A DNA stretch of 64,000 nucleotides from a virus. The notes beneath the pieces were generated by a model. That model saw only the letters and a program-made list of their open reading frames with translations, was not told where the DNA came from and made no database searches. Position numbers and translations under genes: made by a program. Where the stretch lies: the IMG/VR virus record IMGVR_UViG_3300050343_000199, positions 96,001-160,000 of that record; one strand, given 5' to 3'. This document shows positions 1 through 64,000 of the stretch, in pieces (within the stretch, counting starts at the first letter, position 1; the number at the start of each line of letters is the position of its first letter).

Positions 1-3000
1 AGACCTCTTCTTGTACCTAGTTGAATATCACCAGAAACTTTAAGAGCCTTTGTGTCAATTTGAGTAAACGATAAAGATTCGTTGTTGTTATAAGCACCAC
101 CGATAGTAATCTTAGAAATATTGCTATTAAGATCTGGTGTATTACCAATCCAAATGTTGCTATGCAGAGATTTATTACCAACATAAACATATTGATCTTG
201 TGTTGTGGTGTTGAGTAGATTTAAAGTTTTTACAGAATTACCAACGTTAAGTGTGCCAGTAAAAGCAGTATCAGTGACTAGATTAAATGTACCACTTGTC
301 TGAGATGTTCTGATCTCAGCAGTTGTACCGTCGTTGCCATTGACTTCAATGTCATGCTCAAAACGAGCATCATCAGTAAATCTAGATGTACCATCAACAA
401 CCAGTGCTCTGTCTAGTTCAGCATTAGTTACATTAATACCAACACGACCATTATTTGTAGTTGCAACTCTAAGTGTTGCTTCATTTGCTGGTGTTGCACT
501 GTCGCCACCAACTAGAAGTGCATAATCAGAAGTTGTTTCAGTTCTATTAGCGAACGCAGGATTACTTAGATAATCAGAAATTATCTTACCACTGATAAAT
601 GCATTACCAACAACATCAAGGTTTGCACGAGGAGCAGTATCAACATCAACAAATGCAGTCATATATGCATCATGTGCAGATCTTGCGACTGTGTTAATAC
701 CAAGTTTGTATTGACCAATGTCACTGGTATCAGTTCTAATTGTTTCAGAACCAATAACTCCAAATTCTTTCCAAGAAGAATTAGAGAACTCTAATCTTAC
801 ATCATTTCCAAGTGCTACCTCACTAGACCAAAGTCTTGGATTGTCATTTGCAACGTTAGATCTGTTTTCAATAATAGCAATTTGACAAGTATTAGCACTG
901 GCAGTAAATCCATTACCAATGATTTGCCAGAGACCATTAAATCCAGGGTCACTATAGTTAGAAATTCTGATCTGGGATCCGCTGGTAACACCAACTTGAT
1001 CATTAGATAAGTTGTTACCCCAAGTAATGGTGATAACAGTGCTTCCATTCATCTGGAAGTTAAGGAGATTTGCATTAACAACTCGCGCAAAGAAGTTTGC
1101 GTAAATCCATCCAAGAGACCCAGTACCACCAACTTCAGATCCTTTGAGAAGAATATCTCCAGATAATGGAACTTCAGACCCGTACAATACATTTTGGGTA
1201 GTATTAATTGCAGTTCCAAGACCTGTGCTATACACGGGACTTTGATTAGGTGTAATATTTGACCCAATGCTTCCAACTACATGATTTTGAATTTTATAAC
1301 CTTGTGCAGCACCATTTGAACCACGTGGATTAAACTGGAATATTGAGGCAGCAACTCGGTTTCTTGCAATTACAATGTCACCATTTGTATCTTGATTGAG
1401 GAATTGATTAGTCTTATCAAGTGTTGCATCATCACCATCACTAGGTGATACGTTAGAAACTACAGTAAATGCATAATCTCTAACTCTACCCAGAACATTA
1501 ATAGTAACAGGAGAGTTAAATGTACTCATGCGATCTTGAGCATCACCACCATTAACAGTGATGTACTCGTTAAATGTTACAGGAGTATCAAAAGTAGTAA
1601 CAAGACTACCGATATCTTCAGTGTCATCATCAGAATCAACTAATGCAGCAGATTCCAAGAATACTTCTTCACCAGTAATAGCATCAATCTTACGGTTACC
1701 AATGTATAGGTCACCGTTAGAGTTTAGACCAGTGTAGAATACTAAACCACCATTTTGCTTCTTAGACTGTGCATAGAAGTCTTGGGTTGGGGTTAGAACG
1801 ATCTCCTGACGGGCAGGAAGACCGGTTGAATAGTTACCAGGACCGAATCCAAGGTACTCAAAGGTATGGTTACCTGCACGAGCAATAGAGGGTCTTCTAA
1901 GTTCAACATATAGTCTCTGATCAGACATTACAGTGCTGTCACCAGCAATAGGAATGCGACGATCTTCAGATCCAGATGCAGCATTACCCTTCTGCGCTCT
2001 TAATCTATTATCAATGCTAGAATTAACTTGAGTATAAGTATTCTGCAACAGTGCTTGCTGAGTCGTAAAGTCAAGCATTGCTTCACGAGTCATTGAACCC
2101 TTAAAGTCGTTAACTCTAACAAGACCGTGAGTATAGTTATCTGCAGCAGAATATGTTGCAGGAACATCAAGTTGGGTGTTATCTAACTGCTTGAACCAAA
2201 GAGGATCGTTCTTATAGTTCAGTGGATATAGTTTGCTGATTGGTTGAGAGAACTTAAAGTTACGGAAGTTACCCTGATTACCAGCACCAGTTGGGAATGG
2301 AGAGATGTTACCACGAACAGCAGTTAGATAGTAGATACCATCTTGCTGACCGTAAATACGGCGTTGAACCTCTTCAACATCAAAGATGTAGAAGGTATCA
2401 TCAAGTTCCCCAGTATCAGTTACAGACTCTACGTAGAACTGAACGTTTGCATCGTCAGTAATGATATCACCAGGAGTGATAGTATAAACTTTGGATCCAA
2501 GTTGTCTGTAGTAATATTCTGGATAGTTCTTACGAATAAGATCCTTAATGTATAGTGACTTACCGAAGTCTTCATCAGTCAGTAGGTCAGCAAATACTGC
2601 ACCTTGAGCAAATCGGATATTTTCAAAGACTGAATAATCAATCTTACCAGAAATACCCTTGAGAATCAAATACCAGTCACTTGTATTTGGAACATTGAGT
2701 GCTGCATGTATGAATGCATAACCCGAAGAATTGCCATACCAATCAACTCTGTTTGCAGAATTTGATTGAGTCTTGTTAGCAACGAAAGAACCACCCTGAG
2801 GTGCAGTAACCTTAACTGTAGTAAACGTTTCATTCAACAATCCAACGTTTGTAATACCTAGGTCAAATACAGTTACTTCTAATAGTTCGTCACCACTTTG
2901 TGCATCATTAAAGTATCTACCAGACTGAATAGTCATTGAGACATAATTAGAAGTCTCAATACTCTTAGCGTACTGAGTTGTGCCTACAACGTCTCTCTTA

Positions 3001-6000
3001 TATGGATCATATGCAGTCTCTTCATTTAGATTATTACTAAGGAAATCTGCCTTAGTGAAACCAATAACTTCATTTGCTTGTACTGGGTTGAAGAACCTTG
3101 CTTTTGTTACAGAACCAGATACTGGTTTAAGTACAAGTTTTTGTGGCAGAAGTTTTCTAGTTTCATCCTTACGAACTTTAATGGTAAATCCATTAATAGG
3201 ATCACGAACCGCTTGTAAGTACTCAGGAATAACATAACGAAGACGATAGATACGATCATCTTTATCTCTTTCATCCTTGATCCTTTCAAACCAAGCATCG
3301 TTAGTCTTATCTTGACCAGAGATATCGCTATAAGTATTCTCATGCAATCTAGTTAAGATGCTTTCATCATACCTAGGATCATTAACATTAGAAGAATGAT
3401 CCTCAACCTGCATATACCACTTACCATAAATTGCTGGTGTAGTATTTGGATTTAAATATGACGGATCATATTTTACAGGTGATTCACGCTTATCCGCAAA
3501 TGTTGAGAAGTCATAAGAACCAGTCTGGAATGTAATTGCATTAATATCAGCAATTGCATCTGACTTTGTTGCGTGAATAGTGAAAGTTTTTTCAGTTTGA
3601 TATCTTGCCCAGAAGAATTTATCTCCACGAATTCTACCATTACTATCAGAGATAGAACTATCTCCAGCATAGTTAGAACCTACAAGAGGAACACTTCCAC
3701 CCTCATTTGCTCTAAAGAATACCTGATGACCAGAAATATCTGCAAAAGGAACATCAAAGATGTGTGGTACATCAGTACGAATACTAGAGTTAGTATTTGC
3801 CTCTAGGATACAAGAGTATTGATGCAAATCATAATTATCATCTAATACAAATTGATATACATCAATTTCAATATCAGGATCAATAGACTCTACTTCAGCA
3901 GAGTGAATATAGATACCTGCTGCAGCATTTTCTTTGCTGTTTGCAAGCATAATCTTTGTTTGATCTGTTCCGTCAAAGACTGAAGTTCCTTCATAAGGTT
4001 CTGGTTTTGTCTTTCTTGCAGGAGCAATTACATAATACTCTTCGTTGGTTTCAAAACCATTTGGGAGTCTAATCTTTCTCTTGTCAACATCAACATAAGA
4101 GTTGGTTACACTATCATAACGAGGACGTGGAACCAATCTAATTGGTGTACCAGTTTCTAGGTTATGTGGGTTGGCACCAGCACCTGTTCTAAGAGTCCAA
4201 GTTGTTGCTCTAGAAGCAAGTTGTGTGGTAAGTTGAGAAGGTTCTACTCTAGGAATAGTATTCAGACCAGTCTGAATAATCGTTGAGATATTAGTAAAGA
4301 ACTGACGAATAGCAGAAGCTTGATCAGCACACTCTGGATAAGAGGTATGTTGAGTAATAGTATCGTCAACAGTTGGTGAGAACTCAGATGTATATACACC
4401 TGAAGTTAAAGTGAAGTACAGGTAAGAGTTTGTGGTGGTTGCGTTTGCATTTACCGATGGACCAAATGCAAGTCCGAGTGGAGACTCAACTCTATCAACT
4501 GACTGTAAGTATCCAGGATTTGCAATTGTATTATTAACAATCTGGAACAGAGTAGTAACAGCAGATGCTACATTCTGACAAGATCCGTTAGATACAGTTC
4601 TAAGAACAGATGAAAGTGATGTTGGGGTTGATACTGCACTAGAAATAATATTAAAGAGTGTAGTAATAGTTGTTCTTGCATCTTCACACGATCCAACAGA
4701 TAAAGTTCTTGCAACATTAGCAAGAGAAGATGGTGTGTTGATAGCAACAGTAACTAGATCAGTGAAAGTTGTCAGAGATGATTTAACATCATTACACGAT
4801 GCATTAGATAAAGTACGTGTAACACCATATAGTAGATTACTAGAAGTAATGGTATTAGTAAGTATTTGAATCAACGTGGTGATCGTAGCTGCCTGTGAAG
4901 CACAAACAGGGGATCCATCAGCAGTAATTGTTAGGTCTTTAGATTGAGTTAGAGTTGTATGACCACCAACAGTTACATTTTCATTTCTCATGACCTCAAT
5001 CATGAGAGCACGTGCTTCAGTAAACGCGAAAATTGTTTCTGTTTCTTCACCAGCGACATGTGCCCCAGTAGCATAGAAGTTAGCAGCATCCCATACTCTG
5101 TCATTACCGCCATATGCTAAGTTATGAGCAACAACATCTACAACGTCCTTGATGTCATCAAGACAATCATTACTGTTTCCAGTTGGAACTGTAAATGTAG
5201 GGAAGTTTGCTAACATTCTACCCAAAGCAATCTCAGAAATAAAGTCTTTGTTTGCTAGAATTAAGTTTCTTGCATCTGCAGACTTATTATCTACAGGTGT
5301 AGGAGCATCAACTGTAATAGTTGTGTCTTTTGTCTGAGTTAAACCATGACTACCGACAAGGAGCATGGTTTCATTTCTCATTGCTTGGACCATTAGGTCT
5401 CTAGCATATTCAAGAGCTTGTGTAGTCTGTACTTCTTCACCGGCAACATGAGCACCCTGAACATACAGGTTTGCCATGTCCCAGACTCTATCATTTCCAC
5501 CAAATGCTAAGTTATAAGAAACTTCCTGAACGAAATCATCAATGTCATCAATACAATCTTGAGCGTTGCCAGTTGGAGGAACAAACCCAGGATTCTCAGC
5601 GATCATTCTTTCGTATGCTTCAGCAGCAATCACTGCTTTATTGGAAAGAATTAAGTTGCGAGCATCACCATTACGATCAATTACTGGATCTGGTGTATTA
5701 TATGTAATTGATGTATCATAGGTTTGAGTTAAACCATGAGACCCTACCGAAAGGACCTTTTGGTTTCTCATAACTTGAGCAGCCATTTCTTTTGCTTGCT
5801 CAAAAATATGAAGAGTTTGTGCTTCTTCACCTGCTACATGAGCACCTTTAACATAAGAATAGGCAGCATCCCAAGATTTATCGTTACCACCGTATGCTAA
5901 GTTATCAGCAACTGCTTCTAGAATATCAATAACATCATCAATACAATCCTGTGGATTACCTGTAGGAGTAGTAAATGAAGGGTATACTGTAAGCATTCTT

Positions 6001-8957
6001 GCATATGCTTCAGTTGCGATCAAAGTTTTGTTAGCAAGAATTAGATTACGAGCATCACCATAACGATCTTTGACTAGTTCAGGAGCAACATAGGTGATAG
6101 TAGTATCTTTCTGTTGTGATAAACCATGAGATCCAAAGATGAATACATCTTCATTACGCATGACTTGGATGCACATATCTCTAGCATATGTAAATGCTTT
6201 GATAGTCTCATCTTCTTCGCCAGCAACATGAGCGCCGGTTTCATACAAGTATGCTGCATCATAAGTATCAGCATTACCACCAAAAGCAGTATTTTCTGCA
6301 ACTGCTTCAATTACATCAACAATATCATCCTTACAATCCTGTGGATTACCTGTAGGAGTAACAAATCCAGGGAAGTCAAGGACCATGCGATCATATGCTT
6401 CAGCAGCAATGAATGCTTTATTGAGAAGGATTAAATCTTTTGCGTCTCCGTAACGATCAGATACCAGTTTCTTCTCACTGTATACTGCTTTTTGACCCAA
6501 CTCAATTGTAGTTGCATCAATAACACGCTTAACATAAGTGTTATCTGGGATGGCAGGAGAATTAGGACGTGAAGCTCCAGCATTTAACTTACCATCAGTA
6601 AACTCAGAAGGATCGTAATCTGCAACGATCATACCCTGAGAAATACCAGAAGTATCGCCAATGTTTACAATAGAAGATGCTGCTGTAGTAGAAACACCTT
6701 GACGCAGATACGAGAAATTACGCATCGCTGCGATTGCTAAATCTCTCGCGTAATTATATCCTTCTAAAGTTTCTGATAGTTCTCCAGTGATATAAGAGAG
6801 ATTATTTCCAACATAATAAGACTCTGCTGCCTGGATAGTATTAATATTACCACCAAGACGAAGATCTTGTACTGTAGCATCAATCAGATATCCAATATCG
6901 CGACGACATTTCTCAATGCTGATGCCAGATTTAACTACAAGATTTGGATACTTTCCAGTGATAAATCCATATGCTTCAGCAGCAATGAAGCTCTTATTTT
7001 CTTCAATTCTATCTGCTGCATCAAGATCCTTATTATTAAGTACAAGATTGCTAGGATTAAGAATAGATGCAGTTGCAGTAAATTTCTTAAATCCATTTGG
7101 TGATAGAGTAGCATCAAAAATGTTACTAGCACCAGCACTTCTTGGAGTTAGTTTTACATATAGTTTTTCATCACTTCTTGCACCAATTCTGAATCCATCA
7201 ATTGATGCTGCAGGTCTCTTGGCAGGATCATATGCTTCATCATCACCAAAGAAAATTTTACTGTGATTATTAGGATCATTAGATGCTTTTACATCAATAG
7301 TATAGTAAGCATTCTTCTTAGTATTTCCTTGTGTTTCAGGGATAGTTTTTGGAGGAACAATATCCGTGATGTAACCACCCTTATCTTGATTAAAGGCAAA
7401 TCCTTTAAAACCAATAGCATGAAGTGATGTGTTACCGAAGTTAGAGTTAGAGTTGGTGATAGACATATCACCACCACTTTCCATTAGGAAGTGATCAGCA
7501 AAACCAACAGCGAAGATAGAAACGTTCTGAATAAATGCGTCATCTGATGCACGAACGTGGAAGTTTCTCCAGTCATCCTTCCAATATGCATCACCTTTAG
7601 TGTGATATGGAACAGTCGCAAATGCATCAGTTAATGATGCCTGATTAAACGTGTTAGAATACTCATCATAACGAATGAATGCTCTGTCATCTTTCTGCAA
7701 TGAAACGCCCGTATACTGAGCGATAACCATGGATTTAAATCCAGTTGCCTTCAGTCCATTTGCCCAGATTCCGCAAATACCCCAGGTAGAGCGAATAGAG
7801 CAGTTAAAGACATACGGAGACGCGGATTCAACGGAATCAACTTCCGCTTTAACTACCGCATTTGCACTTAATCCACTTTGAGCTGTATATGATGTTCCGC
7901 TAACTAAACTTACACTGGTTCCAAGAGCTGCAACAGTTCCAGGAATTTTATAAGTAAACTTCCTACCATCTACTAGATCAATATCTTCTACGGGGAAGGT
8001 GCCGTTTAATTGATCATCTAACCCATTGTTTTCAATAGAAACAAACTGGTTCTTGAAATAACCATGATTTACTTTAGTGGTAATATTGACACTGATTGTT
8101 CCTGCAGGAGAGGAATCTACACACTCAATACTTTCAATAGAGCGAATGTCTGATAGAGGACCAACAATTCTAGTTTCTTGGATTCTTTCAGTAAATTCAC
8201 CGGGATCGTCAATTGTTGGTTGATACTGAGAAAATGCCTTAGCAATCTTCTGATAGTATAGACCTAATTCTTCTTTGTCTGCATATTCAAATACAGTTAG
8301 TTTATGGTGAGAATAGTTAGGAATTGCTAACTGATCCCAGTATCCATTCTGATAATATACCTTACCTACACCTTCGTTCTTATTGTAGAGAGGAGAAGAA
8401 GGTTCTAGATCACCATCTTTGATCGTAAACTGCCAGAAATAACATGCACCAGTTACATTAAAGATAGCAGAACGCTTCTCTAACCTGTCTGCAGGATCTG
8501 GGACATATAAAGGACGGACAACAGTCCTACGAAGATCATAACCTACAAGAGATGAACCTCTAGGTAGAATTGCACCACCTTCAGTGTTATTGAATCTATA
8601 AAGGATATTATTTGGATCTGAGATATCAAGATTAGAGTTATCTTCCCACTCATTTAATGCTTGATTGAATGCAAATGCATCAATACCCGTAGTTCCAACA
8701 ATGCCAGGACGGTTATCAATATAATGATTACCAGGCATCAACATGATCGTGAACTGGTCAAAACGATCATTATCGGGACCAGGAAGGTATGAATACCTTG
8801 CAATCTCTAAGAATGCTCTTTGAATAGACTTAAATGGTCTAATTGGGGAATTTCCCCTGTTGTTCAACTCATCCGAAGCATTGAAATCATCGGGGGAGAC
8901 ATACAAATACTTACCAGTTTTACTACTAATAAGATTGTCAAGTCTAGTCAAAGCCAT
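1..8957 (-). CDS. Giant virion structural/tail-fibre-like protein (>2985 aa, runs off window at position 1)
   Basis: Not in ORF track. ATG at 8957 reads MALTRLDNLISSKTGKYLYVSPDDFNASDELNNRGNSPIRPFKSIQRAF, the N-terminus typical of giant cyanomyovirus fibre proteins. Spot translations in this frame at ~7800, ~7000, 4500-6450, ~1800 and 1-50 (...KVSGDIQLGTRRG) are open; not every codon was checked. Late promoter TATAAATA 40 nt upstream. Confidence 0.85.
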   Translation of the reverse strand, partial: MALTRLDNLISSKTGKYLYVSPDDFNASDELNNRGNSPIRPFKSIQRAFLEIARYSYLPGPDNDRFDQFTIMLMPGNHYIDNRPGIVGTTGIDAFAFNQALNEWEDNSNLDISDPNNILYRFNNTEGGAILPRGSSLVGYDLRRTVVRPLYVPDPADRLEKRSAIFNVTGACYFWQFTIKDGDLEPSSPLYNKNEGVGKVYYQNGYWDQLAIPNYSHHKLTVFEYADKEELGLYYQKIAKAFSQYQPTIDDPGEFTERIQETRIVGPLSDIRSIESIECVDSSPAGTISVNITTKVNHGYFKNQFVSIENNGLDDQLNGTFPVEDIDLVDGRKFTYKIPGTVAALGTSVSLVSGTSYTAQSGLSANAVVKAEVDSVESASPYVFNCSIRSTWGICGIWANGLKATGFKSMVIAQYTGVSLQKDDRAFIRYDEYSNTFNQASLTDAFATVPYHTKGDAYWKDDWRNFHVRASDDAFIQNVSIFAVGFADHFLMESGGDMSITNSNSNFGNTSLHAIGFKGFAFNQDKGGYITDIVPPKTIPETQGNTKKNAYYTIDVKASNDPNNHSKIFFGDDEAYDPAKRPAASIDGFRIGARSDEKLYVKLTPRSAGASNIFDATLSPNGFKKFTATASILNPSNLVLNNKDLDAADRIEENKSFIAAEAYGFITGKYPNLVVKSGISIEKCRRDIGYLIDATVQDLRLGGNINTIQAAESYYVGNNLSYITGELSETLEGYNYARDLAIAAMRNFSYLRQGVSTTAASSIVNIGDTSGISQGMIVADYDPSEFTDGKLNAGASRPNSPAIPDNTYVKRVIDATTIELGQKAVYSEKKLVSDRYGDAKDLILLNKAFIAAEAYDRMVLDFPGFVTPTGNPQDCKDDIVDVIEAVAENTAFGGNADTYDAAYLYETGAHVAGEEDETIKAFTYARDMCIQVMRNEDVFIFGSHGLSQQKDTTITYVAPELVKDRYGDARNLILANKTLIATEAYARMLTVYPSFTTPTGNPQDCIDDVIDILEAVADNLAYGGNDKSWDAAYSYVKGAHVAGEEAQTLHIFEQAKEMAAQVMRNQKVLSVGSHGLTQTYDTSITYNTPDPVIDRNGDARNLILSNKAVIAAEAYERMIAENPGFVPPTGNAQDCIDDIDDFVQEVSYNLAFGGNDRVWDMANLYVQGAHVAGEEVQTTQALEYARDLMVQAMRNETMLLVGSHGLTQTKDTTITVDAPTPVDNKSADARNLILANKDFISEIALGRMLANFPTFTVPTGNSNDCLDDIKDVVDVVAHNLAYGGNDRVWDAANFYATGAHVAGEETETIFAFTEARALMIEVMRNENVTVGGHTTLTQSKDLTITADGSPVCASQAATITTLIQILTNTITSSNLLYGVTRTLSNASCNDVKSSLTTFTDLVTVAINTPSSLANVARTLSVGSCEDARTTITTLFNIISSAVSTPTSLSSVLRTVSNGSCQNVASAVTTLFQIVNNTIANPGYLQSVDRVESPLGLAFGPSVNANATTTNSYLYFTLTSGVYTSEFSPTVDDTITQHTSYPECADQASAIRQFFTNISTIIQTGLNTIPRVEPSQLTTQLASRATTWTLRTGAGANPHNLETGTPIRLVPRPRYDSVTNSYVDVDKRKIRLPNGFETNEEYYVIAPARKTKPEPYEGTSVFDGTDQTKIMLANSKENAAAGIYIHSAEVESIDPDIEIDVYQFVLDDNYDLHQYSCILEANTNSSIRTDVPHIFDVPFADISGHQVFFRANEGGSVPLVGSNYAGDSSISDSNGRIRGDKFFWARYQTEKTFTIHATKSDAIADINAITFQTGSYDFSTFADKRESPVKYDPSYLNPNTTPAIYGKWYMQVEDHSSNVNDPRYDESILTRLHENTYSDISGQDKTNDAWFERIKDERDKDDRIYRLRYVIPEYLQAVRDPINGFTIKVRKDETRKLLPQKLVLKPVSGSVTKARFFNPVQANEVIGFTKADFLSNNLNEETAYDPYKRDVVGTTQYAKSIETSNYVSMTIQSGRYFNDAQSGDELLEVTVFDLGITNVGLLNETFTTVKVTAPQGGSFVANKTQSNSANRVDWYGNSSGYAFIHAALNVPNTSDWYLILKGISGKIDYSVFENIRFAQGAVFADLLTDEDFGKSLYIKDLIRKNYPEYYYRQLGSKVYTITPGDIITDDANVQFYVESVTDTGELDDTFYIFDVEEVQRRIYGQQDGIYYLTAVRGNISPFPTGAGNQGNFRNFKFSQPISKLYPLNYKNDPLWFKQLDNTQLDVPATYSAADNYTHGLVRVNDFKGSMTREAMLDFTTQQALLQNTYTQVNSSIDNRLRAQKGNAASGSEDRRIPIAGDSTVMSDQRLYVELRRPSIARAGNHTFEYLGFGPGNYSTGLPARQEIVLTPTQDFYAQSKKQNGGLVFYTGLNSNGDLYIGNRKIDAITGEEVFLESAALVDSDDDTEDIGSLVTTFDTPVTFNEYITVNGGDAQDRMSTFNSPVTINVLGRVRDYAFTVVSNVSPSDGDDATLDKTNQFLNQDTNGDIVIARNRVAASIFQFNPRGSNGAAQGYKIQNHVVGSIGSNITPNQSPVYSTGLGTAINTTQNVLYGSEVPLSGDILLKGSEVGGTGSLGWIYANFFARVVNANLLNFQMNGSTVITITWGNNLSNDQVGVTSGSQIRISNYSDPGFNGLWQIIGNGFTASANTCQIAIIENRSNVANDNPRLWSSEVALGNDVRLEFSNSSWKEFGVIGSETIRTDTSDIGQYKLGINTVARSAHDAYMTAFVDVDTAPRANLDVVGNAFISGKIISDYLSNPAFANRTETTSDYALLVGGDSATPANEATLRVATTNNGRVGINVTNAELDRALVVDGTSRFTDDARFEHDIEVNGNDGTTAEIRTSQTSGTFNLVTDTAFTGTLNVGNSVKTLNLLNTTTQDQYVYVGNKSLHSNIWIGNTPDLNSNISKITIGGAYNNNESLSFTQIDTKALKVSGDIQLGTRRG
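4480..4910 (-). repeat. Four 108-bp (36-aa) Cys-containing tandem repeats inside the giant ORF
   Basis: Cys-codon anchors at 4578, 4686, 4794 and 4902 (exact 108-nt period); unit approx. (S)C.DV.S...T...L....I.T.SSL..V.RTLS. Confidence 0.75.
4930..6480 (-). repeat. Four 390-bp (130-aa) tandem repeats inside the giant ORF
   Basis: DARNLIL.NK anchors at 5251, 5641, 6031 and 6421 (exact 390-nt period); each unit has PTGN.QDC.DD, GGN...WDAA and GAHVAGEE motifs. Confidence 0.85.
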
Positions 8958-8997
8958 ATTACTCAACCGCTGCGGTTACTAAGATCTGATCTCAGAT

Positions 8998-9005
8998 TAT
9001 TTATA
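8998..9005 (-). promoter_or_regulatory. T4-type late promoter TATAAATA
   Basis: Exact T4 late consensus 40 nt upstream of the giant ORF start. Confidence 0.8.
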
Positions 9006-9008
9006 CAA

Positions 9009-9080
9009 CTCCCGAGGCAGGATTTGAACCTGCGACCGAGTGATTAACAGTCACCAGCTCTGCCGCTGAGCTACTCGGGA
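9009..9080 (-). tRNA. trnN: tRNA-Asn (GTT)
   Basis: TCCCGAG/CTCGGGA acceptor stem, anticodon arm GGTGA-CTGTTAA-TCACT, T-loop TTCAAAT; no encoded CCA. Confidence 0.95.
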
Positions 9081-9106
9081 TTAAAGAGGTATCTCACCTC
9101 TAGGAT

Positions 9107-9718
9107 TTAGTTTGTAACTAAAGAATGCAACCACCCTGTAGCAATATATTTAATTTCGCTTTTGGGTGGGTATCCACGATGAAAAAAAGTCCAACATGCC
9201 GGAAAAATGATCATTCTTCCAGTCTTGGGTTGAATTTTTGTACCATCAATAAATTCTGTGTAACCATCTTCTACGATATCATTAAGATACCATATAAACG
9301 TTAACAGGCGAACACCACTATTTTCAATTTCAGACTTAATTGTATTAAAGTCACTATGCCAAGTATATCCAGAATTAGGATTAGTTCTTTGTATTTGATA
9401 CCCAGAATCTTTCATTTCATTTAGCAAGATTTCAATAGTATCTTTATTAGTGCGTTCTTTAATGATCTCACTATTTACATAATTTCTTAAATGCTCAGTA
9501 AGAGTTTTACAAAATACATCATCTTCATATTTCCAATCGGAAAGAGAAGAAATTTGTAGATCGGTAGAATCTTTTACTTCTTTGTTAATATAACCATGAC
9601 CAATATGACCTTCAAATTTACGCTCGTCTGCTTCAAATTTTTCAATACATGTTTTACAGAAATGCTCACTTAAGGCATTATCTGCACAGTATATAAATTC
9701 TGAATACTGAAAAGACAT
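9107..9718 (-). CDS. 2OG-Fe(II) oxygenase (prolyl-4-hydroxylase-like)
   Basis: YTWHSD (HxD), RLLTFIWYLND, GYTEF, FPACWTFFHRG and KYIATGW motifs. Confidence 0.9.
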   Translation of the reverse strand: MSFQYSEFIYCADNALSEHFCKTCIEKFEADERKFEGHIGHGYINKEVKDSTDLQISSLSDWKYEDDVFCKTLTEHLRNYVNSEIIKERTNKDTIEILLNEMKDSGYQIQRTNPNSGYTWHSDFNTIKSEIENSGVRLLTFIWYLNDIVEDGYTEFIDGTKIQPKTGRMIIFPACWTFFHRGYPPKSEIKYIATGWLHSLVTN

Positions 9719-9734
9719 AATACGAAGACATAAG

Positions 9735-9940
9735 GAAGGGGCATCTCACCCCTCAGAACTACTTGGTTAACAAGGCTAGTTTAACCCCGATCTCCCATTC
9801 AGGCAGTCGCGAGTTCGCGAGTGCGGGAGAATGCAACGATATTATTCGCTGCGGTGTCAGATGTTTTTGCATCTATGGTTTGCTTATCCAAGCAGGTTTC
9901 AGTAACACTCCTTATACCCCGTCTAAACCATGGCACCCCC
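9735..9940 (-). ncRNA. ssrA: tmRNA, piece carrying the 5' acceptor strand and the tag reading frame
   Basis: Starts GGGGGTG-CCATGGTTTAGAC (tmRNA-type 5' end); tag frame 9849-9799 = ANNIVAFSRTRELATA*, resembling cyanobacterial ANNIV..FSR..A tags; 3' boundary approximate (hairpin 9737-9753). Confidence 0.88.
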
Positions 9941-9945
9941 AGGAG

Positions 9946-10027
9946 TGGGCAGAGTTGGATTTGAACCAACGTAGGCAGAGCCAGAAGATTTACAGTCTTC
10001 CTCCTTTAACCACTCGGACATCTACCC
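9946..10027 (-). tRNA. trnY: tRNA-Tyr (GTA), located inside the tmRNA intervening segment
   Basis: GGGTAGA/TCTGCCC stem, anticodon arm GAAGA-CTGTAAA-TCTTC, long variable arm, TTCAAAT T-loop. Confidence 0.95.
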
Positions 10028-10029
10028 AA

Positions 10030-10080
10030 TGGAGGTGAGGGGAATTGAACCCCTGTCCGAAATACCGGTGGTGTCACCTA
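10030..10080 (-). ncRNA. ssrA: tmRNA, piece carrying the helix-2 3' strand, T-arm and 3' acceptor strand (permuted, upstream)
   Basis: GGAC-AGGGG-TTCAATT-CCCCT-CACCTCC-A; CACCTCC pairs with GGGGGTG at 9940-9934, giving G3:U70 and discriminator A; GGTGACAC pairs with GTGTTACT of the other piece. Confidence 0.88.
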
Positions 10081-10096
10081 TTCCACAAAAGTGGAA

Positions 10097-10169
10097 AGCC
10101 AAACACAGGACTTGAACCTGCGACCTGATCTTTACAAAAGACCTGCTCTACCAGCTGAGCTAGTTTGGC
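10097..10169 (-). tRNA. trnT: tRNA-Thr (TGT)
   Basis: GCCAAAC/GTTTGGC stem; anticodon loop TTTGTAA. Confidence 0.95.
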
Positions 10170-10617
10170 GTTTAAACTCTAAATGTCCCCATTGAGATCC
10201 CCAGAGTTTTTTTCCAGTCTCAGGATTAATTCCTGAATCCATGACCTTGTAGTCATTATAACCTAAAATTATGCTGTTTGTCAAGTAAGTTTTAATTCCT
10301 TTCCAAAACACCCAGCAAGTACATTCAGTATTACTACCGTGATATTTGCTTCCAATCAATTCAAATAATGTATCGCATCCTTCTTTATATACACCTTTTA
10401 GGTCATAATTTTTGACGCGAATTTTTTCCCCTTCTGGGAAAATACGAATTAGAAATTTCCTATAGGGTTCTCTTTTATGAAAAGATTGGGTGCCCTCAAA
10501 CCAATCACCACCAATCCACCTATGCTTGATAATAATTCTAGCATATCTAGTAGGATATTTTAATGCCTGTTCTTTATTGTCAAAAGTACCTTCAATATAA
10601 TCATGAAAACGTGTCAT
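10132..10617 (-). CDS. cpeT: CpeT/CpcT-like (T-type) phycobiliprotein lyase, copy 1
   Basis: EGTFDNKEQA..YPTRYARI, PYR, and WGSQWGHLEF motifs of the T-type lyase barrel; 3' end overlaps tRNA-Thr. Confidence 0.7.
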   Translation of the reverse strand: MTRFHDYIEGTFDNKEQALKYPTRYARIIIKHRWIGGDWFEGTQSFHKREPYRKFLIRIFPEGEKIRVKNYDLKGVYKEGCDTLFELIGSKYHGSNTECTCWVFWKGIKTYLTNSIILGYNDYKVMDSGINPETGKKLWGSQWGHLEFKRQTSSAGRAGLL

Positions 10618-10897
10618 CTGGCATTAACTCTGGATTAGTCATTTCAACTGGATATAAACATGGATGTAATTCTTCAGCAATAAGATAGTCGGAATATTGA
10701 TCTACCTGCTCCATTGTAAACTCTGGATTTAATGCTGCTTCTGCTCTTATCCAAACATCTTCAAGTTCTTCCCTTTCTACTTTATCATATGTAAAAGGCA
10801 TTCCCTCAATGAAATACATTTTCACAATAACTGTGTAATTTACTGGAAATGTGCAAAAGACGTATTTTGATGTTAAATTGTATGGATGAAACGACAT
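10601..10897 (-). CDS. Conserved cyanophage hypothetical protein
   Basis: ORF track; abuts neighbours; true start may be the internal MYFIEGMPF. Confidence 0.6.
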   Translation of the reverse strand: MSFHPYNLTSKYVFCTFPVNYTVIVKMYFIEGMPFTYDKVEREELEDVWIRAEAALNPEFTMEQVDQYSDYLIAEELHPCLYPVEMTNPELMPDDTFS

Positions 10898-10942
10898 CGT
10901 ATTGCTTCTGCTTGTCGTATTTATGGTGATATCAACTCATTT

Positions 10943-11131
10943 TCATTCTCCATATTCTTTTTTGAGTTTGAAATACAGTTTGTAATAGGGTTTTTTCATT
11001 TGATCAATAGTATTCATGTCTTCTTCAAACCCCATCCATTTACAGAGTTGATATGATCCTTCTAATTCACTAATCAACCTTAAAATATTAGCAGGATGCT
11101 TCTCAAGTCCACCAAAATCATACTTAGACAT
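10943..11131 (-). CDS. Hypothetical protein
   Basis: ORF track; AATAATAAACTATG upstream context; co-directional. Confidence 0.65.
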   Translation of the reverse strand: MSKYDFGGLEKHPANILRLISELEGSYQLCKWMGFEEDMNTIDQMKKPYYKLYFKLKKEYGE

Positions 11132-11147
11132 AGTTTATTATTAATAA

Positions 11148-11232
11148 TAGGAGTAGGGAGACTTGAACTCCCACGAGCATAATGCTCAACAGATTTTAAG
11201 TCTGGTGTGTCTACCGATTCCACCATACTCCC
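11148..11232 (-). tRNA. trnL: tRNA-Leu (TAA)
   Basis: GGGAGTA/TACTCCT stem; CCAGA-CTTAAAA-TCTGT anticodon arm; long variable arm. Confidence 0.95.
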
Positions 11233-11235
11233 GAA

Positions 11236-11308
11236 TGCAGGTTGTGGGAGTTGAACCCACTTTAGCCGCTTTATGAGAACGGTGCATTTACCAAATTGCT
11301 AAACCTGC
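11236..11308 (-). tRNA. tRNA with CAT anticodon (elongator Met or Ile2)
   Basis: GCAGGTT/AACCTGC stem; CCGTT-CTCATAA-AGCGG arm; G1:C72 paired, so not an initiator. Confidence 0.9.
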
Positions 11309-11313
11309 TATAG

Positions 11314-11601
11314 TCACAGATCAATCTCAAGTTGTAGTTTACGTTCTTCCTCTATCCTATTATGCTCTGCCCACATCTCAGCAACCATATCTACAGGTTC
11401 TGGTGTCTGATAAGGTGGTGATGGTTGTGATTGCCACTCATCAATCGTTTCTTGTGTAGGGACAGTAATTCGGAAAGGAATATCTTCCTCCACAAACTCA
11501 TTATTCATATCAATATATGTCTGAGGAGTAATCTTAACCTGTTTAGGTTTATGCATCTTCTGATATTGATTAGCACCCAAGTTGTCTAGAAAATCATTCA
11601 T
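11314..11601 (-). CDS. Hypothetical protein
   Basis: ORF track; ATGA overlap with upstream gene. Confidence 0.7.
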   Translation of the reverse strand: MNDFLDNLGANQYQKMHKPKQVKITPQTYIDMNNEFVEEDIPFRITVPTQETIDEWQSQPSPPYQTPEPVDMVAEMWAEHNRIEEERKLQLEIDL

Positions 11602-11897
11602 AATGTTCGTTCTAATCTATTTGTTGCTTGATCTGGGAAGTCTCTAGGTCTACTATCAGTAGCATTGTCAGTCTTAGGAGAACCTTCGTTCGCCTTCATA
11701 GTATGCTGATAGTTTGGTCGTGGGTATCTCATATAGAATGGATCAGGCATCCAGTATGTTACCTGCCATTCTTGTTCGGGACATAGTTCAAGATGCTTCT
11801 CTACACTATGAGAAAAACTACCGAGTTGAATATAACCATCATGAGTGATGCATCTGCCATTGCCAGCATCAACCAGGAACATCATCTTGCTACTCAT
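11598..11897 (-). CDS. Conserved cyanophage hypothetical protein
   Basis: ORF track; ATGA-coupled on both sides. Confidence 0.75.
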   Translation of the reverse strand: MSSKMMFLVDAGNGRCITHDGYIQLGSFSHSVEKHLELCPEQEWQVTYWMPDPFYMRYPRPNYQHTMKANEGSPKTDNATDSRPRDFPDQATNRLERTL

Positions 11898-12025
11898 AGC
11901 ATTTCTTGCTCTGGGTTAAGATTTTTCACAAATTGCACAGGATCCTTTTCGGACTTATGTACCCAATGATAGCGCATCATCTCAAAAATGGGATCCCATG
12001 TGGCGACACAGACATAATCCTTCAT
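11894..12025 (-). CDS. Small hypothetical protein (43 aa)
   Basis: Read manually: MKDYVCVATWDPIFEMMRYHWVHKSEKDPVQFVKNLNPEQEML*; ATGA overlaps at both ends. Confidence 0.7.
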   Translation of the reverse strand: MKDYVCVATWDPIFEMMRYHWVHKSEKDPVQFVKNLNPEQEML

Positions 12026-12126
12026 GTATACCTCGCTGCAAGCTCTTTAAGTTCTTTCACTGTCAGTTTATTTAACTGCTCAGTAAAATGATCTAATAGC
12101 AATTGCTTATATTGTTTCTTAGTCAT
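12022..12126 (-). CDS. Small hypothetical protein (34 aa)
   Basis: Read manually: MTKKQYKQLLLDHFTEQLNKLTVKELKELAARYT*; ATG abuts the cpeT stop. Confidence 0.6.
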   Translation of the reverse strand: MTKKQYKQLLLDHFTEQLNKLTVKELKELAARYT

Positions 12127-12615
12127 TTAAACACAGATAGGTCCTTCGGATTTTTGAAATTCGTAAATTACATTACTACCCCATATGACTTTATCGTTCT
12201 TCCATCCTTGATCTCTACTCTTGTAAACTTCACCATTAAATTCTACCACACTTTTGAGTTCTCCGCCATTAATTATGCATTTATTTGTAGCAACAGAACC
12301 TTTATAGAATATACCATTAGGTTTAAATATCATATCACAACATTTATTGCGCTCTTTCCAATCAGGAGACCAGTTTTCAACTACAATTTGATCCGAATCA
12401 TCTTGAATACGATGCCATCTCTGTCGGTAAGGATTTTCTTCCCCCAGATACTGATACCACTGCTTTGATTTAAATTCAAGTTCTCCTATACGTTCCCAAG
12501 TAAGTTTGATGTGTGCATACTTTGCCGGGTTACCAGCAGCTTGATACCAATTATCATAGAACCCCTCCAATTTATCACAAAAATCTTCAATGTTTATCAT
12601 AACCAATACTACCAA
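12127..12615 (-). CDS. cpeT: CpeT/CpcT-like lyase, copy 2
   Basis: LEGFYDNWYQAAGNP.KYAHI, QWYQY.GEENPYRQRWH, CCDMIF and KVIWGS motifs; probable start MINIEDF. Confidence 0.8.
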   Translation of the reverse strand: MVVLVMINIEDFCDKLEGFYDNWYQAAGNPAKYAHIKLTWERIGELEFKSKQWYQYLGEENPYRQRWHRIQDDSDQIVVENWSPDWKERNKCCDMIFKPNGIFYKGSVATNKCIINGGELKSVVEFNGEVYKSRDQGWKNDKVIWGSNVIYEFQKSEGPICV

Positions 12616-12829
12616 GATAATGTAATGTGTCTTTCATGCTACCAATATGTTTATTACCGATAGCAACCTGAGGATATGTTGCATCAGATCCAAATTCCAT
12701 TTGAAATTGTTGCTGAGTAAAATGATTCCCTAGTACGTATTCATGGAATTCAGTACTAACAGATCTTAAGAGCATTCCTATACGTTCGCATTCTTGATTA
12801 CTATTACTGTAAATTACTGCTGTTGTCAT
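12587..12829 (-). CDS. Glutaredoxin-like protein lacking CxxC
   Basis: AVIYS...EC, EFG..ATYPQV.IG..HIG thioredoxin-fold pattern; only one Cys. Confidence 0.7.
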   Translation of the reverse strand: MTTAVIYSNSNQECERIGMLLRSVSTEFHEYVLGNHFTQQQFQMEFGSDATYPQVAIGNKHIGSMKDTLHYLGSIGYDKH

Positions 12830-13001
12830 AGTTAATTACAATTTGTCGTGAAACTTCTCCCTTGCTATTTACCAAGAGTTTTTTTTCTAATGTTCCATTT
12901 AGAATATTGCGAACATTTTCCAATTGATGTTCAATTATAAAGTTTTTAAACCCATCATCCATCCAAGATTTATTAGATCCTGGTGTATTGAAATCTTCCA
13001 T
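12804..13001 (-). CDS. Hypothetical protein
   Basis: ORF track; co-directional packing. Confidence 0.65.
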   Translation of the reverse strand: MEDFNTPGSNKSWMDDGFKNFIIEHQLENVRNILNGTLEKKLLVNSKGEVSRQIVINYDNSSNLQ

Positions 13002-13002
13002 G

Positions 13003-13530
13003 TTAAATCCAATCAGGTTTGCGGTCTGGGATACGAAGATAGTTATCTTTTACCCATGGTTTAGATGAAATATACATCTTATACTTATCGTAAATATCAA
13101 TACCTTCATCGTATTTAAACTCATCAGGTCCTGCAAATACAAAAGGTTTAGGACCCTTCCCACTGCGACCTTGTGGGTCTGCTGTAGGAAGTATCTCCTT
13201 TGCTGCTAGAAGCGTCTTCTGGCAGGTGTGAACTTTACCATAGCGAGCAGTATACTCATCACACATAGCAAGACCATGTGCGAGTAACCACTGCCAGTTG
13301 GTTACAAACTCATTCGCCCAAATAGTACAAGGGTGATTACGAAAAGCACCCTTCTCAGTAGCATAAGGAGTACCGTCTGCTTTAGGAAGAGTACCGAAGT
13401 TATGTCCCCATTTGTCTGAGCATACAATAGCAAGCATCTGGCAAGTCTCTAGGGGCATCTTGACAATGTGCTTGTCAGGGAGAACCACAGCAGACTTATA
13501 TGGACTAGGATCAGTTACAAAGATATTCAT
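13003..13530 (-). CDS. Pyrimidine-dimer DNA glycosylase / DenV-like protein
   Basis: MNIF.TD....SA..LPDKHIVKMPLE..QML and NHPCT.WA motifs. Confidence 0.75.
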   Translation of the reverse strand: MNIFVTDPSPYKSAVVLPDKHIVKMPLETCQMLAIVCSDKWGHNFGTLPKADGTPYATEKGAFRNHPCTIWANEFVTNWQWLLAHGLAMCDEYTARYGKVHTCQKTLLAAKEILPTADPQGRSGKGPKPFVFAGPDEFKYDEGIDIYDKYKMYISSKPWVKDNYLRIPDRKPDWI

Positions 13531-13751
13531 ATCAATTTAGATAGCGAGATGCATAACAAGAATACTAACATTATAACTACGTCCCAAGATCTTGTCTTTA
13601 TAAAGTAAGGAACTGAAATAAGATCTGCAACGAAGTGTGCGCCCACACCAATTAATACATTTACATGAAGGACAATGAAGTAGGCAACAATAACAAGAGC
13701 ACTACCTATGATCCTTAAACGAACTACATTCATAATATTAGTATAACTCAA
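13527..13751 (-). CDS. Small membrane protein
   Basis: Hydrophobic segments; ATGA-coupled. Confidence 0.65.
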   Translation of the reverse strand: MSYTNIMNVVRLRIIGSALVIVAYFIVLHVNVLIGVGAHFVADLISVPYFIKTRSWDVVIMLVFLLCISLSKLI

Positions 13752-14066
13752 TTAGTCACGCTGACGCCAATCATCAGGTTTATCTTGCTGAAACCATTCT
13801 AGCATATCATCAGCACTTGTAAACCCCTTCTTATGTTTGGATGGGTCGGGATCTCCTAGTCCCATCCTATTCAGAAAATCGTCTGTGCTACCGTCTTCAA
13901 TTTCCTGAGAAGATTGTCTTCGTGCTTGCTGTAACCAATCACGAGCAGTAGTATGACTCTTTGCCAATTTCTCTGCCCAAATCATATCATCTAATTTTAC
14001 CTCTTCACCATTCGCAATACATTTACAAATAAACTCCATTCGCAGTCGGTATTTTGTAGACAGCAT
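13752..14066 (-). CDS. Conserved cyanophage hypothetical protein
   Basis: MLSTKYRLRMEFIC..IANGEEV motif; CTAAATA late-like box at 14089-14095 upstream. Confidence 0.75.
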   Translation of the reverse strand: MLSTKYRLRMEFICKCIANGEEVKLDDMIWAEKLAKSHTTARDWLQQARRQSSQEIEDGSTDDFLNRMGLGDPDPSKHKKGFTSADDMLEWFQQDKPDDWRQRD

Positions 14067-14101
14067 AAAACCTAGATCACACCTGGTTTATTTAGAAGCA
14101 T

Positions 14102-14127
14102 AAAAAAAGAGGACCCGAAGGTCCTCT
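14102..14127 (-). terminator. Rho-independent terminator with UUCG tetraloop
   Basis: AGAGGAC-C-TTCG-G-GTCCTCT followed by T-tract on the minus strand. Confidence 0.9.
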
Positions 14128-14143
14128 CAGTTATGTCAGGAGA

Positions 14144-14515
14144 TCAGAAGGAATACTTCAATCCCAATTTTGTTCCATAACCGCGATCAACGTCGCTATC
14201 ACCTGAACCAACGAACGAGACTTCGCCATATGCACCCAGAGCATCGCTCAAGGAGATACCAACGCCTGCCTTACCTGAAGGAACGGTGTCGCTCTCAGCA
14301 CCGTCAGGAGCAACTACGCTAGCGCCGCCTTGGACATAGTATGATGCAGAGTCACCTAGTGCGCCTTCGTAACCTACGTGAAGGTCTGTGGCAGTTCCGG
14401 AGTAGTCGGATCCAGTCCATCCTGAGTTGGCTTCTACGTTAACGTAGGGTCCGGCGAATGCAGCACCAGCAGAGACGGACAGGGCAGCGGTTGCTGCAAA
14501 TACAGATTTGATCAT
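14144..14515 (-). CDS. Small outer-membrane beta-barrel-like protein
   Basis: Sec signal (MIKSVFAATAALSVSAGAAFA), alternating beta-strand pattern, C-terminal ...GLKYSF aromatic barrel signature. Confidence 0.75.
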   Translation of the reverse strand: MIKSVFAATAALSVSAGAAFAGPYVNVEANSGWTGSDYSGTATDLHVGYEGALGDSASYYVQGGASVVAPDGAESDTVPSGKAGVGISLSDALGAYGEVSFVGSGDSDVDRGYGTKLGLKYSF

Positions 14516-14595
14516 TTTGTTTAATTACCTTTTAGTTTACTTGTGGAGTGATTACCCACAGATGTTGGATTGAGTTGTCCCAATCGCTTGTACAG

Positions 14596-14624
14596 ATTGT
14601 AGCACATGTTGCGATGCGCGTCAA
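14596..14624 (-). promoter_or_regulatory. Sigma70-type promoter for the OMP gene
   Basis: TTGACG-17 nt-TACAAT. Confidence 0.75.
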
Positions 14625-14683
14625 GTGGTATGTGCGATTAATTGAGGCACTTCCCTGATTTGCTACAAGAGTAATTTAGCATG

Positions 14684-14709
14684 AAAAAGGGGAGTTTCAA
14701 CCCCCCCTT
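14684..14709 (-). terminator. Terminator after the gp5 module
   Basis: G-rich/C-rich stem followed by TTTTT. Confidence 0.65.
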
Positions 14710-14758
14710 GTGCCAGTTGGCGATACGGATATCCGATGAATGTGATAACTTTAACTTA

Positions 14759-15832
14759 TCAATTCAGGTATATCAACAGTCCTTTAACATTAACGTTACC
14801 TTTCATTGCTGTGATATCAACATTTCCTGTACCTGTCAGGATACTCGCACCAGTGCCGGAAATCATTGTTAAAAGAGTTGTAGAAGTGATAGTAGCAGCA
14901 TTACTTGCTTGTGTAAGTGGTCCTACTGCAGTAATATTAGTAAATGCTGCGCTCGTAAGAGTTAATCCACCAGCAACAGTTTTCATACCAATAGTACTCA
15001 CCGGATCTTTAATTAATCCAAGAGGTTGTTTAACTCCCAGAGCAATCATTTCTATTGCTCCACCGGCACCCAGAGAGATATCTCCAGCCGCCTTAATATT
15101 CATATGTCCAGGTGATATGACATTAACTGATGCACGAGGATCATACTGAAGACTCACTTCTTCACTAATAATATCTGATTTTTGTCCTGCGACTAAACCG
15201 ACTCTAGTACCACAGGTTTCCGTAATTTGCCCAGCATTGATACGAAGTTCTCCACCACCATTAGGACCTGCTTGAATAAGAACAGAAGATTTACCAATCA
15301 AAGATAAAACATCTGCTGCTTCTAAAACTATATTAGTTCCTTTAATTCTTACTTCACCATGGACTTCTGTAATACAATCGCCATAACATATTTCAGATTT
15401 TGCTGTTTCATTTTTACCTGCTGTAGAAGATTCCTTAGATCCTCCACCTTCTGTTGAAGAATTGGAATTTCCAGTGTATTGAGCAACTAAGGAACCACTT
15501 TTAATTAGTTGACCACCCTTGGAATTGACAATAAATCTGCCACCACATGCTTTACCATTTCCACCAGAACCACTAAGCATCATGATATCTCCATTCTCTT
15601 GAATAGAGATTCCCATACCATTTAACTTATTGCGAATTTCAAGGTCTCCACCATCATCCGTCAATGTATAACGTTTACCCGCAACTAGTACAGTAATTTC
15701 AGTTGAAACAGGTCCTTGATCTTCATTAGGAGTTGATGGTTCTACAGGTGTTTTTCCATCATAAGATCGTTGAGTTGGAGCTCCAGGTGCCCTCAAGTCA
15801 TCACCAAGTTTTTGATCAAATGTTTTTGCCAT
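14759..15832 (-). CDS. gp5 C-terminal-like (beta-helix spike) protein
   Basis: Gly/Ser-rich short beta repeats, ends ..KGLLIYLN; directly follows the gp5 N-terminal gene. Confidence 0.65.
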   Translation of the reverse strand: MAKTFDQKLGDDLRAPGAPTQRSYDGKTPVEPSTPNEDQGPVSTEITVLVAGKRYTLTDDGGDLEIRNKLNGMGISIQENGDIMMLSGSGGNGKACGGRFIVNSKGGQLIKSGSLVAQYTGNSNSSTEGGGSKESSTAGKNETAKSEICYGDCITEVHGEVRIKGTNIVLEAADVLSLIGKSSVLIQAGPNGGGELRINAGQITETCGTRVGLVAGQKSDIISEEVSLQYDPRASVNVISPGHMNIKAAGDISLGAGGAIEMIALGVKQPLGLIKDPVSTIGMKTVAGGLTLTSAAFTNITAVGPLTQASNAATITSTTLLTMISGTGASILTGTGNVDITAMKGNVNVKGLLIYLN

Positions 15833-15840
15833 AATTACTC

Positions 15841-18693
15841 CTAAGGACAATCAATATATTTACCTGTCCCGATCTTGGCAGATCCAACAGTAACTCTAAC
15901 ATCTCTATCAAGACAAGAGAATGATGGAATGAATTTAGCACCATATCCACCACCGCCGATGATAAGAACTTTAGGATAGCTATCAAAAACAATAGACCTG
16001 TTTTTAATTCTAACACTAATGACTTTACCATTTTCAACTACCGCATCAGCAATGGTATTATCACCGTTGATGTATACTTGAGGTGAAGAAGTATACTCTC
16101 TACCAGGATTTAACACAGTGAAAGAATCAATGATACATTCTTTGTCTGATGTTTGGGGAGTATTAATTTTATATCCAAATCCAGGATCGGTAATTCTTAA
16201 CTCAGTAATTCTACCAGTAGAATCTAATAATGGCAATGCAGATGCGCGGAATCCTTCTCCTGGAATAATAACCACTGGAAGTTCTGTATATGGATCTCCA
16301 GGTTCATCAATAGGAATATCAATAATTCCACCACCAGGATCAGTAATGATCTTTCCGGGATCTACAGTAGGATTTCTAGGTGGATCAGTTCTTGAATTTG
16401 TATTAGAAGATGAATCTTCACTGGCATCTAATTCTTCAGGACTAAACCCAGAAGCATCAGAGAGAATAATAACATTGGTACTAGCAGTTGTTCCTGCAAT
16501 ACCAAATGTCAGTAATTCTTCATCTTCTAGTTCAGAATCTACATTTATACCAATAATAACAGTTGCTGTATTATTTTCTATAGTAAATGATCCCGATAAT
16601 GAATTACTTACAATATCATTTGGGGTAATTCCAGTTCCAAATAGACGATAGAATAATGTTCTGCCAGTCTCAACATTTGTAGTAGTTATAGTATATTTGA
16701 TAAATTGCCCTTCCTTTACACTAGACCTATCAGATACTACTTTATAGGTTGGCGTTGTATCAGTAGGATCAACAGTAGGATTAGGATCTACATCTCTAGC
16801 ATCAACAATATCAGAAATAATTGTGTCAGGTGATTCAGTAGGTGCAGATGGAGGAGATGGTGGGGGATCTCCTGGTGCTGGTGACGGTAGACCTGGTGTC
16901 CTAATAGTACTTTCAGTTATCACACACTTAGCAACAGTTTTTTTAGCAAATGCTGGAATTGTTCCAGGAGAATCTTTTTTGATTGTCACAAAGAAATCCT
17001 CATCTCCCTCAGATTCCGTATCAGTAAGAGTTCTCACAAAAATTTTCTTTTCCGATTCTCCAGGAGCAAATCCTAAAATACCACTAGATTTTAAATAGTC
17101 AGTTCCTTCCGTAGCACTACCGTTTCTAGTAGTATACTTGACACTTGATGATACATCAAGATATCCAACTCTAGTAACAACAAAAGTTGCTTCATCTCCT
17201 TCTTCAACTTTAATATCAGAGATATCATATTGAATAGAATTTGGAACTGGGGGATTTTGAACCCCACCAACAAATATTACTTTTGTTGGTTGAAGAACAT
17301 TTCCTTCATATGCCTCATCACAAGTATACCTAGACCAATCTTCTCCCGTAACTGGGAATAGATCGTCAGTAATATTATTCAATAGATCATCTAAGAAATT
17401 ACTCCGATCATCAGAATCGCAATTAGTACAAGCTACGGTAGTTTTAGAACATGACTTTCCAGGACCGTTGCATTGGATTCCAAGTAAATCTAAAACATAG
17501 TTAATTGCATCACCGATAATATTAATAGCAGATGCTGCAGCACCTAAAAGGTCCTGAAGAGGACCTAAAACAGATTCAAGTAATTCATTCATTAAAGATT
17601 GTATTTTACTTAAAACACCTTCAACAAAATTATCAACTAAACATGCTGCTGCTTTGTATACATCAAACAAATATCCAAAAATAAGATCTTCCAAGAAAGA
17701 AGCCAAACGATCTCCAAGATCTGCCATCTGGCAACCAATATTAGCTAAAAGGTCGTTAAAGAATTTTGTAAGCGGTGTTAATGAATTACCAGTATCCGAT
17801 GGATACAATAGCATGTTAATTAAATCTTTAATACCTGCTTTTATTTTTTCAAGAATAAATCCCTTCACAGACGCGACAAAAGTTCTTACAACAGAGATCG
17901 CCTGATTTACATATTTTCTCCCTATGCCAACTGCATCATGCAATTCACCACTTAATGGTGCAATAAGGTATGTTCCTAATTTGCCGTCATTGTTTTGAAC
18001 TTCGGCAAGCATTTCCGAGAATAATCTAGTAAAAGTTTTTTTAAGATCAGTTTCTTTACCACACTTATCTGCTTTCTCTACACAAAAATTAATCCCTCCA
18101 GGATTTAAATCTGTATTTTTAGAATATTTCGCTACTTGAAAATTTGTTGGACCACTAATTATTTTCTCATCACCAGTCTCCCCTAGTATGCCACTAGGAG
18201 CTACTCCTGCCTCTGTAGCAGTTATCGCAGCCTTTTCGCCAACGGCAGGGTTAGGTTGATCAAACGCTAGTTTAGCATCTTCCGGAATATAGGTAGTAAA
18301 TGATTTACAGTTTTCACCTGGTGTAGGATCATCAGCAGTCTTTTCAGATGTTGAATTAGCAACTCTACCAACAGAACCCATAATAATAGGTTGTTGTTGA
18401 AGATTATCCAGATAAAATCCAATAACCCATACTCCCTTACCCAATTGATCAGAGACTGATGTTGCTCCTCCTGGTGTATGAGGATTCGTTACGGGCATCA
18501 TAGTAATTGCCCATGGAAGATCATCCCATGAAACTGCCTCACAAGACTTAGGATGAGCACCAACGATCCTTACTTTATAACGACCAGAAAGTTTTTCATC
18601 ATCCGCCTTCTCAGATTCAACTTGCCCAACCCACCATGAGAATCCATCGGATCCGATTTGGTTTATTGGATATAACCCGTTTAATGAATCCAT
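15841..18693 (-). CDS. Baseplate hub gp5-like protein (N-terminal OB fold plus Calx-beta insert)
   Basis: WWVGQVE..GRYKVRIVGAH..LPWA..V.GFYLD..QQPIIMGS gp5 OB-fold motif; Calx-beta-like V.Y.T..GSATEG.DY..G.L.F.PGE. Confidence 0.85.
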   Translation of the reverse strand: MDSLNGLYPINQIGSDGFSWWVGQVESEKADDEKLSGRYKVRIVGAHPKSCEAVSWDDLPWAITMMPVTNPHTPGGATSVSDQLGKGVWVIGFYLDNLQQQPIIMGSVGRVANSTSEKTADDPTPGENCKSFTTYIPEDAKLAFDQPNPAVGEKAAITATEAGVAPSGILGETGDEKIISGPTNFQVAKYSKNTDLNPGGINFCVEKADKCGKETDLKKTFTRLFSEMLAEVQNNDGKLGTYLIAPLSGELHDAVGIGRKYVNQAISVVRTFVASVKGFILEKIKAGIKDLINMLLYPSDTGNSLTPLTKFFNDLLANIGCQMADLGDRLASFLEDLIFGYLFDVYKAAACLVDNFVEGVLSKIQSLMNELLESVLGPLQDLLGAAASAINIIGDAINYVLDLLGIQCNGPGKSCSKTTVACTNCDSDDRSNFLDDLLNNITDDLFPVTGEDWSRYTCDEAYEGNVLQPTKVIFVGGVQNPPVPNSIQYDISDIKVEEGDEATFVVTRVGYLDVSSSVKYTTRNGSATEGTDYLKSSGILGFAPGESEKKIFVRTLTDTESEGDEDFFVTIKKDSPGTIPAFAKKTVAKCVITESTIRTPGLPSPAPGDPPPSPPSAPTESPDTIISDIVDARDVDPNPTVDPTDTTPTYKVVSDRSSVKEGQFIKYTITTTNVETGRTLFYRLFGTGITPNDIVSNSLSGSFTIENNTATVIIGINVDSELEDEELLTFGIAGTTASTNVIILSDASGFSPEELDASEDSSSNTNSRTDPPRNPTVDPGKIITDPGGGIIDIPIDEPGDPYTELPVVIIPGEGFRASALPLLDSTGRITELRITDPGFGYKINTPQTSDKECIIDSFTVLNPGREYTSSPQVYINGDNTIADAVVENGKVISVRIKNRSIVFDSYPKVLIIGGGGYGAKFIPSFSCLDRDVRVTVGSAKIGTGKYIDCP

Positions 18694-18698
18694 ATTAA

Positions 18699-18926
18699 TC
18701 AATCTTCATATACTAAGCATTCAGGTTCTGAAGGATTTTGATCACAGAAAAGTTCTAGGTAAGTAGGATCATGATGATCTCCTGCCTCAATCTCTTTCTT
18801 ATGATGCTCCACATACTCTTCCAATTCATGCAATTCTCCCTCAATGTGACGACGTTGATTGGGAGAAGTCATAGGATTGTCAAGAATCTCTTTATCCTTT
18901 TCAATATGATCTTCAATTGATTTCAT
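18699..18926 (-). CDS. cp12: CP12 Calvin-cycle inhibitor
   Basis: C-terminal LELFCDQNPSEPECLVYED. Confidence 0.9.
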   Translation of the reverse strand: MKSIEDHIEKDKEILDNPMTSPNQRRHIEGELHELEEYVEHHKKEIEAGDHHDPTYLELFCDQNPSEPECLVYED

Positions 18927-18943
18927 TTGTACTCCTAATAATT

Positions 18944-20371
18944 TTATTTATTTGTATATTCTTTAATTCCGCAAGAATCACGGATTAACTCAAGTACAGT
19001 ATAAGCGTTTTGTTCCTTAACGTCAATCTGATGATTGACAGATTTAATCAAATATGTGCCACTATATGTTGGATCCCAAACTTCATCTTTCCTCTCTGCG
19101 TCAGAAACTTGATTGGGAATCCTAATATCTATTGTATCTCCGGCATTAAGATCAAAATTCGCAGTTAGTGATATGGTCAATTCGTAATTGAACATAACTC
19201 CTAGTCTAGAAATACTCTGCGGTAAATATTGTTTAACATAATCAGGAAAAGAATTATCGGGAGATTGATCCCCGAGATCAGCATCTTCATTAGATGCAAC
19301 ATTTTTACCCATATACCAATTTTCGTGATTTACAATAGTTGACATCACTCTACTTGGATACTGTGATAATATAGTTTGACCTACAGGAAGTTCAGTTTTT
19401 GTCCCTAAGTGAGACATATCATTCCAAGTATTTGCTAGGGAATAAACTTGCTCTTCGTACTTGCCAGTATTTATGTCGTAGTAGCACACTAAAGAAGAAT
19501 ATGCTCCTTCCCTCATTTTTTGCATAGTATCAATTTCACTTCCGAATCTAATCTCTTGGATCTTAAACATACTCTCTTCAGATGTCTTTCCAGGAGAATA
19601 AGAAAAAATATTAGTCTTTGGTTTTTGTTCTGATAAAGAATCAATTGACTTAAAGACGAATTGAGATTTCTCTTCTTTCCTTGTAACCTGAAAAAATAAA
19701 TATCCTGCTGTTCCAGATGCATCATCTGCAGTATTAGGATCAGCATCAGAAACAGTACCGAATGGTATTACTTCTAACGGAATTACTCCTGATCTTGATT
19801 TTAATGTAGTAGATTCTTTTTGAGCAATTGTTTTAGACTGTAAGGATCTAATTAATGCAAATGGAGTCTTTTTAGCAGGTAAATGTGCAATGCTAGTAAC
19901 AGAATCTTCAATGTCAATCCTATTACCAACAACATTCAAATATTCTAATAGTAGTTTTCTCACTACATTAGAGGTAGATCCAGAAATTAGTTTATTGACC
20001 CGAATACTCTCATTTAATAATCCCTCGGTAGAAATTAATGCTAATGTATAAATCTGGGTTCTATCTGCATTAACTCTGTTACTTACTTTAAACACACGAA
20101 ACTCATAAAAATAAGTATCTTCTTTAGCATCAACTACTTCAAAAACAACCCTTTCAAATCCTTGAATAGGAATAGATGAAATTAAATTTTGTGCATTATC
20201 AAGTACAACCATGGTTGCACCATAAGCAGGCCACAGAATATTTTCATGATATTGGATAAACAATACCATATCCAAGAGGTTTGCTTCCGCCTTCTCCCCA
20301 TCTGGTTTATATAAAGCAATCTGTCTGATTTCACAACTAGATGCATATGGTTTTCTATTAAATTCTGCCAT
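18944..20371 (-). CDS. Baseplate hub protein (gp27/GpD-like)
   Basis: C-terminal L.AG..I.I.IP...SG.YLIKSVNH..T.L.LIRDS pattern; position in the hub module. Confidence 0.7.
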   Translation of the reverse strand: MAEFNRKPYASSCEIRQIALYKPDGEKAEANLLDMVLFIQYHENILWPAYGATMVVLDNAQNLISSIPIQGFERVVFEVVDAKEDTYFYEFRVFKVSNRVNADRTQIYTLALISTEGLLNESIRVNKLISGSTSNVVRKLLLEYLNVVGNRIDIEDSVTSIAHLPAKKTPFALIRSLQSKTIAQKESTTLKSRSGVIPLEVIPFGTVSDADPNTADDASGTAGYLFFQVTRKEEKSQFVFKSIDSLSEQKPKTNIFSYSPGKTSEESMFKIQEIRFGSEIDTMQKMREGAYSSLVCYYDINTGKYEEQVYSLANTWNDMSHLGTKTELPVGQTILSQYPSRVMSTIVNHENWYMGKNVASNEDADLGDQSPDNSFPDYVKQYLPQSISRLGVMFNYELTISLTANFDLNAGDTIDIRIPNQVSDAERKDEVWDPTYSGTYLIKSVNHQIDVKEQNAYTVLELIRDSCGIKEYTNK

Positions 20372-20373
20372 AG

Positions 20374-22689
20374 TTAACTATACAAAGACGGGTAGAGTTC
20401 GGAAAATCCTATATCACCCTTTGTACTTATATAAGAAGGAGGAGTATCATCAGCAGTATCATCTATTTGACTGTTATTACTGATGAGTATTGGTTCCAAA
20501 GTTTTGTTTTTGGTTTCCATTTTACGTAAAGAATTTTGCTGTGATTGCATATTCACAACCGTAGATATAGCACCACGAGATGCAGGAGAATTAATACTAG
20601 ATTGGTCTCCCATAGGTTTACCATACATATTCATACTTTCATCAGCACCAGACATACCTGCATCACGCATATACTGTCTTAAGATATCATTTCGCCTTTG
20701 GGTTTTCTCAGCGATTGTCGCAGTTTGATCCATCAACCCACGAGTGCCTGTCATATCTCCAATATCTTGAGCGTTGCGGATTGCACCATCTAATCTTCTG
20801 TTACCTGTTGTTGTAGATTGTGGAGTAACCTGTGGTTGCACACTACGAGTTTTATATGCAGGATCACTTATATTAATATTATATTCCTGACGCATTCTTT
20901 CTGCAAGATCTTTCCTACTTGGATGAGGAACTGCATCATATGTCTGCATTTGAGTTCCAGAATCCTGACTGTTATATCTTTGAACATCTTCGGGAGTATA
21001 TCCACTCCTCCTAGCAGAAAATGGCACTTCCATTCCAAGGAATTTTTGTACCGTTCTACCATCTTGCATATAACTACCGTTGTCGCCAGCTGATGGAGTC
21101 ATAACTCTACCAGTTCCAGGTAAGAATCCAAAAGGTCCACCTGTACCACCTTGGCGACTACCATATTGCATAGATGACCCACCAGTGCCACCTGTAGGTC
21201 TACTATAAATGGTTTTAGAACTATCACCACCTATACCACCACGACCAGTGAAGACCCCAAGAGGATCCCACCATGCTCTTTCGCTTTTAGATGATGATGC
21301 ACTACCAGAAGCAAACATCTGTTTTTGTCTATCTTCCTGATCTTTTTTATGGGAAGTATCTTTAATAACTTTATCTGCAATCGTATTCGGAACTCCAAAT
21401 GCAGATGCAATTGGGTTAGCAATTTGCTTAAGTTCGGAAGTAATAGGAGCTGCTAATGTTCCCATACCAGAGACTGCCTTCTCAAGCATAGATAATGTCA
21501 TGACTCCTGACGCTCTAAGCGGCAGTTCCATAGCTTTCTGTAGATCTTTATTCTTTTTGTCTATTTTTGCAGGAACAGCAGAGTCCTGCATAGAAATCAT
21601 AGCATTAAGAATATTAGGAGAAAATGAAGGATCGGATGCCTCGTCAGATCCTTGTTCATACATTGATACACCACCAGTTTTAGGAACTCGGGATGAAGGA
21701 ATTGCAGATGTTTGAGGTTTAGGTCTTACTTTCCCATCAACAGCACTAGGTTCACCTTGAGTAAAATTATTATCAAGTGGCACGATCATTTCATTGCCAT
21801 GTAACTTGGCAAGATAACCACTATCAGGACCGGACATAATGCCGCCCTCTTCAAGTTCAGGTATTGGAAGACTTAATTGCTGATCTTGAGTCTCAGGAGT
21901 CTTTCCAATCTCTTGTTCATCTTGTAATAAATTTAATTGTATTGCTTCTTGTTTTGATTGCCCTATGTCTTGTAATCGTAGCGTACCAGATTGATCAGTT
22001 TCTTTACCTTGTTCTGCAGCTTTAGCTCTGACTTGTTCTATATCTGTTTGTTTCTTAGCAGTATCATTCTGATCTCGTAAGGCATCTATAATAGCATCTA
22101 ACTTAGTTTCTAGCAAATCAGAATTTTGCTCTAATTGCTTAATAGTACCAAAGATACCTTCTTTAGCTTGAATTACTTCTGATTGTGCATCATCTAAACT
22201 ATCACTTAAGGTAGAAAAATTCTGATTGATTGCTTCTACTGCAGCAGATAAAAATTTACCAAGTTTTTTATCCTGAACCTTTACTGGTTTATCGTTAGAT
22301 GGTACTGTTCCCGTTAATTTACTACTATTTTCCTTAAACTTTTTTTCGGCAGGATTTGCAAGTTGCTGATATTCCGGAAGATTTCTTACATGGGCAGGTG
22401 TTCCCATTAAAGGGTCACTACTTGATTGCCCTCTTGCAAGAATATCATTAACACTAGTTTTAGGTACAAATCTCTTACCTAAAGTTTTTTCAATAATATA
22501 ATTTCTTCCCTCTCTTGCAGTAAACTCTCCAGGTGTAAATTTAGGGTCAACCTTATATTTTGCAGCTGCAAGAGTTGCGGCAGTTTTAGCAGTCTTTCCT
22601 CGTGATCTAGCAGTAGATATAATATCTACTAGTTGCCCTGCAATACTAGATGTCAGATCTCCACTATAAGTTGCCTGCAAACTCGCCAT
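20374..22689 (-). CDS. Tape-measure/gp29-like hub protein, paralogue 2
   Basis: 771 aa, coiled-coil; N-terminus MASLQATYSGDLTS and LHGNEMIVPL motif shared with the upstream paralogue. Confidence 0.6.
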   Translation of the reverse strand: MASLQATYSGDLTSSIAGQLVDIISTARSRGKTAKTAATLAAAKYKVDPKFTPGEFTAREGRNYIIEKTLGKRFVPKTSVNDILARGQSSSDPLMGTPAHVRNLPEYQQLANPAEKKFKENSSKLTGTVPSNDKPVKVQDKKLGKFLSAAVEAINQNFSTLSDSLDDAQSEVIQAKEGIFGTIKQLEQNSDLLETKLDAIIDALRDQNDTAKKQTDIEQVRAKAAEQGKETDQSGTLRLQDIGQSKQEAIQLNLLQDEQEIGKTPETQDQQLSLPIPELEEGGIMSGPDSGYLAKLHGNEMIVPLDNNFTQGEPSAVDGKVRPKPQTSAIPSSRVPKTGGVSMYEQGSDEASDPSFSPNILNAMISMQDSAVPAKIDKKNKDLQKAMELPLRASGVMTLSMLEKAVSGMGTLAAPITSELKQIANPIASAFGVPNTIADKVIKDTSHKKDQEDRQKQMFASGSASSSKSERAWWDPLGVFTGRGGIGGDSSKTIYSRPTGGTGGSSMQYGSRQGGTGGPFGFLPGTGRVMTPSAGDNGSYMQDGRTVQKFLGMEVPFSARRSGYTPEDVQRYNSQDSGTQMQTYDAVPHPSRKDLAERMRQEYNINISDPAYKTRSVQPQVTPQSTTTGNRRLDGAIRNAQDIGDMTGTRGLMDQTATIAEKTQRRNDILRQYMRDAGMSGADESMNMYGKPMGDQSSINSPASRGAISTVVNMQSQQNSLRKMETKNKTLEPILISNNSQIDDTADDTPPSYISTKGDIGFSELYPSLYS

Positions 22690-22690
22690 C

Positions 22691-25492
22691 CTATGCTCCT
22701 AATACCGCTAACTGATAACTTTTCACTGGATTAACTTTAGATGTATTACTACTTATACGAGTATTGTTCTGATTTTTAATGATAGTATTAGTCACTACTA
22801 CTGTTTGAACTGGGATCCCATCTTCCATGTCCTCCATACTAGAACTAATTCTTTCAATTTCATTTAATTTAGATTGATTATCAAATGGATTTAAGAAATT
22901 TATTGGTTTCATATAAAGACCAGAGAATCCCTCTTCATCAGTCAATGATTTAATGAGTCCTTTAGGACCTGCAGGTCCTGATACTTTATCAGCAAAGATT
23001 GTTTGATTTGTAGGACTAACATCATTCGCGGTCGGGTTTGATTGCCCTGGTACGATACCATACTCTTCCATAACAGCATTAATTTTTCCTGGATATATGG
23101 CGTGTGGATTATATCCAGCAGATGCAATATTAGCGATTGCTTCAGATGGAGTTTTAGCATCTCCGTAATATTGTTTCCATATTCTAACTCGGTATCTTAC
23201 AGATTCTTCAAAAGAATCAAATTTAATTGCTGTATGTTTTCCTTCTACTGGATCAATATAAACATATTTTTTAGATGGTGGATAATCTGGTGGGGCATCT
23301 TGACCAAATAAATTATTTGCCTCTACTGCTAATGTAGATCTTCCAAAATCACTTTCTTCTACAGCTTGTGCGGCAACTACTTCTGGAAATGGATCTCCTG
23401 CTGCTTTTGCTGCTTTATAAATTCTTGCGTAAAATTGACCGTACATATCTTTAGGTTTCTCATAATTAGGATATCCGATAACTGGACTTTTATATTTTAA
23501 CCCAACACCATAACTATCAGAACCACCAATACCTCCTCCTCCGTTTATAACTGGACCTTGATGATTTGATGATGGCAACACGCTAGCAGACTGTTTTATT
23601 GGTGGGGTATATCCAGTTGGAACTTTACCCTCCATTTGTATAACTAGATTAGTTAATGCTGATGCATCTGGATGCCAACCACCTCCATCAGAAGAATAAA
23701 AATCTAAACTTGTGTGGGGTCCTGACATATTACCCGCTCCATTACCTTGCATTGCAGCACCTCCACCAGGACCCCTTACACCATTCCACCCAACTTTTCC
23801 TAAGTAATCTCCAACTTTTACCTTATCACCTACCCTTACTGCCATTCCATTATCAGGAAAATGTGCATAAAGTGATTCAAATGTATCATTTGGATTTAAA
23901 GGGTTTATACTTCTAACTTGAACTGCATTTCCATATCCAGGATATCCCGGAACTTTTCCGGCACTAATAACTTCTCCAGCAAATATAGCATAATTGTTGT
24001 TATAATCATTGAAACTAAAATCAACTCCATGCTCACCACTTGCATCTGCACCTTGTCCTTTAAAAAAAGTAACTGAGCGTTTGTTTTGTTTTGGATATGA
24101 TAATGGTCCATTTGAGCTATATCCAGCCCTAGGTCCTAGTGGAGTATTAGTAGGAGTAGTTGTGGTAGTAGTAGTTGTGGTAGTAGTATCATTTGAATCA
24201 GTAGGATCATCCGGATCAGAAGTATTATTAACCGCTTTAACAATATTTTTATCTCTACGATTTAAATCCTTTAATAATGCTTCAGTAGGTTGTTTAACAG
24301 TTGCTGCTTGCTGAATATTTCCCACATCAGATGCAAAAGGAATATTTGTAAATTTATAGTCTAATCCAGATTTTTTAATTATTGAAGATATTTCTCTTCC
24401 AGTTCCTGTTCTATTTGCTAAAGATTGCACTGAACTAGCAAAATAAGAAATCTGATTATCTTGATTTAGCATCATGGTATCAGAAAAATTAGAACTATCT
24501 TTCTTTGTAACAAGTGCCTCCATACCATGCAACACACTGTATCCCTTTTTGGCAAATCCAGTTCCTCTTTCATATTGAGGTGTGCTCATATCTCTAGCAG
24601 CAAGTCCTGCATCAATTGCTATAGACCCAGCTGTTCCTATTCCAGGGACAAATGCTGCAGCACCAGAAGCAAGTTCTAGTGCAGCTCCAGCAGGATCTGG
24701 TGGATTTTGAAATAATCTTTGAGCTGCAAATACACTAGAAATTGCAAGACCTATGCCAAATGGCAATTTCTTTGCAGCAATTTTAGCACCACCTTTTGAA
24801 AGTCCTTTAACACCAAGATTTAAACCAAATTTAGATGCTCCCTTTGCAGCATATTTCTTTAGTGCGACTTTCGCTGATGCTTTTGGTTTTAAAATACTTT
24901 TAAGTGGTTTTAATCTACTCTTTATACCTTTAAATTTTCCTCTGCTAAGTCTACCTAAAATTTTAGATAAGACTCTATTAGTAATATTACCGCCACCACC
25001 ACCACTAGATGATTCATTTTTGCCATCAGATAATTTTAGAGTATCTGATAGGTCATTACTTTTTTCTAACTCTAACTCTTTCCTCTTTACCTTATTATCT
25101 TCGGAAATTTCTTCTTGTAATTCACGATTAGCAGTAAAGTGATCTAGTAGTTGATCAAATTTAGCGCCAAGCATTAAATTTTGATCATATATTAACTGAT
25201 GAGATTGCACTAAGTTTGAATTTAATGCACTTACTTCATTTTTAAGTTGTTTTACGGAAAACTCAACTACGTTAAGTTTTTGCTCAACAGTAGATCCTAA
25301 AATTTTACCTGCAAGTTCTCTTGTTTTTATATCCTTTACTGGAAAACTATCATCAGGTTCTTCCATTTCAGCCTGTGCTTTCGCTACAGGTCCCTTTTTT
25401 TCTTTTCTAGCAGCATCCAGCACCTTCTTAGCAATAGTCCCTGCAAGGGCACTAGTAAGATCACCACTGTATGTTTGCTGCAAATTTGCCAT
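22691..25492 (-). CDS. Tape-measure/gp29-like protein with M23 peptidase-like and GH73 glucosaminidase-like domains
   Basis: HGVDF..YGNAV..LYAH (M23); AAQAVEES.FG...NNLFG..FDSFEES..GY (GH73); directly downstream of gp26/gp51. Confidence 0.75.
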   Translation of the reverse strand: MANLQQTYSGDLTSALAGTIAKKVLDAARKEKKGPVAKAQAEMEEPDDSFPVKDIKTRELAGKILGSTVEQKLNVVEFSVKQLKNEVSALNSNLVQSHQLIYDQNLMLGAKFDQLLDHFTANRELQEEISEDNKVKRKELELEKSNDLSDTLKLSDGKNESSSGGGGGNITNRVLSKILGRLSRGKFKGIKSRLKPLKSILKPKASAKVALKKYAAKGASKFGLNLGVKGLSKGGAKIAAKKLPFGIGLAISSVFAAQRLFQNPPDPAGAALELASGAAAFVPGIGTAGSIAIDAGLAARDMSTPQYERGTGFAKKGYSVLHGMEALVTKKDSSNFSDTMMLNQDNQISYFASSVQSLANRTGTGREISSIIKKSGLDYKFTNIPFASDVGNIQQAATVKQPTEALLKDLNRRDKNIVKAVNNTSDPDDPTDSNDTTTTTTTTTTTPTNTPLGPRAGYSSNGPLSYPKQNKRSVTFFKGQGADASGEHGVDFSFNDYNNNYAIFAGEVISAGKVPGYPGYGNAVQVRSINPLNPNDTFESLYAHFPDNGMAVRVGDKVKVGDYLGKVGWNGVRGPGGGAAMQGNGAGNMSGPHTSLDFYSSDGGGWHPDASALTNLVIQMEGKVPTGYTPPIKQSASVLPSSNHQGPVINGGGGIGGSDSYGVGLKYKSPVIGYPNYEKPKDMYGQFYARIYKAAKAAGDPFPEVVAAQAVEESDFGRSTLAVEANNLFGQDAPPDYPPSKKYVYIDPVEGKHTAIKFDSFEESVRYRVRIWKQYYGDAKTPSEAIANIASAGYNPHAIYPGKINAVMEEYGIVPGQSNPTANDVSPTNQTIFADKVSGPAGPKGLIKSLTDEEGFSGLYMKPINFLNPFDNQSKLNEIERISSSMEDMEDGIPVQTVVVTNTIIKNQNNTRISSNTSKVNPVKSYQLAVLGA

Positions 25493-25638
25493 TACCTGTT
25501 AGCTGCTGCTTCTTGTTTTTGCTTAACTTCATCAAGGTATTGCATTAGAAAGGTAGTGTAAACTTCCCTCTCCCAAGGCATCATATTTTCAATCTCAGTC
25601 AAAGAGTATTTATGATACTGCATCAAAGCAAAGTTCAT
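25492..25638 (-). CDS. gp51: gp51 baseplate hub assembly catalyst (frame open upstream to 25686)
   Basis: Read manually: MNFALMQYHKYSLTEIENMMPWEREVY...; stop overlaps the next ATG. Confidence 0.85.
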   Translation of the reverse strand: MNFALMQYHKYSLTEIENMMPWEREVYTTFLMQYLDEVKQKQEAAANR

Positions 25639-25673
25639 TCTATAATACCCCTCCAGATTATTCTGAAAGAGTG

Positions 25674-26387
25674 CTATGCGAAAAAATTGGATAATCCCTC
25701 AATTGTAAACGTGGACTCAATACCAGTATTAGGATTAGTCACTGTAAAAGTATGACTTAACTTAGGCGCAGTTGCATAGAATTCTTGAATCTTTTCAAAT
25801 TGCTTTGTAGTCAAATTATCAACAAATTCACGAAACTCTTTTTTTGATGTAGTAGAAGAATCATACACATCTTCACCTTGAAAAATTTGATCAATTGAAT
25901 TAGCAATAAAATCATAAACTTCTTGAGTTTGCATTTCTTTGCGTAAAAATTCGCGATCAACGAATTCTTTCATACTAGGGTAGTTCATAATAATACCCGA
26001 ATCTTCGTCAAACATGATTTTCTTATCATGTCCTTCGGGTTTAATAACTTCAACTTCATCAATATTGATTTCCGTTTCTACAGTAGTTTCGTTATCATCT
26101 TGACACGTTACCGTAAGAGTTAGAGATTCTCCGATAGAAGCTGCTCTAATTTTTAAAAATAAGTATTCAAGGTCAAAACTAGGAAGTAAATCAACCTTAA
26201 TACGTGAAATAACGCAATTTTTGATTAAATCCTTAACTGCGCTAGTAATTTGCTTTTCGTCTTGTGACTCCATTGCAAGTAAAAGTACTTTTTCTTCTTT
26301 TACTAAAAATGGACGATATTTTACAGATTTTCCCGTAGAAGGCAGTGCCGTCTCATAAGTAGGATAACCAAGTTTTGGCAATGCCAT
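25674..26387 (-). CDS. gp26: gp26 baseplate hub assembly chaperone
   Basis: LPSTGK.VKYRPFLVKEEK.LL, FDLEYLFLKIRA.SIGE, and IEGLSNFF C-terminus. Confidence 0.92.
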   Translation of the reverse strand: MALPKLGYPTYETALPSTGKSVKYRPFLVKEEKVLLLAMESQDEKQITSAVKDLIKNCVISRIKVDLLPSFDLEYLFLKIRAASIGESLTLTVTCQDDNETTVETEINIDEVEVIKPEGHDKKIMFDEDSGIIMNYPSMKEFVDREFLRKEMQTQEVYDFIANSIDQIFQGEDVYDSSTTSKKEFREFVDNLTTKQFEKIQEFYATAPKLSHTFTVTNPNTGIESTFTIEGLSNFFA

Positions 26388-26409
26388 AATATTTACCTCA
26401 GATCATATG

Positions 26410-26417
26410 TATATTTA
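26410..26417 (-). promoter_or_regulatory. Late promoter AATAAATA upstream of gp26
   Basis: Plus-strand TATTTATT near 26412-26419, ~25 nt upstream of the gp26 ATG; coordinates approximate. Confidence 0.65.
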
Positions 26418-26480
26418 TTGCGACTTTTTTAATCAAAAATTAGCGGAGAAATTTTTCCGACTTTTACAGAATTAAAATAG

Positions 26481-27110
26481 TTATTTTCCGTATGCTACTG
26501 TATGTCTTGAATAATAGAAATTACATGTAAGTCTTGAAATTTGCGACGATCCATATGCTAGAGGAACTGTATCAATAGAATATGGATAACATTTTTCTAA
26601 AAGATATGTTACCGGAACTCTACCCCTTTCCGAATTACTATTAGGTTCCGTTTTCATAATTCTAAGTGTAGCAGAATATTGATCCAGATATTTAAGTCTG
26701 TTTACACGGTTCTCAGGCAATGGGTTAACGGTTGTTGCACCTTCAAGTCCAGTATACTCTACATTATCTTCATTAAAAATATAATTATACCAGCTGTTCA
26801 TAAATTTCAGTGCTGTCAAATCAGCATCCAATAAAAAACCTAAACTAATATCAGTAAAAATTCTAGTGTGGGGATAAGATACCGGACCCTCGCCAAGATT
26901 TCTACCAGATCTTTGTGACACAGCAGATTGCACATTCGGTAGTTGTGCTTCATCACACAACATTTGAATTACATTTTTATTTTCTCCCTTAAAATCATAA
27001 AATATCGGAGAATCTTTAAAAGAAAACTCAACATCAAAATTGGTGGAGTAGGACATTCCGCCCTTAGCACCAATTTTGGTCATGAATTGATTTAAACCAT
27101 TTACTGCCAC
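26481..27110 (-). CDS. Tail-tube-like baseplate protein (gp54/gp19 family)
   Basis: LCDEAQLP, YPHTRIFTDISL.F, YPYSI..VPLAYG..L...F.Y pattern; GTG start. Confidence 0.7.
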   Translation of the reverse strand: MAVNGLNQFMTKIGAKGGMSYSTNFDVEFSFKDSPIFYDFKGENKNVIQMLCDEAQLPNVQSAVSQRSGRNLGEGPVSYPHTRIFTDISLGFLLDADLTALKFMNSWYNYIFNEDNVEYTGLEGATTVNPLPENRVNRLKYLDQYSATLRIMKTEPNSNSERGRVPVTYLLEKCYPYSIDTVPLAYGSSQISRLTCNFYYSRHTVAYGK

Positions 27111-27113
27111 TGC

Positions 27114-27143
27114 TAAATATAATCGTGGGATCTTATATATTTA
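27114..27143. promoter_or_regulatory. Divergent overlapping late promoters
   Basis: CTAAATA on plus (~27113-27119) facing gp4; ATAAATA on minus (~27137-27143) facing the gp54-like gene. Confidence 0.7.
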
Positions 27144-27574
27144 TGGCATACTCGGGACTGTATAAACCAGTCAATCCAAAAAAGTATCGCGGAAATCCTA
27201 CTCGTATTATTTACAGATCATCATGGGAACGAAAGTTTATGATATTCTGTGATAAAAATCCCTCTATTTTAGAGTGGGGTAGTGAAGAAGTCATTATTCC
27301 ATATCGTTGTCCAACTGACGGACGAGTGCATAGATATTTTCCAGATTTTTATATTAAAGTTCGCGAACAAACAGGAAAAATCACGAAGTATATTATTGAA
27401 GTAAAACCCAAAAAACAAACATCACCACCGAATGACAAAAACAAAAGGACTGCTGCCTATAGACGGGCTGCCCTGACGTTCATGAAGAACCGTGCCAAAT
27501 GGGACGCTGCTCAGGACTTCTGTGAAGATAGGCAGATGAATTTTTTAATTCTTACAGAAGATCACTTATTCTAG
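27143..27574 (+). CDS. gp4: gp4 head completion nuclease
   Basis: MAYSG.YKP.NPKKY.G.P..IIYRSSWE..FM..CD, YFPDF, IEVKP, N.AKW. Confidence 0.93.
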   Translation: MAYSGLYKPVNPKKYRGNPTRIIYRSSWERKFMIFCDKNPSILEWGSEEVIIPYRCPTDGRVHRYFPDFYIKVREQTGKITKYIIEVKPKKQTSPPNDKNKRTAAYRRAALTFMKNRAKWDAAQDFCEDRQMNFLILTEDHLF

Positions 27575-27584
27575 GTAAAGAGCA

Positions 27585-28277
27585 ATGGCACAAGGATTTG
27601 CAACTATACAACGTAATACTACTAACGAAACTACAGGATATACAACTCTATTTGAAAAAATAACTGAATTAACAGGCGGACAGAAGCAAAGTTTTAATTG
27701 GTATAGAAATGCTGTAAAAAAATCGGCAATGGATTATAAAAAAGATCCATCAAAGATTATAAGAGATGAACGAATAGATGATAGAGGTAAGGAAGAAGAA
27801 ACGGATGAAAATATCCTTAGAGCATATGCAGTCTCTGGTCACTTTTATATGTTTGAATACAAAGCAAAAACAAAATGGTTGCCATATTATGACACGTTTC
27901 CGTTAGTTTATGTGATGAAAGCATCACCCGATGAATTTTGGGGTGTCAACTTACATTACATGGCACCAAAGAAACGTATAATGGTTATTAAAAAGTTAAT
28001 GGAAGGAAGAATTGATGTTCCTAAGCGATGCTTTCATAAATACTTAACCAGTCAAGTAGATGGTATGATGCTTGACCTTGCTTCTAAAGAATGGGATACT
28101 GCAATACTACTTCCTATTGAAAACTTTGTTCGTAATGTAAAAGGTAGTGCTGGTAGATTTCCATACACCAAGGAACTTGTATGGGAAGAAACAGATGATA
28201 AGTACTACGATCGCATCAGAGGAAGGAGAATCATCCGTGGATATGGCAACCGTAAAGACACCGAGATGGTAAAATAA
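27585..28277 (+). CDS. gp2: gp2-like DNA end protector
   Basis: G..YMF.Y.AK...LPYYD.FPLV, G.NLHY, FHKYL motifs. Confidence 0.85.
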   Translation: MAQGFATIQRNTTNETTGYTTLFEKITELTGGQKQSFNWYRNAVKKSAMDYKKDPSKIIRDERIDDRGKEEETDENILRAYAVSGHFYMFEYKAKTKWLPYYDTFPLVYVMKASPDEFWGVNLHYMAPKKRIMVIKKLMEGRIDVPKRCFHKYLTSQVDGMMLDLASKEWDTAILLPIENFVRNVKGSAGRFPYTKELVWEETDDKYYDRIRGRRIIRGYGNRKDTEMVK

Positions 28278-29408
28278 ATGGCAGTACCAACAAATACAAA
28301 TTTTCCTCTCGGATCTAGAACAATAGACCCGGATACTAATAAAGTATACATGCTAACCGGAAGGAAAGATTCAAAAAGATGGACTCTAACTGATGTAAAC
28401 GCTAGAAGTGCTAAAAATCATTCAATTAATTGGTATAGAACATTTAACTCTGCTGCAGAATTAGATACCGCAACATCTGGTAGTCTATCTGTTGATCCAA
28501 AAAGTAAATATGTACGATATCCGTATAGTTCAGACCTCTTTGCAGAAAATAAAATAAATTACAATACGGATTATGTGTTATTCCAATTCATGGAATACAG
28601 TCCTCCATTTAAAAATAGTGGAGATGGAGGTAATATCCTCGGAGATTATAATCAATCAATAAATGATTTAGAAGCGGTAGAAGTTCAATTAAGAAGTGGT
28701 GGTGTAGCAGGAGTTATACTACCCATGCCTCAAGATTTGAGTACTGAGCAAAAACAAAATTGGAATGGTAAAAAATTTACTAGACTAGGTGCTAGTGCTA
28801 TTAGAGCAGCAGGAGGAGATCTTAGTAAACTAGGAGATAATCTGGATGATGGAGGACTTAAATCAGCACTTGATGCATTAAAAACTTCTGCATTAAATCG
28901 TATTCCGGGTGTTGGTGGTAATTTAAGTATAAATGATATTGCAGGTTCAACTAGAGGTGTAGTTTTAAACCCTAATGCAGAACTACTATACGATTCTCCA
29001 GATTTAAGAGAAATTGGTATGGTATTTAAAATGGTTCCTCAATCAGAAACGGAAGCAAAACAAATTAAAATGATTTGTGATACATTCCGAACCGCTTCAT
29101 TACCAGAGTATGGATCTAAACCAGGAAAGGTTGTACGATTTGAAGCAGAAGGGGCATCGGTTGCATTGGGTTCTTCTAATTGGATTAGAGTTCCAAATCT
29201 ATGTAAGTTTACTTTTATGACAGGATCAGGTGCAAATACTAATATTGCACAATACAAACCATGTGCAATCACCGGAGTACAAGTAAACTACACACCAGAT
29301 GGAACATATGCTACATATGGCGACGGTTCTCCAGTTGCAACAGAAATTACCCTTAAATTTGTAGAAACAAAACTCATATTCAGTAGCGAAATTCAAGCAG
29401 GATTCTAA
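28278..29408 (+). CDS. gp48: gp48 baseplate tail-tube cap
   Basis: LPMP, NPN.ELLY..P.LR, F.F.MVP.S..EA..I..I, VNYTPDG.Y. Confidence 0.9.
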   Translation: MAVPTNTNFPLGSRTIDPDTNKVYMLTGRKDSKRWTLTDVNARSAKNHSINWYRTFNSAAELDTATSGSLSVDPKSKYVRYPYSSDLFAENKINYNTDYVLFQFMEYSPPFKNSGDGGNILGDYNQSINDLEAVEVQLRSGGVAGVILPMPQDLSTEQKQNWNGKKFTRLGASAIRAAGGDLSKLGDNLDDGGLKSALDALKTSALNRIPGVGGNLSINDIAGSTRGVVLNPNAELLYDSPDLREIGMVFKMVPQSETEAKQIKMICDTFRTASLPEYGSKPGKVVRFEAEGASVALGSSNWIRVPNLCKFTFMTGSGANTNIAQYKPCAITGVQVNYTPDGTYATYGDGSPVATEITLKFVETKLIFSSEIQAGF

Positions 29409-30076
29409 TGTATTTTTCTCTTATTCCCGATATTAAATACGATATAAAACCAATCAGTTATCCGTTTACGGAATCTGATTACATTACTGCAAAGAATTTC
29501 TTTCGTAGATTTAAAGTCAACAAAGATCTATTTGATTATAGTACATATTATACAAAGTATACAATAACAGACAGTGATAGATTAGATACTATATCCAATG
29601 ATTTTTATGGTGATACTAGTTATGATTGGGTAATTGTATTAACAAATAATTTAATCAATCCATTATTTTCCACCCCTGTATCAACTACTGTTCTACAAAA
29701 ATATACTGAAGATAAGTATGGAGATGAGGCATACTCAGGTACTCATCACTATGTGACATTTGAAGTTGCATCAGGTCAAGTAATTGATGGGATTGCAGTT
29801 AATGCACTAGAAGAGGGAATTGTTGTTGATAAAACGTTTTACGATGCCCCATTTGAATATTGGAATGGATCTCAGTTAGTAACTATTCCAGGAAGTACTG
29901 TTTGTAGAGAAGTATCTAACTACGAATATGAAACTGATGAAAATGAAAAGAAAAGAGAAATTTTTATGCTAAGACCAGCATACTTTACCAGATTTGTAGA
30001 AGAATTTAAATCCGTAAACAAATATGCAGAGTCTTCAGACTTCATAACAGAGAAACTAAAAAAGGTCGCAGTTTAA
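29408..30076 (+). CDS. gp53: gp53 baseplate wedge
   Basis: MYFSLIPDI.Y, DRLDTIS..FYG...YDWVI.L.N, HHY, NE.KR.I. Confidence 0.92.
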   Translation: MYFSLIPDIKYDIKPISYPFTESDYITAKNFFRRFKVNKDLFDYSTYYTKYTITDSDRLDTISNDFYGDTSYDWVIVLTNNLINPLFSTPVSTTVLQKYTEDKYGDEAYSGTHHYVTFEVASGQVIDGIAVNALEEGIVVDKTFYDAPFEYWNGSQLVTIPGSTVCREVSNYEYETDENEKKREIFMLRPAYFTRFVEEFKSVNKYAESSDFITEKLKKVAV

Positions 30077-30133
30077 CGCGACCTTTTGAGTAAAAAATAT
30101 GCCGGGAAAATTTTCCCGGTTTTATGAAACTAA

Positions 30134-30328
30134 CTAATCCAATTCGTAGCAAGCAGACCTTGCTAGTCCTGGATTTTTTTTCAGTGCTCTATGAACATGA
30201 CCATGCACATCAGTTTCTAAAGTGTGATGTGCTTTGGTGTGGACTACCTGAATCAATCCCAAGGTCCCAACAAATAGTAAGTTCAATACTGTCACGGGGT
30301 GGAAGATAACAGAAGCAATCTTTTTCAC
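30134..30328 (-). CDS. Small membrane protein
   Basis: ORF track; one hydrophobic segment; GTG start overlaps the upstream stop. Confidence 0.65.
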   Translation of the reverse strand: MKKIASVIFHPVTVLNLLFVGTLGLIQVVHTKAHHTLETDVHGHVHRALKKNPGLARSACYELD

Positions 30329-30441
30329 TTGATGAATTTATCCATTCTCAATTTAACATAATACATTCCGATGACCCATACGGAGAAGAGGAACCCCTCC
30401 CCGTAGGACATGGAGTTCCAAGCGTGTACTGCTTCTCCCAT
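30325..30441 (-). CDS. Small membrane peptide (38 aa)
   Basis: Read manually: MGEAVHAWNSMSYGEGFLFSVWVIGMYYVKLRMDKFIK*; start overlaps the gp32 stop. Confidence 0.65.
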   Translation of the reverse strand: MGEAVHAWNSMSYGEGFLFSVWVIGMYYVKLRMDKFIK

Positions 30442-31364
30442 CACTCCTCTGCAAGACGTGCAAAGTAGGACAGGGCATCATCATCCTCAACGATTGCCTC
30501 TTCCTTGACAGGAGAGGGAGCACTCATCTGCTGACGGAAAGAAGATCCACCAGTGATGTCAGGATCGTTGAACCCACCAGTAGCAGCGACTGGTTCATAC
30601 TCTTCACTGTCTACTGTAGGAGCAGCAGTGCGTTGAGTGATACCAAGTACCATGTTCAAACGCTTCTCAAGATCTTCATAAGACTTGAACTGATCTTTGT
30701 GAGTGAATGCCTCAAGGGAATGCTCACTCTTCCAGATTGCTTCTAGTTGATCATCATCAGCTGACAGAGCAGAGACAGAATCAAACTCAGAAGAATCATA
30801 GTTCCAGTAACCTGCAACTTTCTTGATCTTCAGTTTAAAGTTAGCACCTTCCCAAAGGTCAAAGACATTAGTTGGTGTCTCATCTTGGAACTCAGGTTGC
30901 ATCGCAGCGAGGATCTTGTCATGGATCTTCTTGCCATACTTATAGAGGAAGACTTTACCTTCGTTCTCAGGGTGCTTAGGATCCTTCACAACATAGATGT
31001 TGCTGTAGTATTGAAGCTTACGCTTCTGCTTACGAGCAGTCTCTTTGTCTTCATCTGCACCGCTGTTCCAGAGACGGCGGTTCACTTCACCAACGGGATC
31101 CTTCTCGTTGAGTGTAGTCAGAGAGTTTTCAATGTACCAACCACCAACACCTTGGAAGGCGTGGGAGTATAGTTTTGCCCAAGGAAGGGTTTGACCTTCT
31201 GGGGCAGGGAGGAAACGGATAACAGCGTATCCATTTCCAGAAGCGTCAACCTCTGGTTTCCAGAAACGTTCATCAACGTTCTTACCGCTGGATGATTTCT
31301 CTAGTTCCTTTTGAAGGAAGTCAAAGTTGGTCTGGGATTTACGCTTAAGGTCTGCAAAAGACAT
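30441..31364 (-). CDS. gp32: gp32 single-stranded DNA-binding protein
   Basis: D.RFWK...D..GNG.AVIRFLP, WYIENS, GANFKLKI, acidic C-terminus. Confidence 0.97.
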   Translation of the reverse strand: MSFADLKRKSQTNFDFLQKELEKSSSGKNVDERFWKPEVDASGNGYAVIRFLPAPEGQTLPWAKLYSHAFQGVGGWYIENSLTTLNEKDPVGEVNRRLWNSGADEDKETARKQKRKLQYYSNIYVVKDPKHPENEGKVFLYKYGKKIHDKILAAMQPEFQDETPTNVFDLWEGANFKLKIKKVAGYWNYDSSEFDSVSALSADDDQLEAIWKSEHSLEAFTHKDQFKSYEDLEKRLNMVLGITQRTAAPTVDSEEYEPVAATGGFNDPDITGGSSFRQQMSAPSPVKEEAIVEDDDALSYFARLAEE

Positions 31365-31417
31365 AGGATTTTTAGATTGAATTGGATTTGGTTTGTGTGA
31401 TGCCCTATCACTTAGTC

Positions 31418-31446
31418 ATTATAACAGGCACAGAGTCAGGCGTCAA
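31418..31446 (-). promoter_or_regulatory. Sigma70-type promoter for gp32
   Basis: TTGACG-17 nt-TATAAT. Confidence 0.85.
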
Positions 31447-31787
31447 CTCTCTGTGCCGCTTTTAAGAATGTCTTTAAACTCACGGACTTTACCGAGCAGT
31501 TCATCAAACATATCAGTTGCTCGTAAATTTTCATCACCGCCAAGCAAAACGACTGCTTGTTTAATACTTTCTGCCACAGATTTTGCTTCAGGATCATCAC
31601 TCAAGCAAACTCGTGCATGAAAGATTTTCTGCTTTTCAATTAGCAATTCTAAAGCATCAAAGTATTCTAGTTTTCTATCGTAATCCAAGAGATTTAAATT
31701 CATTGCACAGCGGAAGCAAAACTCCTGCAGTGATGTCATCTCTTGGATCTCTCCTCTTACTAGTTCGGATTTAAAAAATTCACTCAT
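31443..31787 (-). CDS. Conserved hypothetical protein (DUF1825-like)
   Basis: FFKSELV..E, L.EKQKIF..R..LSDDPEA pattern. Confidence 0.7.
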   Translation of the reverse strand: MSEFFKSELVRGEIQEMTSLQEFCFRCAMNLNLLDYDRKLEYFDALELLIEKQKIFHARVCLSDDPEAKSVAESIKQAVVLLGGDENLRATDMFDELLGKVREFKDILKSGTES

Positions 31788-32041
31788 CAGACTAACATTA
31801 ATTTTGCTCTGGACGTTTTTTTAATGAAGTTTAACTTCTGTGCCTCGCATTTTAGTTTTTCTTTTAATGGTTTTGAAATCAGTTTAGATACAGATTCAAC
31901 TTCAATTTCATTGATATCACATAGGTGTAGTACAGCATCAATATAATTCATATCTAAATTAGTGAGTGCTATTTTTTCTACCTCTTGAGAGAACTTCGCG
32001 CTTGTCATAAATTTATCTGCTAGTAGATTCTTTTTTTCCAT
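31787..32041 (-). CDS. gp33: gp33 late transcription co-activator
   Basis: FS.EVEKI, YIDAV...C....IEVESV.KLI.KPLKEKL..EA..LNF. Confidence 0.85.
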   Translation of the reverse strand: MEKKNLLADKFMTSAKFSQEVEKIALTNLDMNYIDAVLHLCDINEIEVESVSKLISKPLKEKLKCEAQKLNFIKKTSRAKLMLV

Positions 32042-32711
32042 ATCGGGTTTGGTATTCGTCTATGTACTGGATTAGTTTGAGCAAGTATTCTTTTTTGGGA
32101 GGAGTGACATGCACTTGCGTCTCTCCATTTTCACATGCAACAATAGTAACGAGTTGCTTTACGGTAATACCGTAAAGTTCTTGCAAACAACATGCATATG
32201 CAGTTTCTTGCACCAAATAGTCGTACAAATAAGCTTCTCTTTTTGGTTCAGCAGAAGTCTTGAAGTCAATGATAGAAAGAACTCCATCAAATTCCGCAAT
32301 ACAATCAACACGACCCGCAACTTCAAGTTGGTCGGAGTATAATGCTGCTTCCTGTAGGTAAATATTATTTATACGGTCCAAAACAGACCGAGAATGCTGG
32401 AACATTAGTACAGGTAAAGGAAACTTACTGTACTTTTTTAAGTCCAAATTATTATTAAAATAATCTTCAGCAATAGCGTGATACTTAGTTCCACGTCCAG
32501 AAGATCGTGCAGAAATATTTGCTGCCTTCTCTTTACCAACTCTCGCTCGCCATTTAGCAAGACCAGCTTGCTTCTTAGCGTTATTGCCAATCACAGTGGT
32601 GATTGACGGATAATGATTACCGGATGGTGTATAGTAGACACGCTTTCCATCTACCATCTCAGCATTCATTTCAATAGGTGTCACATCACCAACATGATTA
32701 AACAAATTCAT
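32013..32711 (-). CDS. PD-(D/E)xK exonuclease
   Basis: YPSITTV, RGT.YH, AGRVDCIAEFDG.LSIIDFKTS, Q..AYA. Confidence 0.88.
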   Translation of the reverse strand: MNLFNHVGDVTPIEMNAEMVDGKRVYYTPSGNHYPSITTVIGNNAKKQAGLAKWRARVGKEKAANISARSSGRGTKYHAIAEDYFNNNLDLKKYSKFPLPVLMFQHSRSVLDRINNIYLQEAALYSDQLEVAGRVDCIAEFDGVLSIIDFKTSAEPKREAYLYDYLVQETAYACCLQELYGITVKQLVTIVACENGETQVHVTPPKKEYLLKLIQYIDEYQTRYGKKESTSR

Positions 32712-33461
32712 TTATAGACCAAGAGATAATTTACTAACAAGATATGCTTTGACAAGTCCGGAGCGAACAATATCTTCCACTCCAAACTCAATCATAGAAA
32801 ACTCTTCCATGTTCTCTAAGATTCTTTGGAAGTCAAGAATACCATTACGTTCATTTGTTTTCTGCAAATCAGATTGGTTTACATCTCCACAGAAACAGAT
32901 CTTACTGTCCTGTCCGATACGTGTCATGATACTATCAAGTTCATGGAAGTTTAGATTCTGACACTCATCAACAATAACGATTGCATTATCTAGAGTAGTA
33001 CCACGGAGGAATGAAGTAGACCAGAATGAAATTGTTTCCTGTGCTTTAAGATTTTCATAAAGCATTTCAAAACTATTATCATCTGGCATCTCAAACATAT
33101 GCTTTACCATATTCTTGTATGGAATTTGATAAAGAGATGCTTTGTCATCATGAGTTCCAGGGAGGAATCCAATTTCTCTAGTTGCTACAAGAGAACGAAC
33201 AATATATACTTTTTCAAAAGGAGAATTCTCATTTAGAATATCTTTGAGTGCTAGGTACAAGGCAATGAAAGTTTTACCTGTTCCTGCTGCACCATATGCA
33301 AACATGTTCTTTCCTTCTGCCCACTCGGTGAAGAAAACTTCTTGGTTATCTGTTAGGGATTCAATCTCAAGAAGATATGCTTCGTTGATTGGCTTCCTGC
33401 GCTTAAGTTGTTTCTTAGACATCCCTTGTCCGGGTGTCCGATTTGATCTTCCTCTAGCCAT
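32712..33461 (-). CDS. phoH: PhoH family ATPase
   Basis: GAAGTGKTF, REIGFLPG, RG.TLD, DECQN, IVRSGLV. Confidence 0.95.
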   Translation of the reverse strand: MARGRSNRTPGQGMSKKQLKRRKPINEAYLLEIESLTDNQEVFFTEWAEGKNMFAYGAAGTGKTFIALYLALKDILNENSPFEKVYIVRSLVATREIGFLPGTHDDKASLYQIPYKNMVKHMFEMPDDNSFEMLYENLKAQETISFWSTSFLRGTTLDNAIVIVDECQNLNFHELDSIMTRIGQDSKICFCGDVNQSDLQKTNERNGILDFQRILENMEEFSMIEFGVEDIVRSGLVKAYLVSKLSLGL

Positions 33462-33464
33462 AAT

Positions 33465-33728
33465 TTACCATTGATACCCATCTTTGTGTTTGGTGGACAT
33501 ACCGTAACCGGGTGCCTCTTTTACTTTAGACATGACATCTTTCCAACCGGGGTGAGACTTAGACATTTTATCACGCCAGTCACCGGCTTCACCAGCACTA
33601 GCACAACCTTTTGACCAATCTTTATCCCAATCAGGGTTCTCTTCTTTCCATACCATGTAATCTTTCATAGACATATGAAGTTCTTTTTCTTCACCTGTCG
33701 TGAGATTTTTAACTGGATAAGTCGGCAT
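33465..33728 (-). CDS. Conserved cyanophage hypothetical protein (MPTYP family)
   Basis: MPTYPVKNL.TGE..E..MSM..Y..WKE.NPDW. Confidence 0.75.
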   Translation of the reverse strand: MPTYPVKNLTTGEEKELHMSMKDYMVWKEENPDWDKDWSKGCASAGEAGDWRDKMSKSHPGWKDVMSKVKEAPGYGMSTKHKDGYQW

Positions 33729-33936
33729 CTTCCCCCTCCTTCTTTTTATTAAATCCAAATGGACCCGCTAGTTTTTCTTCTAGTGCTACCTTTAATGCAA
33801 CACCACCAATCGCTTCCATAACTTTAAGGACTTGCTCAGGTTTGGCATCCTCCCCCAGTTCCTTAGCGATGTACCAATACTTAGGCCAGAATGTTTCGCC
33901 TGCTTTTTGATAGTCTTCAAGTGTTAATAGTTTCAT
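33709..33936 (-). CDS. Conserved hypothetical protein
   Basis: MKLLTLEDYQKAGETFWPKYWY; ATGA overlap with the thyX stop. Confidence 0.75.
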   Translation of the reverse strand: MKLLTLEDYQKAGETFWPKYWYIAKELGEDAKPEQVLKVMEAIGGVALKVALEEKLAGPFGFNKKKEGEDADLSS

Positions 33937-34571
33937 GTCCACTCCAGTGCTTCAGCACAAATAGGTAATTCTTTCACAAAGACATCGCGACATTGTAATG
34001 CGATATCCATATGTTCTTTCTGCGTTCCATTAGCAGAACGCAATTGGATATAATGAATCCATGAGCGGACTGAGCCCGTCATATAGATTTTGGTTGGTAC
34101 GGCAAGAGGAAGTACAAAACGAGCACACTCCTTTGCAATATTTCTATCAAGCATTTCTTGATAGAGTTTCATTCCCTCATCAAAATGAGCTTTCATTTTA
34201 ATTTGAAACTCTTGACGGGTAAACGCATCAATATCATCAATAGAATTCTGACGATTCTTGGTGTCTTGACGCCGAAGTTCTGGAAGAGGAATTGTATCTG
34301 CAAGCATAGAACTGTCAGCATACCGTTGAGAAAACTCTTGATATGTGAAACTCCTATGACGAAGGATTTGAGCCGCTAGACCCCGCGTGGTTTCAATCTC
34401 AAGCGTCATGTGTGCCTGCTCAAAGACGCTCCAATGGTTGTGTTTGATGCAATAGGATAGCAGACCAGCGACCTTAGGGTTCTCCTGGTTGTTCGGGTTG
34501 CTCACCCTCGCTACGTATCCCATCATCTTCTCCGCATCGGGAGTCACTGTTATGAGTTTCACTGAATTCAT
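33933..34571 (-). CDS. thyX: Flavin-dependent thymidylate synthase
   Basis: HWSVFE, QILRHRSFTYQEFSQRY, ARFVLP, QKEH motifs. Confidence 0.97.
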   Translation of the reverse strand: MNSVKLITVTPDAEKMMGYVARVSNPNNQENPKVAGLLSYCIKHNHWSVFEQAHMTLEIETTRGLAAQILRHRSFTYQEFSQRYADSSMLADTIPLPELRRQDTKNRQNSIDDIDAFTRQEFQIKMKAHFDEGMKLYQEMLDRNIAKECARFVLPLAVPTKIYMTGSVRSWIHYIQLRSANGTQKEHMDIALQCRDVFVKELPICAEALEWT

Positions 34572-34746
34572 TACTAAAACCTTTCTCCTGTTTGCGACGT
34601 TGTTGTTTGAGTTTCAATGCTATCTTAGCACGAGTTAATTGAATTACCATGTAAGAAATCTCTTCTGCTGTATACAGATTTGGATTTGTCTTTGCTTCTT
34701 TGATTGCTTTTTTTGCTAATCTAATTTGATCTTTTAGTCGGGTCAT
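34474..34746 (-). CDS. Basic hypothetical protein; 3' end overlaps thyX
   Basis: Start MTRLKDQIRLAKKA at 34746. Confidence 0.55.
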   Translation of the reverse strand: MTRLKDQIRLAKKAIKEAKTNPNLYTAEEISYMVIQLTRAKIALKLKQQRRKQEKGFSNEFSETHNSDSRCGEDDGIRSEGEQPEQPGEP

Positions 34747-34957
34747 AGTACGCTTTGTAGTAGGCAACAATGCCATCTGTTCTTAGGTTTCCTTGAGATA
34801 CCCAGTCATGAACACATTCATAAATGCTCTGGTTAGAATATCTAGGTGATCCATCAGAGCATATTTCAGATCCAAACTTCTTTAGTAGAATGTTTAGTCC
34901 CTGTGTTCTGATATCCATGCGTTCATCACTGTAGCGCCAATCAGTTGCGATGTCCAT
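34721..34957 (-). CDS. Conserved hypothetical protein
   Basis: DWRYSDERM, IYECVHDWV; sigma70 promoter just upstream. Confidence 0.75.
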   Translation of the reverse strand: MDIATDWRYSDERMDIRTQGLNILLKKFGSEICSDGSPRYSNQSIYECVHDWVSQGNLRTDGIVAYYKAYYDPTKRSN

Positions 34958-34978
34958 AGTTAAATCACAGATGCATAC

Positions 34979-35013
34979 ATTATAACATAAAAAAAGAGGG
35001 GTCGCAACCCCTC
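34979..35013 (-). promoter_or_regulatory. Fused terminator plus sigma70 promoter
   Basis: Hairpin GAGGGG-TTGCGA-CCCCTC-T7; its loop TTGCGA is a -35 box 17 nt from TG-TATAAT. Confidence 0.7.
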
Positions 35014-35020
35014 GTAAAAA

Positions 35021-35185
35021 TTAATCTAAAATACTCCTGCATATTCGTTTGCATTGACGTTGATCTAAAGAATCACATTCAATTAGACACTCATAGTAAT
35101 CATTTAATTTATAATTGTCCTCTTCCTGTGAATTTTCAAAACTCGTCCACTCATTTAACTGAGAACGGGATAAAAGATTGTGCAT
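35021..35185 (-). CDS. Small Cys-containing hypothetical protein
   Basis: MHNLLSR..YYECLIEC....CKRIC; GAGG SD upstream. Confidence 0.75.
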   Translation of the reverse strand: MHNLLSRSQLNEWTSFENSQEEDNYKLNDYYECLIECDSLDQRQCKRICRSILD

Positions 35186-35328
35186 TGAACACCTCGTAAC
35201 ATAGAACACATAATAAAGTGAGGGCGTGGGTTCATTGGTTCTCCTCTAATTCTACCACTATTTAATAGAATTATATTGAAATCAACACCTGTTGTAAAGA
35301 ATATTATTGCCTACTAGTTTATACTCAT

Positions 35329-35355
35329 AAAAAAAGAGAGGGGTTAACCCTCTCC
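35329..35355 (-). terminator. Terminator downstream of the DUF4278-like gene
   Basis: GGAGAGGG-TTAA-CCCCTCTCT followed by T-tract. Confidence 0.75.
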
Positions 35356-35369
35356 CTAAAGTAAGTTGT

Positions 35370-35537
35370 TCACTTGGTGTAAAGTTTACCACGATAACAG
35401 AATGTACCATGGGTCTCTTTGGATTCTACACAACGTGTATTATACTCAACACCACGATATGAGGTGTGAGTAATTTGTGCGTCGTGAAGTGCAGATGCTT
35501 TGTTGATCTGCTTACGAATCAGATTAAGTGTGTTCAT
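35370..35537 (-). CDS. DUF4278-like small protein (55 aa)
   Basis: Read manually: MNTLNLIRKQINKASALHDAQITHTSYRGVEY...FCYRGKLYTK*; two YRG..Y motifs; AGGAG SD. Confidence 0.8.
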   Translation of the reverse strand: MNTLNLIRKQINKASALHDAQITHTSYRGVEYNTRCVESKETHGTFCYRGKLYTK

Positions 35538-35569
35538 TGTAGTTACTCCTAAAGTAGTTGGAATTTAAT

Positions 35570-35753
35570 CCGTTCCTTTAGTCGTTTGCGTCCCATGGAT
35601 AGCAATCGGGGGTTGATTCCTTCATAACTTCAATCAATTCCACCTTCATTTCAGGAGGAATATTCTCATTTGTTTTCATCCGAAACATAATTGAATCGGC
35701 TTGAGCACATGAGAGTGTTGTATAGAATAATAATTCTAGCATGGGATGAACGG
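35570..35753 (-). ncRNA. Glutamine riboswitch (glnA-type) aptamer 2 with ~140-nt expanded P2 loop
   Basis: CCGTTC-A-TCCCATG...CATGGGA-CGCAAACGACTAAA-GGAACGG. Confidence 0.75.
35578..35742 (-). CDS. 54-aa ORF nested in the riboswitch P2 loop
   Basis: Read manually: MLELLFYTTLSCAQADSIMFRMKTNENIPPEMKVELIEVMKESTPDCYPWDAND*. Confidence 0.7.
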   Translation of the reverse strand: MLELLFYTTLSCAQADSIMFRMKTNENIPPEMKVELIEVMKESTPDCYPWDAND

Positions 35754-35755
35754 CT

Positions 35756-35802
35756 CCGTTCCGCGACTTACTTGCGTCCCACCCAAGAGTGGGATGAACG
35801 AT
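35756..35802 (-). ncRNA. Glutamine riboswitch (glnA-type) aptamer 1
   Basis: ATCGTTC-A-TCCCAC-TCTTGG-GTGGGA-CGCAAGTAAGTCGC-GGAACG; begins at the predicted TSS. Confidence 0.8.
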
Positions 35803-35808
35803 GGTATT

Positions 35809-35837
35809 AGTATACCATACTATGTATATGATGTCAA
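35809..35837 (-). promoter_or_regulatory. Sigma70 promoter driving the riboswitch transcript
   Basis: TTGACA-17 nt-TATACT; +1 falls at ~35802. Confidence 0.9.
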
Positions 35838-35856
35838 CTGTATCTGTTGATACTGT

Positions 35857-36105
35857 TTACTTTTTGGGTGCTTTCCAAAGGCGAGGACTTATCCTACCTT
35901 CTGCCTGTGACATATTTTTAAAATCTGTCTTATAATTATCCCAATAGTCATCAAAAATATCTACTTGCTTTGCAGCAGTAACAATATCAAACTGAGAAAT
36001 ACCTGCTTGAGAATACTCAATTAAAAAAGCATTAGTAGGAAGACTTTTGTCTTGTGCTAATGATGGATCACAATTTTTATGTAAAATCGTACATCCTTTT
36101 CCCAT
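35857..36105 (-). CDS. Conserved hypothetical protein
   Basis: MGKGC.ILH.NCDP..A.DKSLP..AFL; start overlaps the upstream stop. Confidence 0.75.
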   Translation of the reverse strand: MGKGCTILHKNCDPSLAQDKSLPTNAFLIEYSQAGISQFDIVTAAKQVDIFDDYWDNYKTDFKNMSQAEGRISPRLWKAPKK

Positions 36106-36536
36106 TATGATCGTCCTCCCCATTGAATCTCTGGAAATGCTTGTTCAACACACTGCTTAGTGATCTTCCAACGCTTCCCAAGTTTTTTATCCTTTGCTAG
36201 AACCAAAACTCCTGCTTCTCCTTGACTGAGACCTTCCAGCATTTGGATAAACATAGTTTCACGTTTTGTTTTAGCAATATTAGACCCACCTTTAAAGAAG
36301 TGATGTAATAAACGTGCTTCTTTTTCTAAGATTGTATGCTCAGTTCCATCAGGAGATTCATTCTTTTTGTATGGAGGATCTCCTTCTGGAAGCAATGAGA
36401 TAATACTCTCATCAAAATTAATAATCAAAAGAGATCGCAACGGTTGTGTGTTGTATTCTCTAAGAAGTTTAATCTTTTCGGGTTTCGTTTTTGCGTTTGA
36501 TACTTTCTGTAGTATCTCATGCATCAAAAGTTTCAT
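36105..36536 (-). CDS. Conserved T4-like-phage hypothetical protein
   Basis: EIL.KVS..KTK.EKI..L, LPEG.PPY, RE.MFIQMLEGL motifs. Confidence 0.85.
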   Translation of the reverse strand: MKLLMHEILQKVSNAKTKPEKIKLLREYNTQPLRSLLIINFDESIISLLPEGDPPYKKNESPDGTEHTILEKEARLLHHFFKGGSNIAKTKRETMFIQMLEGLSQGEAGVLVLAKDKKLGKRWKITKQCVEQAFPEIQWGGRS

Positions 36537-36750
36537 CTGGTTCTTCCTCTATAAATCTCACGGATAAAAGTTCTTCGTTAATAATCATACCATCACCATC
36601 ATACATTTCTGGATGCATTGCCTGCATCTCTTCTTTAGAATAGAAGTAGTCATGCATGAACTGCTTTCCTACCCACCCTACGACAAGTCCGACACATAAG
36701 AACAAAAAAGATGCGGTTGCCGAGAAAAATAGGATTGTTGCCGTTTCCAT
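36517..36750 (-). CDS. Small membrane protein
   Basis: N-terminal TM segment, HPEMYD motif. Confidence 0.75.
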   Translation of the reverse strand: METATILFFSATASFLFLCVGLVVGWVGKQFMHDYFYSKEEMQAMHPEMYDGDGMIINEELLSVRFIEEEPDETFDA

Positions 36751-36769
36751 TGTTCAACTCCTTAGTGGT

Positions 36770-36898
36770 TTAGTTACGTTCCCACCTCAGTTCAACGTTA
36801 AAATATAACTTACGTTTGAGGAGGGTGATCGTTTTCGTTAACCCAAACCCACCCTTGGGTTTAAGTGATGAATCTTTCGGTTTAGCCCTCCTTAACAT
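36770..36898 (-). CDS. Small basic hypothetical protein
   Basis: MLRRAKPK...; late box ATAAATA at 36913-36919. Confidence 0.55.
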   Translation of the reverse strand: MLRRAKPKDSSLKPKGGFGLTKTITLLKRKLYFNVELRWERN

Positions 36899-36929
36899 GA
36901 GCTCTATGCCTTTATTTATGTGAAGATCA

Positions 36930-37181
36930 TCACCCTTTCTTGGTTGAGACATATCCATTCTTAACAAGGTACTTTGCTACGTTAACTAATCCACCATGTT
37001 CTACTCCATCAATAATAACATGAGGAAACCCTAGGGCGTTAGGATACTTCATCCTAAAATCACTTCTCTCAGAAGGAGAATCAACTAAAGATGTCTCGTA
37101 TTCTAATTCAGCTCTCTTAAACAATTCTTTTAGTTGATCGCAATAAAAACATCCTTTAGATGTGTACGCTTTGATCTCCAT
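36930..37181 (-). CDS. nrdC: Glutaredoxin (CFYC)
   Basis: YTSKGCFYC, FPHVIIDG..HGG. Confidence 0.9.
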   Translation of the reverse strand: MEIKAYTSKGCFYCDQLKELFKRAELEYETSLVDSPSERSDFRMKYPNALGFPHVIIDGVEHGGLVNVAKYLVKNGYVSTKKG

Positions 37182-37278
37182 AAGATATGAGCATTAAACT
37201 AATTAAGTATACCATAAAAACTTTTTTGTGTCAAATTTTGCCAGAGAAATTTTTACGAGTTTAAGGAAATCAAATACT

Positions 37279-37300
37279 AAAAAAGGGTCAAAGGACCCTT
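37279..37300 (-). terminator. Terminator
   Basis: AAGGGTC-CTTT-GACCCTT followed by T-tract. Confidence 0.8.
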
Positions 37301-37306
37301 GATGTA

Positions 37307-37516
37307 TTATTCAGTTTGTTTGTAAAGTTCTTCCAGTTTTTCTCTAGACAAATCTACATACAACACCTTTTCACCTAGTTGAGGTGCTTCAGGATGTCTC
37401 CGAGATCTAGCACCCCAGTAAATAGATTTAAGATTGTAGTACATAAGAGCAAAAGCACCACCAGTAATGAGAGCGAAGCATACAAAGTAAAGTGTGACTT
37501 CAAAACTATTCATCAT
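37307..37516 (-). CDS. Small membrane protein
   Basis: TM segment plus RHPEAP..G..LYV. Confidence 0.7.
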   Translation of the reverse strand: MMNSFEVTLYFVCFALITGGAFALMYYNLKSIYWGARSRRHPEAPQLGEKVLYVDLSREKLEELYKQTE

Positions 37517-37734
37517 GCCTCCTGAAGAGATTGAACTGTGTTGTGAAGTTCTCCAATGTCACGGAGACCTTCAACGCTGAACCATGGGGCATTCGCCCAA
37601 CTAAATCCTTCACCCATGGTGCTATCAGGTGCTGTGATATACCAATGACATGCTGTGTCTGGTACATCTACTGCACACTTGGACCAATCATCCTGCCACT
37701 GTGGGACTTGCACCCACATCAATGCAGCAAACAT
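37513..37734 (-). CDS. Conserved hypothetical protein
   Basis: WVQVPQW.DDWS.CAVDVPD..CHWY. Confidence 0.75.
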   Translation of the reverse strand: MFAALMWVQVPQWQDDWSKCAVDVPDTACHWYITAPDSTMGEGFSWANAPWFSVEGLRDIGELHNTVQSLQEA

Positions 37735-37755
37735 AAAAGTGAAGAGTGATTTAGA

Positions 37756-38811
37756 TCACAGTGCGTTACCTCTTGGTAAAACTTCTTCAGGGAATACGAA
37801 TGACTCATGTGGTTGATCAACTGGTGCCAACCATGCACGTAGTCCTTCATTCAATAGGATGTTCTTGGTGTAGAAGGTCTCAAATTCTGGATCTTCTGCT
37901 GCTCTGATCTCTTGACTCACGAAATCGTAAGCACGAAGATTGAGAGCAAGACCAATAATGCCAATAGAGGATGTCCATAGACCCATAACAGGCACAAACA
38001 ACATGAAGAAATGAAGCCACCGCTTGTTAGAAAACGCAATGCCGAAGATCTGCGACCAGAAGCGGTTTGCAGTGACCATAGAGTAAGTTTCCTCCTCTTG
38101 TGTTGAATCAAACGCCTTAAAGGTGTTTGCTTGATCTCCGTCTTCATACAGTGTATTCTCTACAGTTACGCCATGGATTGCAGATAGCAATGCTCCACCT
38201 AGGATACCAGCAACACCCATCATATGGAATGGGTTGAGCGTCCAGTTATGGAAGCCCTGTAGGAAGAGTAGGAACCTAAATATCGCTGCAACACCAAACG
38301 ACGGTGCAAAGAACCAACTGGACTGTCCGAGAGGATAGATGAGAAACACACTGACAAAAACAGCGATAGGCCCAGAGAACGCAATAGCATTGTACGGTCG
38401 GATACCAATGAGACGTGCCAGTTCAAACTGACGGAGCATGAAACCAATTAGGGCGAAGGCACCGTGGAGAGCCACGAAATTCCATAGTCCCCCAAGTTGG
38501 ATCCACCTGACGAAATCCCCTTGAGCTTCAGGACCCCAAAGTAGAAGAAGAGAATGACCCATAGCATCAGCAGGCGTTGAGACAGCCGCTGTAAGGAAAT
38601 TAGCACCCTCAAGGTACGAACTTGCAAGTCCGTGGGTGTACCAACTCGTAGCAAATGTTGTGCCCGTAAGCCAGCCACCAATTGCAAGATAAGCAGTGGG
38701 AAGAAGAAGTAATCCAGACCAACCCACAAAGACAAAGCGATCCCGTTTAAGCCAGTCATCCAGGATATCAAACCATCCCCTCCGTTGTTGTTGTAATGTT
38801 GACGCTACCAT
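37756..38811 (-). CDS. psbD: Photosystem II D2 protein
   Basis: [16 protein letters not shown]...[10 protein letters not shown]; uninterrupted. Confidence 0.99.
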
Positions 38812-38897
38812 TTTTTGTTTCCTTTATTTAAAAATGTTCAGACACATTAGAATAGTAGCACACAGAGTATGGGAACTACTAGAGTAAGAATGCCTAT

Positions 38898-38926
38898 AAA
38901 AAACCCCCCCACATATGTGAGGGGGT
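38898..38926 (-). terminator. Terminator after psbA
   Basis: C/G-rich stem with ACATATGT loop region, followed by T-tract. Confidence 0.7.
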
Positions 38927-38946
38927 GGAGACTACCAGAGGTTGTA

Positions 38947-40026
38947 TCATCCAATGGTAGGTGCCTGAAGTGCAACAGGAGTTGACTCAACAGCTGCTAG
39001 GTCAAGTGGGAAGTTGTGTGCGTTACGCTCATGCATAACTTCCATACCCAAACCTGCGCGGTTCAATACGTCTGCCCAGGTGTTGAGCACACGACCCTGA
39101 CCATCAAGGATGGACTGGTTGAAGTTGAAACCGTTGAGGTTGAACGCCATCGTGGAGACACCAAGTGCGGTGAACCAGATGCCAACAACTGGCCATGCAG
39201 CAAGGAAGAAGTGCAATGAACGTGAGTTGTTGAATGATGCGTATTGGAAGATCAAGCGACCGAAGTACCCGTGGGCAGCAACGATGTTGTATGTCTCTTC
39301 TTCTTGACCGAACTTGTAACCGTAGTTCTGTGACTCTGTTTCAGTTGTTTCACGAACAAGTGAGGAAGTAACGAGACTTCCATGCATAGCAGAGAAAAGA
39401 GATCCACCGAATACCCCAGCAACACCGAGCATATGGAACGGGTGCATAAGGATGTTGTGTTCTGCTTGGAATACAAGCATGTAGTTAAAAGTACCAGAGA
39501 TACCAAGAGGCATAGCATCGGAGAAAGAACCTTGACCGAAAGGATAGACGAGGAATACTGCACTCGCAGCAGCGACTGGTGCCGAGTAGGCAACACAGAT
39601 CCATGGACGCATACCTAAACGGTATGACAGTTCCCATTCACGTCCCATATATGCAAAGATACCAATGAGGAAGTGAAAGATAACCAGTTGGAAAGGACCA
39701 CCATTGTAAAGCCATTCATCCAAAGATGCTGCTTCCCAGATGGGGTAGAAGTGAAGACCGATTGCGTTTGAAGAAGGAACAACTGCACCAGAGATGATGT
39801 TGTTACCATACATGAGTGAACCAGCTACGGGTTCACGGATACCGTCAATGTCCACGGGGGGAGCAGCGACGAAAGCGACGATGAAACAGATAGTTGCAGC
39901 AAGCAACGTAGGAATCATCAGTACGCCGAACCAACCAACATACAGACGGTTGTTGGTAGAAGTTACCCACTCGCAGAAGTTATCCCACGAAGAGGCAGAT
40001 TGTTGCCTTGAAAGAGTTGAAGCCAT
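38947..40026 (-). CDS. psbA: Photosystem II D1 protein (E130 form)
   Basis: [10 protein letters not shown]...[13 protein letters not shown]; MGREWEL; no intron. Confidence 0.99.
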
Positions 40027-40034
40027 TGTTTTGA

Positions 40035-40135
40035 AAAAAGTAAGATCATCAGGGAGATGATGGTTTTACTATTCCTCTGCGCCCTAGGCAGAGGTATGAA
40101 AGACGTGTTTATACACCCTATAGGTCTTGGTTTGA
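40035..40135 (-). ncRNA. psbA 5'-UTR structured RNA (PhotoRC-II-like)
   Basis: CCAAGAC..GTCTT, ATACCTCTGC-CTAGG-GCGCAGAGGAATAGTAA, ATCATC..GATGAT helices directly upstream of psbA; family assigned from recall. Confidence 0.6.
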
Positions 40136-40185
40136 GGAGTGTTACGAACCGTTAAGAAATATGTTGATTCCTTAACTAACCGATG

Positions 40186-40219
40186 TATTTAGTATAGCAG
40201 GTGGTCGGTTTCCCGTCAA
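40186..40219 (-). promoter_or_regulatory. Dual sigma70/late promoter for psbA
   Basis: TTGACG-17 nt-TATACT with overlapping CTAAATA (40186-40192). Confidence 0.85.
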
Positions 40220-40349
40220 CCCTTAAAAGATGAGTACTTGTACTTATTTCTAAGGGGGTGCTTGGGGACCTTGTGCTTTGGGTTTCTTTTCAAATCCTTT
40301 TTAAGATCCGCAAGAAACCTAAGGTGCTGCTTGGTGTTGGTGGATGGTA

Positions 40350-40526
40350 TCAGAATGATGCGTCCTCAACACTGTATTCAGTATAGCATGATTCTATCTC
40401 CCAGTGCTCCCAATCCACCTCTTTTTTTGCCAGCATTTGTTCCAGTTCTTCGGTTGTCACACTGTGCTTGATGACTTCCGTTGACTTAACATTTTTTTTA
40501 TAAATGTGAAATACTCTGTCGTTCAT
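40350..40526 (-). CDS. Small hypothetical protein (58 aa)
   Basis: Read manually: MNDRVFHIYKK...WEHWEIESCYTEYSVEDASF*. Confidence 0.6.
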   Translation of the reverse strand: MNDRVFHIYKKNVKSTEVIKHSVTTEELEQMLAKKEVDWEHWEIESCYTEYSVEDASF

Positions 40527-40542
40527 GTAATTTATTGAAAAG

Positions 40543-40579
40543 AAAAAAGGGACCTTCTGTTATGTGGCAGAGGTCCCTT
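40543..40579 (-). terminator. Terminator after the hli block
   Basis: AAGGGACCTCTGCCACATAACAGAAGGTCCCTT followed by T-tract. Confidence 0.75.
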
Positions 40580-40602
40580 GCGGCGACGATATATTCTATT
40601 TA

Positions 40603-40746
40603 TTAGTTGGTAGGAACCATAATAGGTGTCATCATTCCGCCATCACCTCCACCATCACCATCATCATCAGATTGTCTTATAATCAATAGCATAAAATTTG
40701 CTACCATAAATCCAACTATTAATGCTAGGAAGTTAGAGGTGTCCAT
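40603..40746 (-). CDS. Small membrane peptide with DDDGDGGG tract (47 aa)
   Basis: Read manually: MDTSNFLALIVGFMVANFMLLIIRQSDDDGDGGGDGGMMTPIMVPTN*. Confidence 0.7.
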   Translation of the reverse strand: MDTSNFLALIVGFMVANFMLLIIRQSDDDGDGGGDGGMMTPIMVPTN

Positions 40747-40853
40747 CACCAAATACCTGGGATGAGTTGTCCTGTAGTTGCATAGCTACCGATAGCAGCG
40801 ATGACTCCGAGCATTGCTGCCCAACCGTTGATGCGTTCTGCGTTTTCGTTCAT
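40746..40853 (-). CDS. hli: High-light-inducible protein (short HLIP, 35 aa)
   Basis: Read manually: MNENAERINGWAAMLGVIAAIGSYATTGQLIPGIW*. Confidence 0.93.
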   Translation of the reverse strand: MNENAERINGWAAMLGVIAAIGSYATTGQLIPGIW

Positions 40854-41065
40854 GAGTTTTCTCCTAGTGTAAGATAAAATTTGGTTTGGTCTGATGGTGA
40901 GTTCTCGTAGATGGAACTATCACCATACTCTTTGTGGTCTTTGTATCCAACCATACGACCTTTCGTATTTTGGATCGCTCCCATCATAGCAATGATCAGG
41001 AAGATTGCAGGTGGTCCAATGATAAGGGCACCTCCAATCACATAATAAGTCAGTAGTTCAATCAT
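40850..41065 (-). CDS. Small membrane protein
   Basis: TM segment plus MVGYKDHKEYG. Confidence 0.7.
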   Translation of the reverse strand: MIELLTYYVIGGALIIGPPAIFLIIAMMGAIQNTKGRMVGYKDHKEYGDSSIYENSPSDQTKFYLTLGENS

Positions 41066-41283
41066 CAGAATCCGAACGCTCCAAAGAAAAATACGCTACC
41101 ACTGAAAGCATAAGAGACAACAGCAGCAACAAATCCAACCATAGCAGTCCGTCCATTTAATTTCTCTGCTTTCTCTGCATATGTCTCGTAACCGTAACGT
41201 TCTGCGTCGGTCTGGGAGATGTACATTTGTGGTTCTCTGGCGAACATGTTTGTCCGTCCACCATCTTCAGTTGTTACAGTCAT
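41065..41283 (-). CDS. hli: High-light-inducible protein (long HLIP)
   Basis: MTVTTEDGGR.NMFA.EP..AEKLNGR.AM.G. Confidence 0.95.
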   Translation of the reverse strand: MTVTTEDGGRTNMFAREPQMYISQTDAERYGYETYAEKAEKLNGRTAMVGFVAAVVSYAFSGSVFFFGAFGF

Positions 41284-41310
41284 GATACGTTTCGTAATGA
41301 ATCTTTACAT

Positions 41311-41339
41311 AGTATATAGTAAGTCAGAGCTTATGTCAA
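41311..41339 (-). promoter_or_regulatory. Sigma70 promoter for the hli operon
   Basis: TTGACA-17 nt-TATACT. Confidence 0.85.
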
Positions 41340-41407
41340 GCATAAAGTGTGCCATTTTGAACAGTGGCACACCGCTAAATAAAATATATACCGCTTTGGT
41401 AAATCGT

Positions 41408-41902
41408 ATGAAAAGGTTTTTACCTATCATAATGTTACTGATGACGGCACCAGCAGCGAATGCAGGTGCTCTTACACATAGATTATCTTCCAGTGTTCAA
41501 CTAACCGTTGATGCTGCTGCTACTAACGTTACAAGATTAGGAAGTACATACTCTGTTTCTGGTAGTGGTGTAGATACTACTGACGGAACCACAGTTAACA
41601 CAATTTCTACTGGTGCAATTACTAGTGGAATAATGTCTCCTGGTACTATTGCTGCCACTCAAGATAACCCAGGAAGTGCTTTTAGTTATTCACAGTCTTA
41701 CACACAAGGTGATGCAATTCCAACGAGTGCAGTCACTGTTGGTGATGTAGCAAACTTCGGCAATATTACATCTACAACTGCAGGATCTGCTGGTTCTCTA
41801 GCTGGTACTCTTAGTACTGCTGGTGCTCTCACGATAACAGCTGGTGGAGCTGGTACAAATGCTACGGGACAATTTGTCTCTGAACTCACGATTCTACACT
41901 AA
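41408..41902 (+). CDS. Secreted beta-rich hypothetical protein
   Basis: Signal peptide MKRFLPIIMLLMTAPAANA; late box CTAAATA at 41375-41381. Confidence 0.8.
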   Translation: MKRFLPIIMLLMTAPAANAGALTHRLSSSVQLTVDAAATNVTRLGSTYSVSGSGVDTTDGTTVNTISTGAITSGIMSPGTIAATQDNPGSAFSYSQSYTQGDAIPTSAVTVGDVANFGNITSTTAGSAGSLAGTLSTAGALTITAGGAGTNATGQFVSELTILH

Positions 41903-41922
41903 ATAAATGGGGATCAGAGATC

Positions 41923-42393
41923 ATGACTTCTGGAAGGATAACACTCTGGTATGTCCTAAGTGCGGTGGTTGCAAGTGTCATACCTGCAACTGCCCTGGCG
42001 GTCCCCGTGGTCCCAAACTTCAGCCAGGGCTCCATGACGAGCCACACAGAAACAACGTCAAAGGTGACTGAGACGATTAACTCTATAGATTATGCAACAG
42101 GATGGCAATATTCAGTATCGGGCACAAACGTGACCAATGGGGGACAATCTCTAAGTCCCAACCCAACAACAAACTCAGTGATAGTGAATCCATTAGGAGG
42201 AACAGAGGGGCAAGTAACAAGCGCGAACTCTGGTCTAAATTTAAATGGACAGAGTTTCACGATCGCAGAACCAGGAGCAGCATTCCAGTTCACTCAGACC
42301 TACATGGGACCGGGTGTAACGAATCAAACTGTGATTCAAAGAACAACAGAGGTTACCAGCGTAACCGACACCACAAGTATCTTTACCCAGTAG
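41923..42393 (+). CDS. Secreted beta-rich hypothetical protein
   Basis: Signal peptide then VPVVPNFSQGSMTS; CTAAATA at 41899-41905. Confidence 0.8.
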   Translation: MTSGRITLWYVLSAVVASVIPATALAVPVVPNFSQGSMTSHTETTSKVTETINSIDYATGWQYSVSGTNVTNGGQSLSPNPTTNSVIVNPLGGTEGQVTSANSGLNLNGQSFTIAEPGAAFQFTQTYMGPGVTNQTVIQRTTEVTSVTDTTSIFTQ

Positions 42394-43391
42394 TATTATG
42401 TCTAACTCAACTTGCGACTGTCCCTGCCACACTGGCGGCAGATGTCGGGGGTGTAAGTGCAACAGCAAATCCGATAGCTAATAGTTCAGGCTCAGTTACG
42501 AACCAAGCTATTCAGGTATTACAAGGACCATATATCACTAACCAATATGGTGGTGGTATCGCATGTCAAGGACCTACTGCTAACATAACACCATTCATTA
42601 CTCATGCTCGTAATGAGAAGGATCCATTTGAGACACACTACATGGAACCTCAATACGACAACAGAGATTTTGAAGGTCAGATGGTAGAGACTCAAAAAAA
42701 TGTGAAGAACTGGCCATGGGAATCTTGGTATGATGATAGAACATATACCAACTCAGATGGTGAGACTGTTCGTGCATTTGAAGATGGTGCAGACATGACT
42801 ATCACTACCATGGAAATGATGGGTGATGGTGTGCCTGATAATCCAGGTCACGAACTCTGGAGGAAACCAGTAAGAACTGGAGACACTAGAAATTATAGCA
42901 CAAGCGTTGGATTATCTGCAACAATCTCTTTCCCACTTGATGGTGGAATGCAAGAGCGTTGTAAGCAAGCAGCAGATACTCAGATTCAAATGCAGCAACA
43001 GATGATTGCTAATAAAAGATTAGATTTTGAGATTGCGAGACTTAAGAATTGCGGTCAGTTAATGCAGGCAGGTATCAGTTTCCACCCACGTAGCCCATAC
43101 TTTAAAATATGTGCAGACGTGGTAGTTAACAATGTTAATACCGTCAAGCAACATCGTCACTCTATCCCTTCGGTTTCAGTGCCGAACGTAAGATCTTTAT
43201 CGCCCGGTTCCGATCCCGTTGCTCCGCCTTCCTCTCAGTCGCAGACAATACAGGGGGCTTCTTACCCCGTAAGGCAGCAATCTTCTTCACAACCTTCTTC
43301 GTCACAGGTTTCACCACTTTTAACAAAAGATCAGCAAGAGGCTTTGCAAGCAGTGCAGAGGTCGTCGCAACTACAGCAATTGAGGCGGTAA
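42102..43391 (+). CDS. Conserved cyanophage envelope-type protein; true start uncertain (near 42370)
   Basis: GGVSATANPIANSSGSVTNQAIQVLQGP and RLDFEIARLKNCG motifs; only ATG lies deep in the upstream gene. Confidence 0.7.
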   Translation: MAIFSIGHKRDQWGTISKSQPNNKLSDSESIRRNRGASNKRELWSKFKWTEFHDRRTRSSIPVHSDLHGTGCNESNCDSKNNRGYQRNRHHKYLYPVVLCLTQLATVPATLAADVGGVSATANPIANSSGSVTNQAIQVLQGPYITNQYGGGIACQGPTANITPFITHARNEKDPFETHYMEPQYDNRDFEGQMVETQKNVKNWPWESWYDDRTYTNSDGETVRAFEDGADMTITTMEMMGDGVPDNPGHELWRKPVRTGDTRNYSTSVGLSATISFPLDGGMQERCKQAADTQIQMQQQMIANKRLDFEIARLKNCGQLMQAGISFHPRSPYFKICADVVVNNVNTVKQHRHSIPSVSVPNVRSLSPGSDPVAPPSSQSQTIQGASYPVRQQSSSQPSSSQVSPLLTKDQQEALQAVQRSSQLQQLRR

Positions 43392-43974
43392 CAGTTATCA
43401 TACCTGCTGATGGTATGTTCTGTACAATCTGATCAGGTATTGTAAGGTTTTCAAATACAGGGAGACATTCTTTTCCGACTGTCTCATACCCAGTAATCTT
43501 TTTATTACCCTCTAGGATTTTTCCTACAGGGTTTTTTAATTCTTGTGCTCTACTAGGACACTCTGCTAATGCAGCATCAGTTTTAGGAGCTGGTGGTGTA
43601 GCAGGAGTCTCTGGTGTTTTTGTATCTGGTGGAATGATTGGTGGAGGTGGTGGACCCTCATTTGTTATAGTTAACCTACGTGGATCATAATCTATTGGAT
43701 TATAACTAGGTGTTCCTGCATCACAGAATACTTGTACACCATCTCTATCTTCTTCTTTGAGTGTTTGATTCTCACTACTATCCCTATGGGACTCAACACA
43801 CCCTGGTATATTAATAATAGGAATACCCACCTGTGTAGTTACGGGTGGGTAAATTGGTAGTGCCTGTGGAGGATTAGTCATCCAATCAGGCATTACATTA
43901 ATATTCAAATCACGAATATCACCAACACGAATATCATTATTCGGTATATTAATATTAGGTATGTCCATCAGCAA
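43162..43974 (-). CDS. Pro-rich protein with C-terminal membrane anchor
   Basis: CVE.H..C.AG.PSY, PPPPP linker, TM segment ITVTASIAVVATTSALLA. Confidence 0.8.
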   Translation of the reverse strand: MLMDIPNINIPNNDIRVGDIRDLNINVMPDWMTNPPQALPIYPPVTTQVGIPIINIPGCVESHRDSSENQTLKEEDRDGVQVFCDAGTPSYNPIDYDPRRLTITNEGPPPPPIIPPDTKTPETPATPPAPKTDAALAECPSRAQELKNPVGKILEGNKKITGYETVGKECLPVFENLTIPDQIVQNIPSAGMITVTASIAVVATTSALLAKPLADLLLKVVKPVTKKVVKKIAALRGKKPPVLSATERKAEQRDRNRAIKILRSALKPKG

Positions 43975-44600
43975 TCATTAAATACACTACCAACTGTAGA
44001 ACCAAGTGAGGATCCTGCCTTTTGTCCTAGTAGAAGTGCCCATCCACCTGCTAACCATCCAACGTATGGGATGCCAACAGCAGCAGGAACAGCAACACCA
44101 GCAGCGATAGCACTACCTGCCATTGCACCTTGACTCCGTGCGCCAGCGTCCGCCACTAAACACTCTGCTTCTTTTGCAGTCAACTTTCCCTCATCATCTG
44201 TTGCACCTCCCATATTTCTGGTGCCTTCCATAGTGAACTGATCGCTACGATACTCACGACGGTTCTCGTATTTCTTACCACCAAAGAATCCACTTTGATT
44301 TTTTTGAAGTTCTAAGGATCTATCGGACTGGAGAACTTTAGGATCGTTTGCACGATACTCAATCTCATATCCATCCTTACCAGCTTTAATGGTATATGAT
44401 GAATAATCTCCACGAGGGATATTGATTGTGGGTACGTTTGGAACTTGTGGTTCTTCTGGTCTATGGATTACATAACCCAACAAACCAACATGTGCTAAAG
44501 CAAAGAGTCCACCTAGTGTCAGTGCAATACCTTTGATAGGAGACTTATTTGGTGCCCCAACTTTTTCAGTTCCATCTACTCTAAATGTTTCGTTAGTCAT
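43968..44600 (-). CDS. Membrane protein (N- and C-terminal hydrophobic segments)
   Basis: YEIEY.ANDP motif; Gly/Ala-rich C-terminal helices. Confidence 0.8.
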   Translation of the reverse strand: MTNETFRVDGTEKVGAPNKSPIKGIALTLGGLFALAHVGLLGYVIHRPEEPQVPNVPTINIPRGDYSSYTIKAGKDGYEIEYRANDPKVLQSDRSLELQKNQSGFFGGKKYENRREYRSDQFTMEGTRNMGGATDDEGKLTAKEAECLVADAGARSQGAMAGSAIAAGVAVPAAVGIPYVGWLAGGWALLLGQKAGSSLGSTVGSVFNDC

Positions 44601-44602
44601 AG

Positions 44603-44866
44603 TTAGAATGGCAAGGAAGGAATAGCACCACCAGTAGCAGCAGGCATACCTATAGCACCACCAGTAGCACCAGGGAGTTCTGGCATTGCAGAGTCCATCA
44701 TTCCAGGAAGTTGTCCAGCAATTGCTTCTGCTGCTGCAGATGCAACTTGAGATTTAATATTCTCAACAATAGAATCTTTATTGAGATATAGTGCGGTGCC
44801 TCCACCGATGATACCTGCAGTTCCTACAAATGATAGTACTGCTAAAACATTAATTACTTTTTGCAT
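44603..44866 (-). CDS. Small membrane-anchored protein
   Basis: MQKVINVLAVLSF.GTAGI. Confidence 0.8.
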   Translation of the reverse strand: MQKVINVLAVLSFVGTAGIIGGGTALYLNKDSIVENIKSQVASAAAEAIAGQLPGMMDSAMPELPGATGGAIGMPAATGGAIPSLPF

Positions 44867-44877
44867 TTTATTCTCCG

Positions 44878-45303
44878 TTACATTTTATATTTTTCATCAG
44901 TAGAAATTTTGACTGGTGCCTGTTCAATACGAATAGTTTGTCCAGGTGCAGTTTGTGCTGCTTTCTCAATCAATCTTTCCATCTGTTCTTTGGTGATACC
45001 ACCACCACCATTACTACTACCACCTTCTCCTGCTTTCTTCGCTGCCTGGACACCAAAAGTAGCTAAAACTCCAGTGAAGACGCTGGCGATAAAAGTTGGA
45101 TCTAGTTTTTGTTCAGGAATTCCAAGTGCTGGTGGAAGTTTGATGTATGCCAGCGTGAGTATTCCGCCAGACCAAACAAGGATGCCGAGCCTAACAAAAG
45201 TAGACAGAATAGCAAGCTGCTCTTCTTTATCATCTGCTGCCTCCTTAATTTTACCGAGAAGACCTTTCTTTTTAGGTTCTTCCTTCTTTACTTCTTCTGA
45301 CAT
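44878..45303 (-). CDS. Two-TM membrane protein
   Basis: LVRLGIL.WSG.ILTL.Y, DPTFIASVFTG.LATFG; late box AATAAATA at 45325-45332. Confidence 0.85.
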   Translation of the reverse strand: MSEEVKKEEPKKKGLLGKIKEAADDKEEQLAILSTFVRLGILVWSGGILTLAYIKLPPALGIPEQKLDPTFIASVFTGVLATFGVQAAKKAGEGGSSNGGGGITKEQMERLIEKAAQTAPGQTIRIEQAPVKISTDEKYKM

Positions 45304-45327
45304 ACATCAACAGCAAGGCTCTTTTAT

Positions 45328-47721
45328 TTATTGTTTATAAAGTCCATTAACTCTTGGGTAAATTTGTCTATTGTAATTAAGATTATTATCTTCCCTATCT
45401 GTAGTGCGTCTACCATTCAAAGTAGATTGTTTAAACCCAGAAATATATCCAGTAGTTGGTCTTGGATTGCTACAAAATACTTCTCGGTTAGGACTACCTT
45501 TTGAACAAGTGTAATCATCATATCCACCTTGCTGTCCTATATTACTTACAGCATTTATAACAATACTTCCTTCCATATTACTGTGACTACCACACTGATA
45601 CTTAACTGTCTGTCCAGAGTATGTACTTCCCGGTGTCCAAATAACTTGAGTGGCATTGTTAGCAAATCCTTGACCAGTTACACCAGGAATGTTATTACCA
45701 CTTGAATCTCTAATGTAAAGAGGGTGAGTCCAAGATGCTCCTGCAGTTAAATTAATAGTTCCTTGCATACCAGGGTGAGCACCACACTGATACTTGTATG
45801 TTCCAGAGGAATATCCACTTGTGTCCCATAGAATTTGGTTCCCTTGAGAATTAGCTCCCTGACCAGTGACCCCGGTCGTAAGATTATTTCCGCTACTATC
45901 TCTAAGATATATTGGGTGAGTGGTCATGTTTGCAGCTAACTCCATATCAAGTGAGTCACCTACGGTGAGGTTTATGGTAGGGTTCCAACTCTGAGATCCA
46001 TTAGTATCAGTCATTTGATAACCATTACTAGTTTGACCAGCATCTACCTGATAGTAAACATACCCGCCAGCGGAGGGAAGAGTGATAGTCAAAGTATCGT
46101 TAGGATCAATAGTTATAGTCGGATCAAGTCCATTAATATTACCATTACTATCTGTTCCGGTTAGGTAGTAATCTTGAGATGTAGTTTGAGCTCTATCAAT
46201 AGAGATGTTGTAGCTGTTACCAGTAGCACCAAGAATATCAAAGTCCATCAAGTCATCACGAGAAAAATTTCTAATGAATTGAATTGCATCATCATTAGTA
46301 AATCTTTCTCTACCCGTAGCAGCACAGGCAAGGATACCACATACCTGAGGCGATGCCATACTAGTACCACTAATCGTTAGCATGTTATCAATACCAGCAG
46401 GATATCCTGGTCTTGTAATAGGTCCCTTATTCTTTCCCTTGGCTCCATCACCACCAATAGAAAGAATATTTGAACCAGGAGCAAAGACATCAATCCTTTC
46501 TCCAAAGTTTGTAAACGATGACCGGCGATGATCGCTAGTAGTATTAATTGAACCTACACAAATGAAACCCTTTGCATGGCAAGGGGAGCTCCCTCTATGC
46601 ATATTACGGATATACCCACTTATCTTAATTTTATTATTATAATCTTGATGACCTTCACGGACAGAATATGTATTTGCATTACCGGCAGCACCAACCATAA
46701 CAACACCTTCTTCCATAGCATCAATAGCATCTAGATCTAGAGCTTCATATCTAGAAGGATATCCATTTGGATTATATCTAGCACCAAAGTCAGCTTGGAT
46801 TCCATCATTAGTCCACCCTGAAGGACCGGGATTATTAGCATCATATGTCGTTCCTCGGTAAGTAATATACTCTACATCACCAGAATTCCAATCACCAGTA
46901 TAAGCATATCCCCAACTATTATTACATATAGTAGGGTTTCTTCTACCCGTTACAGGATTGATCGGTTTAGTTCTATGAAACTCTCTTACATAATCAAAAA
47001 TTCTCAGAGCTCCATGTGATCCTCCAAAGGTAAGCGCATAAATGTTTGCTTCTTTTGCCCACCCATAATACTTTCCAGCAACAGTACCTGCAACATGACA
47101 CCCATGATCATCGGCATTACTAATAGGAGGGTGTGAATAATTACCACCATAACCTAGATTAGAATGTTCTACATACCAATCGTACTGAACAAATCTACTT
47201 TGTCCTGGAGTAACCGCTTCGCTTTCCCATTCATCAGAATCAAATCCAACTTCACCATCAACAATAACTACATCAACATGACGACCATCATTAAAAATAT
47301 TTACATCTTTACCTACTGTTCTTTGATTGGTTCCCCAAACACCTTTCATTCTCTCAGCAATAGTTCCAGCTGAATGAAGATGTCCCCACTGACGATCATT
47401 TTGTTGAGCAACATTAGTAGTACTATACTTTGTAAAGTCACCAACGATATCATATGGACTTTGATTAGTATATCCACAAAGTGTTGGTTCTAAACCAAGT
47501 TCTTCCGGGGATAATTCACAAGCAATAACTCTCTCATCTTGAGAAACTAATACAGATTCTTCTTCTGTTAATTTGTAGTGTGTATTCCTACTAACTGATC
47601 TACGATCTAAAAGTTCTACTGCTCTATCTGGAATGTATAGCGCACCACCTTCTGTCTCCATGTCATTATAGAGACTCTGTAGATCTTCATACGATCTACA
47701 TGAGACAATATATTCTTTCAT
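45328..47721 (-). CDS. S8 (subtilisin-like) serine protease with C-terminal cupredoxin-like repeats
   Basis: VDVVIVDG (Asp), DHGCHVAGTVAG (His), SGTSMASPQV (Ser); two Y.C..H..M repeats. Confidence 0.9.
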   Translation of the reverse strand: MKEYIVSCRSYEDLQSLYNDMETEGGALYIPDRAVELLDRRSVSRNTHYKLTEEESVLVSQDERVIACELSPEELGLEPTLCGYTNQSPYDIVGDFTKYSTTNVAQQNDRQWGHLHSAGTIAERMKGVWGTNQRTVGKDVNIFNDGRHVDVVIVDGEVGFDSDEWESEAVTPGQSRFVQYDWYVEHSNLGYGGNYSHPPISNADDHGCHVAGTVAGKYYGWAKEANIYALTFGGSHGALRIFDYVREFHRTKPINPVTGRRNPTICNNSWGYAYTGDWNSGDVEYITYRGTTYDANNPGPSGWTNDGIQADFGARYNPNGYPSRYEALDLDAIDAMEEGVVMVGAAGNANTYSVREGHQDYNNKIKISGYIRNMHRGSSPCHAKGFICVGSINTTSDHRRSSFTNFGERIDVFAPGSNILSIGGDGAKGKNKGPITRPGYPAGIDNMLTISGTSMASPQVCGILACAATGRERFTNDDAIQFIRNFSRDDLMDFDILGATGNSYNISIDRAQTTSQDYYLTGTDSNGNINGLDPTITIDPNDTLTITLPSAGGYVYYQVDAGQTSNGYQMTDTNGSQSWNPTINLTVGDSLDMELAANMTTHPIYLRDSSGNNLTTGVTGQGANSQGNQILWDTSGYSSGTYKYQCGAHPGMQGTINLTAGASWTHPLYIRDSSGNNIPGVTGQGFANNATQVIWTPGSTYSGQTVKYQCGSHSNMEGSIVINAVSNIGQQGGYDDYTCSKGSPNREVFCSNPRPTTGYISGFKQSTLNGRRTTDREDNNLNYNRQIYPRVNGLYKQ

Positions 47722-47722
47722 A

Positions 47723-48742
47723 TCAGACCTCTAGTTGTACAAAGTGTAGAGTTACTGTAATATTTTGAGTGCCACCACTTTTATTTACAACCTTAACATA
47801 AGCAGTTGTTGATGGTGTTCCATCATCATTCCAACCAATAGTACCTGGAGTAATAGGTTGCGTACCACCATCGGTCGTAATAATCTCAGCAATTACACCA
47901 GATCCTGGTTGAGGATCCGTAACTTCATTTCTGGATATATCATTACTTCTAGCAGTAGATGATGTATAAAGTGTTACCCATGCAGCATGTGATGTTTGAA
48001 TCTTAAGTAATGCGTATGTTTTTGCTGCAGTAATATCAAGATAGTAACTCTGTCCATCAGCAGCAGCATTATAAGTTGCTTGAGCAGTTGTTCTACTAGT
48101 AAGACCTGATCCACCACCACCAGATGGTGCTGCTGGTTCCCATTTAGATCCATCCCAAGTTAATACATCATTAGCACTAGGTGCTGTAGTTGTAGTGTCT
48201 ACATCAGATAATGCATCAATTGAAATACCATTCAAATCTGATGCAGTGACTGCAGTTAAATATCCGGATAAATCCGGAGGAGTGTATGAAAACACTCCAC
48301 TACTATTATTATAAGAAAGAGATGCAGCACCAACAGAATTTGATGTGACAGAGAGATCTGACAATGCGATACCGCCACCTCCACCGCCGCCACCTGACTG
48401 GTCAACTGGTGCAAATGCCTGTAGTGATTGGTCCCATGCGAGAACTTTACCTCCACCACTACTACCATTAAGAGTGACACTATTAAAAGTAACGTCAATA
48501 AGTTCGGAAATACTCTCGTTATTGAGATTCATTACTGCACTAAGAACTCCAGTGCCATTAATGCTTAAATTATTTCCAATTTTAATTCCGCCAAGTGAAT
48601 TGACAGATGCAATACCTAATGTATATACGCCAGTAACACCCTGACATTTCCAGGTTGATCCAGTATTATCCCACTGCCACTGAATACCTTCAGCGGTATG
48701 GATATCACCATTGTTTGGTGATGTTGGAAAATTAATTGCCAT
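47723..48742 (-). CDS. Tail-fibre-like structural protein
   Basis: MAINFP.SP, LSDVD..AP..N.VL.WDG..W modules; CTAAATA at 48765-48771. Confidence 0.7.
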   Translation of the reverse strand: MAINFPTSPNNGDIHTAEGIQWQWDNTGSTWKCQGVTGVYTLGIASVNSLGGIKIGNNLSINGTGVLSAVMNLNNESISELIDVTFNSVTLNGSSGGGKVLAWDQSLQAFAPVDQSGGGGGGGGIALSDLSVTSNSVGAASLSYNNSSGVFSYTPPDLSGYLTAVTASDLNGISIDALSDVDTTTTAPSANDVLTWDGSKWEPAAPSGGGGSGLTSRTTAQATYNAAADGQSYYLDITAAKTYALLKIQTSHAAWVTLYTSSTARSNDISRNEVTDPQPGSGVIAEIITTDGGTQPITPGTIGWNDDGTPSTTAYVKVVNKSGGTQNITVTLHFVQLEV

Positions 48743-48772
48743 GCTTAGAGTACTCCTTCCTTCTTATTTAGA

Positions 48773-50809
48773 TCAAACAATTTCAACAACTGCTTTCCAA
48801 CCAGACAGGTAAACCATCTTGACATTGAAAACCTGAAGGGTATTTCCTGCAGTAGTTCCAACAACACGAAGTTGAGTTGTTGAGATAGAACTGCCTGCAA
48901 AATCTTTAATTAAAATAGAACTAACAGTGCCTGCGGTAGTTCCTTGATCAACATAAACAGTAAACTCAATAGTATATCCATCTTCAAATTTAGATTCTGC
49001 AACTTGAATTTGGAAGTTTCCATTTGGTGTTTTTAAAACATAAGCAGGAGATCTAAGATCAACTGTAATCGTATCTGAACTATCAGTTATAGGTGATTGA
49101 GTAAATCCTGATTGTCCAAGTTCAACAGATTCTTCATAGTCAGACTCTTCAAAGTTTGAATCACCTGGTGATGGGAATAATTCTCCTGCAGTAGTTACTA
49201 CGTTAGTATCAATTCCAACAGCTATAGCATATTGATACCATTGAGACAGAGTAACTAGCGAAAGATCTGCTTTGTCTGGTTCATATACATTAGCATTAAA
49301 CCAGTTAAGTGCGTGAGCAGGTGCCTGAGTATTGGTTGAAATTAATCCAGCACTAATCAACTGAGATACAATTAAACTGGGTACAAATCCATCTCTCTTC
49401 TTACGTTTTCTAATCTGAGTTTTTCCACTTGATGTAGTAACTTTACTCTCATCACCTAACCACATTGAGTTATCAGACAAGAACAAGTGACGAATTTTAT
49501 ACTCAGCAGATCCTAAATCATATGCAGCATTAGAAGATGGTAAGATATGACCATTGATTTCAATGCCAGCAGCAGTTTTAATAATACTTCCAGTATTAGG
49601 ATTGATTATAATACTATCAGGACTGTTACCAAATGGTCCAGTATTATGTGCTCCAATTGCAATACTAGATGATTGATTAGAAATATTAGTAGGTGCTAAT
49701 GGTGGAGATGCATCAATCCACTGGTTGCTACTACCGTCAGCATAATAGACTTTAAGTCTACCTTCATTTGATTTCCACCAAAGATCTCCATCAACTGGAG
49801 ACGTTGGTGCATCATCAGATGTAGTAACAGTAGCACCACCACCGCTTCCACCACCTACAGAATTAATTCTAAATCCAGACGATGTTACCTGATCAATAGT
49901 AATTCCAGTACCTGCGTTTACATTGATATCATCAATCGTACCGTTACTTGAAGTCAGTCTTAACGCAGCACCAGTTGCAATTGAAGCAGCAGACTGAGAA
50001 TATGTTGTGTCAACATCAACAGGGATATCAGTTAGTTTTGCCAACTCAACCCAGTTTCCACTATGGGCAAAGTATGCACCACCAGTAGAATGAACATGTG
50101 CGAACATGCCATGATAAGTACTTGGACTAGGAAGATCAGCAGTAGTATCAAAATGAAATCTAATTCTATTACTTTGACTACTGATATCAATGATTCCTTG
50201 ACCATTAATATTATGTCCTTGGATGTCTAGATTGCCACCTAGTTGAGGTGTAGTATCTTCTTTGAGTTCAGTGATGCCAGCAGAACCTGAAGATGCTATC
50301 CATCTTGCCTGCGCTGCATCCCACTTAATATATGTACCATCAAGAATTGGACTAGGAAGATTAACGTCAGATAGATCCGTAACCGTAGATGGAATCTGAG
50401 GTTTACCAATAAGATCACTATACAAACCAGAAAACAAAGCTGGTTTGTTTAAAATAACACCAAGACCAGAAGTCTCATTCCAATCAGATTGAACTTGATT
50501 AGGAGGAATAATAGGTTTATTAATTAAATCACCGTAGTCTCCGCTTTGTCCTACTGCAGAGATTGTAGGTTTATTAAGAATTTGTGTAACACCAGATGAT
50601 GATGACCAGTCTGCATTAACTTGAGCAGCAGGGATAGAAACATCATCCCAACTAACACCATTACCGGTTGATCTAAGAAACTGACCGACATTACCTGAAG
50701 CACCATTTACTTCTAAGGGTTTGCCAGTAGGAAAATTCAAACCTTCCTTTGCTTCAACAGGACCATTATCATTGTAGTTAGCAATTTGATTTGCTAGTAA
50801 TTTAGACAT
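48773..50809 (-). CDS. Tail-fibre-like structural protein
   Basis: QVNADW, D..PQLGGNLD, P.DGDLWW, HILP....YDLGS....RHLFL modules; TATAAATA at 50848-50855. Confidence 0.75.
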   Translation of the reverse strand: MSKLLANQIANYNDNGPVEAKEGLNFPTGKPLEVNGASGNVGQFLRSTGNGVSWDDVSIPAAQVNADWSSSSGVTQILNKPTISAVGQSGDYGDLINKPIIPPNQVQSDWNETSGLGVILNKPALFSGLYSDLIGKPQIPSTVTDLSDVNLPSPILDGTYIKWDAAQARWIASSGSAGITELKEDTTPQLGGNLDIQGHNINGQGIIDISSQSNRIRFHFDTTADLPSPSTYHGMFAHVHSTGGAYFAHSGNWVELAKLTDIPVDVDTTYSQSAASIATGAALRLTSSNGTIDDINVNAGTGITIDQVTSSGFRINSVGGGSGGGATVTTSDDAPTSPVDGDLWWKSNEGRLKVYYADGSSNQWIDASPPLAPTNISNQSSSIAIGAHNTGPFGNSPDSIIINPNTGSIIKTAAGIEINGHILPSSNAAYDLGSAEYKIRHLFLSDNSMWLGDESKVTTSSGKTQIRKRKKRDGFVPSLIVSQLISAGLISTNTQAPAHALNWFNANVYEPDKADLSLVTLSQWYQYAIAVGIDTNVVTTAGELFPSPGDSNFEESDYEESVELGQSGFTQSPITDSSDTITVDLRSPAYVLKTPNGNFQIQVAESKFEDGYTIEFTVYVDQGTTAGTVSSILIKDFAGSSISTTQLRVVGTTAGNTLQVFNVKMVYLSGWKAVVEIV

Positions 50810-50858
50810 ACTTCTAGTCTCTCAGAATGCTGCTATTATCTATCAAATATTTATAAAG

Positions 50859-50930
50859 AGCGGGAGATCGGATTTGAACCGACGACATCTAACTTGGAAG
50901 GATAGCGTTCTACCACTGAACTACACCCGC
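50859..50930 (-). tRNA. trnG: tRNA-Gly (TCC)
   Basis: GCGGGTG acceptor 5' strand; anticodon loop CTTCCAA; U discriminator. Confidence 0.93.
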
Positions 50931-50955
50931 AAAAAAGGAGGGAGGTCAATCCCTC
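50931..50955 (-). terminator. Terminator between the ncRNA and tRNA-Gly
   Basis: GAGGGA-TTGAC-CTCCCTC followed by C and T-tract. Confidence 0.7.
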
Positions 50956-50959
50956 ACTA

Positions 50960-51180
50960 GACTCATGCACGCCACTTGTTTTATTATTTCAGATGCTAAA
51001 CAAGAAAACAACCACACGGAAGGGGATTTACCACCAATATATTTTTACTGGAACATATAAACCAGGCGGCAAAATCTTCACCCGCACCAGGGCAAGTTTA
51101 GAGTCCATCCGAGACTGGACCAGAAGACGAATCTACCCAGCTCCACCAGGGCGAGTTTTATGAGTCATCCCGAGACTCTT
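50960..51180 (-). ncRNA. manA-like structured RNA with duplicated 5' module
   Basis: GTCTCGG..GAC..AAAC..GCCCTGGTG modules, CCCCTTCCGTGTGG, and terminal GTGGCGTGCATG; next to a tRNA; family assigned from recall. Confidence 0.55.
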
Positions 51181-51541
51181 TGTAATCACCAAAAGAAATT
51201 ACATCTTGCCCGAAAGAACTAGGATAATCTACAGGACCAGCAGCATGAGGAGCATCGGCAGCAGAAGAAAACGAAATGTTATCTAGGGCATCCATGTCAC
51301 CACCAGGACGAATGAGATAATCTGACGAAAGATTGAAGTTATATTCAAGTCTATCTTCTTCCCACTGCGATGTATTGTCAGTAAAACTAATAGTATTATT
51401 AATTTTATTTTTTAGATTACGAACCGTATTAAGAAGATCAAATAGTTCAGACAGATATGAATCATCACCCTCAGCAAGAGCATTGATTAGTGCCTGACGA
51501 ACAGATTCTTCTGCAGTTTCAAGATGTGATTGCATTGACAT
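51158..51541 (-). CDS. Hypothetical protein
   Basis: ORF track; last codons (SRDDS*) form the first RNA module. Confidence 0.7.
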   Translation of the reverse strand: MSMQSHLETAEESVRQALINALAEGDDSYLSELFDLLNTVRNLKNKINNTISFTDNTSQWEEDRLEYNFNLSSDYLIRPGGDMDALDNISFSSAADAPHAAGPVDYPSSFGQDVISFGDYKESRDDS

Positions 51542-51794
51542 AAGGATTTCTCACAGAATTAAATTTACGATATGCACATACATCTGGATCAGGGTCTAAC
51601 CATTTGGTGTACTCTGGATCTTCAAGGCATGTGTCAAGTTGCATTTGGTTATCAAGATAGTACATGTCTTGATAACGTTTAGTCCATTCATTTATTTTTT
51701 GAATGCGATAGTCAGGTCTACCGTTGATCTCCAAAAGACCGCACTGGACGTAGCGGTAAGGAGACCGCTCAAGAATGACTGTCGGTTTGTTCAT
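51519..51794 (-). CDS. Conserved cyanophage hypothetical protein
   Basis: PYRYVQCG..EINGRPDYRIQK. Confidence 0.8.
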   Translation of the reverse strand: MNKPTVILERSPYRYVQCGLLEINGRPDYRIQKINEWTKRYQDMYYLDNQMQLDTCLEDPEYTKWLDPDPDVCAYRKFNSVRNPYVNAITS

Positions 51795-51997
51795 GAAGCA
51801 TCATTGTGTTCGTTATAACTATTGTACCACTCATCATCATCCATTTGCGCTGCTGCTTGGTCCAGTTCTTCAGCTGGCATAGCAATGACTGCTGTGCCAT
51901 CAGATTTACGAACTATAAACTGTTCTTTTTTAGATTCAATACGATCCATGTAAGAATCAAAGTTTTTTTCAAACTCTTCTAGTGTTACTTCAATCAT
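51791..51997 (-). CDS. Phd/YefM-antitoxin-like small protein
   Basis: VTLEEF..NF..Y.D.I....E.FIV....G.AV..MP pattern. Confidence 0.5.
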   Translation of the reverse strand: MIEVTLEEFEKNFDSYMDRIESKKEQFIVRKSDGTAVIAMPAEELDQAAAQMDDDEWYNSYNEHNDAS

Positions 51998-52236
51998 ACT
52001 ACACAACAAATAGATTGTTCTTGCATATACTTAATTGACTCTTGACATCCACCAAGTTTGATGCCATCAAGGACAATCTGAGGGAACGTAGAGTTGTCTC
52101 CAAACTCCTCATAAAATTCTTCATAAGAAAAATCTCGGTCTAACTCATAGACAACGTACTTTAATTCAGACAAGTCCATTACTTGTTTAATTTTAGCACA
52201 GAACTTACATCCTTTTTTAGAGTAGATAGTAAACAT
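51994..52236 (-). CDS. nrdC: Glutaredoxin (CKFC)
   Basis: TIYSKKGCKFC, TFPQIV.DG..LGGC. Confidence 0.92.
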   Translation of the reverse strand: MFTIYSKKGCKFCAKIKQVMDLSELKYVVYELDRDFSYEEFYEEFGDNSTFPQIVLDGIKLGGCQESIKYMQEQSICCVV

Positions 52237-52895
52237 TATACTACAGATAGGGTTGCCATGGTTTCATCATAATCTTTCTGAAAAAGTTCTAATCCTTTAT
52301 CAGTTAGGACATGATTGTACATCTTATCAAAAATACCTGACGGCATAGTAACAATATGAGCACCATTATAAAATGCACGGGATACTTTATACACATCACG
52401 AAGAGATGCAGCAAGAACCTGAGTACGAACACCCTGTACCTGGTAGATACTAGTAATAGAACGTACCAATTCTAATCCAGAGATAGAATTGTCATCATAT
52501 CTACCAACAAAAGGAGACACATAAGTTGCACCTGCTTTAGCAGCAAGAATTGCCTGAGCAGCACTGAAAATCAATGTAACATTGGTACGAATACCAACAT
52601 CACTAAGAGATTTACAGACCTGAAGACCATCTGGAGTACAAGGAAGTTTAATTGTAGCAACTTCCTTGTACTCCTGATGTAAATTAATTGCTTCACTGTA
52701 CATCTCACCAACAGTACCGACAACCTCCATACTGATATCTACAATACCTAAATCTGCTAGTCCACGGTAAACATCATGTGGATCTTTACCGCTTTTTCTA
52801 ATTAGAGTTGGGTTGGTAGTTACACCATCAATAAGTCCAGTCGCAAAACGACTGGCAATAGAATCTACGTCTGCTGTATCAAGAAAAATTTTCAT
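52236..52895 (-). CDS. talC: Transaldolase (TalC/FSA family)
   Basis: MKIFLDTA, GVTTNPTLI, IKLP, NVTLIFS, YVSPFVGR. Confidence 0.97.
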   Translation of the reverse strand: MKIFLDTADVDSIASRFATGLIDGVTTNPTLIRKSGKDPHDVYRGLADLGIVDISMEVVGTVGEMYSEAINLHQEYKEVATIKLPCTPDGLQVCKSLSDVGIRTNVTLIFSAAQAILAAKAGATYVSPFVGRYDDNSISGLELVRSITSIYQVQGVRTQVLAASLRDVYKVSRAFYNGAHIVTMPSGIFDKMYNHVLTDKGLELFQKDYDETMATLSVV

Positions 52896-52921
52896 TTAAT
52901 TATATTGGTGAGTGTACCAAG

Positions 52922-53006
52922 CGGAAAGGGTGGGATTTGAACCCACGGATGCTCTCACATCGTCAGTTTTCAAGACTGATGCATTCAACCGCTCTGCCAC
53001 CTTTCC
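52922..53006 (-). tRNA. trnS: tRNA-Ser (TGA)
   Basis: GGAAAGG/CCTTTCC stem; TCAGT-CTTGAAA-ACTGA arm; long variable arm. Confidence 0.95.
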
Positions 53007-53199
53007 GAGATTCCAGTTTAACGAACTGTTCTTTAAGATTATAGAACAACTTGTGGTCATTTGTCAAGACATAATATCCGTCAATGTCCTTACCATCACA
53101 CGTAAATCCATAACCGATTACCTGTTCACACACATCGTCAATGGTAAAACATTTATCTGTATGAAGGTAATCGTGATAGCGTTCATCCAGATTAATCAT
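52963..53199 (-). CDS. Hypothetical protein; 3' end overlaps tRNA-Ser
   Basis: ORF track; ATG abuts the upstream stop; contains an internal sigma70 promoter. Confidence 0.55.
   Translation of the reverse strand: MINLDERYHDYLHTDKCFTIDDVCEQVIGYGFTCDGKDIDGYYVLTNDHKLFYNLKEQFVKLESRKGGRAVECISLEN
53038..53067 (-). promoter_or_regulatory. Sigma70 promoter for tRNA-Ser/talC
   Basis: TTGACA-18 nt-TATAAT. Confidence 0.75.
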
Positions 53200-53447
53200 T
53201 ACCGTTCCTCAAAATTAATTTTACGGACACGTCTTTTCTTACGTGCCTCCTGGTATTCTAAATCAGAATTTGTCAGGATACCATTATATTTAACAGAACT
53301 GTTATGATTCGTTAGAACTACTTGACTTAAATCAACAGCACCAACGTGGTCATCCACAACCCTCATTTGGTTAGGACAACCACAGAACTGAACTTTACTT
53401 GTACTCGTCAGTTCAATATTACATAGTTTGCATCTTGCAGATAACAT
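53199..53447 (-). CDS. Zn-ribbon-like hypothetical protein
   Basis: C..C...C.CPN motif. Confidence 0.75.
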   Translation of the reverse strand: MLSARCKLCNIELTSTSKVQFCGCPNQMRVVDDHVGAVDLSQVVLTNHNSSVKYNGILTNSDLEYQEARKKRRVRKINFEER

Positions 53448-53474
53448 TATTCAGCATTTAACCTCTTTAATTAA

Positions 53475-53546
53475 TGGGTGAAGAGGGACTTGAACCCCCG
53501 ACCGCCTCCGTGTAAAGGAGATGCTCTACCACTGAGCTATTCACCC
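53475..53546 (-). tRNA. trnV: tRNA-Val (TAC)
   Basis: GGGTGAA/TTCACCC stem; anticodon loop TTTACAC. Confidence 0.95.
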
Positions 53547-53549
53547 TAA

Positions 53550-53632
53550 TGTCGGTAAGAGGACTTGAACCTCCACGTCATAAAGACACCAGAACCTAAA
53601 CCTGGCGCGTCTACCAATTCCGCCATACCGAC
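53550..53632 (-). tRNA. trnL: tRNA-Leu (TAG)
   Basis: GTCGGTA/TACCGAC stem; CCAGG-TTTAGGT-TCTGG arm. Confidence 0.95.
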
Positions 53633-53635
53633 AAG

Positions 53636-53709
53636 CGACTCAGATAGGATTTGAACCTATGACCGACTGCTTAGAAGGCAGTTGCTCTATCCAGCTGAGC
53701 TACTGAGTC
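53636..53709 (-). tRNA. trnR: tRNA-Arg (TCT)
   Basis: GACTCAG/CTGAGTC stem; ACTGC-CTTCTAA-GCAGT arm. Confidence 0.95.
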
Positions 53710-53724
53710 ATAAAAGTTAGTTGC

Positions 53725-53973
53725 CTAACTTATACCAGACATCCAACCAGTAGGGTTAAGTTGTGTGGTTGTTTTACCATGACCAGTGGCAATATCATAC
53801 ATCACTTGATGTATATTTTTTACTTCTGTATAGTTATCAGCAAGTAAAAGGTTTTCTGCTACTGCTTGATCGTAAGCAAGTTTATATTCCTTCTGATTAA
53901 GAGAAAAAGTAGCCGGTCCAAACCATGGATCGTCTTCAAGATATTTTGGTGCTGGATATGTCATGTTTGCCAA
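53725..53973 (-). CDS. Hypothetical protein
   Basis: ORF track; DDPWFGP motif. Confidence 0.65.
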   Translation of the reverse strand: MANMTYPAPKYLEDDPWFGPATFSLNQKEYKLAYDQAVAENLLLADNYTEVKNIHQVMYDIATGHGKTTTQLNPTGWMSGIS

Positions 53974-54350
53974 TGATAGTGGTAAAAGTTTCCTTTACGA
54001 TCACACATAGGATCTTCTGTAACTACACGATAAGGCAACATACGTTGTCCTTTGAAACTGGTCCTGTCTCCAATAATTGAATACGCTTCCAGAAGATTAT
54101 CTGTGTTTTTTAACCTAGCAACAACACTTGACTTTGCTGCTGGACGGCGATAAAGAAACCCTTCATATTGTCCAGGAGCATAAACTACATCGGCAACATT
54201 GTTAGGAAATACAGGAGAGTTGACCCTGTTAAGGATAGAAACCGCAACGCAGTATTCATCTTTAGTTCCAGTTGCTGCCTCAACTTGCACTGCTCGTGCA
54301 AGGTGGTCATAGTCAGCAGGCGTCAACGCCAGAATCGTTTCCAAAATCAA
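53961..54350 (-). CDS. Cell-wall hydrolase (SleB/Hydrolase_2 family)
   Basis: LARAVQVEA, VAVSILNRV.SP.FPN.V..VVY.PGQY. Confidence 0.85.
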   Translation of the reverse strand: MILETILALTPADYDHLARAVQVEAATGTKDEYCVAVSILNRVNSPVFPNNVADVVYAPGQYEGFLYRRPAAKSSVVARLKNTDNLLEAYSIIGDRTSFKGQRMLPYRVVTEDPMCDRKGNFYHYHWQT

Positions 54351-54792
54351 AATAATCTTTCCTGTAGTAACGTCCGAGTATGTTGCTATTATAGTAGGCG
54401 GGGGTGTGGTCTGTCAAGCTCTCGGTAAGAACGTTGTTGACGAAGAGTTGACGGGTCTCCTCATAGTTGACTCGTCCTGGTGTGGTGTGTAAGGAGAGGA
54501 TCTCTCTAGCAAAAGACTCCCGTCCATACTGTTTAATATCCTCTGTAAGCTCTGGACAACTTCCATAGTACTTTTTCCAGTTACTCTCACTTGTAACTCT
54601 TCGCCGCTTTCCAGTATTAGAACTAGTTCTAGGCTTTCGTTTTTGCCAGAAGTATTTTCTACCGATGTAGGAACGGTTGGTGGTGCTACAGGTAATCTTG
54701 TAAACAAAACCATAGTTGTCCCCAATAAGAGACCCGTCAAAGACGCTGCCACAATAGATCCAGGGATTCGGATACTCTTTATTTTCTTCCAC
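54313..54792 (-). CDS. NrdA.1-like GIY-YIG family protein
   Basis: NPW.Y, GFVYKIT...NRSYIGRKYFW, S.W..YYGS, YYN.NI.GR. Confidence 0.85.
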   Translation of the reverse strand: MEENKEYPNPWIYCGSVFDGSLIGDNYGFVYKITCSTTNRSYIGRKYFWQKRKPRTSSNTGKRRRVTSESNWKKYYGSCPELTEDIKQYGRESFAREILSLHTTPGRVNYEETRQLFVNNVLTESLTDHTPAYYNSNILGRYYRKDYFDFGNDSGVDAC

Positions 54793-54800
54793 ATACTCAT
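54414..54800 (-). CDS. Candidate overprinted membrane protein (128 aa) in an alternate frame
   Basis: GGAGG SD 7 nt before ATG; late box AATAAATA at 54815-54822; basic N-terminus plus hydrophobic segment. Confidence 0.4.
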   Translation of the reverse strand: MSMWKKIKSIRIPGSIVAASLTGLLLGTTMVLFTRLPVAPPTVPTSVENTSGKNESLELVLILESGEELQVRVTGKSTMEVVQSLQRILNSMDGSLLLERSSPYTPHQDESTMRRPVNSSSTTFLPRA

Positions 54801-54821
54801 GATATAACCTCCATTATTTAT

Positions 54822-55031
54822 TCAGTCCCATGGGTCGCGTATTTGTATTTTATTGCCTGCATTCTCCACGCTTGAGCGAGACTTGACGGACCCTTTGAGA
54901 GGAGATCTCTCTCCTCTTGATTGGGTAGGTTTGTCTGTAGGAGGTCTTCCCTCCAACCAGGTAAAGAATATCTTATCACAACTGAAAACCAGCGAACGTA
55001 TCTTTTTGAACATCTTGCGTGATCCCCCCAA
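54822..55031 (-). CDS. Small hypothetical protein
   Basis: ORF track; probable start MFKKIR; overlaps the nrdB 3' end. Confidence 0.4.
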   Translation of the reverse strand: MGGSRKMFKKIRSLVFSCDKIFFTWLEGRPPTDKPTQSRGERSPLKGSVKSRSSVENAGNKIQIRDPWD

Positions 55032-56163
55032 TGATATAAGATTCTACTTCTGTTTCTTGAGGTGCTACCTGCAGTCCTTTAGACGACAACCAATGCTCAG
55101 TCCATGGTAGAGGATTGTTTGTGATTGGAGTATCAAAGATTGCTTTAAGTCCAATAGATTTTAGACGGCGATTAGCAGTCCACTCAACATACTTAGAAAG
55201 CAACTTATCATTCAAACCAATGATAGAACCATCCTTGAACAGATATTCCGCCCAAAGTTTTTCTTCTTCTACGCACTGCTTAAACATATTGTAGACATTT
55301 ACTTGCTCTTCCTTAGCAATCTGTGCCATCTCAGGATCATCACCATCACGCCACTTGTTCAGAACATTCTGAGAGATGGTCATGTGTTGGGATTCGTCTC
55401 TTGCAATGAGTCCGATGATTTTGGCAGATCCTTCCAGGAGTTTAAGTTCTCCAAAGGCGAAAGAACATGCAAACGAGACATAGAATCTAATGCCTTCCAG
55501 GATATAGACATTAGCCATTGCTCGGTAGAGTTTTCTTTTGAGGTCATAAAGTGTATCTTGTGCGGTTTGACAATCATCCAATGCATGCTGCCATTGATTA
55601 CCAGCACCCCATTCTTGTGCTGCTTGTATAAACTCATCGTATGCACGGGTAACTGATTGTGCTCGTGAGAGGATCTTCTCATCGTCTAGAATGTGGTCAA
55701 AGACATCAGAAGGATCAGCATATACATTCTTGATAATGTGGGTGTAGGAGCGACTATGGATCATCTCCATGGTCTGCCAGATATTCATGGCACCCTCAAG
55801 CTCGGGTAGGCTGCAATAAGGCATGAAAGCCATGCCAGGACCACGACCTTGTACGGAGTCCAAGAGGATCTGGTACTTAAGGTTTGACGTGAAGATATGT
55901 TTTTGTGCTTCATTTAAAACTTGATAATCAGCGCGATCTTTTTGCAGCGATACCTCTTCAGGACGCCAGAAAAAACCTAGTTGTGTTTGAGTCAACCTAT
56001 CAAACACAGGATACTTAAACTTATCATACCTCTGAACTCCAAGAGGGGGTCCAAAGAACATCTTTTGCTTGGTACTATCTACTTGACTGGTATTGAATAC
56101 CGTCATGCCATCTACTTGACTACGCATCTGACTACTACCAACTCTAAATTTTGCAACTGTCAC
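54976..56163 (-). CDS. nrdB: Ribonucleotide reductase class Ia beta subunit
   Basis: FFWRPEEV, EMIHSRSY, YILEGIRFY, IARDESQH, WTEHW. Confidence 0.97.
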   Translation of the reverse strand: MTVAKFRVGSSQMRSQVDGMTVFNTSQVDSTKQKMFFGPPLGVQRYDKFKYPVFDRLTQTQLGFFWRPEEVSLQKDRADYQVLNEAQKHIFTSNLKYQILLDSVQGRGPGMAFMPYCSLPELEGAMNIWQTMEMIHSRSYTHIIKNVYADPSDVFDHILDDEKILSRAQSVTRAYDEFIQAAQEWGAGNQWQHALDDCQTAQDTLYDLKRKLYRAMANVYILEGIRFYVSFACSFAFGELKLLEGSAKIIGLIARDESQHMTISQNVLNKWRDGDDPEMAQIAKEEQVNVYNMFKQCVEEEKLWAEYLFKDGSIIGLNDKLLSKYVEWTANRRLKSIGLKAIFDTPITNNPLPWTEHWLSSKGLQVAPQETEVESYIIGGITQDVQKDTFAGFQL

Positions 56164-58456
56164 AATCGTCCTCCTCTGTTGTAAAGATATCTTCTAGTAA
56201 ATCCTGAATCCCTTGTTTCTTGTCCTCTAATTCTGGCATATCGTTTTTGTTATCATATGTGTTTTGATAATAAGAAGTTTTCCATCCGTACTTGTAAGTT
56301 TTTAAAAGGTCACCCGCCATAACAGAAACTGGAACCTCATTGTTCTCATAGTTCTCTGGATTATAACTCCAGTTGCCAGAGATTGCCTGGTCAAAGAACT
56401 TTTGCATAGCAGAAACAATTTTAATATAACCATCGTTATCTTTCATGTCCCATAAAAGAGTGTAGTTAGTTTTATGAGTACTGAACTGAGGAACGATTTG
56501 TTTGAGTGGTCCTTTCTTGGACTTTTTAGTGGACAAGTAAGCTCTTGGTGGTTCAATTCCATTGGTGGCATTTGACACAACGGAACTGCTTTCCGATGGC
56601 ATCTGTGCGGACAGAGTGCTGTGTCTGAGTCCGAACTCTTTGATGTCATCCCTAAGACTATCCCAATCATGACTTAACTCCGTCCCACAAAATTCGTCAA
56701 TGTCCTTCTTGTATGTGTCAATGGGAAGGATACCGTCTGCATACTTAGTGCGATTGAAATACTCACATGCCCCCTTTTCTTTTGCGATGGTGTTACTTGC
56801 TTTAAGAAGATAGTATTGAAAAGATTCAGACAAGTCATGGACTAATCTCCATGCTGCTGGATCGTCATACTTGAAACCATTTTTTGCTAGAAAATGTGCA
56901 AGTCCAATGTAACCAATACCAAGAGAACGACGTGCAAGAGTAGAACGTTCTGCTGCTTTGACTGGATAGTTTTGATAGTCAATCAATTCCTCCAAACCTC
57001 TCACTGAAAGATCACAAAGTTCTTCCAGCTCTTCATTGGATTTAATTTTACCTACGTTGATAGCAGACAAGATGCACAGAGCAATCTCACCATCACCATC
57101 AATATGCTCCAGAGGAGTAGTTGGTAAAGTAATCTCCTGACAAAGGTTACTCATGTAAACTTTATCTTTAAAGGAAGAGTGTGAGTTACAGTGGTCAATA
57201 TTCATGATGTAAATACGACCGGTCTCTGCTCTCTCTTTCAGAAGATCCAGAATTAATTCCTGTGCCCCGATAGTTTTTCTTGGAACAGACTGATCTGATT
57301 CATAGTCCACATAGCGAGCGTCAAATGCGTCAGTACCAAAAGCATCATAGAGACCTGGTACGTCATGCGGTGAGAAGAGGCTAATCTCTCCATTCGCAAT
57401 GAAACGTTCGTAGAAAAGTTTTGAAATTTGGATTGAGTAGTCAAGTTTCCTCACTCGGTTGTCTTCTGTACCCTTATTGTTCTTAAGAACTAGGATGTCT
57501 TCTATTTCTTGGTGCCAGATTGGGAAGTGGACGGTTGCTGATCCGCCACGAATCCCATTTTGTGTGCAACATCGTACAGTTGATTCAAATTTTTTAAGGA
57601 AAGGAACAACACCCGTGTGCTGTACTTCTCCGCCTCGGATCTTAGCGTTGATTCCACGGATGCGACCTGCGTTGATACCAATTCCCGCCCTCTGTGCAAC
57701 ATACCTGCCGATAGCCATATCAGAGCTAAAGATGCTATTGAGGGAGTCATCGCTGTCAACAAGCACACAGCTAGCAAATTGTCTAAGTGTTGTCCTGACA
57801 CCCGCCATGATGGGGGTGGGGATGTTGATTTTGTGCTTGCTGATTGCGTCGTAGTATCTTTTGACATATGAAAGACGGTCTTCTTTATATTCTTGAAACA
57901 GAGTCAGAGCAATCATCATATACATGTACTGGGGAGTTTCAAAAACATTCCCTGTACTTCTATCTTGGACAAGATACTTATCAGCAACCTGTCGTAGACC
58001 TGCATAGGTAAACAACATGTCACGATCATGATCAATCCAACTATTAATCCGTGACCACTCTTCCATAGTGTATTTACTCATGATGTGATTGTCATACACA
58101 CCTTGGTCCACACATCCTAGTGCATGATCATAAATTGATGGGTATCCATTGACCCAATCAGGTCCAAACACTTGCTTACGCAAACTATACAATAGTAAAC
58201 GTGCTGCTACAAATTGATAGTTGGGAGAATCTAAAGAAATTAAATCGCTAGCAGAACGTACCAGAATTTGCTGGATTTCTTCTGTAGTAATTCCATCATA
58301 GAATTGGATACCGGAACTCATCTCAACCTGAGAGGCACTCACAGCACTCCCCAGACCCTCACATGCCTCCTCAACCACCTTATGAATCTTATCTAAATTC
58401 AAGGGTTCTACAGACCCATTACGCTTACGAACTTTTGTTCCGTGACCGTTGCTCAT
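56144..58456 (-). CDS. nrdA: Ribonucleotide reductase class Ia alpha subunit
   Basis: ATP cone (VRKRNG..EPLNLDKI), PTPIM.G, SNLCQEI, AQMPSESSS, KTSYY. Confidence 0.98.
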   Translation of the reverse strand: MSNGHGTKVRKRNGSVEPLNLDKIHKVVEEACEGLGSAVSASQVEMSSGIQFYDGITTEEIQQILVRSASDLISLDSPNYQFVAARLLLYSLRKQVFGPDWVNGYPSIYDHALGCVDQGVYDNHIMSKYTMEEWSRINSWIDHDRDMLFTYAGLRQVADKYLVQDRSTGNVFETPQYMYMMIALTLFQEYKEDRLSYVKRYYDAISKHKINIPTPIMAGVRTTLRQFASCVLVDSDDSLNSIFSSDMAIGRYVAQRAGIGINAGRIRGINAKIRGGEVQHTGVVPFLKKFESTVRCCTQNGIRGGSATVHFPIWHQEIEDILVLKNNKGTEDNRVRKLDYSIQISKLFYERFIANGEISLFSPHDVPGLYDAFGTDAFDARYVDYESDQSVPRKTIGAQELILDLLKERAETGRIYIMNIDHCNSHSSFKDKVYMSNLCQEITLPTTPLEHIDGDGEIALCILSAINVGKIKSNEELEELCDLSVRGLEELIDYQNYPVKAAERSTLARRSLGIGYIGLAHFLAKNGFKYDDPAAWRLVHDLSESFQYYLLKASNTIAKEKGACEYFNRTKYADGILPIDTYKKDIDEFCGTELSHDWDSLRDDIKEFGLRHSTLSAQMPSESSSVVSNATNGIEPPRAYLSTKKSKKGPLKQIVPQFSTHKTNYTLLWDMKDNDGYIKIVSAMQKFFDQAISGNWSYNPENYENNEVPVSVMAGDLLKTYKYGWKTSYYQNTYDNKNDMPELEDKKQGIQDLLEDIFTTEEDDCDSCKI

Positions 58457-59442
58457 ACTTTTTTCCAAGTGTTAAATTTAAGTGTTGCTTCTAATCCCTG
58501 ATATACATTTTCATGTATTAAATTTTGGACATCATGTCCTGCAAGATGCATATCGTTGATGTCCTTCTCCTGTATTTTATTAGGCCAGACAACTACCTTA
58601 TCTCCTCGGTCAATGACTTTGGAGATTCGGTTGACGATCTCTCTATTGCGTGGTTCGTTATCAAAAATCCAAATATAATTGCTCCAACCAAACGTGCGAA
58701 TATCAGCATCGGACCCAGCCATAGCAACTGAGTTTTTAATGAACGTCGCATCAAATGGTCCTTCTACAATATAGATCGGTTGTTCTTTGTTAATTCTATC
58801 CAGTCCAAAGATTTTAGGGTGTTCATCATCCAGCATGATCGTGATGTATCTTAGTTTTGCCTTAGGGGCTAGCGATCTGCCTTGGTATCCGAATAAGTTT
58901 CCTTGTGTATCTTTAAATGGGATTATAATGCGTGGACTATCTTGCCTGAGGGTATCAAATGTCTTCTTTTGTTTATTTGTCCACTCTTTAAATTTTGGAC
59001 AGTAATAAAAGTATTCAAGATCTTTGATGCCTCTTTGTTCTAGATAGACTCTCGCCGGGTGAGAAATATTTAGGTCAGAAATCTTCTCAAGATCTGTATT
59101 TCTTTTGACAAATTTTGGTTCAGTAAAATTAAATTTTGGATTGGGTGTAGTAGTTCCCTTGCCAGTCCTACCTTCTTTAAATTTCTCCATGACATATTGA
59201 TCATGGAGAAAATTATCTTGATCCTTAAGAAAATTTGAAAGTGTTCTACCAACACCACAATTGTGGCATTTGAACACAAAATTATTCTTAATCTTAAACA
59301 AATATCCCCTCGCTTTGTTGCGTCTCTTTTGCGAGTCGCCACAGTAAGGACACCTGAAATTGTACAGGTCTGCCTTCTTGCGACTGAAAAGTGTCAAGCG
59401 AGGGGATATTAAATTTATGTACTTGACATCAAGAAAACTCAC
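58453..59442 (-). CDS. gp61: gp61 DNA primase
   Basis: CPYCGDS..C.NC zinc finger, IVEGPFDA TOPRIM, DNEPRN, KDINDM. Confidence 0.97.
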   Translation of the reverse strand: MSFLDVKYINLISPRLTLFSRKKADLYNFRCPYCGDSQKRRNKARGYLFKIKNNFVFKCHNCGVGRTLSNFLKDQDNFLHDQYVMEKFKEGRTGKGTTTPNPKFNFTEPKFVKRNTDLEKISDLNISHPARVYLEQRGIKDLEYFYYCPKFKEWTNKQKKTFDTLRQDSPRIIIPFKDTQGNLFGYQGRSLAPKAKLRYITIMLDDEHPKIFGLDRINKEQPIYIVEGPFDATFIKNSVAMAGSDADIRTFGWSNYIWIFDNEPRNREIVNRISKVIDRGDKVVVWPNKIQEKDINDMHLAGHDVQNLIHENVYQGLEATLKFNTWKKV

Positions 59443-59896
59443 TAGGAGACATCACCACTGATCCTATAATACCAGATCCGATAGTGTGCGTCAACCTTGA
59501 TTGTGACGATTCTGAAAGTGGTTTCAGTATTCTCTGACCTACTGGAGAAACCAAGAAACTAATAATAGCAAGTCCACCAAAGATAGACCACATCTTCTTT
59601 TCCATAAGGCGAAGACGTTCATCAATTAATCTAATGTCTCTCTCACATCCCTTTTTAATGTCTATGGTAGAGCGATTAACTTCTCTATGTAAACTCTCTA
59701 CCTTTTCAAAAAGTACAGCGTCAATTCTATCTTGCTTATCCAGTTTTTCATTATGAACAGCAAGAAGTTTCCCCATTTGTATGGAGTTTTCCTGCAAAGA
59801 CTCTACAACCTTTTCCAATCTTTCTAAGATAGCAGTATTGATATCGCGGGAATCTCCCATACTAGTATCCTCAGACATTACGGATAGCAAAGTCAA
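59429..59896 (-). CDS. Coiled-coil protein with C-terminal TM segment
   Basis: LLAVHNEKL, EKKMWSIFGGLAII; start uncertain. Confidence 0.75.
   Translation of the reverse strand: MTLLSVMSEDTSMGDSRDINTAILERLEKVVESLQENSIQMGKLLAVHNEKLDKQDRIDAVLFEKVESLHREVNRSTIDIKKGCERDIRLIDERLRLMEKKMWSIFGGLAIISFLVSPVGQRILKPLSESSQSRLTHTIGSGIIGSVVMSPSEFS
59466..59494 (-). promoter_or_regulatory. Sigma70 promoter for primase/nrd
   Basis: TTGACG-17 nt-TATTAT. Confidence 0.7.
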
Positions 59897-60596
59897 GAGC
59901 AGACTGATATGTAGTGGCGTCTTTATTCACCATGTATTGAAACTGTTGCTTGTGAGCATCATCCAACTGCGCGTAGCAAGCAGCAATACGTTTTGCTGAG
60001 AAATTATCAAGGTTCTGTGTAGATCCATCACCAAATTGTACCTTAGCAAAAGATGCTTCTCCTTGAGGATTAAGTTCTGATGTTGCAACATCTAATGCAA
60101 CTTGAATTACGTCTTGATTTTCCATAATGTTATCACCTTTTAATTCTACAGAGTTATTCATTCTAGAAAGTTTCTTCGTTTGTGAAGATGCTTTCTTTTT
60201 AAAGTCTTGAAGACGTGCTTTCATAAGAGTGTCCATCTCTTTCGTCTTAGACTGCATTTTTTTCTTAGCGTCATCACGCTTTTTCTGGACATCTTTTTGA
60301 CGACCCAATTTTTTCATTTGGCCGATCTGTTTCTGTGCCCTCTCAGTTTCGGTAGGAGCAGCTTCAGAAATAGTGTTGATTTCTAATTCTTCTTTCATTT
60401 TTCTACGATTAATACGGGACATTAAAGCACGGGCACCATTTGTACGCCCATCAACTTTATCTTGATTTGCTTTTTTATACTTACGATGCTGTTTAGGATT
60501 AACAAACACAAAAGCAGGTGGTAAAGATAAATTACCCCCGTCTCCTGCTACCATTTCTGAGATGTTTTTCATATCAGATTCAGTTCCTTTAAACAA
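59871..60596 (-). CDS. Conserved late/head-associated hypothetical protein
   Basis: LPPAFVFV, DGR, Q.VAL.VAT motifs; probable start MKNISE at 60572. Confidence 0.8.
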   Translation of the reverse strand: MFKGTESDMKNISEMVAGDGGNLSLPPAFVFVNPKQHRKYKKANQDKVDGRTNGARALMSRINRRKMKEELEINTISEAAPTETERAQKQIGQMKKLGRQKDVQKKRDDAKKKMQSKTKEMDTLMKARLQDFKKKASSQTKKLSRMNNSVELKGDNIMENQDVIQVALDVATSELNPQGEASFAKVQFGDGSTQNLDNFSAKRIAACYAQLDDAHKQQFQYMVNKDATTYQSALDFAIRNV

Positions 60597-60925
60597 TATG
60601 TATCTATGTCATTATTTAGTGATGGAGGAAGTCTATCTAAAAATAAAAGGAACGATTTTAATACACTCCAATATTCTTTTTCAATTTTAAAAAGCAACAA
60701 CGGAGTTGCTGCTTCCCCAAAGATATTATACAAACAAATGATATGGTTTAATATCAAATGTTTTTTAAACTCCTTCGTAGTTTGGTATCTACGAAGGAGT
60801 CTTTTAATATATTTGAATTTTTTAATATCCTCCTCAAAATCAGCATATGTAACTGACTGAGGATTGTCATAATTTTTAATTGCAAAAAGTACCCAATTAT
60901 CTTGGGTCAACTCATCAAATTTCAT
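60569..60925 (-). CDS. Conserved T4-like-phage hypothetical protein
   Basis: MKFDEL..DN..LFAIKNYDNP, F.EDIKKFKYIKRLL, LILNHII.LYN.FG. Confidence 0.85.
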   Translation of the reverse strand: MKFDELTQDNWVLFAIKNYDNPQSVTYADFEEDIKKFKYIKRLLRRYQTTKEFKKHLILNHIICLYNIFGEAATPLLLFKIEKEYWSVLKSFLLFLDRLPPSLNNDIDTYCLKELNLI

Positions 60926-60932
60926 TTAATAA

Positions 60933-61562
60933 TCAATTGAATGTGAGTGTGACAGCATCGGAAGTAACGTCTCCAGACTGTCCTGCTGTAGAAAGAACAA
61001 CACGATACTGATAGTTACCCATTCCACCTGATGTACTAGTGGAAAGTAATTCTTGACCAGTGAATCCACTACCTTGATACTGATATGTTCCACCGGATCC
61101 GTTTGATGCTCCAGAGGAGATGGGAGTGAAAGTACTTCCACCATTGTCAGATACCTGCCATTGAGCAGTGATAGATCCGCCAGTAGCACCTTCAATAGAA
61201 GCTGATACTGTGAATGTTGCGGGAGCTCCTGCTGCAACTACACCAGTAAGAGCAGGTTGAGAAGAAATAACAACCGTGCGATCTGCTGCTACAGCATCAT
61301 CTGATTGTGACTCAGAAGAATTCGCTTCTGCATCAGCAAGTGTTACCAACATCTCTGCTTTGTGACGTGTAGCGCCAGAGCTATCAGTAAATGTATAGTA
61401 TGACCACCAACCAGGAGCGTTCAATCCTCGTGCTTTATTTTCTGCAAGTGCTGCTTCCGTTTCGTCAACGAAAATTGTTTGCTTTGCTTGACTTGATGCA
61501 GCGATGCCTCTACCAGCCTTGGTGACATTTGCATTGCTGTCAGTTTTTCCGTATAGAGACAT
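60933..61562 (-). CDS. Virion structural protein with Ig-like domain
   Basis: MSLYG..D, PGWWSY.TFTDSSG, QWQVS, YRVV; TATAAATA at 61595-61602. Confidence 0.8.
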   Translation of the reverse strand: MSLYGKTDSNANVTKAGRGIAASSQAKQTIFVDETEAALAENKARGLNAPGWWSYYTFTDSSGATRHKAEMLVTLADAEANSSESQSDDAVAADRTVVISSQPALTGVVAAGAPATFTVSASIEGATGGSITAQWQVSDNGGSTFTPISSGASNGSGGTYQYQGSGFTGQELLSTSTSGGMGNYQYRVVLSTAGQSGDVTSDAVTLTFN

Positions 61563-61633
61563 GGTTTCTCCGTAAAATGACTTAATCTAAATTATATTTA
61601 TAAAGATGGGGGGACTTGAATCCCCCCACTATA

Positions 61634-61837
61634 TCACGCTTCTTCGCGTGTCTTGATTGCTTTGGTGACAACTTCAAGAAGTTGATCATCCATATCGGTC
61701 TTTGTCAACTTAACTGCTTTAGCAAGAATAACAAGACAGATCTCAACCATCTTCTCACCGAGTTCTTCATTCTCAGGAATTTTATTAATGGCATCGGTGA
61801 TAATTTTTGACGCCAAGGGAAGTAAAAATGTAAGCAT
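61634..61837 (-). CDS. Conserved small protein
   Basis: LLPLASKII, AV.LTKTDMDDQL. Confidence 0.8.
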   Translation of the reverse strand: MLTFLLPLASKIITDAINKIPENEELGEKMVEICLVILAKAVKLTKTDMDDQLLEVVTKAIKTREEA

Positions 61838-61864
61838 AATCTTATTGCGTGTTGCAAATACTAT

Positions 61865-61993
61865 TTATTTAACACTCATCTTCTGACCGTTATCATCCTT
61901 AATCTGTGGCATTACTTCCACAGTTTTTTTCTTGGACTTACGTTCTTTCTCCTTACTCTCACACTCCTCACGAAGTAGTTTAAAATTTTTCAT
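61865..61993 (-). CDS. Small basic protein (42 aa), MKNFK.LRE N-terminus
   Basis: Read manually: MKNFKLLREECESKEKERKSKKK...; ATGA overlap. Confidence 0.6.
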   Translation of the reverse strand: MKNFKLLREECESKEKERKSKKKTVEVMPQIKDDNGQKMSVK

Positions 61994-62556
61994 TTTTTCT
62001 TACTCATTCCAATGATCTTACTAACTTTCTTACGACGTGCTAGAAGATACTTATCTGACTTATCTTTGTCTCCATCGTTATCAACGTCACCGTCTTCCTT
62101 GCCTACGGGATCAAGTTTTTTTTCTTTGATCTCTTCACCAGTGGGTTCAAACCCTGCCTTGACACAGTTGTTAACTTCCTTACCACCTTTCTTCTTGGTG
62201 CCTTGCTTCTTATATCCTTTCCAGCAAGAGGTGTTGCCGTTGTCATCAACGCCATCCATCTTTACTTTCTCAATGATGATTACTTCACCATCAACTTCAA
62301 TCTCTTCACGCTCAAGAACGATTTCTTCTGCAACCGACTTCTCTTTCTTATCAATCTTCTTTTTCTTCTTGGTAATTTCCTCTACTTCAGCACCATGTGA
62401 CTGAGGATCCATACCCTCAAATGCTTCAGGAGTATATTCAGGAATATGACTACCCTGGAAACAATCACCGTCCATCCAATTCGTATACATCTCCATCAAA
62501 GATGCAGAATATGCATCATTATGTGCAACTTTGTTAACAGGTCTCTGCTTATCCAT
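61990..62556 (-). CDS. Charged head-internal-like protein
   Basis: CWKGYK..GTK.K....VNNCVK and LDPVGKEDGDVDNDGDKD.SD.YL modules. Confidence 0.8.
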   Translation of the reverse strand: MDKQRPVNKVAHNDAYSASLMEMYTNWMDGDCFQGSHIPEYTPEAFEGMDPQSHGAEVEEITKKKKKIDKKEKSVAEEIVLEREEIEVDGEVIIIEKVKMDGVDDNGNTSCWKGYKKQGTKKKGGKEVNNCVKAGFEPTGEEIKEKKLDPVGKEDGDVDNDGDKDKSDKYLLARRKKVSKIIGMSKKK

Positions 62557-62576
62557 GTTTAAAATTGAAGATCTTC

Positions 62577-62789
62577 TTATGGTTTATTTATAGTGCGAAT
62601 ATCCTTCACCCACTCCCGAAACATTCTCCCATCTTCAGTCACCACAATGGCATAGTTGACACCAGTGCGATGAACTGTTCCTTTATCTCCAGTTCTAGCA
62701 GACATAACAATATCACCCTCAGAAATCACATCATTCTGACGATGTGCTTGACGGAGTGCTTGTTCTCTAAGTTTCTTAAAGTTTTTCAT
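62577..62789 (-). CDS. Small protein, MKNFKKLRE N-terminus
   Basis: ORF track; SH3-like G.V...G.NY..V..EDG...R.W. Confidence 0.8.
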   Translation of the reverse strand: MKNFKKLREQALRQAHRQNDVISEGDIVMSARTGDKGTVHRTGVNYAIVVTEDGRMFREWVKDIRTINKP

Positions 62790-63349
62790 TTAAAATTAGC
62801 GGGCAAATTTGCCTGTATCTCTTGCATAAGAGCACGGCAATCATTATCATTCAGTGCTCTGGGTATACCAGAACGAAAAGTTTTAAAGTCACCAGCAAAT
62901 GCTGCGCGTCTCATTTTTGTTCCTGAAATAGCGAAGGTATCGCCATCAGCATCTCTACTTCCAGAAGATTGAATATCAATTTTTCTGAATGAGAAATCCT
63001 TTCCGTTATATTTATGGAGGAACTGCATGGCGCTCACTCTATCAGAACCCACAAGGAATACTACCTCATTATACCCTGCCAGCATAAGATCTTGCAAGAT
63101 AGCGACAGGTTGTTTAGGTCCAGAATGAATCTTCCCCCTATGCTCTGGGAACATCTTCTCCATGTAATATAATTTTCTATCAGGTGGTAATGGATTGCTA
63201 CCTTTCTTGTCTACAGTTTGTGAAATATAAATGCGATAGTCATGAGAACCTGCTGCTCTTTTTACACCAGCAAAGTTTTCTTTATGACCTGTAGTAGGTG
63301 GTTGAAACCTACCAAAAGTAAAGTAGCAAGTATTACAATTTAACGCCAT
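62786..63349 (-). CDS. Cytidyltransferase-like nucleotidyltransferase
   Basis: FTFGRFQPPTTGH (HIGH-like), VGSDRV, ISGTKMR. Confidence 0.9.
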   Translation of the reverse strand: MALNCNTCYFTFGRFQPPTTGHKENFAGVKRAAGSHDYRIYISQTVDKKGSNPLPPDRKLYYMEKMFPEHRGKIHSGPKQPVAILQDLMLAGYNEVVFLVGSDRVSAMQFLHKYNGKDFSFRKIDIQSSGSRDADGDTFAISGTKMRRAAFAGDFKTFRSGIPRALNDNDCRALMQEIQANLPANFK

Positions 63350-64000
63350 TGCTTCTGTAGGGTGAAGTTATTGTATGCAAACTCCATACGATTGACAAAC
63401 TTAATCATATCACCATCCTTATGAAGAACATATCCTTCTGGAGTTGTGACCTTATATCCTTTCTCTGTCTGGACATAGGTCCGGAACTCTTCAAGGTGGT
63501 CAAGCTTATCTATAACCATTTGCTTGACTGTCTGTAATTCTTTATACAAAGAGAGCATTGATTTAAACTTGTACACATTATCTACAACATAGTTCTGACT
63601 GTTATATACAAGATTTCTTTTTGCTGTTAGGTTTGCAACTGTCTTAATTTTTGCAAGTTCTTTTTCCATCTTATCGCCATAGAAATTAAGCATGTCATAC
63701 ATTGCTTCATCTACATTTCCAATACCACGAGCATTCTTAATTTCATTATTAAAGAACTGTTTTAGATAAGATGCAATATGAAACTTCTTATCTCCAGTAG
63801 TACCAGTAAGAACTACCAGTTCATCTAGAAAATCTCCACAGATCTGACACATGCGTTCAATCTTAGTAATATAACTATCAAATTTTTTCATTTCAGTTGG
63901 ACTAAATCCAACTTTATTCATGGGAGTATCATTTTTTATGACTAATGCATCAGTAGATCCATTAACATCAGCTCCAGCAAGTGCTTGCATAGATTGAAAG
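63340..64000 (-). CDS. Conserved hypothetical protein upstream of the cytidyltransferase (5' truncated)
   Basis: Frame open to the window edge; TPEGYV, IKFVNR.EF...NF C-terminus. Confidence 0.8.
   Translation of the reverse strand, partial: FQSMQALAGADVNGSTDALVIKNDTPMNKVGFSPTEMKKFDSYITKIERMCQICGDFLDELVVLTGTTGDKKFHIASYLKQFFNNEIKNARGIGNVDEAMYDMLNFYGDKMEKELAKIKTVANLTAKRNLVYNSQNYVVDNVYKFKSMLSLYKELQTVKQMVIDKLDHLEEFRTYVQTEKGYKVTTPEGYVLHKDGDMIKFVNRMEFAYNNFTLQKQWR

Follow-up and report, generated by a model that had tools for sequence, protein, structure and literature searches.

The locus described here lies on the minus strand of a 64,000-nt window, which corresponds to bases 96001-160000 of a 192,818-bp IMG/VR virus record that is rated 100% complete. 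The source genome is that of a T4-like cyanomyovirus sharing approximately 80% identity across 8 kb with the Synechococcus phages ACG-2014h and ACG-2014e, and Rfam searches also placed PhotoRC-II and wcaG, RNA motifs of cyanophages, within the window. Reading the minus strand directly, the order of elements is a tRNA-Thr, a hairpin, the acceptor piece of a tmRNA, UU, a complete tRNA-Tyr, CUCCU and the coding piece of the tmRNA. The features, listed in the direction of reading, are as follows.

10255..10284, minus strand: sigma-70-type promoter-like site, TTGACA-18-TATAAT, agreeing at 12/12 consensus positions (a consensus match only)
10097..10169, minus strand: tRNA-Thr (UGU), called by ARAGORN, adjoining the 5' hairpin of the tmRNA acceptor piece
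10081..10096, minus strand: 5' hairpin of the acceptor piece, UUCCAC-UUUU-GUGGAA, a perfect 6-bp stem with a 4-nt loop, at RF01851 model positions 17-34
10030..10078, minus strand: tmRNA acceptor (3') piece, with helix-2 strand GGUGACAC, T arm, CACCUCC and discriminator A at 10030 (ARAGORN and Rfam)
10028..10029, minus strand: UU, read from the sequence, separating the discriminator of the tmRNA from G1 of tRNA-Tyr
9946..10027, minus strand: tRNA-Tyr (GUA), 82 nt, Rfam tRNA RF00005 58.4 bits over model positions 1-71 (ARAGORN 9945-10027)
9941..9945, minus strand: CUCCU, read from the sequence, separating tRNA-Tyr from G1 of the coding piece
9738..9940, minus strand: tmRNA coding (5') piece, with acceptor strand GGGGGUG, helix-2 strand GUGUUACU, tag frame and downstream helices
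9799..9870, minus strand: tag reading frame AKTSDTAANNIVAFSRTRELATA plus stop, with the resume codon chosen by ARAGORN
9736..9754, minus strand: GC-rich 3'-terminal hairpin of the coding piece, the last helix of the Rfam model, terminator-like

A two-piece tmRNA gene in a cyanophage tRNA array

ARAGORN called a permuted tmRNA (tmRNA*) at positions 9708-10119 of the minus strand. The Rfam cyano_tmRNA model RF01851 matched with 134.1 bits (E 3e-36; cut-off 70 bits) over model positions 1-288, spanning 9738-10112, and the tmRNA_permuted model RF04321 matched with 85.8 bits (cut-off 47 bits). Both ARAGORN and direct reading revealed the circular permutation, with the 3' acceptor piece preceding the 5' coding piece in the gene. 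The RF01851 alignment has an 87-nt insertion in the loop that joins the two acceptor strands, a loop of about 10 nt in the model itself. The acceptor strands GGGGGUG and CACCUCC are paired at all seven positions and carry G3:U70 together with discriminator A73, the features of alanine identity, while CCA is not encoded at the 3' end of the acceptor piece. Helix 2 is formed by GGUGACAC, starting at 10078, and GUGUUACU at 9908-9901. An earlier sequence-only reading of this stretch had described a cyanobacterial-type two-piece tmRNA around a tRNA-Tyr and had named ARAGORN and the Rfam cyano_tmRNA model as suitable checks; with the two detectors in agreement, its elements, coordinates and counts all hold on the minus strand, and the signal of the nested tmRNA anatomy is confirmed to be far beyond chance.

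The core of the encoded tag, ANNIVAFSR, agrees with that of the host (Cyanobium) tag, ANNIVRFSRQAAPVAA. In ARAGORN's reading the phage tag is seven codons longer at its start than the host tag and ends in LATA, not VAA; the length of the tag is nonetheless uncertain because the resume codon chosen by ARAGORN falls within a conserved hairpin. Since the phage tag ends in ...LATA and that of the host in ...PVAA, the fate of the tagged proteins may differ.

Neither SmpB nor a CCA-adding enzyme was found anywhere in the 192,818-bp phage genome, which extends to the whole genome the initial remark that the window lacks smpB, and it follows that the tmRNA must rely on the host for both. The complete genome contains 10 tRNAs, among which the only tRNA-Tyr is the copy nested in the tmRNA gene, and a free tRNA-Asn is located at 9009-9080, shortly downstream of the tmRNA. 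The adjacency of tRNA-Thr and the 5' hairpin recurs in many homologous contigs. The promoter-like site, approximately 86 nt upstream of tRNA-Thr, is a candidate start of a putative Thr-tmRNA-Tyr transcript.

The tRNA-Tyr between the acceptor strands

The 89-nt intervening segment consists of UU, the 82-nt tRNA-Tyr and CUCCU, and the tRNA is thus located wholly between the discriminator of the tmRNA and G1 of the coding piece. That the tRNA accounts for 82 of the 89 intervening nucleotides, as originally counted, was borne out by the RF00005 match, which was obtained by scanning the insert alone (cut-off 29 bits). The nested tRNA-Tyr has the anticodon gta, a long variable arm (9-10 nt) that contains a paired stem, A73 and no encoded CCA. 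Related contigs yielded eight distinct nested tRNA-Tyr sequences. Among the five variants of these eight that were tabulated, all acceptor- and anticodon-stem pairs are standard, double substitutions occur at three anticodon-stem pairs (GC to AU, AU to CG and AU to GC) as well as in the variable-arm stem, and pair 4:69 appears as UG, UA or CG. Stems that are held by compensatory change in this manner are the signature of a nested tRNA-Tyr under selection.

Covariation across the insert

A degenerate pattern describing the T arm together with the acceptor strand, as well as the beginning of the coding piece, served to collect homologues of the tmRNA, to which four cultured or single-cell phage records were added. 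The resulting alignment contained 57 distinct phage loci, in which 27 pairs of the tRNA-like domain were counted; the same counts with the 3' partners slid by 1-3 columns served as the control. Paired cells amounted to 99.0% (27 pairs, 57 loci) compared with 42-53% in the slid alignments, double changes were present at 11 pairs compared with 1-5, and the covariation score was 0.355 compared with at most 0.125. The pairs counted were those of helix 2, the T arm and the acceptor stem across the insert, all of them predicted by RNAalifold without any prior structure.

The G3:U70 pair, which the sequence-only reading had singled out along with the 7/7 pairing and the discriminator A, is invariant in all 57 homologues. 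Covariation of the acceptor stem, which had been put forward as a check, was evident across the insert at pairs 2:71 and 3:70 of the strand shown, where AU is exchanged for GC and CG for UA. A GC/AU swap was observed in the T arm, and the two strands of the 5' hairpin vary together among the homologues. Rows of the alignment that carry an insert showed the same pairing behaviour as the others. In the minimum free energy (MFE) fold of 9900-10100, the acceptor stem of the tmRNA closes around the stems of tRNA-Tyr, and helix 2, the T arm and the hairpin are also formed, so that the proposal of a helix 2 rebuilt from the two separated strands is supported by Rfam, RNAalifold and the MFE fold alike. 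The 201-nt precursor fold was no more stable than that of shuffled sequence (z -1.27).

Recurrence of nested tRNAs in other phages

Viral and metagenomic collections were searched for the same order of 3' piece, tRNA and 5' piece, as the sequence-only reading had suggested. Identical flanks were found in 101 IMG/VR contigs, of which 79 have a spacer of 4-9 nt and 22 a spacer of 79-90 nt, and each of the long spacers consists of one tRNA plus 2-5 nt per side; approximately one fifth of the matched IMG/VR tmRNA genes are therefore filled. Counting the 17 contigs from metagenomes along with the 22 from IMG/VR, exactly one tRNA occupies the spacer in every case, and it is a tRNA-Tyr, one of two kinds of tRNA-Asn or a tRNA-Asp. 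Spacers with two tRNAs or with partial tRNAs were considered and rejected, as no contig had a spacer of 31-61, 101-131 or 140-170 nt. The junctions of the four forms are the following.

Nested tRNA-Tyr (IMG/VR): UU or UC before the tRNA, CUCCU or CUCU after it
Nested tRNA-Asn, first kind (Asn1): CCAA or CCUU before, UCAU or UCAC after
Nested tRNA-Asn, second kind (Asn2): CUGA before, UAU after
Nested tRNA-Asp(GUC), from the metagenome scan: tmRNA discriminator, CCA, then G1 of the tRNA directly

Some of the Asn1 alleles read A-CCA-A-tRNA at the junction. Insert-free relatives of the filled forms are known from Sf-FS3 (Tyr form), S-SSM7 (Asn form) and S-CAM1 and S-CAM3 (Asp/Tyr forms), and the nested form was present in no cultured isolate of the phage collection searched, which may lack records very close to the window. 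A looser pattern covering all phage two-piece tmRNAs returned mainly lineages with naturally long, tRNA-free spacers. It also returned contig L193, which belongs to an unrelated tmRNA lineage (tag GEQVEMAMAA, RF04321 67 bits) and carries a 70-bit tRNA-Ala(UGC) in its spacer; the spacers of its relatives L141 and L194 are without a tRNA. A host counterpart was considered and rejected, as ARAGORN detected no tRNA within the 98-99-nt spacers of three Cyanobium MAGs. A 25,856-bp contig of a 'Verrucomicrobiales' MAG coincides with the IMG/VR cyanophage contig L007 in size, match coordinates and tRNA calls.

Origin and turnover of the guest tRNA

The tRNAs found inside the tmRNA resemble those found around it. 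A free tRNA-Asn lies a short way downstream of the tmRNA in this window as well as in Sf-FS3 and contig L024, and the nested Asn2 shares 92-94% identity with it; the nested tRNA-Tyr is 82-90% identical to a free tRNA-Tyr upstream of tRNA-Thr in the contigs that nest tRNA-Asn, a value that equals the closeness of the nested tRNA-Tyr variants to one another. This likeness of guest and free tRNAs indicates that one small set of tRNAs surrounds the tmRNA and that the member located inside varies between phages.

A maximum likelihood tree of the tmRNA, with the spacer removed, required at least 12 changes of spacer content on well-supported branches. Placing the filled alleles in a single clade was rejected for the Tyr-bearing tmRNAs (p-AU 7e-13), for those bearing Asn1 (1.5e-6) and for all filled alleles together (1e-59). 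Filled and empty members of the pairs L013/L038, L018/L043, L117/L031 and L116/L063 are 95-100% identical in both tmRNA pieces. Such interleaving of filled and empty alleles on the tmRNA tree shows that the tRNA was repeatedly gained, lost or exchanged. Repeated gain and loss, or the exchange of a cassette by recombination through the conserved halves, would both fit the sequences. Empty alleles of the Asn1 clade (CCUUUGCAA, CCUUGCAA and CCUUGCAG) share CCUUUGC with the 5' junction of the filled form; the spacer of certain other empty alleles, close to the Tyr forms, is UCACUC or UUACUU. We considered a simple deletion scar as the origin of the empty spacers and rejected it, in that no single deletion or insertion reproduces both junctions.

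All guests of the cyanophage lineage (Tyr, Asn and Asp) have GUN anticodons. A link to queuosine was considered and rejected, as the pattern was spotted post hoc, the guests are array neighbours of the tmRNA and the other lineage nests a tRNA-Ala(UGC).

RNA-library contigs and a proposed processing pathway

Contigs from an oligo-dT metatranscriptome span both junctions, covering 9600-9984 and 9955-10300 with 6-7 differences. They confirm the arrangement independently, as distinct from transcription or processing, since assembled contigs show no ends and carry-over of DNA is possible. The metatranscriptome X5, from a different study, contained a 187-nt contig of 100% identity to 9754-9940, the end of which coincides to the base with the G1 predicted for the coding piece. 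We did not take this end as that of an RNA because a spacer that varies between strains makes assembly graphs branch at the same base. Uncovered parts of the stretch in X5 and X10 carry no meaning.

Based on the observed anatomy, covariation, recurrence and polymorphism, we consider it probable (roughly 0.8) that the locus encodes a functional phage-borne two-piece tmRNA of the cyanobacterial type, in which the spacer, normally of 4-9 nt, is occupied by an ordinary functional tRNA-Tyr gene, and that the whole would be made as a single transcript and matured by the host. The single transcript, the cleavage sites, the charging and the role in ribosome rescue are steps that we infer, the processing path following the known maturation of tRNAs and of two-piece tmRNAs. 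Transcription would start from the sigma-70-like promoter (10284-10255) and yield one RNA comprising tRNA-Thr, the hairpin, the acceptor piece, tRNA-Tyr and the coding piece, which the tRNA-processing enzymes of the host would resolve into four stable RNA species. The 5' ends of tRNA-Thr (10169), of tRNA-Tyr (10027) and of the tmRNA coding piece (G1, 9940) would be generated by RNase P, the 3' ends would arise through trimming behind the three discriminators by RNase Z or exonucleases, and CCA would be supplied by a host enzyme. The tmRNA pieces, held together by the acceptor stem and helix 2, would then be charged with alanine and act with host SmpB. The sequence-only reading had proposed that two RNase P cuts would release tRNA-Tyr and both tmRNA halves together. 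Such cuts would indeed separate the three RNAs, but they would not finish them: the acceptor piece would retain a UU trailer, tRNA-Tyr would retain CUCCU and neither has an encoded CCA, so that 3' trimming and CCA addition by the host would also be required. At the level of the genome, the spacer would represent an extra slot of the phage tRNA array, in that tRNAs next to the tmRNA of relatives (Tyr, Asn and Asp) sit inside it elsewhere, and filled and empty alleles would interconvert or recombine.

Alternative explanations

Were the tRNA to have inactivated the tmRNA on insertion, the halves would be a decaying pseudogene and only the tRNA would matter. An 82-nt structured insert between the acceptor strands might suggest as much, and the Rfam score is approximately 9 bits below that of the insert-free Sf-FS3 allele. 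However, the insert is located exactly in the segment that is removed anyway, and filled alleles from diverged lineages retain the T loop, G3:U70 and all other pairs of the tRNA-like domain, and their tag frame is open. The one slot is taken by four different tRNAs with undecayed flanks, and the 21 filled rows of alignment A1 contain no frame-breaking or stem-breaking changes, which makes decay of the tmRNA very unlikely. Even less probable, to the point of being negligible, is a chimeric joining of a tRNA gene into a tmRNA gene during assembly or binning. The window does come from an uncultured viral contig, and the T arms of tRNAs are repeats that are able to mislead assemblers; yet the same junctions were found in dozens of contigs from different samples and collections, were bridged by independent contigs from two runs of another study, and are nucleotide-precise in four tRNA classes.

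A different question is whether nesting is selected for and not just tolerated, in that the guest might make the ends of the tmRNA in the manner of tRNA punctuation, couple the output of tRNA and tmRNA, or help the halves to fold around a pre-formed tRNA. The junctions of the Asp form are suggestive in this regard: CCA stands between the discriminator and G1 of the tRNA, so that RNase P, cutting once, would produce a complete CCA end, and the A-CCA-A-tRNA junction of some Asn1 alleles is similar. Furthermore, the 5' hairpin is directly adjacent to tRNA-Thr here as in many relatives, the 3' hairpin of others directly adjoins a tRNA-Arg or tRNA-Asn, and filled genes make up about one fifth of those matched in IMG/VR. 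On the other hand, 79 of the 101 alleles make do with a spacer of 4-9 nt, the filled and empty alleles are near-identical and interleaved as expected of a nearly neutral trait, and the Tyr form, with no encoded CCA, would still need 3' trimming. We therefore regard selection for nesting as a tentative and rather doubtful proposition. The same reserve applies to a broader scheme, which we find possible though not probable, in which the spacer would be a recurrent, exchangeable docking slot for tRNAs, excision of the guest by RNase P and RNase Z (acting also at the flanking tRNA-Thr, tRNA-Arg or tRNA-Asn) would make the tmRNA termini, and recombination between co-infecting phages, through the conserved tmRNA halves, would disseminate the cassette.

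Relation to known systems

The phage gene resembles the two-piece tmRNA of marine picocyanobacteria (RF01851) in gene order, 5' hairpin, helix 2, T arm, the 7-bp acceptor stem with G3:U70 and A73, and the tag core ANNIV-FSR. It differs in residing in a genome that lacks smpB and in having a whole tRNA as its spacer instead of about 10 nt. The cyanophages Sf-FS3, S-CAM1, S-CAM3, S-SSM7 and AG-345-P14 carry tmRNAs of the same lineage, 72-85% identical in the shared parts and scoring 120-143 bits with RF01851, that are likewise located within tRNA arrays, and Sf-FS3 shares the context of tRNA-Thr and hairpin; unlike the locus described here, none of them nests a tRNA, their spacers being 5 nt long (CUCAU, UUCAU or UUCAG). 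The tmRNA is unannotated in the GenBank records of Sf-FS3, S-CAM1, S-CAM3 and AG-345-P14: those of Sf-FS3, S-CAM1 and S-CAM3 have 'hypothetical protein' CDSs drawn across or onto it, and that of AG-345-P14 is without annotation.

Two-piece tmRNAs were reported from marine and aquatic phages, including a cyanophage single-cell genome, in a survey of 2022 (PMC9004378). A permuted tmRNA whose intervening sequence holds an intact tRNA-Ala was described in 2025 as a 'unique feature' of GCA-2688965 sp002688965.2 (PMC11915505). This is a single case, given in one sentence, from a MAG labelled archaeal; the tRNA is of a different identity, and the case did not match the cyanophage flanks in our scans. 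The tRNA-Ala nested in L193 may be of the same kind. In view of these two reports the architecture is not categorically new, which corrects the initial remark that no description of it was known. The cyanophage cases were found nowhere in full-text searches of the literature. The novelty lies in the recurrence and polymorphism of the nesting, for which a single lineage of phage tmRNA accounts for at least four guests.

The tmRNAs with a group I intron in the T loop (PMC11915505) likewise carry a large removable insert; here, by contrast, the insert is a tRNA between the acceptor strands, and its removal would proceed by tRNA end-processing with no ligation. Rfam returned no match to an intron family, the T loop is intact and the insert is located outside the tRNA-like domain. 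Polycistronic tRNA arrays and tRNA-punctuated transcripts, such as those of T4-like phage clusters and of mitochondria, are similar in that several stable RNAs are obtained from one precursor through RNase P and 3' processing and in that neighbouring tRNAs define the ends of one another. The present arrangement differs from them because one of the products is itself split, and its halves flank the tRNA and must pair across it.

Pipelines that drop tmRNA calls overlapping a tRNA can miss genes of this type, and annotators should be warned accordingly. The natural pairs of filled and empty alleles provide test material for the cutting of two-piece tmRNAs and the reunion of their halves. What had been published as a one-off becomes a recurrent feature of marine cyanophages, found in about a fifth of the matched tmRNA genes, and it indicates that the halves of a split tmRNA tolerate, repeatedly, a folded RNA of 80-90 nt between their acceptor strands.

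Guest tRNAs and host spacers

The nested tRNAs of the cyanophage lineage (loci L005-L026 and L111-L135) all carry a GUN anticodon, namely GUA (Tyr), GUU (Asn) or GUC (Asp), a shared pattern that was spotted post hoc. GUN-anticodon tRNAs constitute the queuosine-modified set in bacteria. The tRNAs for Tyr, Asn and Asp also adjoin the tmRNA within the tRNA array.

Freshwater host tmRNA genes of the Cyanobium type (Cyanobium MAGs L107, L109 and L110; metagenome contigs L114, L120-L122, L131 and L134) possess a spacer of 98-99 nt, which folds into a closed Y shape with two hairpins and the closing stem GCUCC/GGAGC; ARAGORN scans of these host spacers found no tRNA. In L111 and L123, the spacer is 70 nt instead of 98-99 nt. 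A nested tRNA was also observed in a tmRNA lineage unrelated to the cyanophage lineage of the window:

L193:3480-3844, minus strand: two-piece phage tmRNA, tag GEQVEMAMAA (Rfam tmRNA_permuted, RF04321, 67 bits)

Its 90-nt spacer holds a tRNA-Ala(UGC) scoring 70 bits. In the related tmRNAs of L141 and L194, the spacer measures 70 nt and contains no tRNA.

Putative start of the tag frame

Compared with the host tmRNA, phage tmRNAs contain a 21-nt (7-codon) segment ahead of ANNIV, the start of the tag core common to phage and host (window 9850-9880, minus strand; columns ~262-282 of A1, the phage tmRNA alignment). The segment folds as a small hairpin, AGAUG/CAUCU, both strands of which covary in L004, L101 and L010, and the resume codon predicted by ARAGORN falls within it, 3' of a UAGAU context. 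The L068 tmRNA is without this segment.

Upstream context and other RNA features

Approximately 86 nt upstream of tRNA-Thr lies the following site:

10255-10284, minus strand: sigma-70-type promoter-like site, TTGACA-18-TATAAT, 12/12 consensus positions (consensus match only)

A mechanically called ORF (10132-10617, minus strand) encloses this site and overlaps tRNA-Thr; because of that overlap and the perfect sigma-70 consensus inside, the 3' part of the ORF is probably non-coding. At S-CAM1-type loci (L002, L003, L008 and L011, among others), tRNA-Thr and the hairpin give way to a conserved TGCTA(A/C)TATATACAGTG box, which precedes the acceptor piece by ~35 nt and resembles a promoter -10 region. 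At these loci tRNA-Arg starts ~8 nt past the last tmRNA helix.

Elsewhere the window contains:

40061-40154, minus strand: PhotoRC-II RNA motif (71 bits)
50858-53709, minus strand: second tRNA cluster (Gly, Ser, Val, Leu, Arg)
51023-51118, minus strand: wcaG RNA motif (44.7 bits)

Annotation and binning of relatives

The tmRNA is unannotated in the GenBank records of Sf-FS3 (L001), S-CAM1 (L002) and S-CAM3 (L003), in which the calls spanning or overlying the gene are short CDSs labelled "hypothetical protein"; in S-SSM7 (H61), a "hypothetical protein" CDS lies beneath the tmRNA match. Contig L108 (NYWG01000192.1, 25,856 bp), binned in a "Verrucomicrobiales bacterium" MAG, agrees in size, match coordinates and tRNA calls with L007, an IMG/VR cyanophage contig with tRNA-Tyr inside its tmRNA. 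L108 is a phage contig placed in the wrong bin, and its misbinning parallels the nominally archaeal label of the published nested tRNA-Ala case (GCA-2688965 sp002688965.2; PMC11915505).

Follow-up and report, generated by a model that had tools for sequence, protein, structure and literature searches.

In the usual view, a riboswitch aptamer is a compact domain without coding content, and the members of a glutamine doublet stand in tandem as independent units. Group I and group II introns carry homing endonuclease or maturase ORFs in peripheral loops, with a helix closing around the gene. The upstream ORFs (uORFs) of riboswitch leaders are placed after the aptamer, in the expression platform, and are not known from within an aptamer helix. 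Translated uORFs in M. tuberculosis riboswitch leaders are described in one preprint (10.1101/2022.06.01.494293). For glutamine riboswitches, the survey by Sherlock et al. (2022, PMC9481103) counted 157 doublets and four triplets in tandem and assigned them to a pseudo-cooperative class in which the units are independent, and G23-C60 was described as the linchpin pair of the glutamine riboswitch (PMC11477058). The DUF4278 group has been linked to the glutamine synthetase (GS)-inactivating factor IF17; the C-terminal part is required for GS binding in Synechocystis and is missing from the IF17-like proteins of Prochlorococcus (Klahn et al. 2018, PMC6212724). Here, we analyzed a 64,000-nt stretch of marine cyanophage DNA (the window), in which the leader of a DUF4278-like gene is likely to be a double glutamine-riboswitch core, one core folded inside the other, serving as a glutamine-ON switch over this gene.

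Genomic setting of the leader

On the minus strand, positions 35837-35333 form a single unit of promoter, riboswitch leader, nested ORF, DUF4278-like gene, and terminator, and this arrangement recurs in 418 phage records and 308 viral contigs. A loosened-pattern scan of genome contigs gave mostly chance hits among the matches listed; two were plausible, each on a short contig that might stem from a phage. An earlier, sequence-only reading had described the leader as tandem glutamine aptamers with an ORF in the second one, and all the sequence features that it named were found in their places on the minus strand.

The sigma70 promoter thought to feed the first aptamer (35837-35809) is borne out by 11 of 12 consensus matches plus an extended TG, and consists of TTGACA (35837-35832), a 17-nt spacer, and TATACT (35814-35809). 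From this sequence, the transcript is predicted to start at about 35803-35801, 1-3 nt ahead of P1; a promoter of the same form ends 7-9 nt ahead of P1 in 100 of the 156 unique upstream contexts. Two nucleotides upstream of the -35 hexamer lies a GTA-N8-TAC motif, the NtcA-box consensus (35853-35840), which is present upstream of related loci in 96 of 167 unique contexts (shuffles, 5.5), with the enrichment confined to the N8 spacing, and which may be a candidate NtcA-type box. The unit is closed by an intrinsic terminator (35357-35325) with a 10-bp stem followed by a T run. The leader thus described belongs to an early-type cyanophage transcript, a small nitrogen-related operon.

The proposed outer and inner junctions

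The outer aptamer would take the P1 5' strand, P2, and J2/3 from what had been called aptamer 1, and J3/1 and the P1 3' strand from aptamer 2, to give a canonical type-1 (glnA-type) three-way junction of P1 (35800-35796/35575-35571), P2 (35794-35777), J2/3, P3, and J3/1. Its P1 5' strand, CGUUC (35800-35796), is partnered with 35575-35571 in the nested alignment of ORF-less relatives preferred by RF01739, and is invariant, giving zero covariation signal. The P2 hairpin (35794-35777) matches RF01739, and all six of its counted pairs change on both sides in an 88-sequence alignment. As in RF01739, P2 follows P1 and an A directly and has U-A and C-G closing pairs. J2/3, CGCAAGUA (35776-35769), contains the AGUA strand of the E-loop and fits the RF01739 consensus CGGAAGUA; on the other side, J3/1 AAAG (the second E-loop strand, 35579-35576), the P1 3' strand GAACG (35575-35571), and G35570 together (35579-35570) fit the consensus GAAGGAACG. 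By analogy with the G23-C60 linchpin of PMC11477058, G35570 is a candidate partner of the J2/3 cytosine C35774.

P3 is common to both junctions. Its 5' strand AGUCG (35768-35764) pairs with the 3' strand CGACU (35584-35580), the final U of which is the first base of the nested ORF stop codon (35580-35578). Across 207 related loci, 27 unique strand combinations were found, every one complementary, in 5-, 6-, and 8-bp classes whose upstream and downstream strands agree in length. Within the 8-nt class, a change of the last upstream base from U to A is matched by a change of the first downstream base from A to U, which fits an inter-strand P3 and contradicts two separate mini-hairpins; P3 strands forming their own AG/CU mini-hairpins, as in the Infernal alignment of P-RSM6, were rejected for this class since the ends covary between strands and not within them. 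The AGTCG/CGACT pairing proposed in the sequence-only reading is thus real and covaries, but is the sole P3 of the pair of cores and not an extra contact between aptamers. The tandem itself fared similarly: the leader is of glutamine type and does contain a second core, but the two are not independent, as P3 is absent from each half taken alone, J3/1 from the upstream one, and the AGUA part of J2/3 from the downstream one.

The outer P3 "loop" would be 183 nt long and would house an inner junction without an E-loop, made of a P1 hairpin (35762-35748) and P2 (35746-35740/35597-35591), the latter closing around a 54-codon gene. The inner P1 hairpin consists of GAACG, a 4-nt loop, and CGUUC (ViennaRNA pair probabilities 0.96-0.99). 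The inner core is split, with CGUUC-A-UCCCAUG (35752-35740) as its 5' half and CAUGGGA-CGCAAA-CGACU-AAAG-GAACG (35597-35571) as its 3' half. The P2 5' strand UCCCAUG (35746-35740) includes the nested start codon (35742-35740), and the 3' strand CAUGGGA (35597-35591) doubles as the nested-ORF codons P-W-D. Five of the seven pairs of this stem show changes on both sides in the 88-sequence alignment, and pairing across its 43 unique strand combinations amounts to 84.7%, whereas shuffling gives 71.7% (0 of 2000 shuffles reach the observed value); the P2 pairing that had been expected to persist in homologues is therefore kept and covaries. The inner J2/3, CGCAAA (35590-35585), is short and free of the E-loop AGUA, and CGCA-N-A is present in nearly all of the 207 loci. 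Since this junction has only CGCAAA and a single C (a 1-nt J3/1) in place of an E-loop, it may not bind ligand. Taken over all proposed pairs, the 88-sequence alignment is 95.5% paired, compared with 32-56% for slid controls, and double-sided changes occur at 13 pairs versus 6.0 in shuffles (0 of 500 shuffles reach this number).

At the Rfam gathering thresholds, zero glutamine riboswitches were reported anywhere in the window, and RF01739 gave nothing above its cut-off in the entire 192.8-kb phage record. Searching RF01739 on both halves had been suggested in the sequence-only reading; the first half, "aptamer 1" (35802-35753), scores 29.1 bits (E 4e-4, 801-nt search), below the gathering score of 35 bits, and the full motif is seen in ORF-less relatives. 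Five such relatives reach 38.4-43.6 bits with both halves spanned and a P3 loop of 38-46 nt, and pass the threshold only in this alignment. P1, P2, the E-loop of the outer J2/3 and J3/1, and P3 are all present in the window below the gathering score, and the missing match is attributed to the ORF and the 183-nt insert, which exceed the reach of the model, not to absence of the motif. This explains the under-reporting of cyanophage glutamine riboswitches by standard Rfam scans.

The P1 strands CGUUC and GAACG each occur twice (35800-35796, 35761-35757, 35752-35748, and 35575-35571) and all four are invariant in the 88 sequences, so covariation assigns no P1 partners, whether outer/inner or first-with-first and second-with-second; the linchpin bases are likewise invariant in the data set, and their covariation does not separate nested from side-by-side pairing. 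It is conceivable, although unlikely, that two aptamers stand side by side with local P1s (35800-35796/35761-35757 and 35752-35748/35575-35571), with AGUCG/CGACU as a pseudoknotted bridge, a connectivity like that of glutamine-II, and the ORF still in the second P2 loop. The identical P1 strands permit either pairing, the local partner emerges about 200 nt before the distal one during transcription, and "aptamer 1" alone matches both RF01739 (29.1 bits) and RF01704 (25 bits). Constrained folds give -67.5 kcal/mol for the side-by-side arrangement, near the -68.5 kcal/mol of the nested one, and surveys class glutamine doublets as independent tandems (PMC9481103). However, side by side neither junction would be complete, the first unit being without J3/1 and the second without the AGUA of J2/3, whereas nesting yields one fully canonical aptamer and is the only alignment in which the RF01739 threshold is passed (the five ORF-less relatives). 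In addition, the middle P1 strands are linked by 3-4 nt in nearly all loci (rare exceptions have 5-6 nt), which fits a hairpin loop.

Expression platform and nested gene

The DUF4278-like ORF that had been noticed downstream is borne out as a 55-codon gene (35537-35370, minus strand) with a full-length profile match to PHROG 545 (1-55, E 4e-35). Its protein scores 21.1 bits (E 4e-4) against Pfam DUF4278 (PF14105), under the cut-off of 25.3; genes in the same position reach 27.5 and 28.6 bits in P-RSM6 and ACG-2014b, and others 20-25 bits. The downstream protein has 724 homologues, all of them metagenomic and annotated as "hypothetical", with no Pfam label or informative name among them.

Between the aptamer and this gene, CUAAAG (35581-35576) can pair with CUUUAG (35554-35549) to form an expression platform (35581-35546), the second strand sharing bases with the Shine-Dalgarno AGGAG (35550-35546). 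Of the cells in this anti-SD helix, 99.8% are paired; at the third pair, G-C occurs in 43, A-U in 29, and G-U in 16, with no unpaired case, and the A.C combination is absent across all parsed loci. The helix, which is absent from the sequence-only reading, competes with P3 and J3/1 for the same strand (35581-35576), and it suggests a glutamine-ON translational switch because it takes exactly the strand needed by the ligand-bound aptamer, as in gifB (PMC6212724). Without glutamine, the anti-SD helix would dominate and the DUF4278-like gene would be poorly translated; with glutamine bound, P1, the E-loop, and P3 would be stabilized and the Shine-Dalgarno freed, turning translation on as reported for the gifB (IF17) riboswitch (PMC6212724). 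In the ligand-free ViennaRNA ensemble, the inner P1, the inner P2, and the anti-SD helix are formed at about 0.83-1.0 (anti-SD helix about 1.0), and the MFE is 7.1 kcal/mol below the nested ON fold. This nearest-neighbour model, which includes neither tertiary nor ligand energy, assigns P3 and the outer P1 a probability of about 0.

The same fold might act in another way, as an OFF switch or with the nested ORF or RNA stability as the main output, which we regard as quite improbable. The direction of switching is taken from analogy only, the cyanobacterial consensus G of J2/3 is a C in the phage, and P3 is necessarily disrupted by translation of the nested ORF. Against this, the anti-SD strand is the very strand of the ligand-bound aptamer, a classic ON geometry like that of gifB (PMC6212724), and the J2/3 C is accompanied by a G after P1, so that the linchpin pair could persist.

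The nested ORF (35742-35578, minus strand, 54 codons) gives a full-length profile match to PHROG 504 (1-54, E 6e-29). Its end, W-D-A-N-D-stop, reads across the inner P2 3' strand, J2/3, and P3, and the stop codon lies at the end of P3 and the start of the E-loop strand, as it does in 162 of 169 loci. In other phages, homologous proteins are encoded in the P2 loop of the other core (hhalign 91.9%, E 7e-7); an ORF is present in each of the 33 long inserts of the outer P2. The nested protein is predicted to be a small three-helix protein with two invariant cysteines (AlphaFold2 mean pLDDT 84.8). Nothing was matched in Pfam, the ESM Atlas returned unnamed clusters only, and Foldseek against the PDB gave zero matches with E < 3. 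The two peptides had been supposed to tune GS activity; the nested protein is without DUF4278 or IF-like features, and for this protein the proposal found no support.

Very improbable is that this ORF is untranslated, with the insert of about 150 nt being a structured spacer or remnant and the open frame incidental. A conserved, well-spaced Shine-Dalgarno is indeed missing (a GGAG found 11 nt upstream lacks conservation among relatives), the start codon sits in a stable stem (ViennaRNA pair probabilities 0.83-0.99), and searches tied the protein to no function and no structural relative. However, an ORF of 49-69 codons is kept in every one of the 169 long inner P2 inserts. Apart from two loci, the AUG of P2-insert ORFs sits 3-6 nt inside the stem, a nearly fixed offset. 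Codon-position entropy is 0.53/0.30/0.69, and 56 unique CDS are free of internal stops. C12 and C47 are invariant in 91 sequences at a mean column identity of 35%, and the confidently predicted helical fold and the homologous family in the other P2 loop likewise speak for translation. The 54-codon ORF first noticed within the P2 loop of aptamer 2 is thus genuine and conserved. Scarcely credible is the idea that the ORF-flanking halves are kept for coding and translation initiation without any RNA helix, leaving "aptamer 1" alone as the riboswitch: the 3' half is coding here (W-D-A-N-D-stop) and the 5' half lies directly upstream of the start codon, but the non-coding CGUUCA before the stem and AAGGAACGG after the stop are invariant and fit the riboswitch consensus, both partners of stem pairs change together (C-G to U-A, U-A to C-G), the residue ahead of the terminal D-A-x-D (W, Q, or K) varies in step with the inner P2 5' strand, and the 3' half, including the inner P2 3' strand, is retained both in loci of the S-CAM3 type, whose ORF is shorter by 15 nt at its end, and in the 38 loci where a short hairpin replaces the inner ORF, so that coding constraint alone was rejected as the reason for its maintenance.

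In the nested fold that we favour, the AUG lies within the inner P2 5' strand, and the folded sensor would therefore hide the nested start codon. The frame runs through the P3 3' strand with its stop over P3 and J3/1, so a finishing ribosome would have to melt P3 and occupy J3/1. As the sensor hairpin encloses the nested gene, sensor folding and nested-gene translation would have to compete, and the anti-SD helix may in turn be opened by this translation. Termination of a ribosome on the anti-SD strand could switch on the downstream gene whether or not glutamine is present, blurring the logic.

These relations leave room for a further reading, which is possible and is put forward tentatively, of a two-input RNA responding to glutamine and ribosome traffic, with the nested start and stop codons built into the aptamer, a unit that is duplicated, lost, and regained, and possibly an NtcA-type box. 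Ribosomes loading before the distal strands are transcribed would keep the sensor unfolded, and their termination on the anti-SD strand would open the downstream ribosome-binding site; once ribosomes are cleared, glutamine would lock the double junction, silencing the nested gene and keeping the IF17-like gene on. Among cyanomyoviruses, this unit of sensor core and paralogous Cys-pair gene in P2 would have undergone duplication, loss, and renewed gain in either core. If this is true, the RNA and the NtcA-type box would constitute a phage-encoded three-layer readout of host nitrogen status.

Comparison with known systems

A literature search found no described nested or ORF-bearing glutamine aptamer, and a prior description of the nested fold may exist. 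The closest relative is glutamine-I (RF01739), as in the Synechocystis gifB leader (PMC6212724), with which the phage leader has in common P1 CGUUC/GAACG, P2, the AGUA J2/3, P3, and a GAAG-type J3/1. Both are located upstream of a DUF4278-family gene, and for gifB an RBS-inhibiting pairing was likewise proposed to be released by glutamine (PMC6212724). In contrast to glutamine-I, the phage P3 is not a hairpin, its strands being 183 nt apart with another junction and an entire gene between them; the consensus G of J2/3 is replaced by C, and G replaces C after P1; the motif scores under the Rfam gathering threshold, and it resides in a phage and not in a cyanobacterium.

Like the tandems of PMC9481103, the phage leader has two glutamine-type cores, and its ORF-less relatives (for example phage ACG-2014f) would count as doublets. 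The phage doublets depart from those tandems, as their cores share a single covarying P3 and are best read as an aptamer within an aptamer, not as independent units with their own expression platforms, and one core has a gene in its P2 loop. Glutamine-II (Downstream-peptide, RF01704), known from marine picocyanobacteria, resembles the phage leader in its CGC-type J2/3, the G after the P1 3' strand, and the short DUF4278-like genes. Unlike glutamine-II, the phage leader possesses a type-1 E-loop and no pseudoknot hairpin; it scores 25 bits against RF01704 (cut-off 33 bits), with non-canonical pairs in the 3' hairpin.

The downstream protein shares two YRG-type repeats of DUF4278, and probably riboswitch control, with IF7/IF17 (gifA/gifB) and IF17-like DUF4278 proteins. 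It differs from IF17 in having 55 residues and scoring under the Pfam cut-off, and, as in the Prochlorococcus IF17-like proteins, the GS-binding C-terminal part is lacking (PMC6212724). With an IF17-like protein and a Cys-pair mini-protein, the phage operon probably reads host nitrogen status during infection of Synechococcus, and it may also manipulate the nitrogen status of this globally abundant host.

As in the M. tuberculosis leaders (10.1101/2022.06.01.494293), a small translated ORF would tie ribosome traffic to downstream expression. The phage leader suggests that an aptamer helix can enclose a complete conserved protein gene, with start and stop codons in the sensor itself, and it would be a naturally occurring RNA on which sensing of the ligand physically precludes translation and vice versa. 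Group I and II intron ORFs are similar in placing a protein gene in the loop of a functional structured RNA. They are mobile-element genes in catalytic introns, with start and stop codons outside the core, whereas the phage gene starts in the closing stem and stops in the ligand-sensing junction.

Organization of the riboswitch operon

The window derives from a T4-like cyanomyovirus (virus record of 192,818 bp), in which PhotoRC-II and wcaG RNAs, a tRNA cluster, a permuted tmRNA and thyX are found nearby. Every feature of the riboswitch locus lies on the minus strand. The sigma70 promoter and the split second core proposed by the sequence-only reading were both found exactly. The promoter consists of TTGACA (35837-35832) and TATACT (35814-35809) with a 17-nt spacer (11/12 with extended TG), and P1 of the first core starts at 35800. 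The second core is divided into a 5' half (CGUUC-A-UCCCAUG, 35752-35740) and a 3' half (CAUGGGA, CGCAAA, CGACU, AAAG and GAACG, 35597-35571), and a nested ORF of 54 codons (35742-35578) occupies the gap. As an intrinsic terminator (35357-35333) is located 3' of the second ORF (35537-35370), 35837-35325 is a single compact transcription unit.

Two further elements were noted at the promoter. GTA-N8-TAC, which fits the NtcA-box consensus, is found 2 nt before the -35 hexamer (35840-35853, minus strand). Related loci have it in 96 of their 167 unique upstream contexts (shuffles 5.5, maximum 11), at a fixed position and with enrichment for the N8 spacing only. NtcA sites in cyanomyoviruses have been reported by Sullivan et al. 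2010 (PMC3037559), without a link to the riboswitch operon. A 7-bp inverted repeat surrounds the -10 box directly before P1 (35801-35818, minus strand), and might act as a DNA operator or form a hairpin at the 5' end of the RNA; relatives keep the palindrome at this boundary with differing sequences, and in L017, L030, L070 and L085 (related loci) the -10 box is further upstream and a hairpin with a GNRA loop precedes P1.

The downstream ORF, which had been read as DUF4278-like, matches PHROG 545 (E 4e-35) and scores 21.1 bits against Pfam DUF4278, whose cut-off is 25.3. Genes that occupy this position in other cyanophages range from 20 to 28.6 bits, and two exceed the cut-off, so the assignment is reasonable but marginal for the window copy. 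The 724 relatives in databases are all metagenomic proteins without names; many entries (P0001, P0004 and others) have 75-89 residues instead of 55, and these appear to reflect gene callers extending the frame upstream into the riboswitch.

Other RNA elements were also observed. The tmRNA of the window (9708-10119, minus strand; cyano_tmRNA 134 bits, ARAGORN tag peptide of 23 residues) is a permuted two-piece form, with a complete tRNA-Tyr gene (9945-10027) within the segment separating its pieces and a tRNA-Thr (10097-10169) overlapping its 5' end. In cyanophage P-RSM6 (L089), a manA RNA (1156-1341, 188 bits) is located just downstream of the riboswitch operon.

Two glutamine-type cores and a common P3

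No glutamine riboswitch was identified in the window by Rfam at gathering thresholds. When E-value cut-offs were used instead, the first half (35802-35753) aligned to RF01739 at 29.1 bits (E 4e-4), below the cut-off of 35, and to RF01704 at 25 bits. The locus is present in 418 phage records and 308 viral contigs; the comparative set also comprised 11 isolate loci and 120 viral loci sharing the middle of the motif, and 207 loci were parsed via invariant anchors.

The two aptamers had been described as a tandem. Two glutamine-type cores are indeed present, but neither half contains a P3 hairpin of its own. Instead, the 5-nt segment after the first-half J2/3 is complementary to the segment before the second-half J3/1 in all 207 loci (35768-35764 with 35584-35580 in the window), which bears out the suggested inter-aptamer pairing AGTCG/CGACT. 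The strands form 27 unique combinations in 5-, 6- and 8-bp classes, such as AGUCG/CGACU, AAUCG/CGAUU, AUUCG/CGAAU and AGUCA/UGACU, and the 8-mer strands contain two symmetric A.C mismatches.

When the locus is aligned as one core folded inside the other, the outer junction is fully canonical, with a complete J2/3 containing AGUA, P3, and a GAAG-type J3/1. No E-loop is present in the inner junction, where P1 is a short hairpin (loop of 3-4 nt in almost every locus), P2 is separate from the outer one, J2/3 is short and J3/1 measures 1 nt. This nested fold is 95.5% paired in an 88-sequence alignment (slid controls 32-56%), and 13 pairs are changed on both sides, compared with 6.0 in shuffles (0 of 500 reach 13). 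RF01739 exceeds its gathering score in five ORF-less relatives (38.4-43.6 bits), and only when aligned from the first to the last P1 strand, with 38-46 nt in the P3 loop. The main rival to the nested fold is local P1 pairing in each core with P3 as a pseudoknot, which is compatible with the covariation because all four P1 strands are invariant. Two separate mini-hairpins in place of P3 are contradicted by the 8-nt class, where a U-to-A change closing the first strand is accompanied by A-to-U in the opening position of the second, as expected if the two strands pair with each other.

In a subset of relatives, namely L010 (about 1170-1225), L011, L026, L039, L086, L159, L165, L181 and L193, the stretch between the riboswitch and the SD holds an additional module (about 45 nt), which the window lacks. 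It consists of ACGGAUC, a covarying GNRA-type hairpin and then AGAAGGUU, resembling the 3' half of a glnA-type aptamer.

Genes enclosed by the P2 stems

A long inner P2 (138-195 nt) was found in 169 of 207 loci, and each of the 169 encloses an ORF 49-69 codons long; its AUG is 3-5 nt inside the stem with one exception, and in 162 loci the stop codon combines the final U of P3 with the two purines that open J3/1. In 38 loci, e.g., phage ACG-2014f, the inner hairpin is of the ordinary short kind. The outer P2 is long in 33 loci and always encloses an ORF (59-75 codons), which usually stops in the 3' strand of the stem; all three stop codons occur there, each with a complementary 5' strand. In the gene-enclosing inner stem, five of seven pairs covary (88 sequences) and the first four are always standard among 43 unique strand combinations. 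S-CAM3-type ORFs stop 15 nt before the 3' strand, with strand and core still conserved. In Synechococcus phage S-B43 (L087, 507-740), the one glutamine-type core present carries a nested ORF and is not preceded by a partner core; the N-terminus of this ORF is signal-peptide-like, and CGACU is kept without an upstream AGUCG partner, one AGUCG being located within the ORF.

Like the downstream ORF, the 54-codon ORF belongs to a conserved phage family, PHROG 504, with a full-length match (E 6e-29). The 56 unique CDS in its length class are free of internal stops, and their variability at the three codon positions is 0.53/0.30/0.69. All 91 proteins compared share two invariant cysteines at a mean column identity of 35%, whereas their terminal D-A-x-D is imposed by the RNA core. 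An AlphaFold2 model shows three helices (mean pLDDT 84.8); structural or functional relatives of the nested protein were sought and none was found. Other phages encode homologues of this family within their outer P2 (hhalign 91.9%, E 7e-7 after removal of two bridging sequences), and both cysteines align.

Expression platform and proposed switch

The last two P3 bases and J3/1 (35581-35576) can pair with 35554-35549, a segment overlapping AGGAG (35550-35546). Across 88 sequences, 99.8% of this anti-SD helix is paired, with one position being G-C in 43, A-U in 29 and G-U in 16, and A was never found opposite C there in any parsed locus. In the ligand-free ViennaRNA ensemble, the inner P1, the gene-enclosing stem and the anti-SD helix have pairing probabilities of about 0.83-1.0, and the nested ON fold (anti-SD helix open) is 7.1 kcal/mol above the minimum. 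AUGAAC at the start of the downstream gene (35532-35537) is the complement of GUUCAU in the 5' strands of P1 (35794-35799 and 35746-35751), and the two pair in the minimum-energy fold; this could be a second way of hiding the start codon or chance, both sides being invariant or coding.

J3/1 contributes half of the E-loop and also serves as the anti-SD strand. In the folded RNA the nested AUG would be buried, and a ribosome finishing the nested ORF would unwind the inner J2/3 and P3 and end up on J3/1; therefore, translation of the nested ORF and sensor folding would be mutually exclusive, and termination on J3/1 could free the downstream ribosome-binding site for a short time.

The riboswitch has received only passing mention in cyanophage papers, and no nested or ORF-bearing aptamer was found in literature searches, which did not cover all central papers. 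Surveys class glutamine doublets as independent pseudo-cooperative tandems (PMC9481103; PMC2864571). In the type-1 structure, the reported contacts of the ligand are J2/3 bases and a linchpin pair involving the base that follows P1 (PMC11477058), and we infer that these contacts are compatible with the C...G variant of the phage. A glutamine-ON translational switch has been demonstrated for gifB (PMC6212724), and the predicted anti-SD geometry fits a switch of the same kind.
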